From the NCBI GenBank assembly GCA_025350305.1, contig JANXYC010000160.1, positions 25,038 through 89,037 on the forward strand: a stretch of 64,000 bases of DNA, given 5' to 3'. Below are positions 1 to 64,000 of the stretch, in pieces. The notes under the pieces are model-generated. The model was not told the DNA's origin. It saw only the letters and a list, made by a program, of their open reading frames with translations, and did no database searches. How positions within the stretch are numbered: position 1 is the first letter of the stretch; each line of letters begins with the position of its first letter. Made by a program: the position numbers and the translations under genes. The stretch comes from Cyclobacteriaceae bacterium (lineage in GTDB: Bacteria > Bacteroidota > Bacteroidia > Cytophagales > Cyclobacteriaceae).

Positions 1-2
1 TA

Positions 3-806
3 TTAATAAGTGGTTGGGATTTCGTCAATACGTTCGAGTGTAATGGCGCGATAAAAAATTTCGCACCCTTCCGACTGCAGTTGGATCTTGCCTTTGGTCA
101 GGGGTGTTTCGTTTCCATTATCTGATTGACGTGAATGATACAGTTTCATCACCACCATGCCATTGATGACGTGCATGCTTGAGTCGCCATGGCAGTACAA
201 TTCAACTGTATTCCATTCGCCTGTTGGTTTTTCAGCATCGGATTTTTTCCAGCAACGACGGCCTGCTTCACCGCTTTCTTTAAACGTCATCAATGTACCA
301 TTCACATCATAGACGTACTCACTTTTTTCATTTTTTGTTGCAGGAATATCAAAAACCCCTCCAGCCACCCCCCAATAATCGCCACAATCACCTTCCTGAA
401 TTTGAAACTCTTGTGATCGCATCCACGAACGCGCGTCGACGCCGTGCGGCCCTACCGCATGATAGAGCAAGCCACTGTCACGCTTGCGATCTTTGAACGA
501 TGGAATTTTGTTTTTACCCCATTTGAACTGCAGCGTGAGGTGGTAATTTTCAAATTCCTGTTGCGTGGAAATTCCGCCATACGTTTCTCCGGAAACATGG
601 AGTGCTGCCTCTCCATCTTCTTTCACCACAGAGAAAACCTGATTGGGATCATTGTTAATGCCGGGAGGGGGCACACTATCGGAAGGAGGGGCGATGTAGG
701 TGTCCCATCCGGTGAGGTCGCGGCCATTGAAAAGCACTTGTCTCTTTTCAGAGGGCTTGCAACCGGTGACAAGCAGGACAATAATAAAGACAAAACGAAG
801 GTTCAT
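3..806 (-). CDS. DUF1080 (3-keto-disaccharide hydrolase-like) lipoprotein
   Basis: Motifs LFNGRDLTGW, EFENYHLTLQFKWG, EFQIQEGDCGD, GEWNTVEL, GKIQLQSEG. Start moved to ATG at 806 (MNLRFVFIIVLLVTGC, lipobox). Confidence 0.85.
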   Translation of the reverse strand: MNLRFVFIIVLLVTGCKPSEKRQVLFNGRDLTGWDTYIAPPSDSVPPPGINNDPNQVFSVVKEDGEAALHVSGETYGGISTQQEFENYHLTLQFKWGKNKIPSFKDRKRDSGLLYHAVGPHGVDARSWMRSQEFQIQEGDCGDYWGVAGGVFDIPATKNEKSEYVYDVNGTLMTFKESGEAGRRCWKKSDAEKPTGEWNTVELYCHGDSSMHVINGMVVMKLYHSRQSDNGNETPLTKGKIQLQSEGCEIFYRAITLERIDEIPTTY

Positions 807-1035
807 ACTTTTTCCATTTAGGAATTTGTCACGCTTGTTCGGTTTTTGGGTCACAATGGGCCACAAAGAACACCACGAAAAACAGTCATTGACCATGTTG
901 AGTCCAAATTCGTCGTGTTCTTAGTGGTTCATCGTGAACTTCGTGACCTTGCTTCTCATATTTTCCGTCCGATTCCAAACTTGTGCCGTTCAATTTTTGG
1001 GCTTCAGTTCAAACTTGACAAAGTAGGATTAGTAA

Positions 1036-2238
1036 TCACGGCGCAACATAATCCCGAAGGTACTCAAAATGCGAAGTTAATTTTCCGTTTTCGGCGATGG
1101 TTGCACGTGCGATAATGCCTTCGGAATCTTCTATCAGTAAGGGTTTCAAAATATGATCGATGAGATCTCTTCCAAACTCTTCCGATGCGCTACGTGGCAA
1201 TTCGCAGGGAAGATTGTCGATAGCCATCACCGTGATAAAACGATCATTGCTTAAAGGTGGATGAATGGAGTCGTCAGCAGGATCATAATCGTACAGTGGA
1301 TCGACGATGGATGTAGCGCGTTTGGTGCTTGGCACCGAGCCATTGATGTCACACGTGATATCGGCAATGACCTTAATTTTAAAGTCGCGCGAAAGCATAT
1401 CTTGCTTGGTGAAGAGCAGGGGTGCCATCGGATTCCAATACGCACCGGCCAACAGGACATCGCTGACCTTTGTGAAGTCTGAAAAGCGGGAGTTGTAGCG
1501 CTCCGGATTTTGGTGAAACTCTTCGCGGTTAAAGTGTCCGCCTTCCTTCCGCAAGTGATACTCCGCACTGCTTAGTTGGATGTAGACAGGTTCATCAAAT
1601 GTTTGAGTAAGAAAATCCTGTGGACTCACTTTCCGAATTCCGGCGGTGTCAAGGGTTTCCATGGCGCCCTTGGCCACACGCCCGGCCCCGGTGAGGGCAA
1701 TTTTTATGGGTGGTAATTTTACTTTTCGCAATTCCAACTTCAGATCATTGATATCAAAACATTCGAAGGCTCTTCGGAGTGAAAACAAATTCATCCTCTT
1801 TCCAAACGCCCATAAACCGTTATACGCGCCCACAATCCCGGCAAACCTTCCGAAGGCCACCAGCCGGTTGCCCTGGGTATCACGCAGCACTTCATAATCA
1901 ATCAAACGTATATTTTTCTTCAGGATCTCTTGTAACAACTTTTTATTGTGTGGCTGTTTCTTGAGGGTATGTGAGAAAAAAAGATATGTTTTATTCGGAA
2001 TAAGATCTGGTATCTGCACTTCCTTGATACCCATGAGTATGTCGCACACATGGATATTTTCTACTAAGGGTATATCAAGTGCCGTGTATTCCTCGTCACC
2101 GAAGCACCGTACCGGACTTTGCTGAGAAACAACCTGAACGTTCGCGAATCGTTGCATGATTTCCTCCACCTGCAACGGACTGAACGTTACACGCTTGTCG
2201 GGTGGAATTCTTCCTTCACGGATAAGGCCAATGGTCAT
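1036..2238 (-). CDS. AlaDh/PNT-family NAD(P)-dependent oxidoreductase (saccharopine dehydrogenase / lysine-ketoglutarate reductase-like)
   Basis: IGLIREGRIPPDKRV N-terminus, YLFFSHTLKKQ, GAGRVAKGA Rossmann motif, IADITCD, MAIDNLPCELP. Confidence 0.8.
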   Translation of the reverse strand: MTIGLIREGRIPPDKRVTFSPLQVEEIMQRFANVQVVSQQSPVRCFGDEEYTALDIPLVENIHVCDILMGIKEVQIPDLIPNKTYLFFSHTLKKQPHNKKLLQEILKKNIRLIDYEVLRDTQGNRLVAFGRFAGIVGAYNGLWAFGKRMNLFSLRRAFECFDINDLKLELRKVKLPPIKIALTGAGRVAKGAMETLDTAGIRKVSPQDFLTQTFDEPVYIQLSSAEYHLRKEGGHFNREEFHQNPERYNSRFSDFTKVSDVLLAGAYWNPMAPLLFTKQDMLSRDFKIKVIADITCDINGSVPSTKRATSIVDPLYDYDPADDSIHPPLSNDRFITVMAIDNLPCELPRSASEEFGRDLIDHILKPLLIEDSEGIIARATIAENGKLTSHFEYLRDYVAP

Positions 2239-2423
2239 AGGCGGTATGGCAGTTAAGCATTCAGTTTTATATCAACAAATTAACTATGCAAAAATTCATT
2301 GGGTAATCGGTAAACAGTAATCGGTGACTGTGAATAAGGAAGTTGTAATTCATTTGAAATATAGGAACAATCCATTGCTGTTTCAATCCATTAAACAAAT
2401 AATCAAACCGAAGGCCATTCCAG

Positions 2424-2481
2424 AATTGCCACGGGTTTAAATCCGTGGCAATTTTGCCCTAAAGTTACAGGGCTTTAGCCC
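2424..2481. repeat. REP family A: near-perfect 30-bp palindrome plus gggctttagccc hairpin
   Basis: aattgccacgggtttaaatccgtggcaatt at 2424-2453 and gggctttagccc at 2470-2481; homologous copies at 31812 and 32080. Confidence 0.85.
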
Positions 2482-2562
2482 CAAGTGAAATCGTTTGAAT
2501 GCGACAATTTGAAGTGCGACCCATTATTCACCAGATACAATCCAAATCTTTTTACCTTTACT

Positions 2563-3144
2563 ATGATGAATTATTTTGTTCTTGCTGGCGGATGGATCAT
2601 TTATTTTACGTTGCACAGTGCATTGGCATCAGAACAAGTGAAGGCAGGTGCAAGCCATTCGTTAGGACGTCTGTTTCGCTACTACCGTTTGTTTTACAGC
2701 ATCTTTTCTACGGTTGGATTGTTGGGGTTGTTAGTTCTGAACGGAAGTATTTCAGCTCCATACTTTTTTAAAAGCGAAGGCGTGGTGCGCTACCTAAGTC
2801 TTTTGTTCACCACCTTTGGTGTGATGACCATCCAAATTGCCTTTCGCCAGTATAGACTGAAATCGTTTCTGGGTTTTGCCGATGAAAAGAATGAATTGAA
2901 GATTGATGGAGTATTAAAACTCGTTAGGCACCCAATTTATTCCGGGCTTATACTCATCACGATGGGATTTTTTCTGTTCATGCCTAATCTGCCATCGCTG
3001 ATCTCCTGCCTGAGCGTATTCGTTTATTTGCCCATCGGGATTTACCTGGAGGAGAAAAAACTCATCGCAACTTTTGGAGAGGAGTACAGACAATATAAAA
3101 AGACGGTATCCGCCCTTGTTCCCCGGCTTCCCTTGAATCGCTGA
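2563..3144 (+). CDS. isoprenylcysteine carboxyl methyltransferase / NnrU-like membrane protein
   Basis: Multiple TM segments; VRHPIYSG and EEKKL..FGEEY.QYKK.V C-terminal motifs. Likely start MMNYF at 2563. Confidence 0.75.
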   Translation: MMNYFVLAGGWIIYFTLHSALASEQVKAGASHSLGRLFRYYRLFYSIFSTVGLLGLLVLNGSISAPYFFKSEGVVRYLSLLFTTFGVMTIQIAFRQYRLKSFLGFADEKNELKIDGVLKLVRHPIYSGLILITMGFFLFMPNLPSLISCLSVFVYLPIGIYLEEKKLIATFGEEYRQYKKTVSALVPRLPLNR

Positions 3145-3146
3145 CG

Positions 3147-3918
3147 TTAACTTTTTAGCAACGTGCCGAGCAGTGAACTGGCTTCCTTCCGGCTGTTAGC
3201 GCCGTACGGAGCAAGTGCCTGGACAAGCTTGCGGATCGGCATGGACTGAAGCCAAACCTTTCCTGTTCCGCGAAGTGTAGCAAGAAAGATTCCCTCTCCA
3301 CCAAAGATCATAGACTTCAGGCCGCCAGAGGCTTCTACATCAAAATCAATATGTGATTCAAACGCAACAACACATCCTGTGTCAACGCGCAGGGTCTCGT
3401 TGTTCAGGGTACGTTCGATGACCGTACCGCCCGGCATGGACGAACACTTTTCCGTCTCCTTGCAGCTTTTCCAAAATAAACCCCTCACCGCCCACGAGTC
3501 CTGCACCAAGCTTCCTGTTGAAGAAAATGGAAAGCTTCGTCCCGAAGGCTGCGCAAAGAAATCCGTCTTTCTGCACGATCAATTCATTGTTACGACTCGT
3601 AGCCAGGTCGATGGGTATTACCGTGCCGGGATAAGGTGCAGAAAAACCAACTTTCGCTTTTTTGTTTCCCCTGTTCGTAAAGTGAGTCATAAAGAGTGAC
3701 TCACCGGTGAGCACACGGCTGCCTGCCGATAACAGCTTGTCAAAGATGCTTTGATTCGCGGCAGAACCATCGCCCATCTTCGTCTCAAATTGAATGCCCT
3801 CTTCCATGAAAAGCATAGCACCCGCTTCGGCAATTACTGTCTCTGATGGATCGAGTTCAACCTCGACAATTTGGATACTTTCGCCTTTGATCTGGTAGTC
3901 GATTTCGTGTGAGTTCAT
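3147..3918 (-). CDS. TIGR00266/AIM24 family protein, split by one +1 frameshift near 3431
   Basis: ORF 3382-3918 ([25 protein letters not shown]) continues in ORF 3147-3509 ([28 protein letters not shown]). Removing one G from GCCGGGCGGT restores HAGGT. Confidence 0.85.
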
Positions 3919-3924
3919 AAGATT

Positions 3925-4170
3925 TTATTTCCTTTTTATTTTGCCTTTTGATTTCCCCTTCTTTTTCATTTCCTCATAGTCTTCCCGCTCGAGAAGTTTT
4001 TTGTCATCTACATTTTTGTTAAGGAATTCATTGATCTTTTCAATATTCATATTGGAACGGATTTCACCGAACGTGTCAATAGAGACTTCCAAACCGTCAA
4101 GGTCTTTGTGAACGCGTGGTTTCGGCTTCGTCTTTTGCGATTTCCGGTGTGGTCCAGTTTTCTTTGCCAT
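3925..4170 (-). CDS. small basic hypothetical protein
   Basis: 81 aa ORF tightly packed between gltX and the TIGR00266 gene; PRVHKDLDGLEVSIDTFGEI core. Confidence 0.7.
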   Translation of the reverse strand: MAKKTGPHRKSQKTKPKPRVHKDLDGLEVSIDTFGEIRSNMNIEKINEFLNKNVDDKKLLEREDYEEMKKKGKSKGKIKRK

Positions 4171-4172
4171 CG

Positions 4173-5693
4173 TCAGGTAACTTTTACTTTTAACGTTTCT
4201 ATTGCAAAATGGATACGGTTGCCTACTTCCGCGTTTCCAAGTATCTCCATCGTCATCATGAGGTCCGGGCCGGAGGCACCTCCGGTGATGGACATGCGCA
4301 AAGACTGAAGGATTTGGCCTGTCTTTATTCCAAGCTTCGACGTAACCATCTCCAGAGTTTCTTTTGCCGTTTCGGCATTCAGGTTGTTCATGGATTTGAT
4401 TTCACTGCTGAAAGCCGTTAATACTTTCACGGCATCATTGTTCCATTTCTTCGTGGCCACCTGCTCATCGAATGAGTCGGGAGCGATGAAAAAGAACTTC
4501 CCCTGTTCCCAGAAATCTTTTGGGAACGTTACGCGCTCTTTCATGATAGCCACAATCTTTTTTGCTTTTTCCTGAGAACAATCAATATTTTCCTTTTTCA
4601 AAGAATCATTCAGGTAACCTATGAGCACGTCGTCAGGTTTACTTCGCAAATAGTGCTGGTTGAACCATTGCGCCTTTTGAATATCAAAACGGGCACCTGC
4701 TTTACCAATTCGCTCGAGCGTAAATGCTTCAATCAATTGTTCCATGGAAAAGAGTTCTTGCTCCGTACCGGGATTCCAGCCGAGGAATGCCAGAAAATTG
4801 ATAAGAGCTTCTGGCAGATAGCCGGTCTCACGATAACCAATAGCAACATGACCGCTTTCCGGATCCTGCCAGTTGAGTGGAAAGATGGGGAAGCCCATTT
4901 TATCAGCGTCGCGCTTGCTGAGTTTGCCGTTGCCGTCAGGTTTCAACAACAAGGGCAAGTGGACGAACTGCGGCATATCATTTTCCCAACCTAAATAACG
5001 GTACAGCAGTACATGCAAGGGCGCCGATGGAAGCCATTCTTCTCCGCGGATTACGTGTGATATTTTCATCAGGTAATCGTCGACGACGTTGGCGAGATGA
5101 TAGGTAGGCATCCCATCCGATTTCATCAGCACTTTGTCGTCAATTTGTGATGATTGTACTCTAATGCTACCCCGAATCAAGTCAGTAAGCTGGATTTCCT
5201 CCTTACCTGAAATCTTCAGACGGATCACATGTTTTTCGTTCATGGATAACTTCTGATCAACCTCACTTCCGGTAAGCGTGAGCGAATTTTTCATTTGTAA
5301 GCGTGTCACACTATCATATTGTGCATTGGGTGTGCGCTTACGCATTTCTTCAAGGTCTTGTTCCGTATCAAACGCATAGTAGGCATGACCTTCGTCAACT
5401 AGTTTTTGCGCGTATGTCTTATACAACGAGTTGCGCTCAGACTGCCGGTAAGGTGCGTAGGGTCCACCCACACCTACACCTTCATCGATTTTAATTCCGG
5501 CCCAGGCCAGTGATTCTACAATATACGCTTCAGCTCCCGGTACATAGCGCGTCTGGTCTGTGTCTTCGATCCGCAAAATCATGGTGCCATTATACTTCCG
5601 GGCCAGCAAATAATTATACAACGCTGTGCGAATGCCACCAATATGCAACGCACCCGTAGGACTGGGAGCAAACCTGACTCGAACTTCTCTCAT
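4173..5693 (-). CDS. gltX: glutamate--tRNA ligase
   Basis: VRVRFAPSPTGALHIGG (HIGH), RIEDTDQ, KLSKR (KMSKS). Start MREVRV at 5693, just downstream of a TACATTTG promoter motif. Confidence 0.97.
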   Translation of the reverse strand: MREVRVRFAPSPTGALHIGGIRTALYNYLLARKYNGTMILRIEDTDQTRYVPGAEAYIVESLAWAGIKIDEGVGVGGPYAPYRQSERNSLYKTYAQKLVDEGHAYYAFDTEQDLEEMRKRTPNAQYDSVTRLQMKNSLTLTGSEVDQKLSMNEKHVIRLKISGKEEIQLTDLIRGSIRVQSSQIDDKVLMKSDGMPTYHLANVVDDYLMKISHVIRGEEWLPSAPLHVLLYRYLGWENDMPQFVHLPLLLKPDGNGKLSKRDADKMGFPIFPLNWQDPESGHVAIGYRETGYLPEALINFLAFLGWNPGTEQELFSMEQLIEAFTLERIGKAGARFDIQKAQWFNQHYLRSKPDDVLIGYLNDSLKKENIDCSQEKAKKIVAIMKERVTFPKDFWEQGKFFFIAPDSFDEQVATKKWNNDAVKVLTAFSSEIKSMNNLNAETAKETLEMVTSKLGIKTGQILQSLRMSITGGASGPDLMMTMEILGNAEVGNRIHFAIETLKVKVT

Positions 5694-5713
5694 TTTCGTT
5701 TTAAAAACGGATT

Positions 5714-5721
5714 CAAATGTA
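5714..5721 (-). promoter_or_regulatory. Bacteroidota -7 promoter element upstream of gltX
   Basis: caaatgta = TACATTTG on the minus strand, matching TAnnTTTG about 20 nt before the ATG. Confidence 0.55.
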
Positions 5722-5741
5722 CAAACTTCTTCCAATAGGAG

Positions 5742-6206
5742 TCACGACACGAGTCGGTGAAAAGCTTCCCGGGTGGGCTTGAGTTGAATCTTGAAATTGG
5801 ACCATACAATGGTATGTATAAGAATGATAATGCCGGCACCTCCTGCCAGGTATAAAATGTTTTTTGTTTGATAGAAACTGAAAACGGAGCCCAACACCAG
5901 GAGCAATGTCCACAAGGTCAACAAAAGTCGTGTAGTAGGGAACAATTTGTAATCGATAAACAAAATACTCCCCGATGAAGTTGACTCAATCTGTCCGATG
6001 ACTAGTGGAAGGTAATTATTAGCTCTGTGAACGCGCAACGAAAGTCGGAATCGTTCTTCTTTTACCCACCCGTTAAAGAAAAGTTTCTGTTCGTCCGGTT
6101 GAATAAATGGTTTGTTGGACGTGCCGGCAGCGAGTGATTGGTAAATTTCATCTGCCGGCCTGGGCAAAACAATTGTTTCGTGATAGGCTGGCAGCAGGGA
6201 GATCAC
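5742..6206 (-). CDS. hypothetical membrane protein
   Basis: 154 aa with two C-terminal TM helices; follows the RidA gene with a 1-nt gap. Confidence 0.7.
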   Translation of the reverse strand: MISLLPAYHETIVLPRPADEIYQSLAAGTSNKPFIQPDEQKLFFNGWVKEERFRLSLRVHRANNYLPLVIGQIESTSSGSILFIDYKLFPTTRLLLTLWTLLLVLGSVFSFYQTKNILYLAGGAGIIILIHTIVWSNFKIQLKPTREAFHRLVS

Positions 6207-6207
6207 T

Positions 6208-6588
6208 TCACTTCACCGCAATGCAGGAGATTTCGACATTCACATCTTTTGGTAGCCGGCTTACCTCAACCGTTTCCCGCGCCGGTGGCTGTTTGGCAAA
6301 GTAGGAACCATACACGTCATTCACCAGGGGAAAATTATTCATGTCTTTCAAAAAGATGGTACACTTAGCAACGTTTGAAAAGTCCAGGTTTGCAGCTTTC
6401 AGTATTTCGCCCAGGTTTTTCATCACTTGGTGAGTCTCGTCCTGTATATTTCCTGTAATGACATTTCCAGAAGATTTTTGGATAGCGACTTGCCCTGAAA
6501 CAAACAAAAGGTTGCCCGCCTGTATAGCCTGGCTATAAGGCCCGACAGGATCAGGGGCGTTGGCAGAATAGATTACATTTTTTGACAT
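6208..6588 (-). CDS. ridA: RidA/YjgF/YER057c family reactive intermediate deaminase
   Basis: APDPVGPYSQAI, LFVSGQV, VNDVYGSYF, PARETVEVSRLPKDVNVEI. Confidence 0.92.
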   Translation of the reverse strand: MSKNVIYSANAPDPVGPYSQAIQAGNLLFVSGQVAIQKSSGNVITGNIQDETHQVMKNLGEILKAANLDFSNVAKCTIFLKDMNNFPLVNDVYGSYFAKQPPARETVEVSRLPKDVNVEISCIAVK

Positions 6589-6668
6589 AAATTCCCGTAA
6601 TGTTACGTTTGATCAAATATCTGAAAAAATTACCCGGAAGTAATTGTGCGACCTCAATAAATTGATGA

Positions 6669-7322
6669 ATGGAAATTCTTGTAATCGGATCAACTGCGGA
6701 GTTGGAAGAGACGAGGCAGAAATTTGGACCGGGGCACATCTATCGGGTTTCTGCGGGTAGGCTGGATGCAGAAAAATCATTATCGAAGTCTGATGTTGTG
6801 TTTGATTTTACAATCGAAGAAAATACAGGGATCAGCCTCTATCAGGATTATTCCTCCTTAATTATTTTTCTTAACACGTCCTTCATAACCTCGTCACAAT
6901 TGGGCATAGCTCGCTCAAAAAATGCAGTCTTTGGATTTTGTGGCCTTCCTACTTTCTTAAACCGGGAAATTCTTGAAGTCAATCTATTCCAGGAGAACCA
7001 ACGGGCGACATTAAAAAAGATTTGTGATGACCTCCGGACGGATTACCGGGCGGTGCCAGACCGGGTGGGGTTCGTGACCCCGCGAGTTATTTGCATGATT
7101 ATTAACGAGGCTTACTACACTGTTCAGGAAGGTACCGCCACACGTGAAGACATTGATAAGGCTATGAAGCTGGGTACAAATTATCCATTCGGACCATTCG
7201 AGTGGGCGCAGAGGATCGGGGTAAAGAATGTGTGTGAATTACTGGAGGCTGTTTATAGAGACACACAGGACAAACGATATCGCATTTGCGCCATGTTAAG
7301 GGATGAATCCAAGGCCGTCTGA
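6669..7322 (+). CDS. 3-hydroxyacyl-CoA dehydrogenase family protein (C-terminal domain, short form)
   Basis: PDRVGFVTPRVICMIINEAYY, EDIDKAMKLGTNYPFGPFEWA. Confidence 0.8.
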   Translation: MEILVIGSTAELEETRQKFGPGHIYRVSAGRLDAEKSLSKSDVVFDFTIEENTGISLYQDYSSLIIFLNTSFITSSQLGIARSKNAVFGFCGLPTFLNREILEVNLFQENQRATLKKICDDLRTDYRAVPDRVGFVTPRVICMIINEAYYTVQEGTATREDIDKAMKLGTNYPFGPFEWAQRIGVKNVCELLEAVYRDTQDKRYRICAMLRDESKAV

Positions 7323-7407
7323 GATTTAGATCAGTTTTTCCGGGATACGTTATGATCGCACAATCTGACGTAGCAAGTAAATTAGACTTTTCATTCAGGT
7401 AATCCCA

Positions 7408-7615
7408 ATGAATCCGGAACGCGTTAAGTTCTACATTGAGTTGATGAAGTCCCTAACCTCCTTCATATTAGGAACCGGTGCCGGCATTTATGGGTTGATT
7501 ACGACCGACAATGGCAGTAAACTTATTGCTTATCTTTGTATTAATACTCTGTCTTTTTGCCACCGGAGTGTTTGTTGCTTTATTCGTTTACATGGAAAAA
7601 AATATTGACGAATGA
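7408..7615 (+). CDS. small two-TM hypothetical protein (probably frameshifted near 7520)
   Basis: MNPERVKFYIELMKSLTSFILGTGAGIYGLITT; a shifted frame gives LLLIFVLILCLFATGVFVALFVYMEKNIDE* whose TGA overlaps the next ATG (ATGA). Confidence 0.5.
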
Positions 7616-7743
7616 AATTAACCGATATATTGATTTTGATTTTAATCATCGTCACGACGATAGGATTTGGTATAATTTTTATCATGGTCCTTAAGAATGC
7701 TTTGGCACAGAAGAAGCCGGGATCGCTGACTAAGAAAAATTAA
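7612..7743 (+). CDS. 43-aa single-TM micro-protein (absent from the ORF track)
   Basis: MKLTDILILILIIVTTIGFGIIFIMVLKNALAQKKPGSLTKKN*; hydrophobic helix plus basic tail, ATGA coupling. Confidence 0.55.
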   Translation: MKLTDILILILIIVTTIGFGIIFIMVLKNALAQKKPGSLTKKN

Positions 7744-7924
7744 CCAACAGCTTCACAACCCTTAATTTGTTTTCGGATGCAGTGATAAACCTTATTCTTG
7801 CTTCAATGATTGGAGTTACTATGGTCGATGGCAGTGGTAATTACTCTGTAAATAGACAGTAAAACCCTTGAGTGAATTCGATTTCCATAAGATTCGGTCC
7901 GCAATTCAATAAGAAATCCATTCT

Positions 7925-9961
7925 ATGACCCTTAAGGCAGATCAGGTTCCGGAAGTTGATAGGTTGGATCGAACACGGTTTGCCAAAGAAATAGCTGATA
8001 ACATTATACTTTATCTCCAAAAAAATCAGGAAAGTTTAGTTATTGGAATTCACGGCCCATGGGGAAGCGGTAAGTCTACGCTACTTCACTATATAAAGAA
8101 AGAGATTAAAATTAGCCGAAACGTATTTTTACCTGAAGAAGAGGAAAATCGAAGTATTCTCTCAAAGCTCAATCCCTTTAAGAGAAATCAGGTATTGAAT
8201 ATTTTGGAATTCAATCCATGGATGTTTTCGGGAAAGGAAGAACTGCACACTATATTCCTAAATGAACTGGCAGTAAATGTCGGAAGTCAAAAGTTAAGAA
8301 AGCGCTTAAAATCAATTTCTAAGAAACTTGCCTGGGTTGGTGAAGCAAGCAAATTTTGGTTAGCCTTCTTGAAATTGATAGGACAATGGTCAAACATTTC
8401 TTTGGATAATTTGAAAAAAGCGACTAATGAAGTTTTGATAAAGAAAAACATAAGGATTGTAGTTATCATGGATGATTTGGATCGTCTCGCACCTTCCGAA
8501 ATTCTTGAAATATTTCAGTTAATAAAGTTGAATGCAAATTTCAAGAACACTGTATTTCTGATCTCTTTCGATAAATCTGTAGTAATAGAATCCATAAAAA
8601 ATCAATACAATTTTGATGGAGAGAAGTATTTGGAAAAAATAGTTCAGGTCGATTACAGCCTTCCATCCATTTTGCCCGAGGACATCGAATCAATGTTCTA
8701 TGAAAGGCTAGAAGATTTACTTAAAATCTATGAAATCGATTTTAGAATTGAGGCTATCAATGTGCCATGGCTGATTGATGGCTTGAAGCACTATTTCAAA
8801 AACGTGAGGGACTTAAATAGATACTTCAACAGTCTCAATTTTAGGCTCCCAACTTTTCATAAGAACGTTAATGTTCTTGATTTTTTAATAATTGAGGCTA
8901 TCAGGTTGTTCGACTATCAATCATATGAGTTAATAAGAAGCAATTATAAAGAATCGATTCAGTTTGGTGATCAGTCTCAGTTTCATCATGACTTAGGAGA
9001 AATAAGGGAAAGTAAATCGAACGATCTCTATAAATACTTATTTGAAAAGGGGAATCCAAACAGTAGAAAAGACCGTAACTATCGAATTTCAGATCCAGAA
9101 TTTTTTGACAGATACTTTTCTCTTAGTGTTTCCAAGAAGGACATGCGTGAAGAGGAGTTTATGAATTTTATCGAGCATCGCGAAATAAGACCTGCACTCT
9201 TGGAAAACATTATTGTCAACGGGAAAATAGAATTTCTCCTGAGAAGATTGACCACAAAATCCGTTATCCCAGCAAATGTTGATCAAACAGGTCTGATATC
9301 TGCGCTAATTTCGGTGTGGGATCGACATCATAAAGAATTCGTAAATAATTGGAGAGCTGTTTGGGATGCGCTAAAAGTGATTATTTCCACAAGCAATGAT
9401 CAAAATTTAATGTACCGTTCTCTTATTGATGAACTGAATGTGTCAACTCAGGAATTTAGCCCTGCTAGGTTTGTTTATATTTGGTTTTTGCTGTTGAATA
9501 TTGATCCAAAGGATGGAGACAATATTGACTATGACTTATTACCCTTTGCTGAGCTACTTAAAAGTCGAAAGGAAAGCTTAGAGAGATACTTTAAGTTAAT
9601 ACTTGAAAATTACCGATCTTATTTCTTCTGCAATAATTCTTATAGCTTGCTGTATCAAAGGATTTTTTTACCAAGCTTTGCTAAATATCATCCAGAGAGA
9701 TACAAGGAGTACTTTAAACAAATGATTTCTGATGATCAAAAGATTTTTAAAATCTTAGATATGATGGTTGTTCGGGATTCAACAACGCAAACACCTTTTG
9801 GAATAGACCCTAAGTACACATCGGTATTATTACCCGGGAGCCTTAAGGATGATTTTGAAAACAGGCTTAATGAAATCAATCTTAAGACCATTCCAAAGGA
9901 AGAGGGAAGGGCAATTGAGGCCTATTTGAACTACCTGAAGGATTTGAAAGGCAAATCTTAG
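7925..9961 (+). CDS. KAP family P-loop NTPase
   Basis: VIGIHGPWGSGKS (Walker A), FNPWMFS, VVIMDDLDRLAP (Walker B), YLEKIVQVDYSLP, NVRDLNRYFN; AT-rich relative to flanks. Confidence 0.92.
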   Translation: MTLKADQVPEVDRLDRTRFAKEIADNIILYLQKNQESLVIGIHGPWGSGKSTLLHYIKKEIKISRNVFLPEEEENRSILSKLNPFKRNQVLNILEFNPWMFSGKEELHTIFLNELAVNVGSQKLRKRLKSISKKLAWVGEASKFWLAFLKLIGQWSNISLDNLKKATNEVLIKKNIRIVVIMDDLDRLAPSEILEIFQLIKLNANFKNTVFLISFDKSVVIESIKNQYNFDGEKYLEKIVQVDYSLPSILPEDIESMFYERLEDLLKIYEIDFRIEAINVPWLIDGLKHYFKNVRDLNRYFNSLNFRLPTFHKNVNVLDFLIIEAIRLFDYQSYELIRSNYKESIQFGDQSQFHHDLGEIRESKSNDLYKYLFEKGNPNSRKDRNYRISDPEFFDRYFSLSVSKKDMREEEFMNFIEHREIRPALLENIIVNGKIEFLLRRLTTKSVIPANVDQTGLISALISVWDRHHKEFVNNWRAVWDALKVIISTSNDQNLMYRSLIDELNVSTQEFSPARFVYIWFLLLNIDPKDGDNIDYDLLPFAELLKSRKESLERYFKLILENYRSYFFCNNSYSLLYQRIFLPSFAKYHPERYKEYFKQMISDDQKIFKILDMMVVRDSTTQTPFGIDPKYTSVLLPGSLKDDFENRLNEINLKTIPKEEGRAIEAYLNYLKDLKGKS

Positions 9962-10194
9962 AACGCAAAGTCGACAGAATTTTGTGGCGAAGGGAGGGAC
10001 ATGGTTCGATTGATCTAAACTCATTCGGAATCGTCCTGTTCAATGAATTTGAGACGGTTCCTGTCAACTTGAGTTAAGCATTTGGAACCTAGTCGATGCT
10101 ATAGTTAGTCTTGGGCTAATTCTATCTTTTTTAAGAAGGAAAAAATGGTCGGTTTGAGCAATGTTAGGACAGGCCTAGGATGGTACATTGGTCG

Positions 10195-10257
10195 GGTTCA
10201 CTAAAAGACTCTTGCGGCTTACTAAAAGACTCTCGTGGTTTACTAAAAGACTCTTTG
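10195..10257. repeat. 3 x 21-nt tandem repeat with invariant actaaaagactct core
   Basis: ggttcactaaaagactcttgc / ggcttactaaaagactctcgt / ggtttactaaaagactctttg. Confidence 0.85.
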
Positions 10258-10292
10258 ATATCTGCACATCACCGGCTACTGATTACCGGCTT

Positions 10293-12128
10293 CTACTCCA
10301 CCGTCACCGACTTCGCCAAATTCCTCGGCTGATCGACATTACAACCCCGCATCACGGCAATGTGATATGAAAGCAGTTGGAGCGGCACAACTGAAACCAT
10401 CGGCATCAACGCTTCGATAGTCGCCGGCACTTCGATTACAAACTCGGCCATTTTTGGAATTTGCGTGTCGCCTTCTGTTACCACGGCGATTACCCTGCCT
10501 TTTCTGGCTTTTACTTCCTGGATGTTGGAAACAACTTTTTCATACGAGCTGTCTTTGGTGGCGATAAACACCACGGGCATCTCATCATCGATCAACGCAA
10601 TAGGGCCATGCTTCATCTCCGCCGCCGGATAACCCTCTGCGTGGATGTAAGAAATCTCTTTTAGTTTGAGAGCGCCTTCAAGGGCTACAGGAAAATTGTA
10701 ACCGCGCCCAAGATATAAGAAGTTGCGTACATTCTTGAACTCTTCTGCGATCACCTGGATTTGCGCATTGAGTTTAAGCGCGCGCTCCACTTTTGCAGGA
10801 ATATTCTCCATCTCCACGAGCATTTCATGAAACTTCTGCTCGGTGATCGTTCCTTTTTGATGCGCCACGATCAACGCAATCATATTCAATACCGTGAGCT
10901 GCGCGGTGAAGGCCTTTGTACTGGCCACTCCGATTTCAGGTCCTGCGTGTGTGTACGCGCCTGCATGTGTAGCGCGTGGAATGGATGAACCGACAACATT
11001 GCAAACACCAAAGATGATGGCACCTTTTGACTTCGCTAAGTCAATAGCAGCTAATGTATCGGCAGTCTCACCGGATTGTGAAATTGCAATGACAACGTCT
11101 CCTTCGCGGATCACCGGATTGCGGTAGCGAAATTCAGAAGCATACTCGACCTCCGTAGGAATTCGGCAAAATTCTTCAAAGAAATACTCGGATACCAAAC
11201 CCGCATGCCAGGAAGTGCCGCAGGCAATAATCATAATGCGGTCGGCATTAACCAATTTTTTTATGTACTCGCGGAGACCACCGAGGATCAAACGATTGGA
11301 TGCAGAGTCCAACCGACCCCGCATGCAATCCATAATGGCGCGGGGTTGCTCAAAAATCTCTTTCAACATGAAATGCTCAAAGCCACTTTTTTCAATGGCC
11401 GTTAATTCCATATCCAGTGTTTGAATGTAAGGTGTTAGCGGAAGGTTGGCAACATTTTTAATGGTCAGTTTACCATCGTCCACCAGTGCAATTTCCTGAT
11501 CGTTGAGATAAACTACTTCATTCGTGTATTCAATAATTGGTGTCGCATCCGAAGCCATGAAAAACTCCCCTTTGCCCACACCCAACACCAATGGGCTTCC
11601 CTTCCGGGCTGCGATCAGCATATTTGGGTTTTCAAAGGACATCACCACAATGGCATAAGCTCCTACTACCTTCGTCAAAGCCAATCGAACGGCTTCATCA
11701 AGCGAACAGCTTTCTTTGTCTTTGATGTCTTCAATGAAATGAATAAATACTTCGGTATCCGTCTCGCTCAGGAATTTGTGCCCTTTTCGGACTAATTCCT
11801 GCTTAAGCGATGCGTAGTTTTCAATGATTCCATTATGGATGATGGCAAGTTTTTTTGTGGCGGAGTAATGCGGGTGCGCATTCTCATCATTCGGCTCACC
11901 ATGGGTTGCCCAGCGTGTGTGGCCCATGCCAATGTGACTATTGAGATCGAGGCCTTTCAGGTACACTTCAAGTTCGGAGACCTTTCCTTTCTTCTTGTAG
12001 ACATTCAACGCTCCGTTTAACAAGGCGATTCCAGTGCTATCGTATCCGCGATATTCAAGCCGCTTGAGACCTTTGATGATTACTTCACTGGCTTGACGAT
12101 ACCCCACGTACGCAACAATTCCACACAT
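10293..12128 (-). CDS. glmS: glutamine--fructose-6-phosphate aminotransferase (isomerizing)
   Basis: MCGIVAY N-terminus, EYRGYDS, GHTRWATHG, C-terminal PRNLAKSVTVE. Confidence 0.98.
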   Translation of the reverse strand: MCGIVAYVGYRQASEVIIKGLKRLEYRGYDSTGIALLNGALNVYKKKGKVSELEVYLKGLDLNSHIGMGHTRWATHGEPNDENAHPHYSATKKLAIIHNGIIENYASLKQELVRKGHKFLSETDTEVFIHFIEDIKDKESCSLDEAVRLALTKVVGAYAIVVMSFENPNMLIAARKGSPLVLGVGKGEFFMASDATPIIEYTNEVVYLNDQEIALVDDGKLTIKNVANLPLTPYIQTLDMELTAIEKSGFEHFMLKEIFEQPRAIMDCMRGRLDSASNRLILGGLREYIKKLVNADRIMIIACGTSWHAGLVSEYFFEEFCRIPTEVEYASEFRYRNPVIREGDVVIAISQSGETADTLAAIDLAKSKGAIIFGVCNVVGSSIPRATHAGAYTHAGPEIGVASTKAFTAQLTVLNMIALIVAHQKGTITEQKFHEMLVEMENIPAKVERALKLNAQIQVIAEEFKNVRNFLYLGRGYNFPVALEGALKLKEISYIHAEGYPAAEMKHGPIALIDDEMPVVFIATKDSSYEKVVSNIQEVKARKGRVIAVVTEGDTQIPKMAEFVIEVPATIEALMPMVSVVPLQLLSYHIAVMRGCNVDQPRNLAKSVTVE

Positions 12129-12130
12129 TG

Positions 12131-13672
12131 CTACCGGATTTTACTAATAGGCTTTGAATAATATAAACGAAGCGAGATTTTTCGATCCAATACTAAACCG
12201 CTGATCGATTTTTGAAACTCGGCTTCAAGGGGCATAAGTGCGAGGGCGGTTATCTTTCCTTTATCATGCTTATGCCGGAAAATTTGTTGGCAGAATTCCG
12301 TTAGAAAAATGCTGCCAATCTCGTAGGTATCCGGTGCTACAGCGATGGAGGGTCCCTGGTCGGCGCGCACATCAATGGAAGCAGAGGTTGTGGATGTGCC
12401 AATAATCCAGGTAGTTGGGATTTTTCTAAAATAGTATTGAAGCGTATTTGTAATTACATCATTAACAAGACTGTCAATATAAGGCGACCTGAAATGGTTA
12501 GTTGAATCCAATATCCGGAGCTGCACGCGTACAGGAGGCCGCTTTTGCGAAGTGTTGGTCACGACCAGTTCGGCGGAATTGAACACAACATTTTCAAGTG
12601 TGTCGACATAGTTGTAGAAAGGAGTAAGATCAATTTTTGTAACCAATGCTGTTCCGCTTTGAACGTAGAAGTGATCATCCGGTGGAATAAATCCCTTGAA
12701 ACCCTGGATTCCGCTCAGGGCAGTAGAATTTCGGTCTGTGGTGATCGTGCTAAAGCTTATGGCGGGGTATGTTATGCCGTAGGTAAGATTATTAACAAAA
12801 AAGAATAGAAAATCTGCCCTTGATCGTGTTGCCCCGTCGGTATAATAGAGAGAAAGCTTTGTATCCTTTCCTTTTGGGAAGGGAGAGGTAAACGTGGGGT
12901 CAATACCAAGAATCTTATCGCCCTGAGCCATCTTGAGAGCCAGTCCCTTGTATTTACCCATAAATGCTTCCGGATTATTGATGATGGTTTGGGGGTCAGA
13001 CTTCAAGTCTGCCAGAAGATTAGCACCCAATTGTCCTTGAAGTTTGATGCGCACATTCGTGATCACGTGTTTGGAAGTATCTGTGCCCGAATTCAGAATC
13101 AAGGCTTTATCAAAATCAGCTGGATTGACACTAAACTTTGCCTCACCCAATGGCGTATTAGAAATTGACACAGTGGAACTGCTGTAGTATCCGACAGTAC
13201 TCTTAATTGTGTCCAACACCTCAAATATTTGTATGTGTTGCTGGGTTGAGTCACTGTTGCCGTAATAGTAGTTGTCCAATTTTAGCTGAAGAACCAGTGA
13301 ATCAAAGGTAGCCGTTGACGGTACGACTCCCACCACGACAGGCGGGGCGAAGTTGCTAAAGCCCTTCGCCTCCATGTTTCCGAATTGCAGATCGTTGTAG
13401 CTGCCCACCAAGATTCTCTTAATTGGATCTTGCGCTGAGTTGCGCGTGAGTACTCCCTCGAATAGAAGAACGCTTGGATTGACGGATAAATCAACGAAGC
13501 GGGTATTCAATCGGGAATCTTTTGGAAACCCCACGAAGGCGGCATCGTCCTTGCAAGAAAGAAAAAGAAGCAGAAAAAAACACAGCAGCAGGCCGGCTGT
13601 CCTAACCTGCCAATTCTGTGTATAAATTATAAAACGATTCAGTGTAGTTATCGTCCTTCTCGATGGTTTCAA
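12131..13672 (-). CDS. DUF4270-like lipoprotein (start uncertain)
   Basis: Lipobox FLSC, ILVGSYNDLQFG, FDSLVLQL motifs; lies between the GT5-like gene and glmS; track start is a TTG overlapping the upstream gene. Confidence 0.7.
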   Translation of the reverse strand: MKPSRRTITTLNRFIIYTQNWQVRTAGLLLCFFLLLFLSCKDDAAFVGFPKDSRLNTRFVDLSVNPSVLLFEGVLTRNSAQDPIKRILVGSYNDLQFGNMEAKGFSNFAPPVVVGVVPSTATFDSLVLQLKLDNYYYGNSDSTQQHIQIFEVLDTIKSTVGYYSSSTVSISNTPLGEAKFSVNPADFDKALILNSGTDTSKHVITNVRIKLQGQLGANLLADLKSDPQTIINNPEAFMGKYKGLALKMAQGDKILGIDPTFTSPFPKGKDTKLSLYYTDGATRSRADFLFFFVNNLTYGITYPAISFSTITTDRNSTALSGIQGFKGFIPPDDHFYVQSGTALVTKIDLTPFYNYVDTLENVVFNSAELVVTNTSQKRPPVRVQLRILDSTNHFRSPYIDSLVNDVITNTLQYYFRKIPTTWIIGTSTTSASIDVRADQGPSIAVAPDTYEIGSIFLTEFCQQIFRHKHDKGKITALALMPLEAEFQKSISGLVLDRKISLRLYYSKPISKIR

Positions 13673-14405
13673 CTTTCTTCTCTTTAATCTTCTTAACTAA
13701 TCCTTCTAGTTTTTTATTGTCGCCGGCTACGGAGACAACATCGGCAAATTGAGCCCCCAATTTAATAAATCCTTCGTAATCCCCCGTTTTTAGGTGGCCC
13801 AGCATATTGTCTTCAATATCCAGCATCTTCACCTTGCCCATCAGGTCACCCTTGAATTTGTGTGTGAAACTGTTGTTGTAGATGGTAAAAACGGTTTTCG
13901 TGTTCTTGAAAAGAGGATCGTTCTTATACGTGGTCTTCAAATACAAAGGAATGAAGCTCGTGATCCAGTCATTGCAATGAACGATGTCGGGTGTCCAACC
14001 TAACTTGCGAACCGTCTCAATTACACCTTTACAGAAGAAAATCGCACGTTCATCGTTGTCTTCGTAGAATTTATTTTCCTTGTCGTGGAAGACGGACTTA
14101 CGATGGAAGTAGTCTTCGTTATCAATAAAATAGACTTGTAATTTTGCATTGGGAATTGAAGCCACTTTAATAGTCAATGGTTTTTCCTCATCGCCTATAG
14201 AAATATTAATTCCGGACAGGCGGACAACTTCGTGCAGCCTGTTTTTACGCTCATTAATCAATCCAAATCGGGGAACCAGAATACGGATCTCCATCCCTTT
14301 CTCCTGCATAGCCTGCGGAAGCTTGCGTACAAATTCAGCGACCTCACAGGTTTGCAGAAAGGGATTAATCTCACTGGCAACATAAAGTATGCGTAGTTTA
14401 GACAT
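13602..14405 (-). CDS. glycogen/starch synthase-like GT5 protein (N-terminal domain only, Bacteroidota short form)
   Basis: ILYVASEINPF, EIRILVPRFGLINER, PDIVHCNDW. Confidence 0.85.
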   Translation of the reverse strand: MSKLRILYVASEINPFLQTCEVAEFVRKLPQAMQEKGMEIRILVPRFGLINERKNRLHEVVRLSGINISIGDEEKPLTIKVASIPNAKLQVYFIDNEDYFHRKSVFHDKENKFYEDNDERAIFFCKGVIETVRKLGWTPDIVHCNDWITSFIPLYLKTTYKNDPLFKNTKTVFTIYNNSFTHKFKGDLMGKVKMLDIEDNMLGHLKTGDYEGFIKLGAQFADVVSVAGDNKKLEGLVKKIKEKKVETIEKDDNYTESFYNLYTELAG

Positions 14406-14434
14406 AATCATAGTTTTATCAGGAAACAGGAGCA

Positions 14435-14494
14435 CAAAGGTACGGTAAATTCACCCCCTAATCAACTGTGAATCAATTATAAAGCCTATATTTG
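14435..14494. promoter_or_regulatory. divergent Bacteroidota -7 promoters (GT5/glmS operon and panC operon)
   Basis: caaaggta 14435-14442 (TACCTTTG, minus) and tatatttg 14487-14494 (plus), each 23-30 nt from a start codon. Confidence 0.6.
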
Positions 14495-14517
14495 CGCCCT
14501 TTCAAAAAAGGGCAGGA

Positions 14518-15372
14518 ATGCATATTTTCAGTGAAATAGGGCCGATGAATGCCTATTTGAAGCGTGAACGTTCCAATCTCTCAACTGTCGGATTAGTACC
14601 CACCATGGGTGCCCTCCACGCGGGTCACGTTAGCCTGCTTCAGGCTTCCAAAAGGGAAAATGCTATCACCATTTGTTCAATTTATGTGAACCCCACGCAG
14701 TTTAACGATCCAGCTGATCTTGAGAAGTATCCACGCACTTTGGAGACAGACATTCAGATGCTCCGGGAGGCTGAATGCAATGTGGTTTTCTGCCCGGATA
14801 ATTCAACAATGTATTCAGCGGTTAGCCAACTAAAATTTGATTTTGGAGCCCTCGATAAAATATTGGAAGGTGAATTCCGTCCCGGGCACTACAGCGGGGT
14901 GGCGCTCGTTGTGTCTAAGTTATTTAATATGGTCCAACCCGATCGTGCATATTTTGGTCAAAAGGATTTTCAACAGTTCAGGGTTATTTCCAGGCTGGTG
15001 GAGGAATTGAAATTTGATCTGTCACTGGTCTGTGCACCCATTGTCCGGGAAGCAGACGGCTTGGCAATGTCTTCCCGCAATATGCGATTGAATGCCGCGG
15101 AAAGGAAACGCGCTGTAATTCTATATCAAAATTTGAAGCAAACACGCGACAGACTTCTTCAGGGAGATCCCTTTCCCCAGCTAAGAAAAACCGTAGCGTC
15201 TCAGTGCGATCAAAATAATGTAAAACTGGAGTACCTCGCGCTGGCTGATCGTGAAACCTTAACGCTATTGGACGACGTTGCCGATCCCAGCCGCGCTATC
15301 CTCCTGATCGCCGCGCAGGTGGGTGACGTACGGCTGATTGATAATCTTTATTTAACCGAAAACAGGAATTAA
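14518..15372 (+). CDS. panC: pantoate--beta-alanine ligase
   Basis: GLVPTMGALHAGH, VNPTQFN, RPGHYSGV, AYFGQKD, READGLAMSSRN, RLIDN. Confidence 0.97.
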   Translation: MHIFSEIGPMNAYLKRERSNLSTVGLVPTMGALHAGHVSLLQASKRENAITICSIYVNPTQFNDPADLEKYPRTLETDIQMLREAECNVVFCPDNSTMYSAVSQLKFDFGALDKILEGEFRPGHYSGVALVVSKLFNMVQPDRAYFGQKDFQQFRVISRLVEELKFDLSLVCAPIVREADGLAMSSRNMRLNAAERKRAVILYQNLKQTRDRLLQGDPFPQLRKTVASQCDQNNVKLEYLALADRETLTLLDDVADPSRAILLIAAQVGDVRLIDNLYLTENRN

Positions 15373-15418
15373 GCGTACCGAAACAAGATAATGATCTCAT
15401 GGGAACAACCTCAAATAG

Positions 15419-16459
15419 TTGTTCCTGTTTGTCATCCACAATAAAACCATAACCTTGCCGAAATCCATTCGTACCGTACTTCAATATCTGTTGATGATTG
15501 CGCTAACCGTAGCCTTGCTATGGCTTTCGTTGCGCGGCGTAACAGTTGGTGAAGGGGAAAACAAAATGGATGTAATCTGGGATGCCTGGCAGAAGGCCAA
15601 CAAAACCTGGTTATTGCTGATGGCGTTGGTGGCTTTCATCAGTCATATTATCCGGGCAGAGCGTTGGAGGATGTTGCTGGTGCCGAGTGGGAACCGGGTG
15701 AAATTAAGTAACAGTTTTTTCTCATTAATGATTGGCTATCTCGTAAACCTTGCGGTGCCGCGCGGAGGAGAGGTTTCACGCTGCTATAATTTGTATAAAC
15801 TGGAAGGTACGCCGGTGGAAGTTTCCTTTGGTACTGTCGTAGTCGAAAGGATTGCTGACGTACTGTGTCTTTTGGTAGTAATTCTAATTGCTTTTATTGC
15901 TGAGTGGGACAAGCTGATGAAATTCCTTGGGACGCTTGGAATTGGAGCAGGCAACACAACCGTTCGCGTTCCGATGTGGGCCATCATCGCACTTATTGGA
16001 ATTGCCGGCATGGGAGTAGCTCTTTATCTTTTTCGCAAAAACGAAAAGCTTTTAAAAATAATTAGCGGATTTAAAGAAGGGCTGTTGTCGGTTTTCAGAC
16101 TGGAAAATAAAGGACTCTTTGTTTTTTACTCCCTATTCATTTGGTTTTTATACTTCTTAATGAGTTACTGTGTGATCAAGGCATTTGATACCACGAGTCA
16201 TCTTGGTTTCAGTGCGGTCTTGGCTGTATTCGCATTGGGTGCGATTGCTATGGCGGCGCCCTTGCCGGGAGGAACCGGTTCCTATCATACCATTGTTCCA
16301 TTGGGCATGGTCATGTTGTACAGTCTTCCGAAGGCAGATGCCGTCGCCTTTGTATTCATCTTTCATGGATGGCAAACCCTGACCATGATTGTGGGCGGTG
16401 TTGTATCTTTGATCATCAGTTACTGGCTCATCCGATGGAAAAAGCAGCCCACAAAATAA
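15419..16459 (+). CDS. lysylphosphatidylglycerol synthase TM / flippase-like (YbhN) membrane protein
   Basis: RAERWRMLL, GYLVNLAVPRGGEVSRC, ER.AD, PGGTGSYH; many TM helices. Confidence 0.85.
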   Translation: MFLFVIHNKTITLPKSIRTVLQYLLMIALTVALLWLSLRGVTVGEGENKMDVIWDAWQKANKTWLLLMALVAFISHIIRAERWRMLLVPSGNRVKLSNSFFSLMIGYLVNLAVPRGGEVSRCYNLYKLEGTPVEVSFGTVVVERIADVLCLLVVILIAFIAEWDKLMKFLGTLGIGAGNTTVRVPMWAIIALIGIAGMGVALYLFRKNEKLLKIISGFKEGLLSVFRLENKGLFVFYSLFIWFLYFLMSYCVIKAFDTTSHLGFSAVLAVFALGAIAMAAPLPGGTGSYHTIVPLGMVMLYSLPKADAVAFVFIFHGWQTLTMIVGGVVSLIISYWLIRWKKQPTK

Positions 16460-16917
16460 AAGACCTTGCCGAAGCAAGAGCACTCGTGCTCCAATGGAAG
16501 CAGGCGGGGAAGAAGGTGGTGTTCACCAACGGGTGTTTCGACATTCTTCACCTCGGTCATGTTGATTATTTAGAGAAAGCAAGGGAACTGGGTGACAAGC
16601 TTGTTTTAGGGCTCAATACCGATGATTCTGTGAGCCGTTTTAAGGGCCCCGAAAGGCCTATTCAGAACCAAAATTCGAGGGCCCACGTTTTAGCTTCACT
16701 ACAGTTCATTGATTTGGTGGTCTTTTTTAACGAAGACACACCGCTGAATCTGATTTCTGAACTCATACCGGATGTTCTTGTTAAAGGGAGTGACTATTTG
16801 GCAGAAAATATCGTTGGCGCAGATGTTGTGAAAAGGGCTGGAGGAGTGGTGAGAACAATCGACTTTGTACCAGGTTATTCCACTACACGTATTTTAGAAA
16901 AAATAAAGAAAACTTAA
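16435..16917 (+). CDS. rfaE2: D-glycero-beta-D-manno-heptose 1-phosphate adenylyltransferase (RfaE domain II)
   Basis: VFTNGCFDILHLGHVDYLEKA, GLNTDDSV, VLVKGSDY, GYSTT. Start MEKAAHK at 16435. Confidence 0.92.
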   Translation: MEKAAHKIKDLAEARALVLQWKQAGKKVVFTNGCFDILHLGHVDYLEKARELGDKLVLGLNTDDSVSRFKGPERPIQNQNSRAHVLASLQFIDLVVFFNEDTPLNLISELIPDVLVKGSDYLAENIVGADVVKRAGGVVRTIDFVPGYSTTRILEKIKKT

Positions 16918-16928
16918 TTTTATAAACT

Positions 16929-17630
16929 ATGGGTGGCGCATTATTTATTGGTCTTTTTTTCATGCTTATCGGCTGGATGATCAGTTCACGGCTGAAAAGT
17001 AAATTCAAAAAGTATTCACAAACGCATTTAACAAAAGATCTGACGGGTGCAGAAGTGGCAAGATTGATGTTGGCTGACAATGGGATTCACGACGTTCAAG
17101 TGATCAGTGTGGAAGGTCAATTGACCGATCACTATAATCCCGCTAACAAAACGGTTAACCTGAGTCAGGAAGTATTTAACGGACGCAATGCTGCAGCAAC
17201 AGCCATTGCTTCCCATGAATGCGGTCATGCGGTACAACATGCCACGGCATACAGCATGTTGCAGTTTCGTTCCGCAATGGTGCCAATACAAAGCATTAGC
17301 GCATCGGTCTTAAACTTCATTATGATGGCACTGATCTTTGGTGGGGCGTTTGCCGGAAGTATTCTTCCCTGGAACACGGCCTTACTGGTGATGATTGTTT
17401 GTTATGCTGTGTTCGCTTTATTTTCAATTGTTACTTTACCGGTTGAATTTGATGCAAGCCGCAGGGCGTTGGCGTGGGTGAAGACGCGCAACATTGTGAC
17501 TACACAGGAGTATGACATGGCGCAGGACGCGCTCAAGTGGGCTGCTATGACGTATGTAGTTGCTGCGATTGGCGCTATCACTACCCTGGTATACTATGTC
17601 ATGCTTTATCTGGGTGGAAGTCGGGATTAA
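16929..17630 (+). CDS. neutral zinc metallopeptidase (YugP-like) membrane protein
   Basis: GQLTDHYNP, ASHECGHAVQH (HExxH), TLPVEFDASRRA, AAMTYV. Confidence 0.9.
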   Translation: MGGALFIGLFFMLIGWMISSRLKSKFKKYSQTHLTKDLTGAEVARLMLADNGIHDVQVISVEGQLTDHYNPANKTVNLSQEVFNGRNAAATAIASHECGHAVQHATAYSMLQFRSAMVPIQSISASVLNFIMMALIFGGAFAGSILPWNTALLVMIVCYAVFALFSIVTLPVEFDASRRALAWVKTRNIVTTQEYDMAQDALKWAAMTYVVAAIGAITTLVYYVMLYLGGSRD

Positions 17631-17658
17631 ATCTTGAATGATAACGTTCTCTCTTTTG

Positions 17659-17685
17659 AAGCCCCGAGACTCTCGGGGCTTTTTT
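17659..17685 (+). terminator. intrinsic terminator after the zinc peptidase gene
   Basis: aagccccgag-act-ctcggggctt followed by a T run. Confidence 0.85.
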
Positions 17686-17847
17686 AGTCATTACTGCCGC
17701 GCAATCGGAGAAAAGATGCTTTCAATTTTGTTGTTAACGGGCTTTAGCCCATAATGAAGAGTTTGACTGCGATATTTGAAATGCGCCCGAAAAGAAATGA
17801 TGAACTTTTTAATGAATCTTTGTTAATTCGCTCATTACAACGACAGC

Positions 17848-18987
17848 ATGAATTTTCAACTCACCGAAGAACACCTGGCAGTGCAACAGGCTGCCCGCGA
17901 TTTTGCTCAAAACGAATTGCTTCCCGGTGTTATTGAACGTGATACACACGCGAAGTTTCCAGTAGCGTTGCAAAGACGCATGGGTGAACTGGGCTTCATG
18001 GGTATGATGACAGACCCGAAATACAACGGCGGCGGCATGGACACCATCTCCTACGTTCTTGCTATGGAAGAACTTTCCAAAGTGGACGCCTCTGCTTCGG
18101 TGATGATGTCGGTGAACAATTCGCTCGTATGCTGGGGACTGGAAAAAAATGGTAACGAAGAACAAAAACAAAAATATCTGAAACGCCTGGCGGCCGGTGA
18201 AGTGATCGGCGCATTTTGTTTGTCGGAGCCGGAAGCTGGCTCAGATGCCACCAGCCAGCGGACAACCGCTGAAGATAAGGGAGATTATTATTTGTTGAAT
18301 GGCACTAAGAATTGGATCACCAACGGAAGCAGTGCAAGTGTGTATCTGGTGATGGCGCAAACTGATGCGGCGAAAAAACACAAGGGAATCAATTGTCTGA
18401 TCGTAGAGCGGGGAATGCCCGGCTTCATTGTTGGCAAGAAAGAAGACAAGATGGGCATTCGCGGAAGCGACACCCATTCCCTAATGTTTACCGATGTGAA
18501 CGTGCCGAAGACCAACCGTATCGGTGAAGAGGGCTTTGGATTCACGTTTGCCATGAACACACTCAATGGCGGTCGCATCGGCATTGCAGCGCAGGCCTTG
18601 GGCATTGCTGCGGGCGCTTACGAACTGGCGCTGAAGTATTCCAAAGAACGCAAAGCATTTGGTAAGCACCTTTCTGACCATCAGGCTATCCAGTTTAAAT
18701 TGGCGGAGATGGCTACGAAGATTGACGCAGCCCGTTTGTTGGTATGGCAGGCTGCCTCGTTAAAAGACGCGAAGAAAGATTTTGTGAAGGCGGCTGCTAT
18801 GGCGAAACTGTTTGCTTCCCAGATCGCACAGGAAGTGACCACTGAGGCGGTGCAGATACATGGAGGCTATGGCTATGTAAAAGAGTTTCATGTGGAGCGG
18901 CTCATGCGCGATGCGAAGATCACCCAGATTTATGAGGGCACCACGGAGATACAGAAGATGGTGATTTCGAGGGAGCTTTTGAGATAG
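17848..18987 (+). CDS. acyl-CoA dehydrogenase (short/branched-chain type)
   Basis: GAFCLSEPEAGSDA, NGTKNWITNG, LNGGRIGIAAQALG, RDAKITQIYEGTTEIQ. Confidence 0.95.
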   Translation: MNFQLTEEHLAVQQAARDFAQNELLPGVIERDTHAKFPVALQRRMGELGFMGMMTDPKYNGGGMDTISYVLAMEELSKVDASASVMMSVNNSLVCWGLEKNGNEEQKQKYLKRLAAGEVIGAFCLSEPEAGSDATSQRTTAEDKGDYYLLNGTKNWITNGSSASVYLVMAQTDAAKKHKGINCLIVERGMPGFIVGKKEDKMGIRGSDTHSLMFTDVNVPKTNRIGEEGFGFTFAMNTLNGGRIGIAAQALGIAAGAYELALKYSKERKAFGKHLSDHQAIQFKLAEMATKIDAARLLVWQAASLKDAKKDFVKAAAMAKLFASQIAQEVTTEAVQIHGGYGYVKEFHVERLMRDAKITQIYEGTTEIQKMVISRELLR

Positions 18988-19017
18988 TGCAAATGCATTT
19001 CACGCGAAGGGCGCAAA

Positions 19018-19046
19018 GGTGGAACGCAAAGGCCGCAAAACTTTTT
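19018..19046 (+). repeat. 29-bp direct repeat, left copy (right copy 19863-19891)
   Basis: ggtggaacgcaaaggccgcaaaacttttt occurs at both positions. Confidence 0.9.
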
Positions 19047-19051
19047 TGTTT

Positions 19052-19246
19052 TTACTCTTCACGCTCTTTGCATAAAAACGCATTCGTACAGCAAATCCTA
19101 TTATCATGAGACATTCGTGGCCTTACGTTGGAAGGATTTTCCGGTGACCTGAATTGCTGTTTTGCATTGTCCCCAAATTCCTCTTGAATGTAGATTAAAA
19201 TTTCCTCAAGCCGCTTTTGTGCTGTCTTTGTCCAGACGACTCTCAT
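19052..19246 (-). pseudogene. RelE/ParE-family toxin, 3' half lost
   Basis: MRVVWTKTAQKRLEEILIYIQEEFG is a ParE-like N-terminus; similarity stops after about 33 aa; ATGA overlap with the antitoxin. Confidence 0.65.
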
Positions 19247-19476
19247 TTCAGCTTATTCCAGACGTCCTTGTCCTCGATGAGATTTGCCTCAATTTCAGAT
19301 TCGTCGTATGCCAGCAGGACCTCTTTCTTTTGTTCATCTGTCAGGGAGTCCCATATTCTGCTATCTTCTGAATTCTCACGCTCTTTCAGGAAACTGAAAA
19401 TGGTACGAAGTAATCTATCGTCCTCAATTCGGTCGACTATTTGGTGAAGATTTGATTTCAACTCAATTGTCCCCAT
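19243..19476 (-). CDS. type II antitoxin (addiction-module type)
   Basis: 77 aa acidic protein, IWDSLTDEQKKEV, coupled to the ParE-like ORF. Confidence 0.7.
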   Translation of the reverse strand: MGTIELKSNLHQIVDRIEDDRLLRTIFSFLKERENSEDSRIWDSLTDEQKKEVLLAYDESEIEANLIEDKDVWNKLK

Positions 19477-19763
19477 GGTTTGAATGTTTGTTGCAATTTA
19501 AGAAGTTTTTAGCTCTTTAACCTGTCCACTAAAAGCCTATCCCCGCAACCCACAACTACTGGCTATGGGTATTACAGTATAACATCTGAAAAGACAATGA
19601 TCATGAAAACAGGATCCAACATAAAAGGGCCGGTCAGAATTTGTTGTTTTGAATCAGGGTTAGTAAAAGGGAATGAAAATACATTTTCAAATTTAACGTA
19701 GAGGATAGGTGGTAATCCTGGGCGCTGGGTTTCCAGAGGCATGTTCATGTAGATGAAGGTTGT

Positions 19764-19860
19764 TTGGGATTACAAATCTATCTCCGAAGGAGATTCGCCC
19801 TTCGAGTGGGTTGGGGATTGCAAATCCGGACCAACCCCCCGACCCAAATCCGGACCAACT
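19764..19860. repeat. REP-like cluster with GGATT(A/G)CAAATC palindromes and repeated caaatccggaccaac
   Basis: gggattacaaatc, ggggattgcaaatccggaccaac and caaatccggaccaac within 100 nt. Confidence 0.6.
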
Positions 19861-20138
19861 TGGGTGGAACGCAAAGGCCGCAAAACTTTTTATTAATTCA
19901 CAATGATTTTCGCAGGATCAAAACTCCGGTCAAACTTGAGGCAGGACCTGTACCAGATACGAGCGATTTCAATGTGTCAAGATGAGAAGTAAGGCGATGA
20001 GGAGGAGAAGATGAGAATGTGAGAGGCGCACCCCATCAGTTAATTTCGGTGGGGCTGTCTACTCGATTGGCAACAGTTGGGTTCGTCCGTAATTATTCAA
20101 CCCGCACTATTTGCTCTCTGATTCAACGTTCAATTTGT

Positions 20139-21128
20139 TTAGGGTACCCTGCTTTTTGAAATTGTATCCACCCATGCTGTAATTGTTTCTGATACCTGTT
20201 CTTTCTCACCTTCATACATGTGGTCGGCATCTTTGATTAGCGAGGTAATAACTTTATTTTTAAGGTTGGGTTGTCTTTTAATACTTGATTTAAGTGCTTC
20301 CAATTCTGCTTCATTGCCTACATCACCATCTGTTCCAAAAAACGCCAAGATAGGACATTCGATTTTTGTGATGGCTGAATTTGAAGAATTGAAACCAAAA
20401 AAGTCCTTTAATTCCGGAGGAGCGTTCACAATATCCATGTAAGTAGCTGCGCTTATAAAGGATGGAAAAGAGCGCTTAAGGTCTTTGATGAGATCTTCGC
20501 TGTCACCATCGGCCATGATCCGCACTGCTTGGACAAGTTGTGCGGAGTCAACTTCTCTTGTATCAGGATAGAGTGAACCAGATGCTGATATCAGACCAAT
20601 TACCCGCGTGTCTTGTTTTTCGGTCTGATACCTCCGAACGGCTGCCCAACCCGCACTATGACCCACTAATATTACTTGCTTAAATCCTTGTGATTCGGCA
20701 AAGTCAATCCATGCTGCGAGGTCATGCACTTCATCACTGGCGATACCCCAGTAACCTCCGCCTCTGATACGCTTGCCCCGTTTATAACCTTCAATAGTCC
20801 CCAGATCGTGCATCCTCGTATTGCCAACAATACATGTGAATCCACGGGATGCTACGGCACGCCCAATTGTAATATAGGTGGGTGAGTAAAAATTTACTCC
20901 CCATCCATGAATCCAAATAATGGCAATCGGCTTAAAATCATTTTTCTTTGGAGAGAACACAACACCCCCATTCACAATATCATCATCTGATCGAACGAAA
21001 ACTATTTGCTCAGGCAGGCTCGCATTTGATACTATTGGTTTTCTTTTCTCTATCTTCCAGTATATGATAATACCAAGGGAAGCGAAAATGAGTATCAAGA
21101 TAACGGCGTATGAAATTTTTCGTAACAT
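20139..21128 (-). CDS. membrane-anchored alpha/beta hydrolase (DUF1749-like)
   Basis: N-terminal TM, WIHGWG, GHSAG nucleophile elbow, C-terminal ADHMY; AT-rich. Confidence 0.75.
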   Translation of the reverse strand: MLRKISYAVILILIFASLGIIIYWKIEKRKPIVSNASLPEQIVFVRSDDDIVNGGVVFSPKKNDFKPIAIIWIHGWGVNFYSPTYITIGRAVASRGFTCIVGNTRMHDLGTIEGYKRGKRIRGGGYWGIASDEVHDLAAWIDFAESQGFKQVILVGHSAGWAAVRRYQTEKQDTRVIGLISASGSLYPDTREVDSAQLVQAVRIMADGDSEDLIKDLKRSFPSFISAATYMDIVNAPPELKDFFGFNSSNSAITKIECPILAFFGTDGDVGNEAELEALKSSIKRQPNLKNKVITSLIKDADHMYEGEKEQVSETITAWVDTISKSRVP

Positions 21129-21491
21129 AGGTTCAGCTATTAGGCTTATTTTAATTTGCTCAAAACAGGTGCCAAAATGAAATTATTGCAAAACGATGGC
21201 TATGGCAAACTTATGATTTCATCTGTGGACTGGTGCGAACACTTTTTTGGACGAAAATGAACACATTATCTCAAATAGTGTTTAACTCCATATTTTTAAA
21301 CAAGTCCCTTATTTTTTATGAATTAAGGTGCTGTATTTTGTACCAGTGTAAAGCCCAAATTTGTCAGCGGCCACTCGTCCCCGCGGAGAATTTGTGTTAG
21401 GAAGGTATCACTCGTTAGGTCACTTTTGTCGAGCCACATTGGGCATAACTTTTACCTACGAACACCACCTATACAACCAATATATAACAAG

Positions 21492-22256
21492 CTACTTCCC
21501 CGCTTCCACACTCTGGTTCCAGTCATACACCCTGTCACTGATTTCGGTTAGTAAATCAGGATTCTTTTCAAGGGAGTTGCCAATGACAATCATGTCGGCG
21601 CCGGCTTCGAGCGCGCTAAGGGCTTTTTGTGGAGAAGTGATTCCGCCGCCTACAATCATGGGAGCATTGATAGATTTGCGCACAGCAGAAATCATGCGCG
21701 GACTGATCTCGCGCTCGGCCCCGCTGCCGGCGTCCAGATAAATGAGTTGAAGGCCCAGCATCTCGCCCGCCATAGCCGTACAGGCAGCCAGGGAGTATTT
21801 GTCTTCCGGGATAGGAGTCGTGTTGCTGATGTAGGCCACGGAAGTGGTGCGGCCCGAACTGATGAGCATGTAGCCGGTGGGCAGCACTTCCATGCGATTG
21901 TTTTTCAAAATGGGAGCTGCCTGCACGTGCTGCCCAATGAGCAGGTCGGGGTTGCGGCCTGAGATCAGCGATAAAAACAAGATCGCATCGGCTGAAGGAT
22001 CAATTTGTAAGGAACTGCCTGGAAAAAGAATAACCGGGATGTTCACATCTTCTTTGATGCTTTGAATGACTTCGGAAAGATTGGGAGTGGTGATCAGGCT
22101 GCCGCCAACAAAAAAGAAGTCGATGCAATTCTCGCTCGACAGGTGGATGAGATGTTTGAGTTTTACAGGATCATCGGCCTTATCGGGATCGATGAGTACG
22201 GCAATGGATTTCTTGCCAAGACGATGGCGCTGCTGAAGTGTTTCAAGAATTTTCAT
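21492..22256 (-). CDS. pcrB: geranylgeranylglyceryl/heptaprenylglyceryl phosphate synthase
   Basis: AVLIDPDK, FVGGS, LFLSLISGRNP, YLDAGSGA, IVGGGI. Confidence 0.92.
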   Translation of the reverse strand: MKILETLQQRHRLGKKSIAVLIDPDKADDPVKLKHLIHLSSENCIDFFFVGGSLITTPNLSEVIQSIKEDVNIPVILFPGSSLQIDPSADAILFLSLISGRNPDLLIGQHVQAAPILKNNRMEVLPTGYMLISSGRTTSVAYISNTTPIPEDKYSLAACTAMAGEMLGLQLIYLDAGSGAEREISPRMISAVRKSINAPMIVGGGITSPQKALSALEAGADMIVIGNSLEKNPDLLTEISDRVYDWNQSVEAGK

Positions 22257-22666
22257 TTGCTCATTTCATTGCCCTTTTTTCTTGATTCCAAATACTCAAA
22301 AAGTTTTTCTTTGGCAATGTCGAGCAACAGCACCGTGGCATGGTTGAGCACCTTCGTGCCGATCTGACCGATCAAGGAAGGGGTTTCAATTTCTTCCAGG
22401 CTCTCTTCAATCCCGTCCGTGCCTTCCGCTGTTTCAGCTTTTGCGGCTTTATTTTCTTTCTTCTTCCTCTTCTTTTTCCCTCCTGAAAATGAACTGATTA
22501 CAAAGTAGGTGAGGGCCAATGAGCCACCGATAATCAATGCGTTGGTGAGAACACGCTCCGTTTTCTCTGTCAATTCATTGACCTCTTTCTCCAGGGCTCG
22601 TTTGTGCCGGTCGGAAGTTTCGATGAGTTTTTTCTTTTCCGGGTCCTGACTTTCCAAAAGTTCCAT
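22253..22666 (-). CDS. hypothetical protein (coiled coil plus one TM)
   Basis: Overlaps the GGGP synthase start (ATGA) and follows the holin-like gene. Confidence 0.7.
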   Translation of the reverse strand: MELLESQDPEKKKLIETSDRHKRALEKEVNELTEKTERVLTNALIIGGSLALTYFVISSFSGGKKKRKKKENKAAKAETAEGTDGIEESLEEIETPSLIGQIGTKVLNHATVLLLDIAKEKLFEYLESRKKGNEMSK

Positions 22667-22669
22667 GCG

Positions 22670-23047
22670 TTACTTGGCTTTTCGTTTGATCAATTGAGAA
22701 AACTGCTGCTCGAAATACTGAAATATATTCTTCCTGAATACCAGCAATAGCAAAAAAGTGATGCCATAGATCCCGGCCACCACCCAGTAACCGCCGTAGG
22801 CAGCTTCAAAATAAATGTTGAGAAAGTGTGCGAGGCCCACGCTGAAAAAGATCAAGAAGAGAAACCCCATTAAAAATAGCACCACGGTTACCATGCCACG
22901 GGCTATTGTTTTCGCCACGTCTTCGCGAATCTCCGCTTTCATGAGTTCAACCCGCGTCTCAACATAACCGGTAAGGTGTTGGACAATATTGTCTAACCGC
23001 AGGAATTTAAGGATGGTCTCCGAGATCTTCTCCATAGCTAATGGCAA
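22670..23047 (-). CDS. phage holin superfamily III-like membrane protein (chromosomal)
   Basis: LTGYVETRVELMKAEIRE amphipathic N-terminus plus two TM helices. Confidence 0.7.
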   Translation of the reverse strand: MPLAMEKISETILKFLRLDNIVQHLTGYVETRVELMKAEIREDVAKTIARGMVTVVLFLMGFLFLIFFSVGLAHFLNIYFEAAYGGYWVVAGIYGITFLLLLVFRKNIFQYFEQQFSQLIKRKAK

Positions 23048-23262
23048 TATAAGGATTTTAGAGTTTTGGGGGGCAAATTAAAAGAATGAAATGCTTTACC
23101 GGACAAGTCGTCCCGCGCAGCGGGACATGGCGCGTTCCTGTATCCCGAACTAGTCGCACGATCGCTTTTCATAGTTGCGTCTGCACTTTGATTTCCAAAT
23201 GGTACCGGTATCCGGGGCGGAACCGAAAAGCATTTCATAGGGAAAATGGTAATCCAACAGAT

Positions 23263-24864
23263 TTATTTATTTACCACCCTGGACAAGACCTCACTGGTGG
23301 TCAGGTTCCCCAGTGCATCCCGTTTTTCTTTTTTTACCAGGAGGTTAGCCGTTGCGCTGATGTAATATAGCGTGACATCGGAATGAAGATCTTCGTGCCT
23401 TTTTTCAAAAACAAAAACGGAGTCAAACGAAAGCTCCGCGCCCATTGACAACCGCGGTAATATTTCACGAATACACATCTTAAATTTTCCTTTCCCGTCT
23501 TCTCCATCACGGCAAAAGCCGGGTTTGTTCATTTCAAAGAGTTCATTGTTGATGATGAGTAAATTGTTTCTCTTGTACACCGAGTAAATCTGCGCGGGCT
23601 CGCTATTTTTTTCTCCTTTATTCACAATCCAACTACTGTTTTCAAACGTCTTGACAATCACGGTGAAAAAGGACCTTTGATTGTTTTCGATTTGTTGGTA
23701 GGTGAGTTCCGTTACGGTAACCGCATCGCGATTGAAGTAGATGAGGGAAAAAGGAATGAAGAAAAACATGAGCAACAGGTAGAGCAGCCCAGCCAACCGG
23801 TATTTCAAGGTAAGCCGGCCCAGCCCGTTGGCAAGTTTTATTGGAATCTCTTTCACCCAGGGGATAGGAAAAAAGATGAGCACTCCGAAGAAATTAAAAA
23901 GAAAATGAGCGATGGCGATGCTGATGGCGATGTTTGAGTTGACCATGGCCGCCAGGAATGCGCTGATGGTTGTGCCGATGTTGGCGCCCAGGATAAACGG
24001 AACCGCGCTGCGGAGCTTCACTATTTTTTTTGCAACCAGTGGTACGACTAGAGAAGTTGTAACTGAACTCGATCGAATAGCGGCCGTAGTGAGTACACCC
24101 CATGCGAAAGACTTCAGTGAACTTCGAAAAAAGAACCGCTGAAAACGTTCCGGTGAGCCGAAGCCAAGTAAATTGGTGAGCACCTTTCGAAAAAAAAGAA
24201 TGGAGCCGAACAACAGCGCCAGGGATAAAATAATCAGCACAAAACCATTACCGATCGTTGTTGCCAACCAGTCCGTAATTTCACTGAAGCTGCCACCCAA
24301 CAGGGAAAAATTTCCTTGCATCGGTCCGACCGGTTGATTGAAAAAGGTAGTGGCGATGTATTGCGACAGGCGCGAAAGAAATTGGAAATAATATTCCAAC
24401 GGAAAAAGTATGATAACAGTAAGAATATTGAAGAAGTCATGATAGGTACCGGCCGCCACAGCTCTTCGAAATTCTTTTTTCTTTGGCAGGAACCCCAATG
24501 ATACGATGGTGCTGGTGATGGTAGTGCCCACGTTGGCACCCATGATGATGGGAACCGCGCTCTCCAATGTGAGTGAGCCGGAAGCAACAAGCGCAACCGT
24601 CATGGACGTTGTTGCCGTGCTGCTTTGAATGATGGCAGTAATGAGCAAGCCAATGAACAATGCTGTGAACGGATTTGAAGTAGCGAGTATGATTGTTTCT
24701 GCGGCGGTCCGGCCAAGATGCTGTAGCGACGACAGCATTAACTCCAGGGCAAAAAGAAAAATTACAAGGGCCGCCAGAATGTACGCCGTGTTGCGCAGGA
24801 AAATTTTCCAGCGGAAGGGTTTGGGAGCAGAAGCCGTGGGCTGAATGGGTAGCTCGTTCTTCAT
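23263..24864 (-). CDS. Na+/phosphate cotransporter family protein
   Basis: IIQSSTATTS, IMGANVGTTIT, second repeat ILGANIGTTIS. Confidence 0.9.
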   Translation of the reverse strand: MKNELPIQPTASAPKPFRWKIFLRNTAYILAALVIFLFALELMLSSLQHLGRTAAETIILATSNPFTALFIGLLITAIIQSSTATTSMTVALVASGSLTLESAVPIIMGANVGTTITSTIVSLGFLPKKKEFRRAVAAGTYHDFFNILTVIILFPLEYYFQFLSRLSQYIATTFFNQPVGPMQGNFSLLGGSFSEITDWLATTIGNGFVLIILSLALLFGSILFFRKVLTNLLGFGSPERFQRFFFRSSLKSFAWGVLTTAAIRSSSVTTSLVVPLVAKKIVKLRSAVPFILGANIGTTISAFLAAMVNSNIAISIAIAHFLFNFFGVLIFFPIPWVKEIPIKLANGLGRLTLKYRLAGLLYLLLMFFFIPFSLIYFNRDAVTVTELTYQQIENNQRSFFTVIVKTFENSSWIVNKGEKNSEPAQIYSVYKRNNLLIINNELFEMNKPGFCRDGEDGKGKFKMCIREILPRLSMGAELSFDSVFVFEKRHEDLHSDVTLYYISATANLLVKKEKRDALGNLTTSEVLSRVVNK

Positions 24865-24960
24865 CTTGCTTTGTAAAGATAGAAACCCACCCGTAAGAAG
24901 AAAGATGTTAACAGAGACTTAATTTAGCATTCGTAAGAATGGCGGCTGCATTTCATTAAC

Positions 24961-25377
24961 CCTTAAACATTTCGCTCCTACGGAGCGATGTAGGTTCCTC
25001 GATTTCATTTTCTACAAATATGAAGTTCCTACGGAACTAAATTCCCCGGCGCGGGTTACATTGTTGCTAAGACCCGATGCCCCAGAGGGGCTAGCTGTTT
25101 AGGTTCGACGATTTCATTTTCTACAAATATGAAGTTCCCTGCGGAACTAAATTCCCCGGTGCGGATTACATTGTTGTTAAGACCTGATGCCCCAGAGGGG
25201 CTAGCTGTTTAGGTTCGACGATTTCATTTTCTACAAAAATGAAGTTCCTGTGGAACTAAATTCCCCGGTGCGGATTACATTGTTGTTAAGACCCGATGCC
25301 CCAGAGGGGCTATCTGTTTGTAGAAAGAATATCCAAACCCGGAACATCGTCCCGTAGGGACGAAATATTTCCACATC
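24961..25377. repeat. BIME-like mosaic: three 109-110-bp tandem units of alternating-orientation REPs plus terminal REPs
   Basis: Units start at 25001, 25110 and 25220 (gatttcattttctacaaa); each holds a gaagttcc..ggaact hairpin and an inverted gccccagaggggc hairpin. Confidence 0.92.
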
Positions 25378-25420
25378 AATTTTAAAGCATCGTGAATGGT
25401 CAGTCAAGAAAGAATATTAT

Positions 25421-26614
25421 TTATTTAATCCCCAATTCCCGAAGCGCCATCCAGGCCATGAGGCCGGGACCGATAGTCAGCGCGTCCTCGTCAATGTTAA
25501 AAGTAGGAGTGTGCACGTAGGACGTTATACCTTTGGCTTCACTTCGGGTTCCAAGCCTGTAGAATGAGGCGGGTATCACATGGGAGTAGTAAGCAAAATC
25601 TTCAGAGCCCAGTGTGAGGTCAATGTCCACGACATTTTCTTTACCTACATACTCCTCCGCTGCGCTCCGGATGCTTCGTGTAAGCGCTGGATTATTTTCA
25701 AGATAAGGATAGCCGTGGGAGATTTCCACCTCACAGCGCCCGCCCATACCTTCGGCAATGCTTTCGGCCATCTTCTTGATTTTAATCAATGCCTCCTTGC
25801 GCCAAACTTCATTCAACGCGCGGAAAGTCCCGGCAATTTTTACCTCGTTTGGTATAATATTGGTGGCGCCTTCGCCGATAATTTTTCCAAATGATAATAC
25901 GGTTGGTTCCTTGGGGCTTGCATTCCGGCTGATTACTTGTTGAAGGGCAATAATAATATGTGAAGCTATTAGCACCGGATCGATGGTCAGGTCCGGCGTG
26001 GCTGCGTGTCCACCCTTGCCGATAACGGTTAGGTAAATCTCATCCGAACTTGCCATGTATATGCCTTCGCGAAAGCCGATAGTTCCCATCGGCAGTAACG
26101 GCATCACATGCTGCCCGATGATGGAGACAGGCCTTGGATTTTCCAGCACACCGTCGCGTATCATGTAAGAGGCACCGCCTGGATTTTTTTCTTCGCCGGG
26201 CTGGAAGATAAATTTTACCGTTCCTTCAAACTGGTTTTTCAGTGCATGCAAAATTTTTGCCGTGCCCAGCAGCGAAGCCGTGTGTACATCATGACCGCAC
26301 GCATGCATGACCCCGGTATTTTTTGATTTATACTCGACGGTGTTGGCCTCGGTAATGGGGAGAGCATCCATGTCTGCACGGAGGGCAATGACTTTTTTGG
26401 AGGGATTTTTTCCTTCTACCAGCACCACAACACCGGTCTCAGCAACACCCTCCGCGGGTGCCAACCCAATCTCGCGAAGTGTTTTCGCGACAAATTTTGA
26501 GGTGTTAAATTCTTTATAGGAAAGCTCAGGATTTGCGTGCAGATGCCGGCGCCACTTTACCACTTCGGGCGCACGGGATATCGATTGCTGTTGTACCGAT
26601 TGGAGCAAAGTCAT
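25421..26614 (-). CDS. M20D family amidohydrolase
   Basis: HLHANPELS, ALRADMDALP, MHACGHDVH, FQPGEE, GSEDFAYY. Confidence 0.93.
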   Translation of the reverse strand: MTLLQSVQQQSISRAPEVVKWRRHLHANPELSYKEFNTSKFVAKTLREIGLAPAEGVAETGVVVLVEGKNPSKKVIALRADMDALPITEANTVEYKSKNTGVMHACGHDVHTASLLGTAKILHALKNQFEGTVKFIFQPGEEKNPGGASYMIRDGVLENPRPVSIIGQHVMPLLPMGTIGFREGIYMASSDEIYLTVIGKGGHAATPDLTIDPVLIASHIIIALQQVISRNASPKEPTVLSFGKIIGEGATNIIPNEVKIAGTFRALNEVWRKEALIKIKKMAESIAEGMGGRCEVEISHGYPYLENNPALTRSIRSAAEEYVGKENVVDIDLTLGSEDFAYYSHVIPASFYRLGTRSEAKGITSYVHTPTFNIDEDALTIGPGLMAWMALRELGIK

Positions 26615-27162
26615 TAGCGTACGATAATTTTCTCGGGTATCAGAATAGCGTTTGGGAAAGGTCTTTTCAGGCGGATGAGGTCCCGCTGGGCCTCCAGTCG
26701 CGAAAAATAGCTACCGACGCGCACACGGAATTTTGGTTGATTGTATTCCAATTCAGCCGTGAGGTCGGAAACATCGGTCATGATCTTCTTTTTGGCATTC
26801 ATCGCTTCTTCACGTTTCTGACCCGAATAAATCTGGATCGTGTACCCATCAATAAATTTGCGGGTAATATTAAACCGGTTGATGGAATCAAGCACGTCAT
26901 CCACCTTTTGATTAACTGTTAATGTAGGATGCACATCACCCTTCTTCCGGCTTTGATTTGGAGTCTCGATTACAATGGTGTCCTGAAATTTGGGACGAAG
27001 TGAATAGAGGTCTTCGTGGTAATAAGGTTTGCCGGTGTTTTTCTGGGCAGCACATCCGGACGCAAAGACAATGAAAATTACGAATGACGAGTGACGAATG
27101 ACGAATCGTAGGAATATCTTTCTATTTAGTGAATTCGTCACTCGTAATTTGTAATTCGTCAT
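26614..27162 (-). CDS. SPOR domain lipoprotein
   Basis: Lipobox ASGC; GYTIQIYSG and PKFRVRVGSYFSRLEA SPOR motifs. Confidence 0.85.
   Translation of the reverse strand: MTNYKLRVTNSLNRKIFLRFVIRHSSFVIFIVFASGCAAQKNTGKPYYHEDLYSLRPKFQDTIVIETPNQSRKKGDVHPTLTVNQKVDDVLDSINRFNITRKFIDGYTIQIYSGQKREEAMNAKKKIMTDVSDLTAELEYNQPKFRVRVGSYFSRLEAQRDLIRLKRPFPNAILIPEKIIVR
27077..27162. repeat. inverted arrays of TGACGAA-type heptamers in the SPOR 5' end
   Basis: aattacgaatgacgagtgacgaatgacgaatc versus gaattcgtcactcgtaatttgtaattcgtcat. Confidence 0.7.
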
Positions 27163-27169
27163 TTGATTT

Positions 27170-30100
27170 CTATTGTTCGATCACAATGCAACGACCGTTC
27201 TTGATATCATCCTCCACCTTCTTGTACTTCACATCTTTCAATACGCGTCCATCCGGATATTGAACCGTCACCTTATCATTGCGGCCAGCCACTTTTTCTG
27301 ATTTCACGGGCATTACCTTTTGCTCCACCTGGTTTTGCTGAGCAGGTTCATTGCCTCCCCCCTGTAACAAGGAGCGGGACTCATCTTTCTGCTCACTAAA
27401 CCGTTGCCGTTTATTTGTACGTGCCTCCAGTAAACGTTCGGGCTCCTGTGTAGGTATCTCGGCTTTCATCAAAAAGGATATCGTCTCCTCATTCACACGG
27501 CCGATAAAACGCTTAAACGCTTCAAATCCCTCAAACTTATAAATCAAAAGCGGATCTTTTTGCTCGTACACCGCGTTCTGAACACTTTGTTTCAGGTCAT
27601 CCATGTCCCGCAGGTGCTCTTTCCATTGCTGGTCAATGATGGCCAATGTTATCATTTTTTCCATCGATCGCACCAGTTCTGAATTGTTGGTCTCCATACA
27701 TTTCTTCAAGGGCGCGGCCACGCCGATCTGCTTCGAGCCATCACTAAACGGGACGAGTATATTTTCAATCGTAGCGCCTCTTGTTTTGTAAATATCCTGT
27801 ATCACCGGCATGGCTTTTTGAGCGACCATTTTGTTTTTGGTCTCATAATTATTCAGCGCTTCGGCGTAGAGTTTTTCGGTTAACTGATTCTGGTCAAGTT
27901 TCGCGAACTCCTCCTGTGTGAGGGAGAAATCAAGACCCAGCATACTCAATAAATTTACTTTGAAATTTTCGAAACTATCGCCTGCCTTGGCGTTGGCCAC
28001 CATATCATCACAGGTATCGTAGAGCATGTTGAGAATGTCTAACTGAAGGCGCTCACCAAACAAGGCATTGCGTCTGCGTTTGTAAATAACCTCGCGTTGC
28101 GAATTCATGACGTTGTCATATTCCAACAGTCGCTTCCGGATGCCGAAGTTATTTTCTTCAACTTTTTTCTGTGCGCGTTCGATGGAATTCGTGACCATCG
28201 AATGTGAGATCACCTCGCCTTCTTTCAATCCAAGCCGGTCCATGATCCTGGCAATGCGCTCTGGCATGAACAGACGCATGAGACTGTCTTCGAGGGCAAC
28301 ATAAAATTTCGAAGTTCCCGGGTCACCTTGGCGGCCAGCACGTCCACGCAACTGCCGGTCCACCCTTCTTGATTCATGCCGCTCGGTACCAATGATTGCC
28401 AGTCCGCCGGAGGCGCGCGATTCAGGAGTAAGTTTAATATCCGTACCGCGGCCAGCCATGTTGGTCGCAATGGTTACCGTACTGGGTTTCCCCGCTTCCG
28501 CCACAATCTCCGCTTCACGTTGATGCTGCTTGGCGTTCAATACGTTATGCTTGATCTTGCGCAATTGCAGCATGCGACTCAGCAATTCGGAAATTTCCAC
28601 GGAAGTGGTACCCACCAGTACCGGTCTTCCTTCTTTGGTAAGGGTAATTATTTCTTCCACCACCGCGTTGAATTTCTCGCGCATGGTTTTGTGCACGAGA
28701 TCATCCATGTCATTGCGGGTAACGGGTTTATTGGTAGGGATGACCACTACATCCAGTTTATAAATATCCCAGAATTCTCCAGCTTCAGTTTCGGCTGTTC
28801 CGGTCATACCTGCCAGCTTGTGATACATGCGGAAGTAATTCTGAAGGGTAATGGTGGCATAGGTCTGTGTGGCATCTTCGACTTTAACATTTTCCTTTGC
28901 TTCAATAGCCTGGTGCAGACCATCCGAATAACGCCTGCCATCCAGCACGCGGCCTGTTTGCTCATCGACAATTTTTACTTTGCCATCCACAATGATGTAT
29001 TCCGTGTCTTTCTCAAAAAGGGTATACGCCTTGAGTAATTGATTGATGCTATGAATGCGCTGGGATTTCGTCGAGTAATCCCGGATGAGTTCTTCCTTTT
29101 TCTGAAAGCGTACTTCCGGATCGAGGCCTGCTTCTTTTTCAATTTTCGTAAGCTCCATTCCAATCTCCGGAAGGATGAACAACTTCGGATCTTCTCCTTC
29201 GCCGGTGATCAGGTCAATGCCTTTATCGGTCAGCTCTACGCTGTTATCTTTCTCATCGATGATAAAATAAAGAGGCTCATCTGCCTTTGGCATTTCTTTT
29301 TTGTTGTCCTGAAGGTGGTAGTTTTCCGTTTTCTGCAGCACATGTTTGTTACCGGTTTCACTGAGATACTTGATCAGTGGTTTAAACTTCGGCATGCCGC
29401 GAAAAGCGCGGAACAGGGAAAGGCCGCCTTCTTTTTCATCGCCTTCGTTAATTAATTTTCGCGCCTCGTTCAAATAATGGGTCACGAGTTTTTTTTGTGC
29501 CTCCACCACTTTGAAAATGCGTGGCTTCAGATCATAAAATTCATGTTCGTCACCACGTGGCACCGGGCCGGAAATAATAAGGGGTGTACGTGCTTCATCG
29601 ATTAACACACTATCTACTTCATCGACCATGGCATAATGATGGCCGCGCTGCACAAGTTCTTCCGGCTCGCGCGCCATGTTGTCCCGCAGGTAATCGAAAC
29701 CAAACTCGTTATTCGTTCCATACGTGATGTCTGCCTGATAGGCATTGCGGCGGGCAATTGAGTTGGGCTCATGTCTATCAATGCAATCAATGGTCAAGCC
29801 ATGAAATTGGAAGAGCGGACCCATCCATTCGCTGTCGCGGGTCGCCAGGTAATTGTTTACTGTTACAATGTGAACACCGCGCTTGGCCAGGGCATTCAGA
29901 AAAGCAGGGAAAGTAGCAACGAGCGTTTTCCCTTCGCCGGTGGCCATCTCGGCAATTTTTCCTTCATGTAACACAATGCCACCAATGATTTGTACATCGT
30001 AGTGCACCATGTCCCAGGTAATCATGTTGCCGGCGGCCATCCACTGGTTGTGCCAGCGCGCCTTGTTGCCCTCAATTTTTATATGATCGTATTTGGCGGC

Positions 30101-30517
30101 AAACTGGCGATCGGACTCTTGAGCAGTTACTTCCAGGTATTCATTTTCCTTGAAGCGGCGGGCTGTTTCGCGCATGATGGCAAATGCTTTGGGAAGCACT
30201 TCTATCAGTATTCTTTCTAATTCCTTGTTGCGATCTTTTTCGATTTGATCGATCTGATTGAAAATAGCCTCTTTCGCATGAAGGTTCAGGTCGGGTTGGT
30301 CACTTATCTGTTTGTGCAACCCGGCCAATTCGTCATCAATAGGTTTGAGTTTTTGATTAATATACGATTGCACTTCAGCAGTCTGCTGTCGCAACTCATC
30401 GTGCGATACGCTTTTCAGTTTTTCTCCCTCGCGCTTAGTATCTTCTACCAGCGGCATGACCCGCTTGATGTCCTTGCCCGATTTGGTGCCGAATAATTTG
30501 GCTATAAGTTTTAGCAT
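27170..30517 (-). CDS. secA: preprotein translocase subunit SecA
   Basis: [52 protein letters not shown]. Confidence 0.98.
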   Translation of the reverse strand: [1115 protein letters not shown]

Positions 30518-30707
30518 GTGTAATCGTTAGCCGTTTGGTGATTTATGGATGCTCGCAAAAATTAATGGCGAAAAGCGCAATTAACTGATAACGAATAGTC
30601 AACAACCTTTCAAACGGGCTGTAAAGTTAAGATTTTCAGGGGTGCAATTATAGTTCCAAACGGAAGCAAAACGCATTTTGGCAGTACACAGGTCAAAAAG
30701 CGGAGGC

Positions 30708-31487
30708 TTAGACCTCGGCGTCAGTCTCAAAAACCAACTGGACGGGGCCCGTAAGATAGATGTTGGAAAAAGTGCCGTTCTGGCGGGTTTCAAATTCCAC
30801 CTCAAGCTGCCCACCCCGGGTGCTTAATTTTATTGGAGAACGGTGACCAAATTTTTTTGCCACCACCAGCGCGCAGGCCGTGGCACCGGAACCACTGGAG
30901 TAAGTCTCATCTTCAACACCCCGCTCGTAAATCCGGAAGGAAACGTCATTGTTCGGATGCACTTCAACGAAGTTGGCATTGGTACCTCTTGGTTTATAGA
31001 GGTCGCTATAGCGGATTTTTCTGCCTTCTTCCACGACGGGACAGGCCTTCAGATTTTTTACAAAACGCACATGATGATCGGTGCCTGTATTGATATAAAA
31101 ATCTTCGCTCCTATTCTCAATCCCCTTTACATCATTAAGCGAAAACCGGATCAATCCATTAGGCAAAATTTGCGCTGTGTGGCGGCCATCGTGTGCCGAA
31201 AAGGTGGTGCTGTTCCCAATGACGCCAAGACGATGTGCCAGGTGTATGACGGCACGGCATCCATTGCCGCAGAAACTTTGGCTGCCGTCGCTATTGTAAT
31301 AGATCATTTTAAAATCCAGCTGTGTATCCTTTTCCAGGAGAATCAGGCCGTCGGCTCCGATGCCGAAGCGGCGGTCGCATAGTGTTGAAATCTGCGATCT
31401 TGAAAAAGACAATTTACCTTCCCGGTTGTCGACGAGGACGAAGTCGTTACCGGTAGCCTGGTATTTATAGAAATGGATTTTAGTCAC
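30708..31487 (-). CDS. dapF: diaminopimelate epimerase
   Basis: KYQATGNDF, GIGADG, SFCGNGCR, YERGVEDETYSSGSGA. Confidence 0.95.
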   Translation of the reverse strand: MTKIHFYKYQATGNDFVLVDNREGKLSFSRSQISTLCDRRFGIGADGLILLEKDTQLDFKMIYYNSDGSQSFCGNGCRAVIHLAHRLGVIGNSTTFSAHDGRHTAQILPNGLIRFSLNDVKGIENRSEDFYINTGTDHHVRFVKNLKACPVVEEGRKIRYSDLYKPRGTNANFVEVHPNNDVSFRIYERGVEDETYSSGSGATACALVVAKKFGHRSPIKLSTRGGQLEVEFETRQNGTFSNIYLTGPVQLVFETDAEV

Positions 31488-31524
31488 GGGGTGCCGGGTT
31501 CTGGGTTGGCAACGAACACTCAGT

Positions 31525-31740
31525 TCACTTTACTTCTTCATAGTCCACATACTCGCCACCTTTTAGTCCGTTTTTTCGGTCACTTTTTTTCGGGGAAGAA
31601 TCCATGTGGATCGTGCCATCGCCGGGCCTTCGGAAATTGGGCGGTGTCCGTTGTGAACGGCCCAAGGCTGTAAATAAGAGTGCTCCTACTTTATTGACAA
31701 CGTAGATCAACAACACCAGAATGACGATTAATTTCAACAT
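31525..31740 (-). CDS. DUF4834-like small membrane protein
   Basis: N-terminal TM and C-terminal GGEYVDYEEVK; TACCTTTG motif at 31760-31767 upstream. Confidence 0.7.
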   Translation of the reverse strand: MLKLIVILVLLIYVVNKVGALLFTALGRSQRTPPNFRRPGDGTIHMDSSPKKSDRKNGLKGGEYVDYEEVK

Positions 31741-31811
31741 AGGTTTTATAACCGAAAGACAAAGGTAAAGGTTTCGTGGATTATCTCATCGAAGGGTGCA
31801 TTTCAAAGTGT

Positions 31812-31864
31812 CCACGGGTTTAAACCCGTGGCAATTTTGCGGTAATGTAAAAGGGCCTTAGCCC
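31812..31864. repeat. REP family A copy
   Basis: ccacgggtttaaacccgtggcaatt ... gggccttagccc. Confidence 0.85.
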
Positions 31865-31892
31865 ACGGGGAAGGACTTTTCTGAGCGAATCG

Positions 31893-31932
31893 CTTACCGG
31901 CTCAGGTCCAAATTCCTTTCAGAATAGATAAA
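31893..31932 (-). other. diverged duplicate of the carB 3' end
   Basis: Encodes IYSERNLDLSR* versus carB IYSERNLYLSR*. Confidence 0.75.
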
Positions 31933-32079
31933 TTTGGGAATGTGGAGATATGACCAGAATGAAAACGATGCACTTGAGCCTGTTCCTTAGGCTGTGATCA
32001 ACATCGTGCGTTTCCAACAATCCGGGTTCTGATCGAAATAGATTGAAATGGTTTCTTTGAAGGTGGCTTCGAAGCCCTG

Positions 32080-32137
32080 AATTGCCACGGGTTTAAACCC
32101 GTGGCAATTTTGTGGTAATGTTACAGGGATTTAGCCC
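32080..32137. repeat. REP family A copy (perfect 30-bp palindrome)
   Basis: aattgccacgggtttaaacccgtggcaatt at 32080-32109, then gggatttagccc. Confidence 0.9.
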
Positions 32138-32162
32138 AATTGAAATAAACCCAAGCCACTTC

Positions 32163-34979
32163 TCACCTGCTCAAATACAAATTCCTTTCAGAATATATAT
32201 TCATAAAATAATCGTCCATCAGATCGTCGATGAAGTAAATCGCTTCTCCTGTGGATTTCATTTCGGGACCCAATTCCTTGTTGACCTCCGGGAATTTATT
32301 GAATGAAAATACAGGCACCTTGATCGCATACCCTTTCCGTGTGGGATTGAATGAGAAGTCTTTTACTTTCTTTTGACCGAGCATCACCTTGGTAGCGTAG
32401 TTGACGTAGGGTTCATCATAGGCCTTGCAAATGAATGGCACCGTGCGGGAGGCGCGAGGATTGGCTTCGATAATATAAACTTTATCCTGCTTGATGGCGA
32501 ATTGGACGTTAATCAACCCAACCGTTTTCAGTGCCAAGGCAATACGTTTGGTATAACTTTCGATCTGCTTCATAACGAAGTCTCCCAAATTGTAAGGAGG
32601 CAGTACCGCATAGGAGTCGCCTGAATGAATTCCGGCCGGTTCGATGTGCTGCATAACGCCAATGATGTAAACATCCTCCCCATCACAGATCGCATCCGCT
32701 TCGGCCTCGATCGCGCCATCGAGAAAGTGATCAAGAAGCACTTTGTTTTCAGGAAGATGTTTCCAGATGTCAAGGATGTGGTTCTCCAGTTCCTTTTCGT
32801 TGATCACAATTTTCATACTCTGTCCGCCCAACACGTACGAGGGCCGGACAAGCAACGGAAACCCAATGGTCTTGGAAACTTCGAGTGCCTCATCGGCATT
32901 GGTCGCTACACCAAATACCGGGTATGGAATAGATAGTTCTTTAAGCAAAGAAGAAAAGCTCCCGCGGTCTTCTGCCAGATCCAGGGCTTCAAAAGAAGTG
33001 CCCATGATCTTCACACCAAATTTGTGGAGCTTCTCTGCCAGTTTCAACGCGGTCTGTCCGCCGAGTTGAACAATGACACCTTCTGGTTTCTCATGCTGGA
33101 TGATGTCCCAAAGGTGTTCCCAGAAAACCGGTTCAAAGTAAAGTTTATCTGCAATGTCAAAGTCCGTTGAGACCGTTTCTGGGTTGCAATTGAGCATGAT
33201 GGTTTCGTAGCCACATTCTTTGGCCGCCAGGACACCGTGAACACACGAGTAGTCAAACTCAATCCCCTGGCCAATCCGGTTGGGTCCCGAGCCCAGGATG
33301 ATTACTTTCTTTTTATCGGAAACAATCGACTCGTTTTCTGAATCAAACGTGGAGTAGTAGTACGGTGTCTTCGCTTCAAATTCTGCAGCACACGTGTCAA
33401 CGAGTTTGTACACGCGGTTAACACCCATTTCCCTTCGCTTTTTATGCACCTCGCTCTCCAAACAATCAACCAAATGAGCTATTTGTCGGTCGGCATAGCC
33501 TTTCTGTTTGGCCGTGCGCATCAGCGATGGCGGGATCGTGTCGATGTCATATTTTTCAATCTCTTTTTCAACCTCGATTAGTTCCCAGATCTGTTCCAAG
33601 AACCAGCTATCGATTTTCGTGAGTTTCTGAATGGTCTTCATGGAAATGCCGAGTTTCATCGCATCATAGATGTGGAAGAGTCTGTTCCAGCTAGGATGCT
33701 CCAGACTGTAGAGGAGTTCGGCCTGCTTCGTCAGTTCTTTTCCATCGGCACCTAATCCATTTCGCCGGATCTCCAATGACTGACACGCTTTTTGAAGGGC
33801 TTCCTGGAAATTTCGTCCAATGCCCATCACTTCGCCAACAGATTTCATCTGAAGCCCAAGTCTGCGATCGGCCCCTTGAAACTTGTCAAAATTCCAACGC
33901 GGGATTTTTACAATTACGTAGTCCAATGCAGGTTCAAAATAGGCTGTGGTTGTTCCGGTAATAGCGTTATTTAATTCATCGAGGTTGTAACCAATGGCGA
34001 GCTTGGCGGCAATTTTTGCAATCGGGTAGCCGGTAGCCTTTGAAGCCAGCGCAGAAGAACGTGATACGCGCGGATTGATTTCAATGCCGATGATCTGATT
34101 ATCATCATTGGGATTGACGGAAAATTGAACGTTGCACCCTCCGGCAAACCTACCAATGCCATTCATCATTTTGATGGCCAGGTCACGCATGTGTTGGTAC
34201 ACCGTGTCGGGCAAGGTCATCGCCGGAGCGACGGTAATCGAATCACCGGTGTGGATACCCATCGGATCAAAATTTTCGATGGAGCAGATAATGATGACAT
34301 TTCCATTTCCATCACGCAGCAATTCCAATTCGTATTCTTTCCATCCCATGATGCTTTGTTCCACCAGTACCTCGTGGATGGGTGATGCATGCAGTCCGCG
34401 ATTAAGAGCGGCATCAAAATCTTCCGGTTTTTCAACAAATCCGCCACCGGTTCCGCCCAGTGTATAAGAGGGACGGATGACTAACGGAAATCCTATATCC
34501 TGGGCAATTTCTTTTCCCTCCAAAAATGAAGTGGCTGTAGCACCTTTGCACACTTCGACACCCAACTCATGCATTTTTAGACGGAATTTTTCCCGGTCTT
34601 CGGTTGTCTCGATGGCGAGAATGTCCACACCTATAATTCTAACGCCGTAATGTTGCCAGATGCCGGCTTTGTCACAGTCAATGCAGAGATTCAGGGCTGT
34701 TTGTCCTCCTACAGTCGGTAGCACGGCATCGATATGGTGTTTTTCCAGTATCTCACGAATGTATTTCTTCTCGAGGGGCTTGAGATAGACATGATCAGCA
34801 TTGATCTTGTCGGTCATGATGGTGGCAGGGTTTGAATTGATGAGCACGACCTCAATACCTTCTTCCCGCAAAGAGCGGGCAGCCTGGGAGCCGGCGTAGT
34901 CAAATTCACACGCCTGGCCAATAACAATGGGGCCACTGCCTAAAATTAGTACGGAACGGATGCTACGATCTCTTGGCAT
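32163..34979 (-). CDS. carB: carbamoyl-phosphate synthase large subunit (no MGS domain)
   Basis: ILGSGPIVIGQACEFDYAG, two ATP-grasp repeats, GPEMKSTGE. Confidence 0.97.
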   Translation of the reverse strand: MPRDRSIRSVLILGSGPIVIGQACEFDYAGSQAARSLREEGIEVVLINSNPATIMTDKINADHVYLKPLEKKYIREILEKHHIDAVLPTVGGQTALNLCIDCDKAGIWQHYGVRIIGVDILAIETTEDREKFRLKMHELGVEVCKGATATSFLEGKEIAQDIGFPLVIRPSYTLGGTGGGFVEKPEDFDAALNRGLHASPIHEVLVEQSIMGWKEYELELLRDGNGNVIIICSIENFDPMGIHTGDSITVAPAMTLPDTVYQHMRDLAIKMMNGIGRFAGGCNVQFSVNPNDDNQIIGIEINPRVSRSSALASKATGYPIAKIAAKLAIGYNLDELNNAITGTTTAYFEPALDYVIVKIPRWNFDKFQGADRRLGLQMKSVGEVMGIGRNFQEALQKACQSLEIRRNGLGADGKELTKQAELLYSLEHPSWNRLFHIYDAMKLGISMKTIQKLTKIDSWFLEQIWELIEVEKEIEKYDIDTIPPSLMRTAKQKGYADRQIAHLVDCLESEVHKKRREMGVNRVYKLVDTCAAEFEAKTPYYYSTFDSENESIVSDKKKVIILGSGPNRIGQGIEFDYSCVHGVLAAKECGYETIMLNCNPETVSTDFDIADKLYFEPVFWEHLWDIIQHEKPEGVIVQLGGQTALKLAEKLHKFGVKIMGTSFEALDLAEDRGSFSSLLKELSIPYPVFGVATNADEALEVSKTIGFPLLVRPSYVLGGQSMKIVINEKELENHILDIWKHLPENKVLLDHFLDGAIEAEADAICDGEDVYIIGVMQHIEPAGIHSGDSYAVLPPYNLGDFVMKQIESYTKRIALALKTVGLINVQFAIKQDKVYIIEANPRASRTVPFICKAYDEPYVNYATKVMLGQKKVKDFSFNPTRKGYAIKVPVFSFNKFPEVNKELGPEMKSTGEAIYFIDDLMDDYFMNIYSERNLYLSR

Positions 34980-35035
34980 GGGGAAAGGGATTGGATAAAC
35001 CGGGCAAAAATAAACACAGATTTAGGAATTCCGCG

Positions 35036-35122
35036 GATTTCACAGATTAAAATTTGATCACTGATTGATGGATTTCACAGATTAAGATTTGGATCACGGA
35101 TTGATGGATTGCGCGGATTAAA
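35036..35122. repeat. 35-36-nt tandem repeat (about 2.5 copies) of cacagatt type
   Basis: ggatttcacagattaaaatttgatcactgattgat / ggatttcacagattaagatttggatcacggattgat / ggattgcgcggattaa. Confidence 0.75.
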
Positions 35123-35198
35123 CGCGACCACTGGCTGCAAAAGCTTTGTGAAAAGGACCGAAAAAATCAGAATCTTTAAATCACAAGTGTGCTGAATT

Positions 35199-38100
35199 CT
35201 AGTGATTGACAATAACCTTTTGGATGAACGTTCGTTTTTCTGAATGAATCTTGATGAGGTACATCCCATTGTTTAAGCTTCCAACAAAGAGCTTCTGTTT
35301 TCCTTCTGAATCCAATTCAAGTGTAGCGTTCATCATTTGTTGTCCTTGGGCGTTGATCAACATCAAGGCTGCATTGTTAAATTTATCCGGCAACTGAATT
35401 ATCAAATAGTCAGCCACAGGATTGGGATACAGGCCGATGGATTCTGACGGAGACTTTTCCAAACCGGTGACTATATCAAATTGCTTCGAAAGGACATCGT
35501 TGCAACCATTGGCGGCCGTGACGGTAAGGGACACAGAATAATTTTGAACGGTGGTATATTGATGGGTAGGATTTTTCAATGCGGACGTGGAGCCATCGCC
35601 AAAATCCCATAACCACAATATTGCGCCGGTGCTTTGGTCTGTAAAGGAGAGAATTTTGTCAATGAATAAATTGTCGGTTGAAGTAAAGGCGGCCAATGGT
35701 TTGGGATTCACTTGTACCGTGAACGGCGAAGAAACCGAAGTGCAGTTCAAAGCATTGTACTTGACGGTAACAGAATAGTTTCCCGCATTTTTTACGTTGA
35801 TCTTTTGAGTGGAGGCACCCGTACTCCACGAATAAACATCGGCAGCGGCAACAGAAAGGTCGATGGATCCCCCATCACAAAATTGAGAAGACCCTGATGC
35901 AATTATTGTCGGGTTGGCCTTCACGACAACACGAGCGGGCGTACGGATGCTCTCATAGGGTTGGTCGGCATTTGAAACGTAAAGGGTGGTGTCACGAGAA
36001 AGATTGCCGGTGGTGAATTGCGCACCCGTCTGCAAGGCTGTGCCACCGGTAAAATTCTTATACCACTTAAAGTTTGTTGCACCAGCCGCTGTTAATGTAG
36101 CGGCCGACCCAAAGCAGCTTTCTACATCCGCAACGGTGGGTTTAGGAGCTGTGAATGTCTGGTTGTATAGAATTTTGGCAGCATCCGCCGAAGCCAGAAG
36201 TTCGGTGAGGTTGTTCGCTGAGTGCAAAGCAAAAGCAAGAACAACCTGACCGCCTGCCGGTATGGTTACAGGATTGATCGATACCACGTGGCTGACGTCG
36301 TTACCGTTCGTTGTAGTTTCACCTGCGGTCAGTCGTAAGGTTGAGAGAGATGTAAACTTCTCTGTATTCGTAAAACCATCATATAATCCGAATGGGTTTC
36401 CCGCGATCGCTTGATCATTGTCGATTGAATAGTAGGAGGGAGCTGTATTTAGCACCTGGATGCCGGCATGTGGAAGACTCGTTGATTGCTTAGGATAAAC
36501 ATAGCCGATCTGGCGACCCGCATTCCAGCCTGCAGCATCTTTTGACCCGGAAGCACTGATATCCCAGTCCGCAAAAATCCCAAACCTGAAATTGGTGATG
36601 GCCGCGGCACTTGTGTTTTTCAGCGTGTATTCCAAAATTATAAACTTGTCATTCGGGGCTTCGCGCATGACCAAGCTTCTATACGAGATAAGAAGGGTTG
36701 ATAAAGTTGAAGGAGAGAACGATCCAAATACTTCCGAAGCAGAACGTAGACCCGGAACTATTTGCTTAATGGGTGTAACCTTGACAAAATTCTGGTCAAA
36801 TCCTCCATCGACACCACGCACATTATTATAGAGATCAGTGCTTGACGTGCCCATCATCAAGCCCATTTCAAAAAGAAGAGGATTGTCTTTGACAACAAAT
36901 CCTACACCGTTCTTTTGATTCGCAGGATCATCATAGCCAACACGGCCCGTGTTGCAGATCGAGGTGGTAATGGTGTTGTCATCCACATTCAGAAAAGAAG
37001 GGTTAACCGTAATATCGATGTATTGAAAATCAGAATAGTCCCCATCCGTAAATGTTAATTTTATTTGAATGAGTGAATTTTCTGCTGCCCCGGGACTAAT
37101 GATCAGTTTTACAGGACTAAACGTATTTCTCAGAGTTCCTCCTTCATTAATAATTCCCAACGGAGCCTGGCTTTGGGAAAAAGTAACCAGTGGAGAAATG
37201 GAAGAAGCAACCACCACGAGCGCGTTCGAGGTACTTTTCAAATAATTTGTAAAGTCCATTGTGAGAAAGGACGCCTGCCCTAATTCGGCAGCTTTGCCCT
37301 GCGCATTTAATAGTTTCGGTTTCGAGGCTCTTACACTTGGCAGGCTCAACGTGAGGGCATTCTTAATATTGATTCGACCTTTCCCCAACATATCCTTAAA
37401 GATCGCTGGGCTGGCAGCATCCACGTTGTCGACTGAGACACGCAATTGTTCCGCAACTTGCGAAGGCGTAAACGTGGGGTTTTTTGACCATACCAGTGCT
37501 GCGGCACCGGCCGTAATGGGACTGGAGAATGATGTGCCATTAACACTGGTGTAGGTGTCGTTGTAGGCGGTAGTAAAAATTGATACACCCGGTGCTGTCA
37601 CATCTACTGTCGATCCATAATTTGAAAACGATGCCCTGGCATCGTTTGAGTCAGTAGCTGCCACCGAGAGTACATGGTCAAAGGAAGAAGGATAATTGGG
37701 CGAGTTGGTATTGGAATTCCCTGCTGCTGCCACAACAAGACAACCTAAATCCAACGTTACATGGGTGATGATATCTTGTGCTATTTGACTGCTGAAGTTG
37801 CTTCCCCACGAAGTATTAATTATTTTTCTCGTCACGTTATCCGATGTAAGGGTCTGTGCTGCGTATAAGATTCCGGAATAGCCGGAATAGATGTTAGGGG
37901 CCTTCACACTCTGATTATCGGCCGTATGTTTGGTAAAAAGCAATTTTGCATTAAATCCGATGCCTGCGATTCCGATGCCATTGTTGGTTGCAGCGGAAGC
38001 ACACCCGGCCACCCACACCCCGTGACCAAGGGCACCATTATCACCAGGCTGCATGAGTTGCGGATTATTGTCTCCGATAAAATTTGAATTAAAAATATTC

Positions 38101-38786
38101 AGGGTGTCTGCTCCAATAAAATCCCAACCGTTAACATTGTCTATGTAGCCGTCCAGATCATCATCAATGTTGTTATTGGGAATTTCATCCGGGTTCGTGT
38201 AAAGATTTGGGGCCAGATCCGGATGATCAAGGTCGCCGCCTGAATCGACGATGGCAATTACCGTTCCGCCGTCACTTTTTGAAAGGTCCCAGCCATCGTA
38301 TGCCTTGATTAAACCAAGATAATACTGAATCGCCGGAGTAGCGTACGTATCGTTTGGTGTAAAATCAATTTTTGCGCTATAGTTGGGCTCGATGATGTCA
38401 AAATAACCGGTGGCATACAGTTCATTAATTCTCTTTTCGATGTCGGTATCAGGTGCAATGAATAACTTCACATACAACCCCATGTCAATTTTGCTTTCAT
38501 TGGATGCAAATGGTCCTCGTGCTGAATAATTTTGCTTTACTAAACCCGGGTTGCTCAACGACCGGATGATCATGTCGGGCAGGGACGCGGTTCTTCCATT
38601 TACGCTGGAAGAACTTGCTAAATTTCTAAACGCCGGTTTTAATTTGGCCAGCAAGACACCATTTTCGTAGTCGGCTGCGGTTGCCTGTTGTGGTAATGTG
38701 AATCTCTTCACCGGCAATTTGCCTTGTCCGAAGCTATTGGTGGCAAGAAACAACATTGATATAATAAACCCAGCAATCCGTCTCAT
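35199..38786 (-). CDS. S8 subtilisin-like protease with PKD domain and T9SS C-terminal sorting domain
   Basis: IAIVDSG (D), HGVWVAG (H), GTSFSSP (S); WLWDFGDG PKD motif; GLYPNPV...G.YLIKI T9SS tail. Confidence 0.93.
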   Translation of the reverse strand: MRRIAGFIISMLFLATNSFGQGKLPVKRFTLPQQATAADYENGVLLAKLKPAFRNLASSSSVNGRTASLPDMIIRSLSNPGLVKQNYSARGPFASNESKIDMGLYVKLFIAPDTDIEKRINELYATGYFDIIEPNYSAKIDFTPNDTYATPAIQYYLGLIKAYDGWDLSKSDGGTVIAIVDSGGDLDHPDLAPNLYTNPDEIPNNNIDDDLDGYIDNVNGWDFIGADTLNIFNSNFIGDNNPQLMQPGDNGALGHGVWVAGCASAATNNGIGIAGIGFNAKLLFTKHTADNQSVKAPNIYSGYSGILYAAQTLTSDNVTRKIINTSWGSNFSSQIAQDIITHVTLDLGCLVVAAAGNSNTNSPNYPSSFDHVLSVAATDSNDARASFSNYGSTVDVTAPGVSIFTTAYNDTYTSVNGTSFSSPITAGAAALVWSKNPTFTPSQVAEQLRVSVDNVDAASPAIFKDMLGKGRINIKNALTLSLPSVRASKPKLLNAQGKAAELGQASFLTMDFTNYLKSTSNALVVVASSISPLVTFSQSQAPLGIINEGGTLRNTFSPVKLIISPGAAENSLIQIKLTFTDGDYSDFQYIDITVNPSFLNVDDNTITTSICNTGRVGYDDPANQKNGVGFVVKDNPLLFEMGLMMGTSSTDLYNNVRGVDGGFDQNFVKVTPIKQIVPGLRSASEVFGSFSPSTLSTLLISYRSLVMREAPNDKFIILEYTLKNTSAAAITNFRFGIFADWDISASGSKDAAGWNAGRQIGYVYPKQSTSLPHAGIQVLNTAPSYYSIDNDQAIAGNPFGLYDGFTNTEKFTSLSTLRLTAGETTTNGNDVSHVVSINPVTIPAGGQVVLAFALHSANNLTELLASADAAKILYNQTFTAPKPTVADVESCFGSAATLTAAGATNFKWYKNFTGGTALQTGAQFTTGNLSRDTTLYVSNADQPYESIRTPARVVVKANPTIIASGSSQFCDGGSIDLSVAAADVYSWSTGASTQKINVKNAGNYSVTVKYNALNCTSVSSPFTVQVNPKPLAAFTSTDNLFIDKILSFTDQSTGAILWLWDFGDGSTSALKNPTHQYTTVQNYSVSLTVTAANGCNDVLSKQFDIVTGLEKSPSESIGLYPNPVADYLIIQLPDKFNNAALMLINAQGQQMMNATLELDSEGKQKLFVGSLNNGMYLIKIHSEKRTFIQKVIVNH

Positions 38787-39115
38787 CTTAACATCTTGAA
38801 ACCTTAAATGTATGTATTCGATTGGTTTTTCTTCTAACGGTGTTAAATCATTTAACAGGTGCGGTGGTGACCGGGGCTATCAACTTAATTTCATTGAATC
38901 AAGTTCTGGGCTTTAATTCCGGACACTTATTGATAGTAAAATTTGAACTTCGGAGGATGAGGCTATCAACAGAAATGTATTACGCGTGTTTCTACGCAGT
39001 AGGAGCATTGTTAGTAAAAAAATGGTATTGAAACCTCAAGCCACTCCGGCAGCAGACAAAAATTCGGACAACTATTTATTCATACAGAATGAATTGAACG
39101 CGCTTAAAATTGGAG

Positions 39116-39968
39116 CTAAATCAGATTCCTTGCCTTCAACTCCAAATATTTATTGATCGTATTGATCGTTAGCTGCTCAGGAGTGGTGAGCACTGCCTGG
39201 ATCCCATTCTGGTTCAATTCTTTCACAATTGATTTTTTATCATAACTAAATTTTTCAGCAATCGCCTTATAATAAATTTCTTTTACCGTGCCTGCTGGTT
39301 CCTCGAGCAGCGATTTCATTTCAGTGTTTTCAAAAAAGATGACCACTAATAAATGGCGGTGTGAAAGACTTTTCAGATAGGGTAATTGCCGCTCCATAGA
39401 AAAAAGACTTTCGAAGTTGGTGAAGAGCAGCAGCAGGCTTCGCTGAGTGATCTTGCTGTGGATATGAGTGTGCAATCGTGAAAAATCAGATTTGCGAAAA
39501 GCAGTTTTCTGATGATATAGAACTTCCTGAATCACGGCCATTTGGTTATTCTTTCTACTGGCTGGAAGCATGGCACCAATCTTATCCTGAAATGTGAGTA
39601 GCCCCGCTTTGTCAAATTTCTTTATGGCAATATTGGAGATGACCAGACAGGCATTGATGGCATAGTCGAGGAGACTCAGCCCATTGAAAGGCATCTGCAT
39701 CACGCGGCCTTTGTCGATTAGGGAATACACTTGCTGTGACCGTTCATCTTGGTATTGGTTCACCATCAACCGCGATTTGCGTGTGGTGGCTTTCCAGTTG
39801 ATCGTACGGATATCATCTCCGCTCACGTATTCTTTGATGAGTTCAAATTCCTGATTCTGACCGATTTTTCGGATTTTTTTATGCCCACCTCGGTAAGCCG
39901 GTTGTTGATGGCGAGCAGTTCATATTTTCGCATCTGCAAATACGAAGGATAGACGGGTACCATCTTGT
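39116..39968 (-). pseudogene. DUF58 family protein, 5' part deleted
   Basis: [15 protein letters not shown] ... KEYVSGDDIRTINWKATTR, RSLLLLFTN; a poly-A frameshift near 39875 and no native N-terminus. Confidence 0.85.
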
Positions 39969-40163
39969 CGTATGACCATCCACGGTTACCTGGCGCTCTT
40001 CCATTACTTCAAAAAGAGCGGCTTGTGTTTTGGCTGGAGCGCGGTTGATCTCGTCGATCAGGACGATGTTTGAAAAGATCGGCCCGGCCTTAAACTCAAA
40101 CCCGGAGCTTTTCATATTGAAGACGGAGGTACCCAACACATCCGACGGCATCAGGTCCGGTGC
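39968..40163 (-). pseudogene. MoxR AAA+ ATPase internal fragment
   Basis: [40 protein letters not shown]; lacks Walker A and the C-terminal half. Confidence 0.9.
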
Positions 40164-40254
40164 AGTCATAGCGCCGGGGCTCCATCAATTTCACCACCAG
40201 AAACAAACCAAAGGCAAGCGACAGGTATAGCATGTATTTCCAATCCCGCTTCAT
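40163..40254 (-). pseudogene. DUF4350-like gene, first about 30 codons only
   Basis: [30 protein letters not shown]; ATGA-coupled to the DUF4129 stop, at the expected operon position. Confidence 0.55.
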
Positions 40255-40500
40255 TCTAATTTTTTTCTCCAGTCGTTAAAAATCAATTGAACGCGCTGGT
40301 ACGTATTTTCATTCACCGTAAAATCTCCGTACCATGCGTAGTCAAAATAAAAACTCAATTCATTAAATCCTGTTTTAAGTTCCCCTTTCTGAAGTTCGTC
40401 CAGATAGTCATGATTGGTTTTGCCTGGTCGCCAGTCCAGGTGGTGCTTGTCTGCAAGCAATTTGAGTGAAAATAAAAACGTCAGGAGGAATATATTTTTG
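40251..40500 (-). pseudogene. DUF4129-like C-terminal fragment
   Basis: FLFSLKLLADKHHLDWRPGKTNHDYLDEL, FDYAWYGDF. Confidence 0.7.
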
Positions 40501-40938
40501 TGGGGTTTCCCAACTTGATATTTTCAAGGGTCATGTTTACGTAATGATCGCCGAGTATCAGGCGCACAAACGTATCGTCATATGCGGCTGATACGGCCCC
40601 AGGGCACCAGCGATCATGAAAATGATGAAGGCATAGAACAACGACTTGCGAGCTTCGTAGAGTACTGCCGGCAATTCGGTTTTCCAGAAGGTGATAAAAC
40701 GACTGGCCTCTTCCCGCTTATTCTTATAAATCTCTAAATGTATTTTGCCGGCAAGTGCGTTCAGGTATTGGGTGGTACGACTATTTAGATATTGTGTGCG
40801 TGAGAAGGAAAGATCATCCGTAATTTGAATAAAAAGTTCTGCCAGGTGATCGGGCTGCGCGGCTTGAGGCCGGTTGACAATTTTTTCAAATGCTTCCCAG
40901 CGTGGGCGGTTTCGTTGGATGAATGCAGCTTCGCGCAT
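40500..40938 (-). pseudogene. stage II sporulation protein M (SpoIIM/DUF95) family, N-terminal part only
   Basis: MREAAFIQRNRPRW, DDLSFSRTQY, then (after the poly-C indel at 40597-40600) DTFVRLILGDHYVNMTLENI. Confidence 0.85.
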
Positions 40939-41027
40939 GATTTAGTGCGATGATTTAGAATTATTTTAATCCGTTTTAAACCATTTTACAATTAACTGCT
41001 CTAAAGAGTAATTAAATCATTAAAAAT

Positions 41028-41930
41028 ATGAAAAACCAGAAAATATCGGGCATAAAGGCTATTATCACACTAGCGTGTTTTGTGACCATGAGTTCATTGC
41101 TATCCTCTTGCAATAAGACGACAGACCCGATTTCGGGAGAAGTTTTACAAACCGCCAACAATGATGCAGCAATGAATGTACAAACCAGTGAGGCGGAAGA
41201 TATTGCCACTAACCAATTAAATGTCACAGATCCATCAGGCCGTGAAGCTGCAGGGTTGGATGATGATCGATTGTCGTGTGCGACAATCACAAGATCTCCA
41301 AATTCAGACAAAAGTGCAGGTTCAGTCACGATTGATTTTGGAACGAGCTGTACGGATTCAAAAGGTAATGTCAGGAAAGGTAAGATCATGATTTCCTGGG
41401 CGGGCGGTCGTTGGTTTAATGCTGGCTCTACGCATACGATTACGTTTAGCGGATACAGTATCAACGATGTAAAATTCAGCGATTCGGATTCCCGAGCTGT
41501 AGGTAACATCAGCACACCGTCATCTCCTCTTACGTTCACGGTGGTAGCCACTCACAACTTAACCTGGCCGGATGCGACGACCGCTTCACTCAACTTACAT
41601 CATATAAGACAATGGATACGTTCTGCCAATTTCACAGATGATAAATTCATTATCAGTCAGACGCCCGGTGCGACCAGTGCTGCAAACGGTACAAACCGTC
41701 ACAATAAAACGTACAGTGTACAGATCACAGTCCCTTTGGAGTTTTCCCGTGCGTGCGCGATCAGCAATAAGGTATTCAAACCTGTGAAGGGTGTCAGGGT
41801 TATAACGTTCGACACCAATAAAACAGTAACCATTGATTTTGGAACGGGCACCTGCGACAATACATTTACAGTATCTACTGCCGGCCACACCAAAACGGTC
41901 ACTGCAAAAAATGACAGTTCGGGTGATTAA
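41028..41930 (+). CDS. hypothetical lipoprotein (beta-rich)
   Basis: Lipobox LSSC; repeated TIDFGTSC/TIDFGTGTCD motifs. Confidence 0.8.
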   Translation: MKNQKISGIKAIITLACFVTMSSLLSSCNKTTDPISGEVLQTANNDAAMNVQTSEAEDIATNQLNVTDPSGREAAGLDDDRLSCATITRSPNSDKSAGSVTIDFGTSCTDSKGNVRKGKIMISWAGGRWFNAGSTHTITFSGYSINDVKFSDSDSRAVGNISTPSSPLTFTVVATHNLTWPDATTASLNLHHIRQWIRSANFTDDKFIISQTPGATSAANGTNRHNKTYSVQITVPLEFSRACAISNKVFKPVKGVRVITFDTNKTVTIDFGTGTCDNTFTVSTAGHTKTVTAKNDSSGD

Positions 41931-41951
41931 CAAATAAGAATTCTAAGAGCC

Positions 41952-41988
41952 AACAAAAATAGCCTCGCTTTGCCAGGCTATTTTTGTT
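41952..41988. terminator. bidirectional intrinsic terminator
   Basis: aacaaaaatagcct ... aggctatttttgtt between convergent genes. Confidence 0.85.
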
Positions 41989-42018
41989 TCGCTTGCCGGT
42001 TTTGTCACCGAAATTCTT

Positions 42019-43263
42019 CTAACTTTTCTGAGCCATTGCTGCAACTTTCCTCCACACCCGAAAGACATTCCCTGAACAAACTTTTTCAATGTCACCTTCT
42101 GTATAGCCACGCTTGAGCAACACGTAGATCAAGTTCGGATATTGTGACACATCTTTTAGGCCGGTTGGAAGGCTGTCGCCAACACCGTCGTAGTCTGAAC
42201 CGATACCTACATGGTCAATGCCTGCCAGTTTTACGACATGATCAATGTGATTTGCCACGGTCTCAACATCGGCATACAAAGAGGGATTGTCTTTCTTGAA
42301 TTGGTCGAGAATGGGCTTAGCAAGTGAGTCAGTAATTCTTAGGTTTTTAGCAGCCAGGATTGCCTGAAGATTTTTCCTGTTTTCGTCATTTTGTTTTGCA
42401 ACCGTTGAGTCCAGAAAAGTAGAACCAAAGTTGATTTGAATAACGCCGCCGTTCGCACCCAGCTTCTTAATCATGTCATCACTCATATTTCGTTTGAAGG
42501 CAGGAGTGAAGTACCGGCAAGAAGAATGTGAAGCAATGCAAGGGACTTTTGTAGTGCGCATTACCTGATAGAACGTGCTGTCATCCACATGTGAAATGTC
42601 GACCATAATTCCGACACGGTTCATCTCGGTTACTACCTCCCGGCCAAAGGGACTCAGGCCATGCCAGGTGTGGGTGGTATCATAGGAGGAATCGCAGATT
42701 TGGTTGTCCTTGCCGTGCGTAAGTGTGATATAGCGAATGCCCCGGTCGTAAAAGTAGTTAACGTTTTTAATGTCATTGCCCACGGGCGCGCCATTCTCCA
42801 TTCCCATCGGTAAGGATATTTTACCTTCTTTGAAATTTTTCTCTACGTCTTCTACAGAATTGGCCAGGGCGAACTTGTCGGGAATATTCTCAGCGATGCC
42901 TCGGATCATATTGATGAGGGAATCGGCCAGGGCCTTCCCCTTGTCTGGAAGCAACTGATAGGAGGAGGGGATATATATGGACATGAACGGAGCATCGAGG
43001 CCGCCTTTTCGGGCGCGCTCATAGTCAAAGTCGCCTTCTGTAGTCTTGATGGGAATACCCATGTATTCGCGGTCCACACGAAAATTTTTGATCTTCAGCC
43101 GATAGGGCAGGTCAACGTGCCCATCGGTGATGATGTATTTATGGGCGAGCTCGTCAGCATAAGCACGAAGTTGGTCGTCGTTCATGCGTTCGACCGGCTT
43201 TTTCTCTGAACAGGAGAAAAGTAACAAAACAAGGAGGATGCAAAGCTTAGTATGGAATTTCAT
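42019..43263 (-). CDS. membrane dipeptidase (peptidase M19)
   Basis: DGHVDLP, MGMENG, YITLTH, VDISH, HVGIGSDYDG. Confidence 0.93.
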   Translation of the reverse strand: MKFHTKLCILLVLLLFSCSEKKPVERMNDDQLRAYADELAHKYIITDGHVDLPYRLKIKNFRVDREYMGIPIKTTEGDFDYERARKGGLDAPFMSIYIPSSYQLLPDKGKALADSLINMIRGIAENIPDKFALANSVEDVEKNFKEGKISLPMGMENGAPVGNDIKNVNYFYDRGIRYITLTHGKDNQICDSSYDTTHTWHGLSPFGREVVTEMNRVGIMVDISHVDDSTFYQVMRTTKVPCIASHSSCRYFTPAFKRNMSDDMIKKLGANGGVIQINFGSTFLDSTVAKQNDENRKNLQAILAAKNLRITDSLAKPILDQFKKDNPSLYADVETVANHIDHVVKLAGIDHVGIGSDYDGVGDSLPTGLKDVSQYPNLIYVLLKRGYTEGDIEKVCSGNVFRVWRKVAAMAQKS

Positions 43264-43450
43264 ATTTATAAATTAGGTTACTTAAATGTTATCTACTATC
43301 TCCGTCACTTGGTTTCTTTGCTATGGAAACTAATGAGGGATTTCATAGGTTTGGGTTTACGACTGAAAGATAAAGATTTCATCTATTAATCAGCCCTTTA
43401 AAGTAGCATGAAACCATAAAATCAGGACTTGAAAAATTGAATGAAAAGGA

Positions 43451-44158
43451 ATGCAAGTTCATGTCCGTACCACCCAAAACGTTTTTATCGACCACCCGAT
43501 GGCCAGTCTGGGCGATCGCATCGTGGCGTACCTGATCGACTTAGTGATATTGGTGGTATTCCTTATCACCATGCTGGCCCTTTACCTCAACCTTCGAATG
43601 CAAATCGCTTGGGTGTGGATTGTTACGGTAGGAGCTCCTCTGCTTTTGTATCATCTTATTTTTGAAATTTTCATGAATGGCCAAAGTCCCGGCAAACGGC
43701 TCATGAATATTAAGGTAGTCCGGTTGGATGGCACACCGGCCACCGTGGGTGATTATATTCTTCGTTGGCTCTTTGCGTTTGTCGAGATACAGCTTTTTTC
43801 CGGACTCATAGCCGTCCTCTGCATTGCCATTGGAGAAAAGGGGCAACGGCTGGGCGATTTAGTGGCCGGAACAACAGTTGTAAAATTAGTCGAGCCGGCC
43901 AAGGTTACTGCATCCGAAATATTCGTTCCTCAGGAAGTCGGCTATACAACGGTATTTCCTCAAGTGGTTCAATTGACTGAAAACGATATTGAATTGGTCC
44001 GGCGGGCCCTGGAAGTGAATCGGGAGTCGGATAACTCGAAACCGGTATTGGCCATAACCGAAAAAATAAAATCACTCATGGGCATCCAAACGGATCTGCC
44101 GCCGGTGAAGTTTTTATACACTGTCATTAAGGACTTTCAGCACCTGACGTCAAAATGA
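43451..44158 (+). CDS. RDD family protein
   Basis: ASLGDRIVAYLID, GQSPGKRLMNIKVV, QRLGDLVAGTTVV. Confidence 0.9.
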   Translation: MQVHVRTTQNVFIDHPMASLGDRIVAYLIDLVILVVFLITMLALYLNLRMQIAWVWIVTVGAPLLLYHLIFEIFMNGQSPGKRLMNIKVVRLDGTPATVGDYILRWLFAFVEIQLFSGLIAVLCIAIGEKGQRLGDLVAGTTVVKLVEPAKVTASEIFVPQEVGYTTVFPQVVQLTENDIELVRRALEVNRESDNSKPVLAITEKIKSLMGIQTDLPPVKFLYTVIKDFQHLTSK

Positions 44159-44394
44159 AGAATGAGCTGCAAATAATCACGCTTGCTCAGTTGGCTTTAC
44201 GCAACGGACAAGATAAACCGGAAGTGTGGATTGCTTTCAAAGGACAAGTCTTTGATGTCTCTCATTCTCGTCTTTGGCGTCAGGGCAAGCATTACGAACA
44301 TTGGGCTGGACAGGATCTGACAGAAGAATTGAAAGATGCACCGCACACCGACGAAGTTTTTAGTAGATTTAAAGTAATTGGAAAGTTAGTGTGA
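44155..44394 (+). CDS. cytochrome b5-like heme/steroid-binding protein
   Basis: VWIAFKGQVFDVS, HWAGQDLTEELKDAPH. Confidence 0.88.
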   Translation: MKNELQIITLAQLALRNGQDKPEVWIAFKGQVFDVSHSRLWRQGKHYEHWAGQDLTEELKDAPHTDEVFSRFKVIGKLV

Positions 44395-44414
44395 AGAGTA
44401 AGACTCATTAATAT

Positions 44415-44502
44415 GGGCATCTCTAAAAACTCCTTGTACCCTTCTCTTCCGGAGAAGGGTGACGGGTTGAGGCCATAAAAGGCAAGGTTTTTAGAGATGC
44501 CC
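44415..44502. mobile_element. 88-bp palindromic MITE-like element, copy 1
   Basis: 16-bp TIR gggcatctctaaaaac / gtttttagagatgccc; internal hairpin acccttctc..gagaagggt; 86/88 identical to 60923-61010. Confidence 0.8.
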
Positions 44503-44526
44503 ATATTTTAAAATATAGAAAGAATA

Positions 44527-45375
44527 ATGATCATCATTGCCGATAGTGGAAGTTCAAAAATCGACTGGCGGTTGCTTAAAACCGATGAACGTATTCTGCA
44601 AGCCAATTGTCCCGGTTTTAATCCTTATTATCAGCCAATTGAAGATTTGAAGAGAAATATTCGTGAGACGCTTGTTCCCATTGTAGCCGAGAGAGTAACG
44701 AAGATATTTTTTTATGGCACCGGTGTGTCATCTCAGAAAAATCAGGATGTGGTGCGAGGAGCTTTTCTGGAATTCTTTCCAGGATCAACCGTAGAAATAG
44801 AATGGGACTTGTTAGCCGCTGCACGAGCACTCTGTGGTCATGAGGCAGGCATTGCCTGCATTCTCGGAACAGGTTCCAACTCATGTTTGTATGATGGCAG
44901 AAAAATTACAACCCAGGTTGCCAACCTGGGTTGGATTCTGGCGGATGAAGGTTCGGGTACCAGTATCGGTAAAAAGTTTTTGATTGATTATTTGAGGAAA
45001 AAAATGCCAGACACGCTGGCCGCTCAATTCCACCAGCGTTTCCCATTCACACGGGAAGAGTTCCTGGAGAAAATTTACCAACTTGAAAAACCCAGCACTT
45101 TCCTGGCGACTTTTTCAAAATTTATTTTTCAGCACCTGAAGGAACCATATTGTTATCGGTTGGTGTATGAAAGTTTTTCGGAGTTTTATGAGAATAACGT
45201 GATGAAGTATGAAGGGTATAAAAACCAGAAAGTGCATTTTGTGGGCTCCATTGCATTTTACTATAGTGATTTGTTAAGGCAAGTTGCGAATGACAAGGGT
45301 ATTGCCGTAAAGAATATCCTGGAAAGCCCGATCGCGGGATTGACGCTTTATCATCAAAGAGAGGCGCTCTCTTGA
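44527..45375 (+). CDS. BadF/BadG/BcrA/BcrD-family sugar kinase (N-acetylglucosamine/MurNAc kinase-like)
   Basis: IIADSGSSKIDW, ILGTGSNS, LADEGSG, FVGSIA; adjacent to murQ. Confidence 0.85.
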   Translation: MIIIADSGSSKIDWRLLKTDERILQANCPGFNPYYQPIEDLKRNIRETLVPIVAERVTKIFFYGTGVSSQKNQDVVRGAFLEFFPGSTVEIEWDLLAAARALCGHEAGIACILGTGSNSCLYDGRKITTQVANLGWILADEGSGTSIGKKFLIDYLRKKMPDTLAAQFHQRFPFTREEFLEKIYQLEKPSTFLATFSKFIFQHLKEPYCYRLVYESFSEFYENNVMKYEGYKNQKVHFVGSIAFYYSDLLRQVANDKGIAVKNILESPIAGLTLYHQREALS

Positions 45376-45418
45376 ATATTGAATGAAGAATCCCGAATTT
45401 TGAAATAAATAAATTGTT

Positions 45419-46219
45419 TTGACGACAACGGAGACATCCTCTTACTATGATCATCTGGAAAAGATGAGTATCCATGATTTACTGGTCAATATCAATCGTG
45501 AGGATAAAACCGTGGCGCTGGCAATAGAAAAAATCATCCCTGGGATTGAGGCGCTGGTGAAGGTGATTGTTAAAAAAATGAAATTGGAAGGACGGTTATT
45601 TTATATCGGGGCGGGGACAAGCGGCCGTCTGGGAATTGTAGATGCATCGGAAATTCCGCCGACCTATGGGATGCCACACGGAAAAGTTATCGGGTTGATC
45701 GCGGGAGGTGATACTGCTATCCGGCAGGCGGTGGAACATGCAGAAGATGATCCGGTCCAAGCGTGGAAGGATCTTGAAAAGTTTTCAATCAATTCAAATG
45801 ATGTCCTGATTGGCATTGCCGCATCGGGGCGTACACCGTATGTAATTGGCGGTATGAAAGACGCGCATCTTCATAAAATCACCACGGGATGCATCACGTG
45901 TAATGGAGGGACCGCCCTGGCGGCAAATGTGGACTATCCCATTGAGATAGTCGTGGGGCCGGAATTTGTGACGGGGTCTACACGAATGAAAGCAGGCACG
46001 GCACAAAAACTGGTGTTGAACATGATCTCAACCGCTGTTATGGTCCACCTGGGTCGTGTGAAGGGCAATAAAATGGTAGACATGCAGCTTACCAACAACA
46101 AACTTCTCCTCCGCGGTACACGTATGATCATGGATGAATTAGGTGTCAATGAGCAAGAGGCTGCGAAACTGCTGAAGGAGTTTGGGTCAGTGCGAAAAGC
46201 AATCACCGGTAAACGGTAA
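45419..46219 (+). CDS. murQ: N-acetylmuramic acid 6-phosphate etherase
   Basis: YIGAGTSGRLGIVDASEIPPTYG, GPEFVTGSTRMKAGTAQK. Confidence 0.95.
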   Translation: MTTTETSSYYDHLEKMSIHDLLVNINREDKTVALAIEKIIPGIEALVKVIVKKMKLEGRLFYIGAGTSGRLGIVDASEIPPTYGMPHGKVIGLIAGGDTAIRQAVEHAEDDPVQAWKDLEKFSINSNDVLIGIAASGRTPYVIGGMKDAHLHKITTGCITCNGGTALAANVDYPIEIVVGPEFVTGSTRMKAGTAQKLVLNMISTAVMVHLGRVKGNKMVDMQLTNNKLLLRGTRMIMDELGVNEQEAAKLLKEFGSVRKAITGKR

Positions 46220-46600
46220 TGCACGAAATTGAGCCGTATTATAACTGGCTGAAGTATTACGACTCCTCTTTCGATGAGCGCTCACCGTTCTTCGGAAAGG
46301 AGTACAACCACGACCTCTTTCAGGATACGATCTATGGTTATTATATCCACCCCGCCTGGGACTCATTTGAATCAGAAACACTTTATTTGAAGATTCTGGT
46401 TTGAAGAAATAGAGGATCACCTGGGTTGGATTGCTGCCGTTAGCTTTCCGGTATTTATCCAGGACGAGCAACGCAAGTTTGGGATCGACCACTATGTGAA
46501 CATGGGCGGAACGCTGCAGATCGAACATTGGCGCACACTCCATCCGCAGCGCTTTTATGAATTAGTAAATTCTTTAATTCAAAAAAGGATAGGTTCTTGA
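46219..46600 (+). pseudogene. conserved Bacteroidota hypothetical gene with an apparent internal deletion and frameshift at about 46398
   Basis: MHEIEPYYNW...LYLKIL joins WFEEIEDHLGWIAAV...KRIGS* in another frame. Confidence 0.6.
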
Positions 46601-46673
46601 GGAGGTAATCGGTGATCGGTAATCAGGGTAACCGGTTCGCATCGATTCGCAAATCGTTTGAATAATAAACGAT

Positions 46674-47306
46674 TTAGGGTGAGGTAAGAAAACTCAACTG
46701 GGCACTCTCCACCGGTACATCAACAGGCACCAGAAAATTTTTTTTCGTTTTAAGTTCACGGCAAAGGACACGCGTCCTTTTCAACTTGCCCTTCGTAAAC
46801 CACCGGCCATGCAGGCCGAAGATGCTTCCTTCTGGAATTTCAGAAAGAAGGGTTGCTGATTTTTGTCGTTCATCATATTGTCGGAGCGCGTGGGTAAGCT
46901 TTGTATCAGAAAAACTGGAAGCCTTCGGCTGGATCATGTGATTTTTTAGTACTTGAAGTAGGTCCGCAGGAAAAATTTCTTCTTTCATCAAGGGGGACAT
47001 GAGTTGCCGAAACGTTTCCTTCCATAGCGAGCCGTGTGCTTCTGGTTTCCATCCATGGGTTTGATGCACCACCAGATGAGCAACTTCATGAACATACGTG
47101 AGCAAAAAAAGATACGGAGGGCTGTCATGGTTAATCGTGATACGGGGTGTTCTGCCCGGATGACAGGTGTAGTCACCTACTTTGGATATTCTTTTTTTTC
47201 GAAGCCTGAAATCGAAGGAGTGCTCTTGCCATAATTGAAAGCAATACGGCAGGCCGGTAGGAGGCACATGGTTTTCCAACAAGGAGTAGATGTGGACAGG
47301 ATTCAT
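46674..47306 (-). CDS. SprT-like zinc metalloprotease domain protein
   Basis: RISKVGDY, TYVHEVAH (HExxH), HGSLWK. Confidence 0.85.
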   Translation of the reverse strand: MNPVHIYSLLENHVPPTGLPYCFQLWQEHSFDFRLRKKRISKVGDYTCHPGRTPRITINHDSPPYLFLLTYVHEVAHLVVHQTHGWKPEAHGSLWKETFRQLMSPLMKEEIFPADLLQVLKNHMIQPKASSFSDTKLTHALRQYDERQKSATLLSEIPEGSIFGLHGRWFTKGKLKRTRVLCRELKTKKNFLVPVDVPVESAQLSFLTSP

Positions 47307-47313
47307 TTGGACA

Positions 47314-47343
47314 TAAAAAAAGGCTTTAGATGCTAAAGCCTTT
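47314..47343 (-). terminator. intrinsic terminator after the small lipoprotein gene
   Basis: Minus strand aaaggctttag-cat-ctaaagccttt followed by a T run. Confidence 0.8.
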
Positions 47344-47369
47344 CCCGGGAAAATCTCTTCGCCAAGAGT

Positions 47370-47609
47370 TTACTTCTTCTTTTTAGGCATAGCTGCAGCA
47401 ATTGAGTCAGCCTTTACGGTAGAGTCTGCTTTTGCTTTTGCCTTGGCGGTCGCGGCTGCCATCTCTGCATCTGCACGGGCGATAGAATCGGCAGTAACAG
47501 TTGAGTCAGCTTTCCTTTTAGCAGCTGCTTCTTCCTTAGCCTTGTTGCCACAAGCAACAAATGCTAATGCGAAAGCCGATACCAAAATCAGTCCAAATAC
47601 TTTTTTCAT
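47370..47609 (-). CDS. small Ala/Lys-rich lipoprotein
   Basis: MKKVFGLILVSAFALAFVACG lipobox; ADS repeats; TATATTTG at 47636-47643 upstream. Confidence 0.8.
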   Translation of the reverse strand: MKKVFGLILVSAFALAFVACGNKAKEEAAAKRKADSTVTADSIARADAEMAAATAKAKAKADSTVKADSIAAAMPKKKK

Positions 47610-47734
47610 AGTTTACAGGTTTTAAAATTCGGACGCAAATATACAAGATAAGGCCGATTTTAAGGTATCACTCAATAAAATTTTGGTTTTTATTAAAAAA
47701 CCGCCTTAAAAATTACCTAAAAACCCTTGGGAGC

Positions 47735-49042
47735 TTATTTTTTTCTAAAAAAGAGGCGTACAGGCACACCGGTAAAGTCAAAGTTTTCGCGAAGCCTGTT
47801 TTCCAGGAAGCGTTGATACGACTCCTGGATGTATTGGGGAAGATTACAAAAAAATGCAAACGTTGGCGTAGCGGCATTTACCTGAGTAATATATTTAATC
47901 TGAATATGCTTGCCTTTGATGGCAGGAGGTGGATAATGAACAATTTCAGGAAGTAAGGCGTCATTCAGTGCCGAAGTAGGTACCTTTTTAATCTTGTTTG
48001 CATACACTTCTACCGCTTTTTCCACGACCTGGAAGATTCGTTGCTTTTGTAGCGCAGAGGCAAAGATGATGGGCACATAGTCAATCGGGGCCAGGCTTTC
48101 GAGCATTTCCTTCCTGATCTTGTCAGCTGTTTTGCTGTCTTTCTCCATGAGATCCCACTTGTTCACCATGATCACGATGCCCTTGCCTTGTTTCTGGGCA
48201 AGGGCAATGATACTCACATCCTGTGATTCTAATCCGCGTTGGGCGTCAATCACAACAATGCACACATCGCATTCTTCCAGTGCACGAAGCGATCGCAGGA
48301 CAGAATAAAATTCAATGTCTTCATGGACCTTGCTTCTTTTGCGAATACCCGCTGTATCGATTAGGATAAAATCGTTTCCAAACATTTTATAACGCGAATG
48401 AATCGCGTCGCGGGTGGTGCCGGCTTCGTCAGTTACGATGCTTCGTTCCTGACCGAGCAGTACATTCAGGAGCGACGATTTACCCACATTCGGCCGGCCG
48501 AGGATGGCAATCTTAGGAATGCCTGCATTGGGATCCTCTGCATCAACAACCTCAAAAACTTTTACCAGGTCGTCTAACAACTCACCGGTGCCGCCACCAT
48601 TCTCAGCGGAGATGGGATATACTTCACCCATACCGAGCGCATAAAACTCACTCGTGAGCATCGACTTGTCGGGAGTGTCGGCTTTGTTGGCGGCGATGAA
48701 GACCGGTTTTTTTGATTTGCGAATGATGTTGGCAAATTCCTTGTCATAACCGGTGAGGCCATCCCGGCAATCGACCATGAAAATAACGGCCGTTGCTTCT
48801 CCGATGGCAAGTTCTACCTGTCTGCGTATCTGTGATTCGAATTTGTCGTCAGAACCAGTGACATAGCCGCCGGTGTCAATAACGGTAAAAAACTTGCCGA
48901 TCCACTCTGCGTAGCCATAGTGACGGTCACGCGTAACGCCCGGCATGTCGTCCATGATGGCATCGCGTCGTTCAACCAGCCGGTTGAAAAAGGTTGACTT
49001 GCCCACATTGGGCCTTCCTACGATCGCTATGATATTGGCCAT
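47735..49042 (-). CDS. der: ribosome biogenesis GTPase Der (EngA)
   Basis: Two GRPNVGKS G1 motifs, DTGG and DTAG; TACCTTTG promoter motif at 49060-49067. Confidence 0.97.
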   Translation of the reverse strand: MANIIAIVGRPNVGKSTFFNRLVERRDAIMDDMPGVTRDRHYGYAEWIGKFFTVIDTGGYVTGSDDKFESQIRRQVELAIGEATAVIFMVDCRDGLTGYDKEFANIIRKSKKPVFIAANKADTPDKSMLTSEFYALGMGEVYPISAENGGGTGELLDDLVKVFEVVDAEDPNAGIPKIAILGRPNVGKSSLLNVLLGQERSIVTDEAGTTRDAIHSRYKMFGNDFILIDTAGIRKRSKVHEDIEFYSVLRSLRALEECDVCIVVIDAQRGLESQDVSIIALAQKQGKGIVIMVNKWDLMEKDSKTADKIRKEMLESLAPIDYVPIIFASALQKQRIFQVVEKAVEVYANKIKKVPTSALNDALLPEIVHYPPPAIKGKHIQIKYITQVNAATPTFAFFCNLPQYIQESYQRFLENRLRENFDFTGVPVRLFFRKK

Positions 49043-49398
49043 CTAACACTAAAAGTTTGCAAAGGTAGTCTAAAGTCCATGAATTGGATTCGTTAATTTA
49101 TCAGGATTTTAAAACGACCCTGAAACCTCCATTGACATAAGGCTTTCAGCAAGCTCGCACGAGTAAGACCAACGCGTGTCAACTATGAAAACGGTTTTGT
49201 TATTTTTTCGCCGCTAACTTTTCTATTTCTGTTTTACCATTTTTGATTCTTCCCAATTATCGCTTTACACGCAGGTGAACTTTCCAGGCCGCCATAGCGT
49301 GTGGGCGGGGTTAATTTTGTTAGGAATTTCGTTGTTAAGTGTATCAGAATTTCTACTTATCAATCCAAATCATTTAACTTTAAACAACAAAAGACTTA

Positions 49399-50127
49399 GT
49401 GAAAATGAGCGACAAACCTTTGAATCAAAAACTATGGCCCCTTTTGGTAAGCCTGGGAAGTGCCGGGGTGATGATACTTGCTTTTTTTATCCCTTCCATA
49501 CAAGACCAATGGGACCGCTACCAAGCTAGAAATGTAATTGAACGCTATGAGGAATTGGGCAATGAATTCTTTGAAGAAGAAAGATATGAAATGGCTGAAA
49601 AGTCGTATGCAAAAGCCTTTGAACTTTCGGAGCAAAAGCGAATCGACATAGAAATGAAGCGGTTGAACGCCAGGATTAATAGCATCCATACCGACCCAGA
49701 CTGGGGAGCCAGGTCACCCGAAGGTATCGAGGATATCGATTTTCAAATGTTACTTCACATGCAAAAGGGGAAGGAGCATAAGAATAACCGTGTCTCCACC
49801 CTAACGAGCTATGGTGTGTTCCTCGCCAGCCTGAATAGGACCAAAGAAGCAGAGGAGGCTTTTAAAGAGGCCATTCAACTTGACTCCACCGATGCACTGA
49901 CTTTAACTAATTTAGGAAATTTGTTCGATCAACAAGGCAAGAAAAATGAGGCTGAACAAGCTTATGTAAAGGCAATTTCGTTGGACCCATCCAACGCAGA
50001 AGCGCATTACAACTTAGCATTGCTCTATTTAGAACTTGGATTGGAAGAAAAAGCGAGGATTGAATTTGATAAAGCAGCCGAACTAAAACCACACCTTTCC
50101 ATGCCCACAAAAAAAACAATTCAGTAA
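49399..50127 (+). CDS. membrane-anchored TPR protein
   Basis: N-terminal TM; TPR repeats (EAFKEAIQLD, AYVKAISLDP, AHYNLA). Confidence 0.8.
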   Translation: MKMSDKPLNQKLWPLLVSLGSAGVMILAFFIPSIQDQWDRYQARNVIERYEELGNEFFEEERYEMAEKSYAKAFELSEQKRIDIEMKRLNARINSIHTDPDWGARSPEGIEDIDFQMLLHMQKGKEHKNNRVSTLTSYGVFLASLNRTKEAEEAFKEAIQLDSTDALTLTNLGNLFDQQGKKNEAEQAYVKAISLDPSNAEAHYNLALLYLELGLEEKARIEFDKAAELKPHLSMPTKKTIQ

Positions 50128-50145
50128 TAAACATAAAGAAAAGAC

Positions 50146-52101
50146 ATGGCTGACAAAGGTTATACGAAAAGTGAAATTTGGAAAAATATCTTTGGCATCA
50201 TTGTTCCATATAAAAAAAGATTCCTTCTAGTTGTTTTCATAAGCCTGCTAAGCACAGGGGCTAACTTAATAGAGCCGTTAATCTACCGGGAGGCCATCAA
50301 CGATGTAGCCGGCCTTTTCGTGCAAAAAGCCAAAGATGATACACGCCAGGCAATGGGTTCTGATTCTGTCAGCACAGCAAACGATTCAACTTTAATTGAA
50401 GACAAGAATGTCTTAGAGGACGGAGAAAAAGAAGCCCACCAAAAGGACCATGTTGCTTCGCGCACACCTGAGCAGGCAATCCAAACGTTGCTGTGGGCGG
50501 TAGGCTTGATTTTTTTGGTGAACATAGCAGGCCATATTTTAGTGCTGATTGGGGCAAACATGAATGTGAAATTAGCCTGCAATATCGAGCAGGGCTTTAT
50601 CCAAAACACCTTTGCCCATGTGCTAAAACAACCTCTTACTTTTTTCAGTAAGCGATCAAGTGCCGGGCTCTCCAAACAAATAAACCAGTCGGAAGAAGTC
50701 TCAGCCGTGGTTAACGGTTTTTCGGAGCAAATCCTTCCCGAAATCATCAGTCTAACGGGGATTTTGATTATCATGTTTTCTCAAAACGTTACGCTGTCAC
50801 TCATTGCACTCATCGTAATTCCATTTTACCTGATGATTGCCTGGCGTTCAGCCACAAAATTGGAAACAGGTCTTGCCGCTTACTATGAACGATGGGAAGA
50901 AGTTTCGGCACGTATGCAAGATGCGCTTGGTGGAATCAAAACAGTAAAACTTTCTGGTGCCGAACAACGCGAAGTAGGTGAATTTAAAAAAATATCCAAC
51001 GAGGCCTATGTGGATTACATCAAGCGGAATAAGCTTTCAAACAAATATGTATTTTGGGAAAATGCGTTGACCAATATCTCCAGTGCTTTGGTGCTGGGGT
51101 ATGGCGGCTACTTGACATTGGAAAGACAACTTACACCTGGTGATGTGGTCATGTTTGTGGCCTACCTTGACCGGCTCTACACCCCCATCGATGCGCTGGC
51201 AAGCCTATGGGTCAATCTCCAGCAAAACGTAGCCTCGTTGGCCCGGGCATTCAAACTATTGAAAAATAATAAAGAAGAAGAAAAAGGAAAAGAGCTATCC
51301 ATTGGTAAGGGCTTGGTTGAGTTTGACAACGTGCGCTTTGGCTACACGGCGGACAAGGAAGTGCTCAAAGGAATTTCGTTTTCGCTTGAGCCAGGTAAGG
51401 TCACCGCGTTGGTTGGCACTTCTGGTGCGGGCAAAACTACCACGGTGGATTTGTTAATGAAACTTTACGAACCCAACAGCGGTGAAATACGAATTGATGG
51501 CAAAAAACTAGCAGAGGCCGATGCCGCCTCGATCCGAAGCCAGGTAGGCATGGTAGCTGCCGACGGCGCCATTTTTCGCGGGACGTTGGCAGACAACATT
51601 CGATATAAAAGGCCGACTGCCACCGATGAAGAAGTATTGGCAGCCGCCCACGCAGCGGGTATGCACAACACGTTGCAGCGATTACCCGATGGACTGAAAA
51701 CCCTTGTGGGTGAAAGCGGGTTTGGTCTTTCCGTGGGCGAACGGCAACGGATTCAAATTGCCCGCGTACTGGTAGCGAAACCAAAAATCCTGGTATTGGA
51801 CGAAGCCACTGCTAACCTCGATTATGCCACGGAAGCCGAAGTAAAGAAAACAGTTGATGAAATACGAAAGAACAGCACCGTTATCGTGATCGCCCACCGT
51901 TATTCTATGATAAAGGATGCAGATCTGGTACTTGTATTATCCGATGGACAGGTGGTAGAAAAAGGAACCCCCGAAGAATTAATAGCCAAAGGTGGTTGGT
52001 TCGCCGGCTTTGCACACGCTGCCGATAAGGTTGGCCAGGATGATGTTGAAGAAAATGAGGAGGACGAGGAAGAAGAAGTTGACGAGGAAACTAAAGAATA
52101 A
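50146..52101 (+). CDS. ABC exporter (fused permease and ATPase)
   Basis: ABC_membrane helices, GTSGAGKTT, LSVGERQR, ILVLDEAT, IAHR; acidic tail. Confidence 0.93.
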   Translation: MADKGYTKSEIWKNIFGIIVPYKKRFLLVVFISLLSTGANLIEPLIYREAINDVAGLFVQKAKDDTRQAMGSDSVSTANDSTLIEDKNVLEDGEKEAHQKDHVASRTPEQAIQTLLWAVGLIFLVNIAGHILVLIGANMNVKLACNIEQGFIQNTFAHVLKQPLTFFSKRSSAGLSKQINQSEEVSAVVNGFSEQILPEIISLTGILIIMFSQNVTLSLIALIVIPFYLMIAWRSATKLETGLAAYYERWEEVSARMQDALGGIKTVKLSGAEQREVGEFKKISNEAYVDYIKRNKLSNKYVFWENALTNISSALVLGYGGYLTLERQLTPGDVVMFVAYLDRLYTPIDALASLWVNLQQNVASLARAFKLLKNNKEEEKGKELSIGKGLVEFDNVRFGYTADKEVLKGISFSLEPGKVTALVGTSGAGKTTTVDLLMKLYEPNSGEIRIDGKKLAEADAASIRSQVGMVAADGAIFRGTLADNIRYKRPTATDEEVLAAAHAAGMHNTLQRLPDGLKTLVGESGFGLSVGERQRIQIARVLVAKPKILVLDEATANLDYATEAEVKKTVDEIRKNSTVIVIAHRYSMIKDADLVLVLSDGQVVEKGTPEELIAKGGWFAGFAHAADKVGQDDVEENEEDEEEEVDEETKE

Positions 52102-52150
52102 TAGTGGCCGCCTTTGGATTCACTCAAAGTGAACAATGGATCAGAAACAA

Positions 52151-53056
52151 TCAATAGCCCCACTTCTTCATGATGTCATAATCCTCTTTCATGCATTCAA
52201 CGGGTCCTTTGCCCTGATAGGATTCCTGCTCGATGATAAAATGAATGGTCCCGGATGTACGTCCCAGGTCTGTCACTTCTTTCACACCGACAATACCTGC
52301 ACCCAGGATGGTACTTTCATATTTCTCCTTGCCTTCCTTGCTGAGGATCTCATCCTTCACGTGCATGGATTCAAATCTTCCCGGATATTGTTTAACAATA
52401 TCCATTGCCTTGGCTCCACCATTGTACAAATTGCCGATGTCCAATTGCTGCATGACCAGTGACGGATCGGTGTTCTTCAGGATAATGTCATAGACCGTCA
52501 TGTTATTCAGCCGCTGGCTAAATTCAAAATCGTGATTGTGATAACCGAATTTCATCCCAGACTTTTTGCACAACTCGCCTGATTTATTAAAGACCTCCAT
52601 GTACCGGATGCAATCATCATATGTTTTGCGCAAACTTTCATCCAGCCACGGGCTGATGACAAATTGTTGACCCACCGCGGCCGCATCTTCCACGGTATAT
52701 TTCCAGGCATCGGTAAAAGCTTTTTTCTCAGCATCCCAATGCTGTTTGCCCATCACGGTATGACCGCTTGGCATCCTCATGCCCAGATCATCCAGTATTT
52801 TTTTAAATTCTGAAGCTGACCATCCGTAGAATTTGCGATTTACATAATTGGCATGCTCGACGTTTTTGTACCCGATGGCCGCCAATTGCTTCAAGGTACC
52901 GAGGGGGTCACTTTTCATGAGGTCCCGCACGCAATAAAGTTGCAGTCCCAATACTTCATTTCCTTTTGCTTCGGCAAAAAGTGAATGACTGAACGCTGCT
53001 GTGCCCGCCAATGCGAAGGCACTTTGTTTTAAGAAACCTCTTCGTGAAGTACTCAT
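52151..53056 (-). CDS. sugar phosphate isomerase/epimerase (TIM barrel), Tat-exported
   Basis: SRRGFLK Tat signal, GLQLYCVR, FGYHNHDFEF, MHVKD. Confidence 0.9.
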   Translation of the reverse strand: MSTSRRGFLKQSAFALAGTAAFSHSLFAEAKGNEVLGLQLYCVRDLMKSDPLGTLKQLAAIGYKNVEHANYVNRKFYGWSASEFKKILDDLGMRMPSGHTVMGKQHWDAEKKAFTDAWKYTVEDAAAVGQQFVISPWLDESLRKTYDDCIRYMEVFNKSGELCKKSGMKFGYHNHDFEFSQRLNNMTVYDIILKNTDPSLVMQQLDIGNLYNGGAKAMDIVKQYPGRFESMHVKDEILSKEGKEKYESTILGAGIVGVKEVTDLGRTSGTIHFIIEQESYQGKGPVECMKEDYDIMKKWGY

Positions 53057-53530
53057 GCTGTTTAATGTTTATTCAGGAAGACGAATATAGTAAAAAGGTT
53101 TTTGAAAAAAGATAGTCCGAGACCAGCCGGAACTCAGCCCAAAAGAATACCTAAAGAAGGACAAAGAAATATATTCGTTAGGAAATTGATTACACCCCCT
53201 GGCCATTTGGCCAATCTTTCCGGGTCTGTACTGTCGCCCGGAAAAGTATGGCCCCTTTTATCCAGAAACTTTGCAGTGGGACTTTTTCTTCTGCTTGTCC
53301 GATTAGGATAATTTTTGAGAACCCACGGGTGTAATTGAGTGTCGGTTTCTGCAATTTATCAGTGCTAAACAAAACGCCAATTCAATTGGGTTTTTGTTGT
53401 CATCTCTAAATCTTTAATTAAGATTCTTAAATCTTCGTTCTTTAACGAGTCATTTGCTTCCTTATATTTGACTAATGCCTTCCCTCATCCCCAATTAAGA
53501 ATGCAATATTTTTATTTCCCACAGCCCCCG

Positions 53531-53576
53531 CCACGTTGGTGTTCAGTGGGCTTGCGCGGCGGCGGACACCAACGCG
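53531..53576. repeat. REP family C copy 1
   Basis: cgttggtgttcag ... acaccaacgcg hairpin. Confidence 0.8.
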
Positions 53577-53638
53577 ACTTCGCACGTCAGCAGCACGCAC
53601 CTTTTCGCTTGCCCTGTGCCACTGCTCAACCCAACCCC

Positions 53639-53970
53639 CTACCCTTCAATATGCGAAAAAAAATCCCAATCCTTCTCGTTGCAAAGGTAAAATCGCGCAC
53701 TTGAATACTTGTATTCTTCCGGGTACTTGCAAAGTCCAGCTTTTACTGGATTACTGTGAATATAGTTAAGTTTCTGTTTGAGGACCGAAGGTGACCACAA
53801 CGGTATGCTTAGGGATTTTCTCATCCACACCTGGTACTTTCTGTCTAGCTTGTTAACCAGCATGTCGGCTAATAAAGGTGAGTCCGCGTTCGTAAGATTT
53901 CTTAAGATCATTTGGGCCATTGACGGGAAGTCACCGTTGTATAATCGGCGTATCGTTTGACAAATTTCAT
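53639..53970 (-). pseudogene. REP-associated tyrosine transposase (RAYT) with internal deletion
   Basis: MKFVKRYADYTTVT..W start, then DRKYQVW, KLNYIHSNPVKAGL, PEEYKYSSARFY; no HUH motif. Confidence 0.8.
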
Positions 53971-54049
53971 ATCGCCAAACTCGAGAAAATCATGCGGCAA
54001 TAAAATCCTGCTTTCCAGACAGACTTAAAGTTTGCATTAAGTTCGCGGC

Positions 54050-54100
54050 GCGCGTTGGTGTCGCCCGCGCGCTGCCAACTGAACACCAACACGAGGCAGG
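54050..54100. repeat. REP family C copy 2 (inverted relative to copies 1 and 3)
   Basis: gcgcgttggtgt ... gaacaccaacacgaggcagg. Confidence 0.85.
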
Positions 54101-54101
54101 G

Positions 54102-55103
54102 ATAGCGGGAGCTGTTGTAAAACAGTTGCAACTGAAACTCCTGTCAGTGCCAAAGAGTGCTGCTTCTAAGACCACTATTGAGGTTCATAAGCTGCTTCTC
54201 CAGGGTAATTATTTTTGGGATAGAGGAGGAGTGGAAAATTATAATAAAGCAGATGAGTTTTACAACCAGGCTTTAGCCAATGACTCCGGTAATGCGCGGA
54301 TTTGGGCTGCAATGACAAAAGTGAAAATTACCCGTGCTGTAAGCTCCTATAAAGATTACCATGTGAATTTTAACAAAGCCAAGGAATACGCGGCTCGTGC
54401 TATTTTACTGGATAGCCAATTGCCCGAAGCCCATCGGGTAATGGGTGTAATAATGATGTTCTATGACTTTGATTGGCAGGGAGCAGAAAGAGAGTATGGC
54501 CGGGCTCTGGAATTGGAACCCGGTAACTCGGATACGTATAGAAATTTGGCTCAACTGGAAAACATTCTTGGAAGGTACGAGGCAGCTGTTGTTCATTTCG
54601 AGAAGGCGCTTGAATTAAATCCCCTTAACTGGTTAACCATTAGCAACCTTGCAAACACTCTTCATTTGATGTCCAAGCATGAGGAGGCGATCCGCATATT
54701 CAAAAATGGAATGGAATTGAATCCACAAGGTGCTTATCAAGGTTTAGCGTATGCCTATTTGGTGTCGAACAAGCCCCGGCAAACACTTGAACAATTAGAG
54801 ACAATCCCAAATGGTTCCTATAAAACTTATCTTTCTGCAATGGCCTATCACGAACTCGGGCGTAGGAAGGAAGCTAAGGAAGCTTTTGACAAGGTGCTTC
54901 TTGAATATAAAAATGGAAGTTATCGAATAGCCCAGATTTATGCGTTCATGAACCAGAAAGACAAGGCCTTTCGTTGGCTCGAGAAAGCTTATTCAGAAAA
55001 ATATTTTATGTGGGTGTTAAAGACGGATTATCTACTTACTAATCTGCGAGGCGACCCTCGCTACATAGATTTATTGAGAAGAATGAATTTGCCTTTAAAT
55101 TAA
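54102..55103 (+). pseudogene. TPR protein (C-terminal half of a TolB-like/TPR signalling protein), 5'-truncated
   Basis: Frame begins IAGAVVKQLQLKLL right after the REP, with no upstream ATG; multiple TPRs; AFRWLEKAY...LRGDPRY tail. Confidence 0.7.
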
Positions 55104-55280
55104 CGTCTTCTCAAAGTCTGCTATAGTTTCCAATCTACTTTTGTAAGTAGCTTAATGATCCAATACGTTCAGTAAAAAGTCAGTCGCCGAAGCGATGTCA
55201 CACCTCATCCGTTTTTTCTTTGTACCGAATGAGCTTTAACACCGGTCTAACACCTTTTTCAAAACCGCGCATCTATTTTT

Positions 55281-55480
55281 GAGGCTCGTCCAGGTTTATC
55301 AAAGATCAAAGTTTAATAGTAAGTTCTAAATGTCCACCAAGTCCTAGATCTTACAGGGAGATCTCCTGATGTGGAGAACATTGAGGAGAAGTCAGGCGCC
55401 TACGCTAAAGCTTCAGCGCCAGCGTGCAGAGGTCATAGTAATTGGAAGCAACGAGCTCCGCGAAACGCGGGGAGGACTCA
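55281..55480 (+). ncRNA. group II intron relic (3' end of D1, D2, D3) with a 31-nt hairpin insertion
   Basis: tcttacagggagatctcct..aggagaagtcag [55396-55426] cagaggtcatagta ... ggaggactcac resembles the class C D1/D2/D3 junction. Confidence 0.7.
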
Positions 55481-55498
55481 CAACCTATGAAGTGGCAT

Positions 55499-56785
55499 TC
55501 AATTCAACAATGCAGCAACCTTTTCCTTCAACATTTTTCTTTCGGTTTTGGATTGAGTTAAGCGGATGGCTGTTTCAAAATTCTTTTTTGCTTCTACTGA
55601 ATTATTCAGCCGTGAGTTGATTTCTCCAAGCAAACTGTGATAGAGATAATAGGTTTCCATTTTATTTTTTTCAGAAATGCCTTTCAAAAATTGCAATGCT
55701 TCTGCTGCTCCATTAACCTGCATCAATACAACTGCTTTGTTCAATTCGGTAATTGGAGAGGGAGATATTTTACAAAGCCAGTCATACAATTCTAAAATTC
55801 GTTTCCAGTTTGTTTTGCCAAAACTTTCTGCTGTGCAATGTTCAAATGCAATGGCGGCTTCCAAATGATAGTTGCTTATGGAATTACCAAAGGCAGCTTT
55901 GTCCATGTATTCGTTTCCCTTTGCAATCAAATTATAATTCCATTTTCTTCTGTCCTGATTCGCAAGCAAAATAATTTCCCCTTCAGTAGTCAAACGGCTG
56001 TCGCTTCTTGACGAATGAAAATACATCAGTGCCATCAACGCAAAAGTTTCTGGCAGTTGTGTGTCTTTATTTTCTGTTAGTAGTTTGCAAAGCAAGATGG
56101 CTTCATCAATCAAATCTTTGCGAATGAGTTCGTTGGAATGAGTTGAATTATAGCCTTCATTAAACAAAAGATAAATTGAATTCAACACAGCACTATTTCT
56201 GTTTTTAATTTCAGAAGCAGAAGGGATTTCCATTTTGATTTTATGCTGACGAAAAAATTCTCTCGTTCGGTAAAGTCGTTTTGAAACGGTGTCTTCTGAA
56301 GTGAGAAATGATTTTGCAATTTCTGCGGTGCTGAAACCACAAAGTGTTTTTAAGATTAGAGTGATTTGATTCTCTTCTGAAATTTCAGGATGACAACAAG
56401 CGAACATCATCCGTAACATATCATCGGCAATCAATTCTTCTTTCCAAAGGTTTTCCATCGTAGTTGCTAAGGTATATTCAGATTTGAGCAATGCTCTTTC
56501 GCTATCGCTAAAATCATATTGAACTGAGTGTTTGTTTTTGCGAATAACATCAATGGCTTTATTTTTTGCAACGCGAAAAAGCCATGCAGAAGGATTATCA
56601 GGAATTCCTTTGAATGCCCACACTTGCAAAGCATCCATAAAAGTTTGCTGCACCACATCTTCGGCAGTCCCTAAATTTTCTGTGCCAAATATTTTCGTTA
56701 AAACGGAAACCATCTTTCCGGATTCATGACGGAAAAGATGGTCGCTTAGTTGGTGAACATTGTATGTAGAATTTTTATCCTGCAT
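55499..56785 (-). CDS. ECF sigma factor with C-terminal TPR extension (ECF42-type)
   Basis: AEDVVQQTF, WLFRVAKNKAIDVIR, LRMMFACCHP, LCGFSTAEIA, YLLFNEGY; YciI neighbours. Confidence 0.88.
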   Translation of the reverse strand: MQDKNSTYNVHQLSDHLFRHESGKMVSVLTKIFGTENLGTAEDVVQQTFMDALQVWAFKGIPDNPSAWLFRVAKNKAIDVIRKNKHSVQYDFSDSERALLKSEYTLATTMENLWKEELIADDMLRMMFACCHPEISEENQITLILKTLCGFSTAEIAKSFLTSEDTVSKRLYRTREFFRQHKIKMEIPSASEIKNRNSAVLNSIYLLFNEGYNSTHSNELIRKDLIDEAILLCKLLTENKDTQLPETFALMALMYFHSSRSDSRLTTEGEIILLANQDRRKWNYNLIAKGNEYMDKAAFGNSISNYHLEAAIAFEHCTAESFGKTNWKRILELYDWLCKISPSPITELNKAVVLMQVNGAAEALQFLKGISEKNKMETYYLYHSLLGEINSRLNNSVEAKKNFETAIRLTQSKTERKMLKEKVAALLN

Positions 56786-56875
56786 GATTGAAAATCAAAA
56801 ATTTGCTACGAAAGCAAACATTACAAATTACTTCTTTTAAAGAATAAGTATGGAGCACAAAGATGCTTAAAACAA

Positions 56876-56914
56876 AAACCATCTTCTCCATTTTTAAATT
56901 GAAGAAGATGGTTT
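56876..56914 (-). terminator. hairpin between the YciI gene and the sigma gene
   Basis: aaaccatcttct ... agaagatggttt, with a T run on the minus strand. Confidence 0.55.
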
Positions 56915-56937
56915 ATGTTTTTTTTCAGCAATGCTTA

Positions 56938-57291
56938 TCACTTCGGCATATCCACCTTTTTAAGCTGACGGATTTCTACTTTTCCATCATGCTCTAAAAT
57001 CGGGCAACCTTTTGAAATTTCTGTTGCTTCATCCAACGAAGATGCTTTCACAATCAAGTAACCGCCAACGGTTTCTTTCGCCTCCATAAACGGACCGTCA
57101 ATTACCATTTTGTTTTTTCCGTTTACTTGTTTGCCTGCCACTTCAAGCGGTTCACCGCCATCAAGGATTTGTTTTTCAGCAAGCCCTTTCATCCATGCTC
57201 CCCATTTTTGCATGTGTGCCTGCAACAATTCAGGTGACTGTTGTGCACTTACAGCATCACCGCCTCTGAAAATATATAGATACCTTTCCAT
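56938..57291 (-). CDS. YciI/DGPF family protein
   Basis: DGPFMEAKETVGGYLIV. Confidence 0.9.
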   Translation of the reverse strand: MERYLYIFRGGDAVSAQQSPELLQAHMQKWGAWMKGLAEKQILDGGEPLEVAGKQVNGKNKMVIDGPFMEAKETVGGYLIVKASSLDEATEISKGCPILEHDGKVEIRQLKKVDMPK

Positions 57292-57315
57292 ATTGTTTTT
57301 GTTTTTAGATTTTAA

Positions 57316-57696
57316 TTATTTGTTTGAATGAAGACCAATTAAATTACCTTCTGTGTCAGTAAAAAATGCCATGAAACCATTTTCTCCAATAGCTGTTTTC
57401 GGCATCTTGATTTTGCCTCCGGCTTTTTCAACTTTTGAAAGTGCTTTCTTTAAATCAGGATTTCCGTTCAGATAAATCTTAACGCCATCCTTACCCGGCT
57501 TGTGCATTTTACTTTCGCAAATGCCTCCTGAAGCTTTTCCGCTGCCAGCTTTCCAAGGGAAGAATGCCATTTTCATTCTCATCATTTCTATTACTTCCAT
57601 CTTGATTCCGAATATTGCTTCGTAGAATTTTTTTGCACGGTTGATATCTTCCACTGAGATTTCAAACCAGTTGATTGAATTTTCTTTTGCTGTCAT
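57316..57696 (-). CDS. VOC/glyoxalase family protein
   Basis: NWFEISVEDINRAKKFYEAIFG, FTDTEGNLIGLHS. Confidence 0.9.
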   Translation of the reverse strand: MTAKENSINWFEISVEDINRAKKFYEAIFGIKMEVIEMMRMKMAFFPWKAGSGKASGGICESKMHKPGKDGVKIYLNGNPDLKKALSKVEKAGGKIKMPKTAIGENGFMAFFTDTEGNLIGLHSNK

Positions 57697-57730
57697 TTTG
57701 ATTTTTTTTATTGTTTATTATGAATTGATT

Positions 57731-58069
57731 TTACATTCCTGGTATTGGCATGGATTCATGAACTTCAATAGAGCATTCAGCATTATAAGCTAAGTGTGGA
57801 TGCCCTTGCAAAAGTGAAATTGCTTCCTTCATATCATTTGCCTGAAGAACAGAATATCCCGAAACTTGTTTGTTGCTGGCAGAACTACCGGCAGCAGTAA
57901 GAGATTGGCCATTTGCAAGCTGAGAACCCATATCCACTAATTTGTCGCCACATTTTTTAGCCCATGTCATCCAGGCTTCCATTCCTTTTGCTTGTTGCTC
58001 AGGAGTCATTTCATTAGTATGCATACCTGCTTCTCCAGGTGCATGATAGATTACGATAAATTTTTTCAT
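57731..58069 (-). CDS. YciI-like protein
   Basis: EAWMTWA, LVDMG, GYSVLQA.DM.EA..LL.GHPHL, IEVHE. Confidence 0.75.
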   Translation of the reverse strand: MKKFIVIYHAPGEAGMHTNEMTPEQQAKGMEAWMTWAKKCGDKLVDMGSQLANGQSLTAAGSSASNKQVSGYSVLQANDMKEAISLLQGHPHLAYNAECSIEVHESMPIPGM

Positions 58070-58238
58070 TTTGTTTTTGTTTTTAATTGTTTGTGAATAT
58101 TTGAATTATACTCTAATGACGAACTCACTTTTGAAATTTGGACATGAAGTTGTAATTTTTTTGTTGGCGAAAACACTCTTTTATTTTTTTTGGGTAGGTT
58201 TTTTCGTGTGTGGCAAAAAAATGAAAGTGTGTTTTGTG

Positions 58239-58450
58239 GTGCGCCCAGTATGGCGTGTTAGATATTCCAGACGGGAATATGAATAGATTATCCAGAGGGT
58301 GCAAGACCCGTATGTGCACAGCATCGATGGGCATTAGTAAGCTGCAAAGCCTGCACCGCTTTTTTGCGGGGGTGGTTTGTCGTGAGGCAAGCACTGAAGA
58401 AAGCAGGACTACAAAGATCTCCTGATGTGGAGAACATTGAGGAGAAGTCA
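58239..58450 (+). ncRNA. group II intron relic (5' end and D1, joined to D2)
   Basis: Begins gtgcgcccag; gagggtgcaagacccg and ctgaagaaagcaggac resemble class C D1 motifs; no RT ORF or D5 follows. Confidence 0.72.
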
Positions 58451-58476
58451 GGCGCCTACGCTAAGGCTTCAGCGCC
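58415..58476 (+). repeat. 62-bp direct repeat, right copy (left copy 55359-55420)
   Basis: agatctcctgatgtggagaacattgaggagaagtcaggcgcctacgctaa(a/g)gcttcagcgcc; 61/62 identical. Confidence 0.95.
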
Positions 58477-58520
58477 TCTTCAGCCCTTACTTGGGCAATA
58501 TAATATGCGGTACTGAAATC

Positions 58521-58553
58521 AAAAAAGGCTTCAAAGTTACCTTCGAAGCCTTT
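58521..58553 (-). terminator. intrinsic terminator after the GH3 gene
   Basis: aaaggcttc ... gaagccttt stem with a T run on the minus strand. Confidence 0.75.
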
Positions 58554-58573
58554 CATTCAAACTATTTAACAGA

Positions 58574-60928
58574 TCAGGATTTAGGTACTTTCTTCTTATA
58601 AGTTGTCACCCTCTTATCATTAATAACACCTTTCCAATTAAGACCGAAACCAAAATCATATGCATTCCCTTCTGTATCAACATGTACTTTCATATCGTGC
58701 GGAACGTCTTCCAATTGTCGCTCAACTATATCCATATCGGCAGGCATTTGAACCGGAAGCAAAGCGGAAGGCTGAGCACCGCCTGACAGCACATCCATCA
58801 CGGCTTGATCCATCACCCCAAACCCATATAAAATTCCATCTACTTGTTTTTCGAACTCTGCAAATACCATTGGTTTATTTCCCTGAACAACCACCACGAC
58901 GGGCTTTCCTTTCATAGCTACTTTTGTATCCAGTATTGACTTTAGATCGCTAAAGTTGGAAGCCGTTATTTCTTTTCCTTTATAAGATCGGTTCGTAATC
59001 GTGGGGTCAATGACCGGGTCGCCTGCCGCAATACTTCTTTCCCGGGCAGCAGCTGCCACGTAAGGGCCGTATTGAAGTGAAATCGGAACATAACCATTGC
59101 CTCCCTTTTCCCGATCTTCTTTACTGTAACCCGTCATGCCTTCAGGACTTTTGACAAAGACAATTGCCAGGTCAGCCTGAGCGGGGTCTTCTGTTACATT
59201 AAAGTATTTTTTTGAGATATCAAGGCTCACTGGGTATTCAATGCGCTCAGGTGTTACGTTACCAAAGAAGTCCCTGGCGGCTGGAATTACACGCTTAGGA
59301 ATGTAAACCGTTTTGCTTTTTTTAAGGGGTAGGATTTTGCCTTTGTTCTTTAAGAGAATCAAAGACTTCAACTGTGCTTCATAACCAGCTGTCATATATT
59401 CCGAATTTCCAACAACACTCTTGGAGACCCGAGGATCTAAATAAGGATTTTCGAAAAGGCCGACACGAAAAATATTTTTCAACAATCGAACCGCGGACTC
59501 TTCCATTCGCTTTCGCATAGATTGTTCACCGTGCTCATTAACACCAATCTGATACGCCTCCAGCACAGGACCGGCAACATTGTTCCCGCCAAACTGATCG
59601 ACACCTGCCATAATAACTTTGTAGTGTCGCTGTGCAATGGTTTGAGCTTCTACTCCCCATGATTTCCCTGCAAAAATATCCGGGGTCTTTCCCTCATCAC
59701 CTGTTATCCGCCAATCGGTACATACTACTCCATCATATCCATATTTCTTCCTTAACAGATCCGTAATAATATATTTCGAAAAGCCATTACCCACATTTTC
59801 GTTATACTTAGTATCCTGATTGTAAGAGATAGTATAGTACGGCATAACAGCAGAAGCCATTTTGGTTTTTCCTGTTAAATTGAAAGCACCTTTTAGAAAA
59901 GGTATCAGGTGAGTATTAAAATTATTACCAGGATAAACTGCAAATTTTCCATAAGCGTAATGGCCATCTCGTCCACCTTCTTCAGGGCCACCACTGGGCC
60001 AGTGTTTTACCATAGCATTCACACTGTGGTATCCCCAACCATCCCTTATTTCAGAACCGTCGGAAGAAGTTTGAAATCCGTCCACATACGCTCTCGCCAT
60101 ATCTGCCGATAAAGTTGGGTCTTCTCCGAAAGTACCGTTGATTCTGTTCCACCTCGGCTCGGTGCCAAGATCAATTTGCGGAGAAAGGGCAGTAGCAATT
60201 CCTAACGCCCGATATTCTTTTCCTGCGATTGACCCAAATTTTTGCACGAGCGAAGGATCAAAGGTTGCAGCAAGACCCAGTGATTGAGGCCACATTGAAA
60301 TTTTTCCCCCACTACCGGCATTATACTCTGTACTGGCATCAACACCGTTGCGTGGGTCTGAACTTGTATTGACTGGAATTCCCAGCCCAAGGCCTTCAAC
60401 CAGCGCTTGTGCATTATTATTCCATCGTGCTGCCACTTCTGGACTTTCCACCGTAGTGATTAGCACATGCCGAAGATTGTCATTTGTTAAGAAATTTTTC
60501 TGCTGATCAGAGAGGTCGGAAGAAATAGCACCGCTTTCACCTAAAGCCGTTCCATTATAGGTACCACTTCCAAATCCTCCTGGTCTTGCCGGAATGGATT
60601 GATGTCCGCTATAAAGCATCAATCCTGCTATTTGCTCCACAGACATTTTTGAAGCAAGATCTTTTGCGCGTTCATCTACTGGCAATCGCCAGTCTTCATA
60701 TTTATCAAGACTTCCATTTTTATTCAAATCCTTAAAAGCCAAACCATCGACTGTCAATATTTCAATTGCAGATGCAGGCGAACGGCCTATGGTTTGTCCC
60801 TTTGGATTTGTGATGATTGAAAAGTTTTCACTTTTCTTCTCAGTCCATTGTTGACCAAATGTCGCTAAGGCCAACAGAAAACAGGATAAGGTAAATAGTG
60901 ATTTCAATGTGGATTGGATTGAGGGCAT
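58574..60928 (-). CDS. GH3 beta-glucosidase (secreted)
   Basis: IPVNTSSDPR, ALSPQIDLGTEPRWNR, AMVKHWP, GVVCTDW, GVDQFGG. Start at ATG 60928 (inside the palindromic element) or TTG 60907. Confidence 0.93.
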   Translation of the reverse strand: MPSIQSTLKSLFTLSCFLLALATFGQQWTEKKSENFSIITNPKGQTIGRSPASAIEILTVDGLAFKDLNKNGSLDKYEDWRLPVDERAKDLASKMSVEQIAGLMLYSGHQSIPARPGGFGSGTYNGTALGESGAISSDLSDQQKNFLTNDNLRHVLITTVESPEVAARWNNNAQALVEGLGLGIPVNTSSDPRNGVDASTEYNAGSGGKISMWPQSLGLAATFDPSLVQKFGSIAGKEYRALGIATALSPQIDLGTEPRWNRINGTFGEDPTLSADMARAYVDGFQTSSDGSEIRDGWGYHSVNAMVKHWPSGGPEEGGRDGHYAYGKFAVYPGNNFNTHLIPFLKGAFNLTGKTKMASAVMPYYTISYNQDTKYNENVGNGFSKYIITDLLRKKYGYDGVVCTDWRITGDEGKTPDIFAGKSWGVEAQTIAQRHYKVIMAGVDQFGGNNVAGPVLEAYQIGVNEHGEQSMRKRMEESAVRLLKNIFRVGLFENPYLDPRVSKSVVGNSEYMTAGYEAQLKSLILLKNKGKILPLKKSKTVYIPKRVIPAARDFFGNVTPERIEYPVSLDISKKYFNVTEDPAQADLAIVFVKSPEGMTGYSKEDREKGGNGYVPISLQYGPYVAAAARERSIAAGDPVIDPTITNRSYKGKEITASNFSDLKSILDTKVAMKGKPVVVVVQGNKPMVFAEFEKQVDGILYGFGVMDQAVMDVLSGGAQPSALLPVQMPADMDIVERQLEDVPHDMKVHVDTEGNAYDFGFGLNWKGVINDKRVTTYKKKVPKS

Positions 60929-61010
60929 CTCTAAAAACTCCTTGTACCCTTCTCTTCCGGAGAAGGGTAACGGGTTGAGGCCATAAAAGACAAGGTTTTT
61001 AGAGATGCCC
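60923..61010. mobile_element. 88-bp palindromic MITE-like element, copy 2
   Basis: Same TIRs as 44415-44502; open in frame with the GH3 gene on the minus strand. Confidence 0.8.
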
Positions 61011-61442
61011 TTGTTTAAATTCATTATGTTGTGATTACGCAATATTATCAATTTCAATCACTCGCACAACTTGATTTAGACTGTTCAGAGGAAATCCCCG
61101 ACTAACTGGTGCGGGTGGGTAATAAGCGCTTTGGCAGGAGTAAACCATCCCCAACCTAATCCCACCATCAAATGAGCTGGAAATAAAACTGTGTTCTCCC
61201 ATCTGGCCAATAATGTGGGTGATCCATTGTGTTTGTGGCAGGTTTTCATAGCCTGAAGAAAATTCAGGAGCATCATTTGCTTACCTGATATAATACGTAT
61301 TTTTAGGTTTCTCCTTAAAGTCGGGCCATGAGCAAACAAAATCAGCCTGCTTGCGCGCAAAAAATTTTGTGAAAAAAATCAACCAAAGCGCCTTTCCCCC
61401 TTACGATCCAAATGAACCGTGTTAACATATCCTTTCAAGAAA

Positions 61443-63074
61443 ATGAAAAAAATATTTATCCTATCGGTATTGTCACTCTTGTTGAGAGTGAATGCTGCCG
61501 CGCAGAGTAATAATCTCTTTTCGGTTCAAACCAAGATCATCAACGGTACCATTGAAGGCAACTATAACACCAAGACAGGTGTTCAGACGTACTTCGGGGT
61601 TCCTTTCGCCAAGCCACCCATCGGGATTCTTCGATGGAAAGCCCCTCAGCCGGTTGAGAATTGGAAGGATGTTAAAGAAACCAAGCGCTTTAGCTACAGA
61701 CCAATACAAGGGATTGTTTTTGGCGACATGAATTCACGATCAAACGGACTTAGTGAAGATTGTCTTTATCTCAACATATGGACACCGGCTACCCGGAATT
61801 CCAAAGACCTGCCTGTGCTGCTATATTACTTCGGAGGAGGAAATGTTGCCGGCGATGGTTCCGAACCCCGTTATGATGGCGAGAGCATGGCTAAAAAAGG
61901 AATTGTTGTTATAACCTGTAATTACCGGCTTAACATCTTTGGTTTCATGGCTCATCCGGAACTAAGTGCTGAATCGCCTTATAAAGCGTCCGGTAATTAT
62001 GGTCTGTTGGATCAATCAGCAGCCTTAAAATGGGTTTATGATAACATTGCCGCTTTTGGCGGCAATCCTAAAAAAATAACCATTGCTGGCGAGTCTGCCG
62101 GATCTTCTGGCGTAAGCTATCAAATGTCTTCGCCGCTCAGCAGAAACCTCCTGGCTGGGGCAATTGGTGAAAGTGGTTCCGGAATGAATTTAAGGAATGC
62201 ACCCGCATCGTTGGCGGAAGCAGAGAAAACAGGTGCTGATTTCGTGAAGAATGCCGGCTACACAAGCATTGCCCAGATGAGAGCATTAAGTACAAAAGAG
62301 GTGTATGAACTATACAATGAATCCAAAGGACTTAGATTCCCAATTGTCCTGGACAACTATTTCCTGCCCAAACCAATGAGTGCTATTTTCAATTCAAGAG
62401 AACAGGCGCAAGTACCGCTGTTGGCAGGATGGAATTCGGCAGAGGTTGACGGTGCTGCATTTATGAACGGGCAGGCGTACACAAAAGAAAACTTTGCCGA
62501 TAGGGTAAAGAAGGAGTACCCAAATGATTTTGATGAGGTCTTAAAGTTATATCCTTCAGACACGGAAAAGGAAATAGAAATTTCAGCTACCGCACTGGCC
62601 TCTGACCGGTTCATTGCGTATAGCACCTGGAAATGGTTTGAGATGCATAGAAAAAACAGCACGCAACCTGTCTATCGTTACCTGTATAGCAAATTACGCC
62701 CTCCGTTGGTTGATAACTCCCTGGCCTCCGGACTGGCGGGAGGCACTGTAAAGAAAGATCCAAACGCTGCCAAACACAATGAGCCGATTGGCGCCCCTCA
62801 TGCATGCGAGATTGAATATTGCATGGGCAACTTAAACTTAGTAAAAGAGTATGCCTGGACGGCGGAAGATTTCAAAGTCTCTGATACCATGCTAAACTAT
62901 TTTGCCAATTTCATTAAAACCGGAAATCCAAATGATGGCATACTGCCTGAATGGACTGCCGCTAAAGCCGGCGACGTCAATGCCCCTGTAATGATTATTA
63001 ATACTGAATCAAAAACAATCAATGCCGACGATATACGCTATCGCTTTTTAGACAGGGGACTCATCAAGAATTAA
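61443..63074 (+). CDS. type B carboxylesterase (para-nitrobenzyl esterase-like), secreted
   Basis: FGVPFAKPP, SEDCLYLNIW, GGNPKKITIAGESAG (GxSxG); signal peptide MKKIFILS. Confidence 0.93.
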   Translation: MKKIFILSVLSLLLRVNAAAQSNNLFSVQTKIINGTIEGNYNTKTGVQTYFGVPFAKPPIGILRWKAPQPVENWKDVKETKRFSYRPIQGIVFGDMNSRSNGLSEDCLYLNIWTPATRNSKDLPVLLYYFGGGNVAGDGSEPRYDGESMAKKGIVVITCNYRLNIFGFMAHPELSAESPYKASGNYGLLDQSAALKWVYDNIAAFGGNPKKITIAGESAGSSGVSYQMSSPLSRNLLAGAIGESGSGMNLRNAPASLAEAEKTGADFVKNAGYTSIAQMRALSTKEVYELYNESKGLRFPIVLDNYFLPKPMSAIFNSREQAQVPLLAGWNSAEVDGAAFMNGQAYTKENFADRVKKEYPNDFDEVLKLYPSDTEKEIEISATALASDRFIAYSTWKWFEMHRKNSTQPVYRYLYSKLRPPLVDNSLASGLAGGTVKKDPNAAKHNEPIGAPHACEIEYCMGNLNLVKEYAWTAEDFKVSDTMLNYFANFIKTGNPNDGILPEWTAAKAGDVNAPVMIINTESKTINADDIRYRFLDRGLIKN

Positions 63075-63177
63075 ACCTGGCGCAAAACCAATTTTCAAAT
63101 GCTTCTGGCCGTCGGCGGGCAGACGTTACGGCAGCTCAAGAGAATCCGGTCAAGTATCTGAAGACTGATTGATTTGA

Positions 63178-63430
63178 TTAATCCGTCACATCATATACGG
63201 CCGTAGGTTTCAGCCTGTCTTTTAAAACAACCTCACCTATTTTTTTACAGTTGAAAGATTCTTTCACCTTTTGATAAGACGATTCGTTGATCAGTATTTG
63301 TCCGGCCTCGGCGGCATTTTGTAAACGCTGTGTGGTATTGACTACCTCGCCAATAACGATATAGTCCAGCCGTTTAAGATTAGTAGACCCGATGTTGCCG
63401 GAGATCATCATGCCGCTGTTAATTCCAATA
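63178..63430 (-). pseudogene. adenylate/guanylate cyclase catalytic C-terminal remnant
   Basis: IGINSG..ISGNIGS..KRLDY.VIG.VVN..QRLQ..A..GQILI; the N-terminal half is absent. Confidence 0.75.
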
Positions 63431-63581
63431 GCGTTTTGGCAAATAGGATTTGCCATCCATTTGATCGGGAAGTGCATCCACCTTTTTCCGCAAGGCGTTA
63501 AATGGCCGTGTAACAACGTTTTTATGGGGAGATTCTGGACGAAATTTTTTCCGTTTGCCCTTTGGCAAAAAATGAACCGGG

Positions 63582-63800
63582 CTATTCAGGGAACCCTATC
63601 TTTTTTACGAGGCTCTTGTAGCGCGGGTCGCTTCTCAGCGAGAACAGTATGGGACCTGATTTAATATTGGCGAGGATGGTCAACCGCAACTGATAGCATT
63701 TCTCAAGCCATTCAAAAGCCAGGTCCTTATTCCCGGTGAAGGCATAGGCTTTATTTTGATGGACTTCGTAAAATGTTCAATTGCCTGGCTGTATGATGGC
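63582..63800 (-). pseudogene. TPR protein C-terminal remnant (same family as 54102-55103)
   Basis: YSQAIEHFTKSIKIKP, then in a shifted frame AYAFTGNKDLAFEWLEKCY...LRSDPRYKSLVKKIGFPE*. Confidence 0.65.
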
Positions 63801-63886
63801 ATCGGCATCATGATCATTGCTCATGATATAAATAATATTGGTTTTTTGTTGGGCGAAAGAGCACGGGTGCGAGTCTTCCATAAAAG

Positions 63887-63939
63887 CCTGCCTCGTGTTG
63901 GTGTTCGCGGCGGACTTGGGCGCGGCAACACCAACGCGC
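63887..63939. repeat. REP family C copy 3
   Basis: cctgcctcgtgttggtgttc is the exact reverse complement of 54081-54100; acaccaacgcgc is the exact reverse complement of 54050-54061. Confidence 0.88.
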
Positions 63940-64000
63940 ACACGGCTCGTAATAGCCACACCGATTCCAGGAAGCCATACGTATTTCATACGTTGTATGA

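Follow-up and report, generated by a model that had tools for sequence, protein, structure and literature searches.

Within the 64,000-nt stretch of DNA analysed here (the window), a four-gene block of low GC content lies between two nearly identical direct repeats, each of which is a piece of a group II intron. The question which this locus raises is whether the repeats are the ends of an integrated element, or whether a more ordinary history of the introns themselves could have produced the same picture.

Anatomy of the repeat and its two introns

The features around the repeat copies are the following.

55349..55496, plus strand: left intron remnant, made up of the terminal 10 nt of D1, the stem of D2, an inserted hairpin of 31 nt, and D3
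55359..55420, plus strand: left copy of the 62-nt repeat, 37 nt of D2 and the first 25 nt of the 31-nt hairpin element
55396..55426, plus strand: 31-nt, presumably mobile hairpin GCGCCTACGCTAAAGCTTCAGCGCCAGCGTG, inserted between GAAGTCAG and CAGAGG at the D2/D3 junction
58170..58238, plus strand: 5' exon of the right intron, a 20-bp stem-loop and then GTG, shaped like a target of class C introns
58239..58476, plus strand: right intron remnant, made up of the true 5' end GTGCG, the initial part of D1, then D2, and 25 nt of the hairpin
58415..58476, plus strand: right copy of the 62-nt repeat, located by repeat detection in the window

Repeat detection and a DNA pattern search found exactly two copies of the repeat in the window, with no match in any of 100 shuffles, and a contig search of the 4.2-Mb genome gave no third site for the full 62-mer. 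The copies are identical at 61 of 62 positions and their longest common exact run is 50 nt. The one mismatch falls at repeat position 51, where the right copy has a derived G (58465) and the left copy has A (55409), as do all copies of the hairpin element outside the repeat. This degree of identity is not above that ordinarily seen within a subfamily of the introns; the intron copy C81, for example, matches at 36 of 37 positions over D2.

The window remnants were placed by nhmmer with an intron profile built from two intact copies of approximately 670 nt in the same genome (C66:2233-2897 and C125); intact copies match Rfam models RF02001 (83-116 bits), RF01998 and RF00029 (39.7 bits). On the left, window positions 55349-55493 correspond to profile positions 446-566. 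This remnant has ten further intron bases (TCTTACAGGG) 5' of the repeat and the rest of the hairpin together with D3 on its 3' side, the D3 part being 96% identical to copy C66a, and its alignment to intact copies stays colinear with the consensus through either end of the repeat. The boundaries of the repeat are therefore both breakpoints of the right remnant alone. The left remnant ends 2 nt short of the sigma factor stop codon and nothing of D4-D6 is left, which is surprisingly neat if a deletion fell there at random.

The right remnant lies at a separate insertion site of its own, a 20-bp hairpin followed by TTTTGTG|GTGCG, and the DNA fold of this stem-loop (-11.3 kcal/mol, z = -3.4) was equalled by none of 200 shuffles. 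Window positions 58233-58419 correspond to profile positions 86-294, which cover the 5' end (GTGCG at 58239) and the first part of D1, and positions 58415-58453 correspond to 458-496, that is D2. Approximately 165 nt of D1 are absent, and the resulting joint between D1a and D2 lies at GATCT, a 5-nt microhomology present both in D1 and at the start of D2. The right repeat copy stops where the hairpin stem has its 3' foot, and unrelated DNA follows. Rfam RF02001 gave only a weak match to this remnant (21.9 bits, E 0.66). Its D1 is 96% identical to C7:58474-58654 and only 78% identical to C66b, while the D2 of the repeat is 97% identical to C81 and 92% identical to C66b and C242. The right remnant thus looks chimeric, with a D1 of the GTGCG subfamily and a D2 of the GTGTG subfamily; it changes from one to the other precisely at the deletion joint, which would not be expected of a simple internal deletion.

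Both remnants can be aligned to intact family members which have a 5' GUGYG start, D1-D4 and D5-D6, as expected of group II introns. Neither Rfam nor profile searches found D5 or D6 near the left or the right remnant; both window copies are dead fragments. The left flank at 55104-55348 was considered as a degenerate homing site with an intron start, and was set aside as its alignment scores equalled those of shuffles and nhmmer gave no match.

The anatomy described in a first-pass annotation of this DNA agrees well with these results: 61/62-identical repeats around an AT-rich four-gene cassette, a repeat consisting of D2 and an inserted hairpin (in fact part of one), a hairpin insertion older than the duplication, and the arrangement of the intron parts, D2-D3 to the left of the cassette and 5' end-D1-D2 to its right, the last now borne out by the profile positions of both remnants. 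That the halves might come from unrelated introns, which it had named as a possible objection, applies in part, as the D1 and D2 of the right remnant belong to different subfamilies.

Habits of the intron family

The family concerned is ORF-less and class C-like, and has at least a dozen loci in this genome, with matches on 14 contigs (28 fragments). A single copy, C242, encodes a reverse transcriptase. Insertion follows the rule TTGT|T after a covarying attC-like hairpin, T being the next base in unoccupied sites as well. Approximately 16 of these homing hairpins are present in the genome. Compensatory changes affect 15 of the 20 pairs of their 20-bp stem; the base of the stem reads AAC...GTT, there are bulges, and the loop varies. 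At C162 a perfect 9-bp box extends across the insertion point. The hairpins occur in arrays at a spacing of 1.3-3.4 kb with genes antisense to them, and the neighbour genes of the intron elements are likewise almost all antisense. No homing hairpin of this usual family was found beside either window remnant, an observation which does not sit easily with two ordinary insertions.

Separate fragments of introns or homing sites lie 0.6-2 kb apart on the same strand at C66, C81, C105, C242, C7 and C271; same-strand intron fragments with antisense genes in between are the norm in this genome. The "permuted" layout is also seen at C66, where hairpin insert-D3-D6 is followed by a 231-aa antisense ORF and then by a homing hairpin with a full intron. 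Most family copies are eroded, with recurrent breakpoints near profile positions 294-334, 450-459 and 494-496 (C7, C271, C81, C66a), and breakpoints in the family coincide with the insertion sites of small hairpins.

In the alignment the intact copies C66b, C242 and C125 do not have the 31-nt element. It recurs in identical form in introns of other genomes which have different D2 stems (L076, L083), in L083 at two sites, and with one mismatch in L077. Three of the insertions observed come after GAAGTSA, and we suggest that the element has been mobilised. As a small hairpin identical in unrelated contexts and genomes it resembles REP elements and the hairpins mobilised by RAYT or Y1 transposases, from which it differs in being low-copy here (four close copies) and in having no identified cognate transposase. 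The intron family and the 31-nt hairpin are both common to distant Bacteroidota genomes.

The operon and its relatives

The genes and signals between the two introns, and the terminator beyond them, are as follows.

55499..56785, minus strand: ECF42-type sigma factor, 428 aa, with C-terminal extension (Pfam Sigma70_r2, Sigma70_r4_2, DUF6596)
56869..56921, no strand assigned: inverted repeat with 26-nt arms, 88% complementary, between the YciI and sigma genes
56938..57291, minus strand: YCII-domain protein, 117 aa (Pfam YCII)
57316..57696, minus strand: glyoxalase/VOC-fold protein, 126 aa (domain search)
57731..58069, minus strand: YCII-domain protein, 112 aa, first gene of the operon (Pfam YCII)
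58118..58144, minus strand: ECF-type promoter-like motif TGTCCAAAT-N12-TTCGTC, located inside the cassette, 75 nt before the first ATG of the operon
58518..58553, minus strand: intrinsic terminator of the GH3 gene, a 13-bp stem and then a T run (fold -11.6 kcal/mol, z = -5.5)

All four cargo genes are intact, and the element as a whole is flanked by genes for TPR and GH3 proteins. The segment 55499-58232 has a GC content of 0.364, whereas the genome averages 0.447 (sd 0.021), and only 0.3% of 2.7-kb genome windows are as low. This compositionally foreign block ends exactly where both remnants begin, a point against two separately eroded introns. No recombinase gene was found in the cassette or adjoining it. 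The inverted repeat at 56869..56921 may act as an internal terminator or attenuator. In the congener G018 and at 12 of 19 homologous loci the promoter-like motif recurs at a distance of 68-94 nt before the first gene, and it may serve as the promoter.

ECF42 sigma factors combine sigma-2 and sigma-4 domains with a long C-terminal extension, and are encoded near a YCII-domain gene (PMC8999054). The operon has all of these, as do the described modules Sven_0747 and P. putida ECF-10 (Liu 2018, Wu 2019; reviewed in PMC8999054), and nothing in it is unusual, the VOC and second YciI genes being variable accessories. Sigma homologues with 54-80% amino acid identity lie beside YciI genes at 22 other Bacteroidota loci, more distant ones (34-43%) were found at six further loci, and the operon context is conserved in 28 of 30 homologous loci. 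The operon thus recurs at 28 other loci of Bacteroidota, the majority of which have the upstream motif. None of the 30 homologous sigma loci in other genomes is flanked by intron fragments. Most likely the operon was acquired horizontally and is an ordinary, self-contained unit with its own conserved promoter; a history of two eroded introns does not account for the route of its arrival.

G018 is the one congener with the operon, which is there at a different locus, also of low GC. Nucleotide identity is 77.6% and 85.5% over two assembled end fragments, as compared with 66-77% for neighbouring genes. An unoccupied hairpin lies approximately 270 nt upstream of the G018 operon, 8 kb separate sigma from the nearest hairpin on its downstream side, and fold prediction gave no convincing hairpin past the sigma stop codon in either the window or G018. 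Homology between the two operons spans promoter to stop only; as this is the constrained part, their matching boundaries are no evidence for a discrete mobile unit and that proposal was dropped.

Genes of the genus are only 65-77% identical at the nucleotide level and are thus too diverged for intergenic synteny. Two candidates for an empty site were rejected. A GH3 gene beside an AP_endonuc_2 gene (G012, G002) shows only 28-30% amino acid identity, the gene order differs between G012 and G002, and the best match of this lead in the present genome is on another contig. The C42 copy of GH3 (84% nucleotide identity) has an unrelated flank.

A JGI metagenome scan for the repeat gave 0 matches, and a search with the hairpin-junction pattern returned only ordinary, unrelated introns in two other GTDB genomes and one JGI contig; the search for different cargo between the same repeat, which the first-pass annotation had proposed, thus yielded none. 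The cassette had no match in plasmid and phage collections, and exact-protein look-ups with the right-flank 31-aa ORF, the TPR gene and GH3 gave no further contexts. At the L076 locus of a Chryseolinea MAG, a 2.3-kb cargo of XRE and beta-lactamase-fold genes lies between intron pieces with a shared repeat of approximately 18 nt; two eroded introns with hot-spot breakpoints explain it equally well, so it does not constitute a second case.

Origin of the layout

On balance we favour the reading that two independently eroded copies of one common intron family flank an ordinary acquired operon. The two ORF-less class C-like copies would have inserted separately, on the same strand and antisense to the genes, one landing just downstream of the sigma stop codon and the other after a hairpin, upstream of the operon promoter and between the operon and the GH3 terminator, with the operon having been acquired horizontally at some earlier time. 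Deletions would have eroded both, leaving the end of D1, D2, the hairpin insert and D3 on the left, and the 5' end, D1a, D2 and 25 nt of the hairpin insert on the right. The 62-nt "direct repeat" would then be nothing more than the sole segment still common to both remnants, and the "permutation" would be two tandem introns taken for one. The order of these events and the independence of the deletions we infer. This reading is indicated by repeat ends which are breakpoints of the right remnant only, by the fit of that remnant's authentic 5' junction to the family insertion rule, by the genome-wide occurrence of same-strand fragments with C66 as a "permuted" counterpart, by general erosion with recurrent breakpoints and a repeat identity ordinary for a subfamily, by a cassette free of recombinase genes and homologous loci free of flanking introns, and by the same behaviour in published class C-attC introns (PMC7923331, PMC3001079).

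The first-pass annotation had proposed that a circle carrying the cassette integrated by recombination within D2, and that dead introns serve as att-like sites. Neither proposal is borne out or needed, given right-only breakpoints, a separate insertion site, the different subfamilies of D1 and D2 in the right remnant, a repeat identity ordinary for a subfamily and the genome-wide habit of the introns. Nothing shows the 62-nt repeat to be a new kind of integration site. The further remark that it knew of no named system with such a layout overlooked group IIC-attC introns, which flank integron cassettes in antisense (PMC7923331, PMC3001079). These introns too go in at TTGT/T, within a stem-loop or directly behind it, and run antisense to the genes on either side. 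They occur as several copies per array with truncated copies common, and can lie on each side of a cassette; it has been proposed that intron copies, by recombining homologously with one another, join genes to new sites. The present family differs in consisting of ORF-less miniatures of approximately 670 nt in a Chitinophagales-like Bacteroidota MAG, in the lack of any integron integrase found here, in hairpins which fit the attC consensus only loosely and are not seen beside the window remnants, and in a cargo that consists of an operon of four genes under a promoter of its own. If the ordinary reading is right, tandem eroded hairpin-homing introns can be mistaken for the direct repeats at the ends of an integrated element, and "permuted intron halves" need no circular intermediate. 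The locus is a well-documented example of an ORF-less class C-like intron family with approximately 16 covarying target hairpins and recurrent-breakpoint decay.

It is unlikely, in our view, that a foreign operon with intron pieces (D2-hairpin-D3; hairpin-5' end-D1a) instead entered a resident intron stub, TCTTACAGGG-repeat-TCTTCAGCCC, between TPR and GH3. Entry would have been either by a Campbell crossover of a circle inside the 62-nt segment, or by homology-facilitated illegitimate recombination of a linear fragment with the homologous crossover in the repeat and the illegitimate joint at GATCT. Rather unlikely too is the related proposal that the remnants are scars of intron-mediated gene capture, in which an intron-flanked foreign operon recombined with a resident stub (crossover in D2/hairpin, illegitimate joint at GATCT). 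The foreign composition of the cassette, the direct repeats at both ends of this compositionally distinct cargo and the different low-GC locus of the operon in G018 are all consistent with integration, which would also explain the chimeric D1a|D2 joint at its microhomology. Introns and 31-nt hairpins spread across distant Bacteroidota could supply portable homology, and Leon and Roy have proposed homologous recombination between introns for cassette formation (PMC7923331), a proposal of which neither that paper nor PMC3001079 gives a direct demonstration. As in Campbell-type or homology-facilitated illegitimate recombination, direct repeats surround foreign DNA and one joint lies at a 5-nt microhomology, but there is no cassette recombinase and the breakpoints of one remnant explain the boundaries of the repeat. 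An exact homology of 50 nt is a poor substrate for RecA-type recombination. No circle, empty site or alternative cargo came up in the JGI and GTDB scans, and two strains two SNPs apart have the same junctions with no sign of heterogeneity. Integration also requires one event more than the null model, all five junctions being common to both, and the genome-wide intron habit already accounts for the layout. Were integration true, the locus would be natural evidence of group II introns providing homology for the movement of regulatory operons between genomes; were the capture reading true, it would be a natural instance of the Leon-Roy idea in an integrase-less Bacteroidota setting.

Improbable is a local rearrangement in which both introns were present beforehand and the right repeat derives from the left remnant, at a distance of 3 kb, either as a 62-nt templated patch by template switching in replication or repair, or by unequal exchange at GATCT giving a tandem duplication which later collapsed to a scar. 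The chimeric joint exactly at GATCT, found in D1 and at the start of D2, the derived G of the right copy, its end at the 3' foot of the hairpin stem and the family breakpoints at hairpin insertion sites all suit such copying. Two joints in one complex event, or two successive events, are however required, no other such patch was identified in the genome, and subfamily mixing could predate the locus.

Quite improbable is that the operon is a gene cassette moved by site-specific recombination at attC-like hairpins, with the introns marking two former sites. The integron-like look of the homing hairpins (stem base, bulges, variable loop, the C162 box, arrays and antisense genes) and the unoccupied hairpin upstream of the G018 operon speak for it. 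The window remnants, however, have no such hairpin beside them, none is predicted past the sigma stop codon in either species, and the next one downstream of sigma in G018 is distant. A motif scan of this 92%-complete MAG revealed no IntI-like integrase gene, the only recombinases being XerC- and XerD-like proteins and two Bacteroidetes-type integrases, none of them on contigs with homing hairpins.

Contig JAYSLO010000457.1 of a second MAG (GCA_043725515.1) reproduces window positions 48936-62110, including both repeat copies, with a single mismatch at 53659. The locus occurs in samples SRR22198310, SRR23617164, SRR23617167, SRR22198307 and SRR20627842. Logan contigs of five SRA runs reach leftward to 55456, across the D3|sigma joint, and three of these, from further samples, also reach rightward to 58444, across the intron 5' junction and the D1|D2 joint; at k = 31 such contigs cannot span the repeat, and they cross three of the five joints. 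An assembler loop or chimeric join at the repeat, which might be suspected in a MAG of 305 contigs many of which end in intron copies, is accordingly very improbable indeed, given the identical second assembly, the crossed joints, an exact shared run (50 nt) below usual final k-mer sizes and a D1a|D2 joint which shares only 5 nt and permits no k-mer join.

Repeat pair and intron remnants

A repeat search of the window found two direct copies of a 62-nt sequence, at 55359-55420 and 58415-58476, which are identical at 61 of 62 positions; the one mismatch is at repeat position 51 (A vs G) and the longest exact run common to both copies is 50 nt. No such match was produced in 100 shuffles of the sequence, and a search of the whole source genome (G000) found no further full 62-mer. 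G000 is a MAG of 305 contigs and 92% completeness, and the window covers 25038-89037 of its contig C164. A contig of a second MAG assembly (JAYSLO010000457.1, GCA_043725515.1) is the same as window 48936-62110 but for one base, 53659, and contains both repeat copies. The Logan contigs of SRR22198310, SRR23617164, SRR23617167, SRR22198307 and SRR20627842, five SRA runs, extend left to 55456 and so span the D3/sigma joint; those of the last three also extend right to 58444, over the intron 5' junction and the D1/D2 joint. These three are two SNPs apart within the cassette and end 30 nt inside the repeat, as expected for k = 31 assemblies. Given this second assembly, the Logan contigs over the joints, the 50-nt exact run and a D1/D2 joint with only 5 nt in common, it is very unlikely that the layout arose in assembly.

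Each copy lies in an eroded group II intron piece, and these were placed on an intron profile made from two intact copies of the same genome (C66:2233-2897 and one on contig C125):

55349-55493, plus strand, left remnant, matching profile positions 446-566
58233-58419, plus strand, right remnant 5' part, matching profile positions 86-294
58415-58453, plus strand, right remnant D2, matching profile positions 458-496

From these placements the repeat consists of 37 nt of the D2 stem followed by 25 nt from the start of a 31-nt insert, GCGCCTACGCTAAAGCTTCAGCGCCAGCGTG. In the alignment the insert is preceded by GAAGTCAG and followed by CAGAGG, and copies C66b, C242 and C125 are without it. The first-pass annotation had read the repeat as D2 plus an inserted hairpin, with D2-D3 on the left and the 5' end, D1 and D2 on the right, and both the profile matches and the alignment to intact copies bear this anatomy out. 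The left remnant is colinear with the intron beyond both ends of the repeat, and therefore both repeat boundaries are breakpoints of the right remnant only. At the first of these, approximately 165 nt of D1 have been lost internally with a joint at GATCT; the second lies at the hairpin's 3' foot, where the remnant breaks off. The right remnant retains its own 5' junction, a 20-bp stem-loop followed by TTTTGTG/GTGCG (z = -3.4). Its D1 belongs to the GTGCG subfamily (96% identity to C7) and its D2 to the GTGTG subfamily (97% to C81, 92% to C66b and to C242), and the change from one to the other coincides precisely with the joint at GATCT. Between the left remnant and the sigma stop codon there are 2 nt. 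AGATCT, a palindrome, or GATCT was observed at three joints (window 55344-55364 and 58411-58420), namely 10 nt ahead of the left repeat copy, at its start, and at the D1/D2 joint of the right remnant.

The 31-nt hairpin, GCGCCTACGCTAAAGCTTCAGCGCCAGCGT(G), at window 55396-55426, was also found in a Chryseolinea MAG (L076:5436-5466), in another genome (L077, with one mismatch) and on a JGI contig (L083:801-830 and 1064-1094), where it follows GAAGTGA in D1 and GAAGTCAG at D2/D3. It is otherwise identical across the group II introns of different genomes while the surrounding intron sequence varies, and it has the appearance of a very small mobile element that prefers certain targets. Related hairpins with compensating stem changes are present on contigs C33 and C43.

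The intron family and its homing hairpins

G000 carries a family of ORF-less group II introns of approximately 670 nt, of which the intact C66 and C125 copies match Rfam RF02001, RF01998 and RF00029 and the C242 copy still encodes a reverse transcriptase. Most copies are eroded, with recurrent breakpoints near profile positions 294-334, 450-459 and 494-496 and small hairpins inserted at the same places. A similarly permuted appearance was seen on C66, where hairpin insert-D3-D6 is followed by an antisense ORF of 231 aa and then by a homing hairpin and full intron.

The homing element measures 130-175 nt and is present in about 16 copies in G000, including:

C297 (2973, 6440, 9373), homing hairpins
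C242 (7239, 9207), homing hairpins
C105 (1275, 2603), homing hairpins
C145, C162, C136 and C63, homing hairpins

Its long-range stem of 20 bp shows compensatory changes at 15 of the 20 pairs among nine aligned copies. Introns are always positioned a few bases past the stem, at TTGT, and in unoccupied sites a T follows TTGT (TGGCAG and similar); on C162 a perfect 9-bp box lies across the insertion point. Elements and introns form one-strand clusters with a spacing of 0.6-3.4 kb, and nearly every adjoining gene is antisense to them (C297, C242, C105, C66, C81, C136, C162). Class C introns, especially IIC-attC introns, enter the hairpin bottom strand at TTGT/T, opposite to cassette genes, truncated copies are frequent, and homologous recombination between intron copies has been proposed to attach genes to new sites (PMC7923331, PMC3001079). 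The G000 family resembles these in hairpin target, TTGT/T, antisense genes and frequent truncation. The same hairpin family was observed in congeners (L071, L072, L073, L074). Its members have AAC...GTT at the stem base and a variable loop, and they form same-strand arrays with antisense genes between them, including a restriction-modification-like pair.

The sigma-factor operon

The repeat copies enclose four intact genes, all on the minus strand:

minus strand, sigma factor of 428 aa (Sigma70_r2, Sigma70_r4_2, DUF6596)
minus strand, YCII protein
minus strand, glyoxalase/VOC protein
minus strand, second YCII protein

The C-terminal extension and YCII neighbours of the sigma factor fit the ECF42 type (PMC8999054). 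Of 30 loci in other genomes with a homologue, 28 have it beside YciI genes, and at 22 of these 28 the amino acid identity is 54-80%. TPR or GH3 neighbours (the genes flanking the present locus) and intron fragments were found at none of the 30. The motif TGTCCAAAT-N12-TTCGTC precedes the operon's first gene by 68-94 nt (here 58118-58144), and also occurs in congener G018 and at 12 of 19 other loci across Bacteroidota. Its conservation implies that the operon brings its own promoter-like element and has no need of the intron remnant, and the motif is a candidate autoregulated ECF42 promoter in Bacteroidota.

The cassette (55499-58232) has a GC content of 0.364, where the genome averages 0.447 (sd 0.021), and only 0.3% of equally long genome windows reach so low a value. 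The limits of the low-GC block coincide exactly with the intron remnants. In G018 the operon occupies a different locus, is again low in GC and has an unoccupied homing hairpin approximately 270 nt upstream. Two end fragments of the G018 operon are assembled, and their nucleotide identity to the window is 77.6% and 85.5%, compared with 66-77% for neighbouring genes. The different locus, low GC and higher identity indicate that the operon was probably acquired horizontally. The stretch shared by G000 and G018 was considered as a mobile unit and rejected, the homology running just from promoter to stop codon.

Origin of the layout

Any model must explain the same five joints. On balance we favour, by a little, the null model of two independent intron insertions, each subsequently eroded. 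This would need deletions only, of the kind seen at many other loci, and would also account for orientation, antisense arrangement and the authentic 5' junction of the right remnant. It does not sit comfortably with the D1/D2 subfamily switch at GATCT, the ends of the low-GC block, or a left remnant 2 nt from the stop codon, all of which would be explained had recombination between intron copies taken part. Such recombination may have accompanied acquisition of the operon, either as the first-pass annotation proposed, by integration within D2 of a circle carrying the operon and an intron remnant, or in a linear homology-facilitated variant, and this we regard as possible but unlikely. A later local template switch or unequal exchange would account for the same three features and is rather improbable. 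For an integron-like cassette we see little chance; the homing hairpins are attC-like in form, and a motif scan of G000 found no integron integrase. An assembly artefact scarcely merits consideration.

The broader suggestion of dead introns and REPs as att-like sites for regulatory cassettes is unsupported: the 62-mer is confined to this locus, no recombinase gene is present in the cassette and the 30 homologous sigma loci are without intron flanks. The sole look-alike, L076 (CAZAHL010000327.1, 2580-5615), is equally well explained as two eroded introns. There a homing hairpin, intron 5' end and D1a precede two antisense genes over 2.3 kb, encoding an XRE-HTH membrane protein and a protein of beta-lactamase fold, and after these comes D1b-D2-hairpin insert-D3, the intron pieces overlapping in an imperfect repeat of about 18 nt, ACTGAAGAA(A)CA(T/C)GAACTG. 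Divergence of the genus is too great for intergenic synteny to be compared.

Further repeated sequences were noted as well. A MITE-like element of approximately 95-110 nt at 60918-61030, near the GH3 5' end, has many copies of 85-98% identity in G000 (C239, C170) and congeners G015, G018, G019 and G020, and probably accounts for the absence of any Logan contig containing the entire GH3 gene. A second GH3 gene lies on a 2.6-kb contig (C42:240-2573); it shares 84% nucleotide identity with the one in the window, its downstream sequence is unrelated, and it represents a paralogue or the gene of a co-binned relative. Segments 53531-53726 and 53976-54101, previously annotated as a gutted RAYT between REPs, recur on C136 at 88-99% identity, in two places each.
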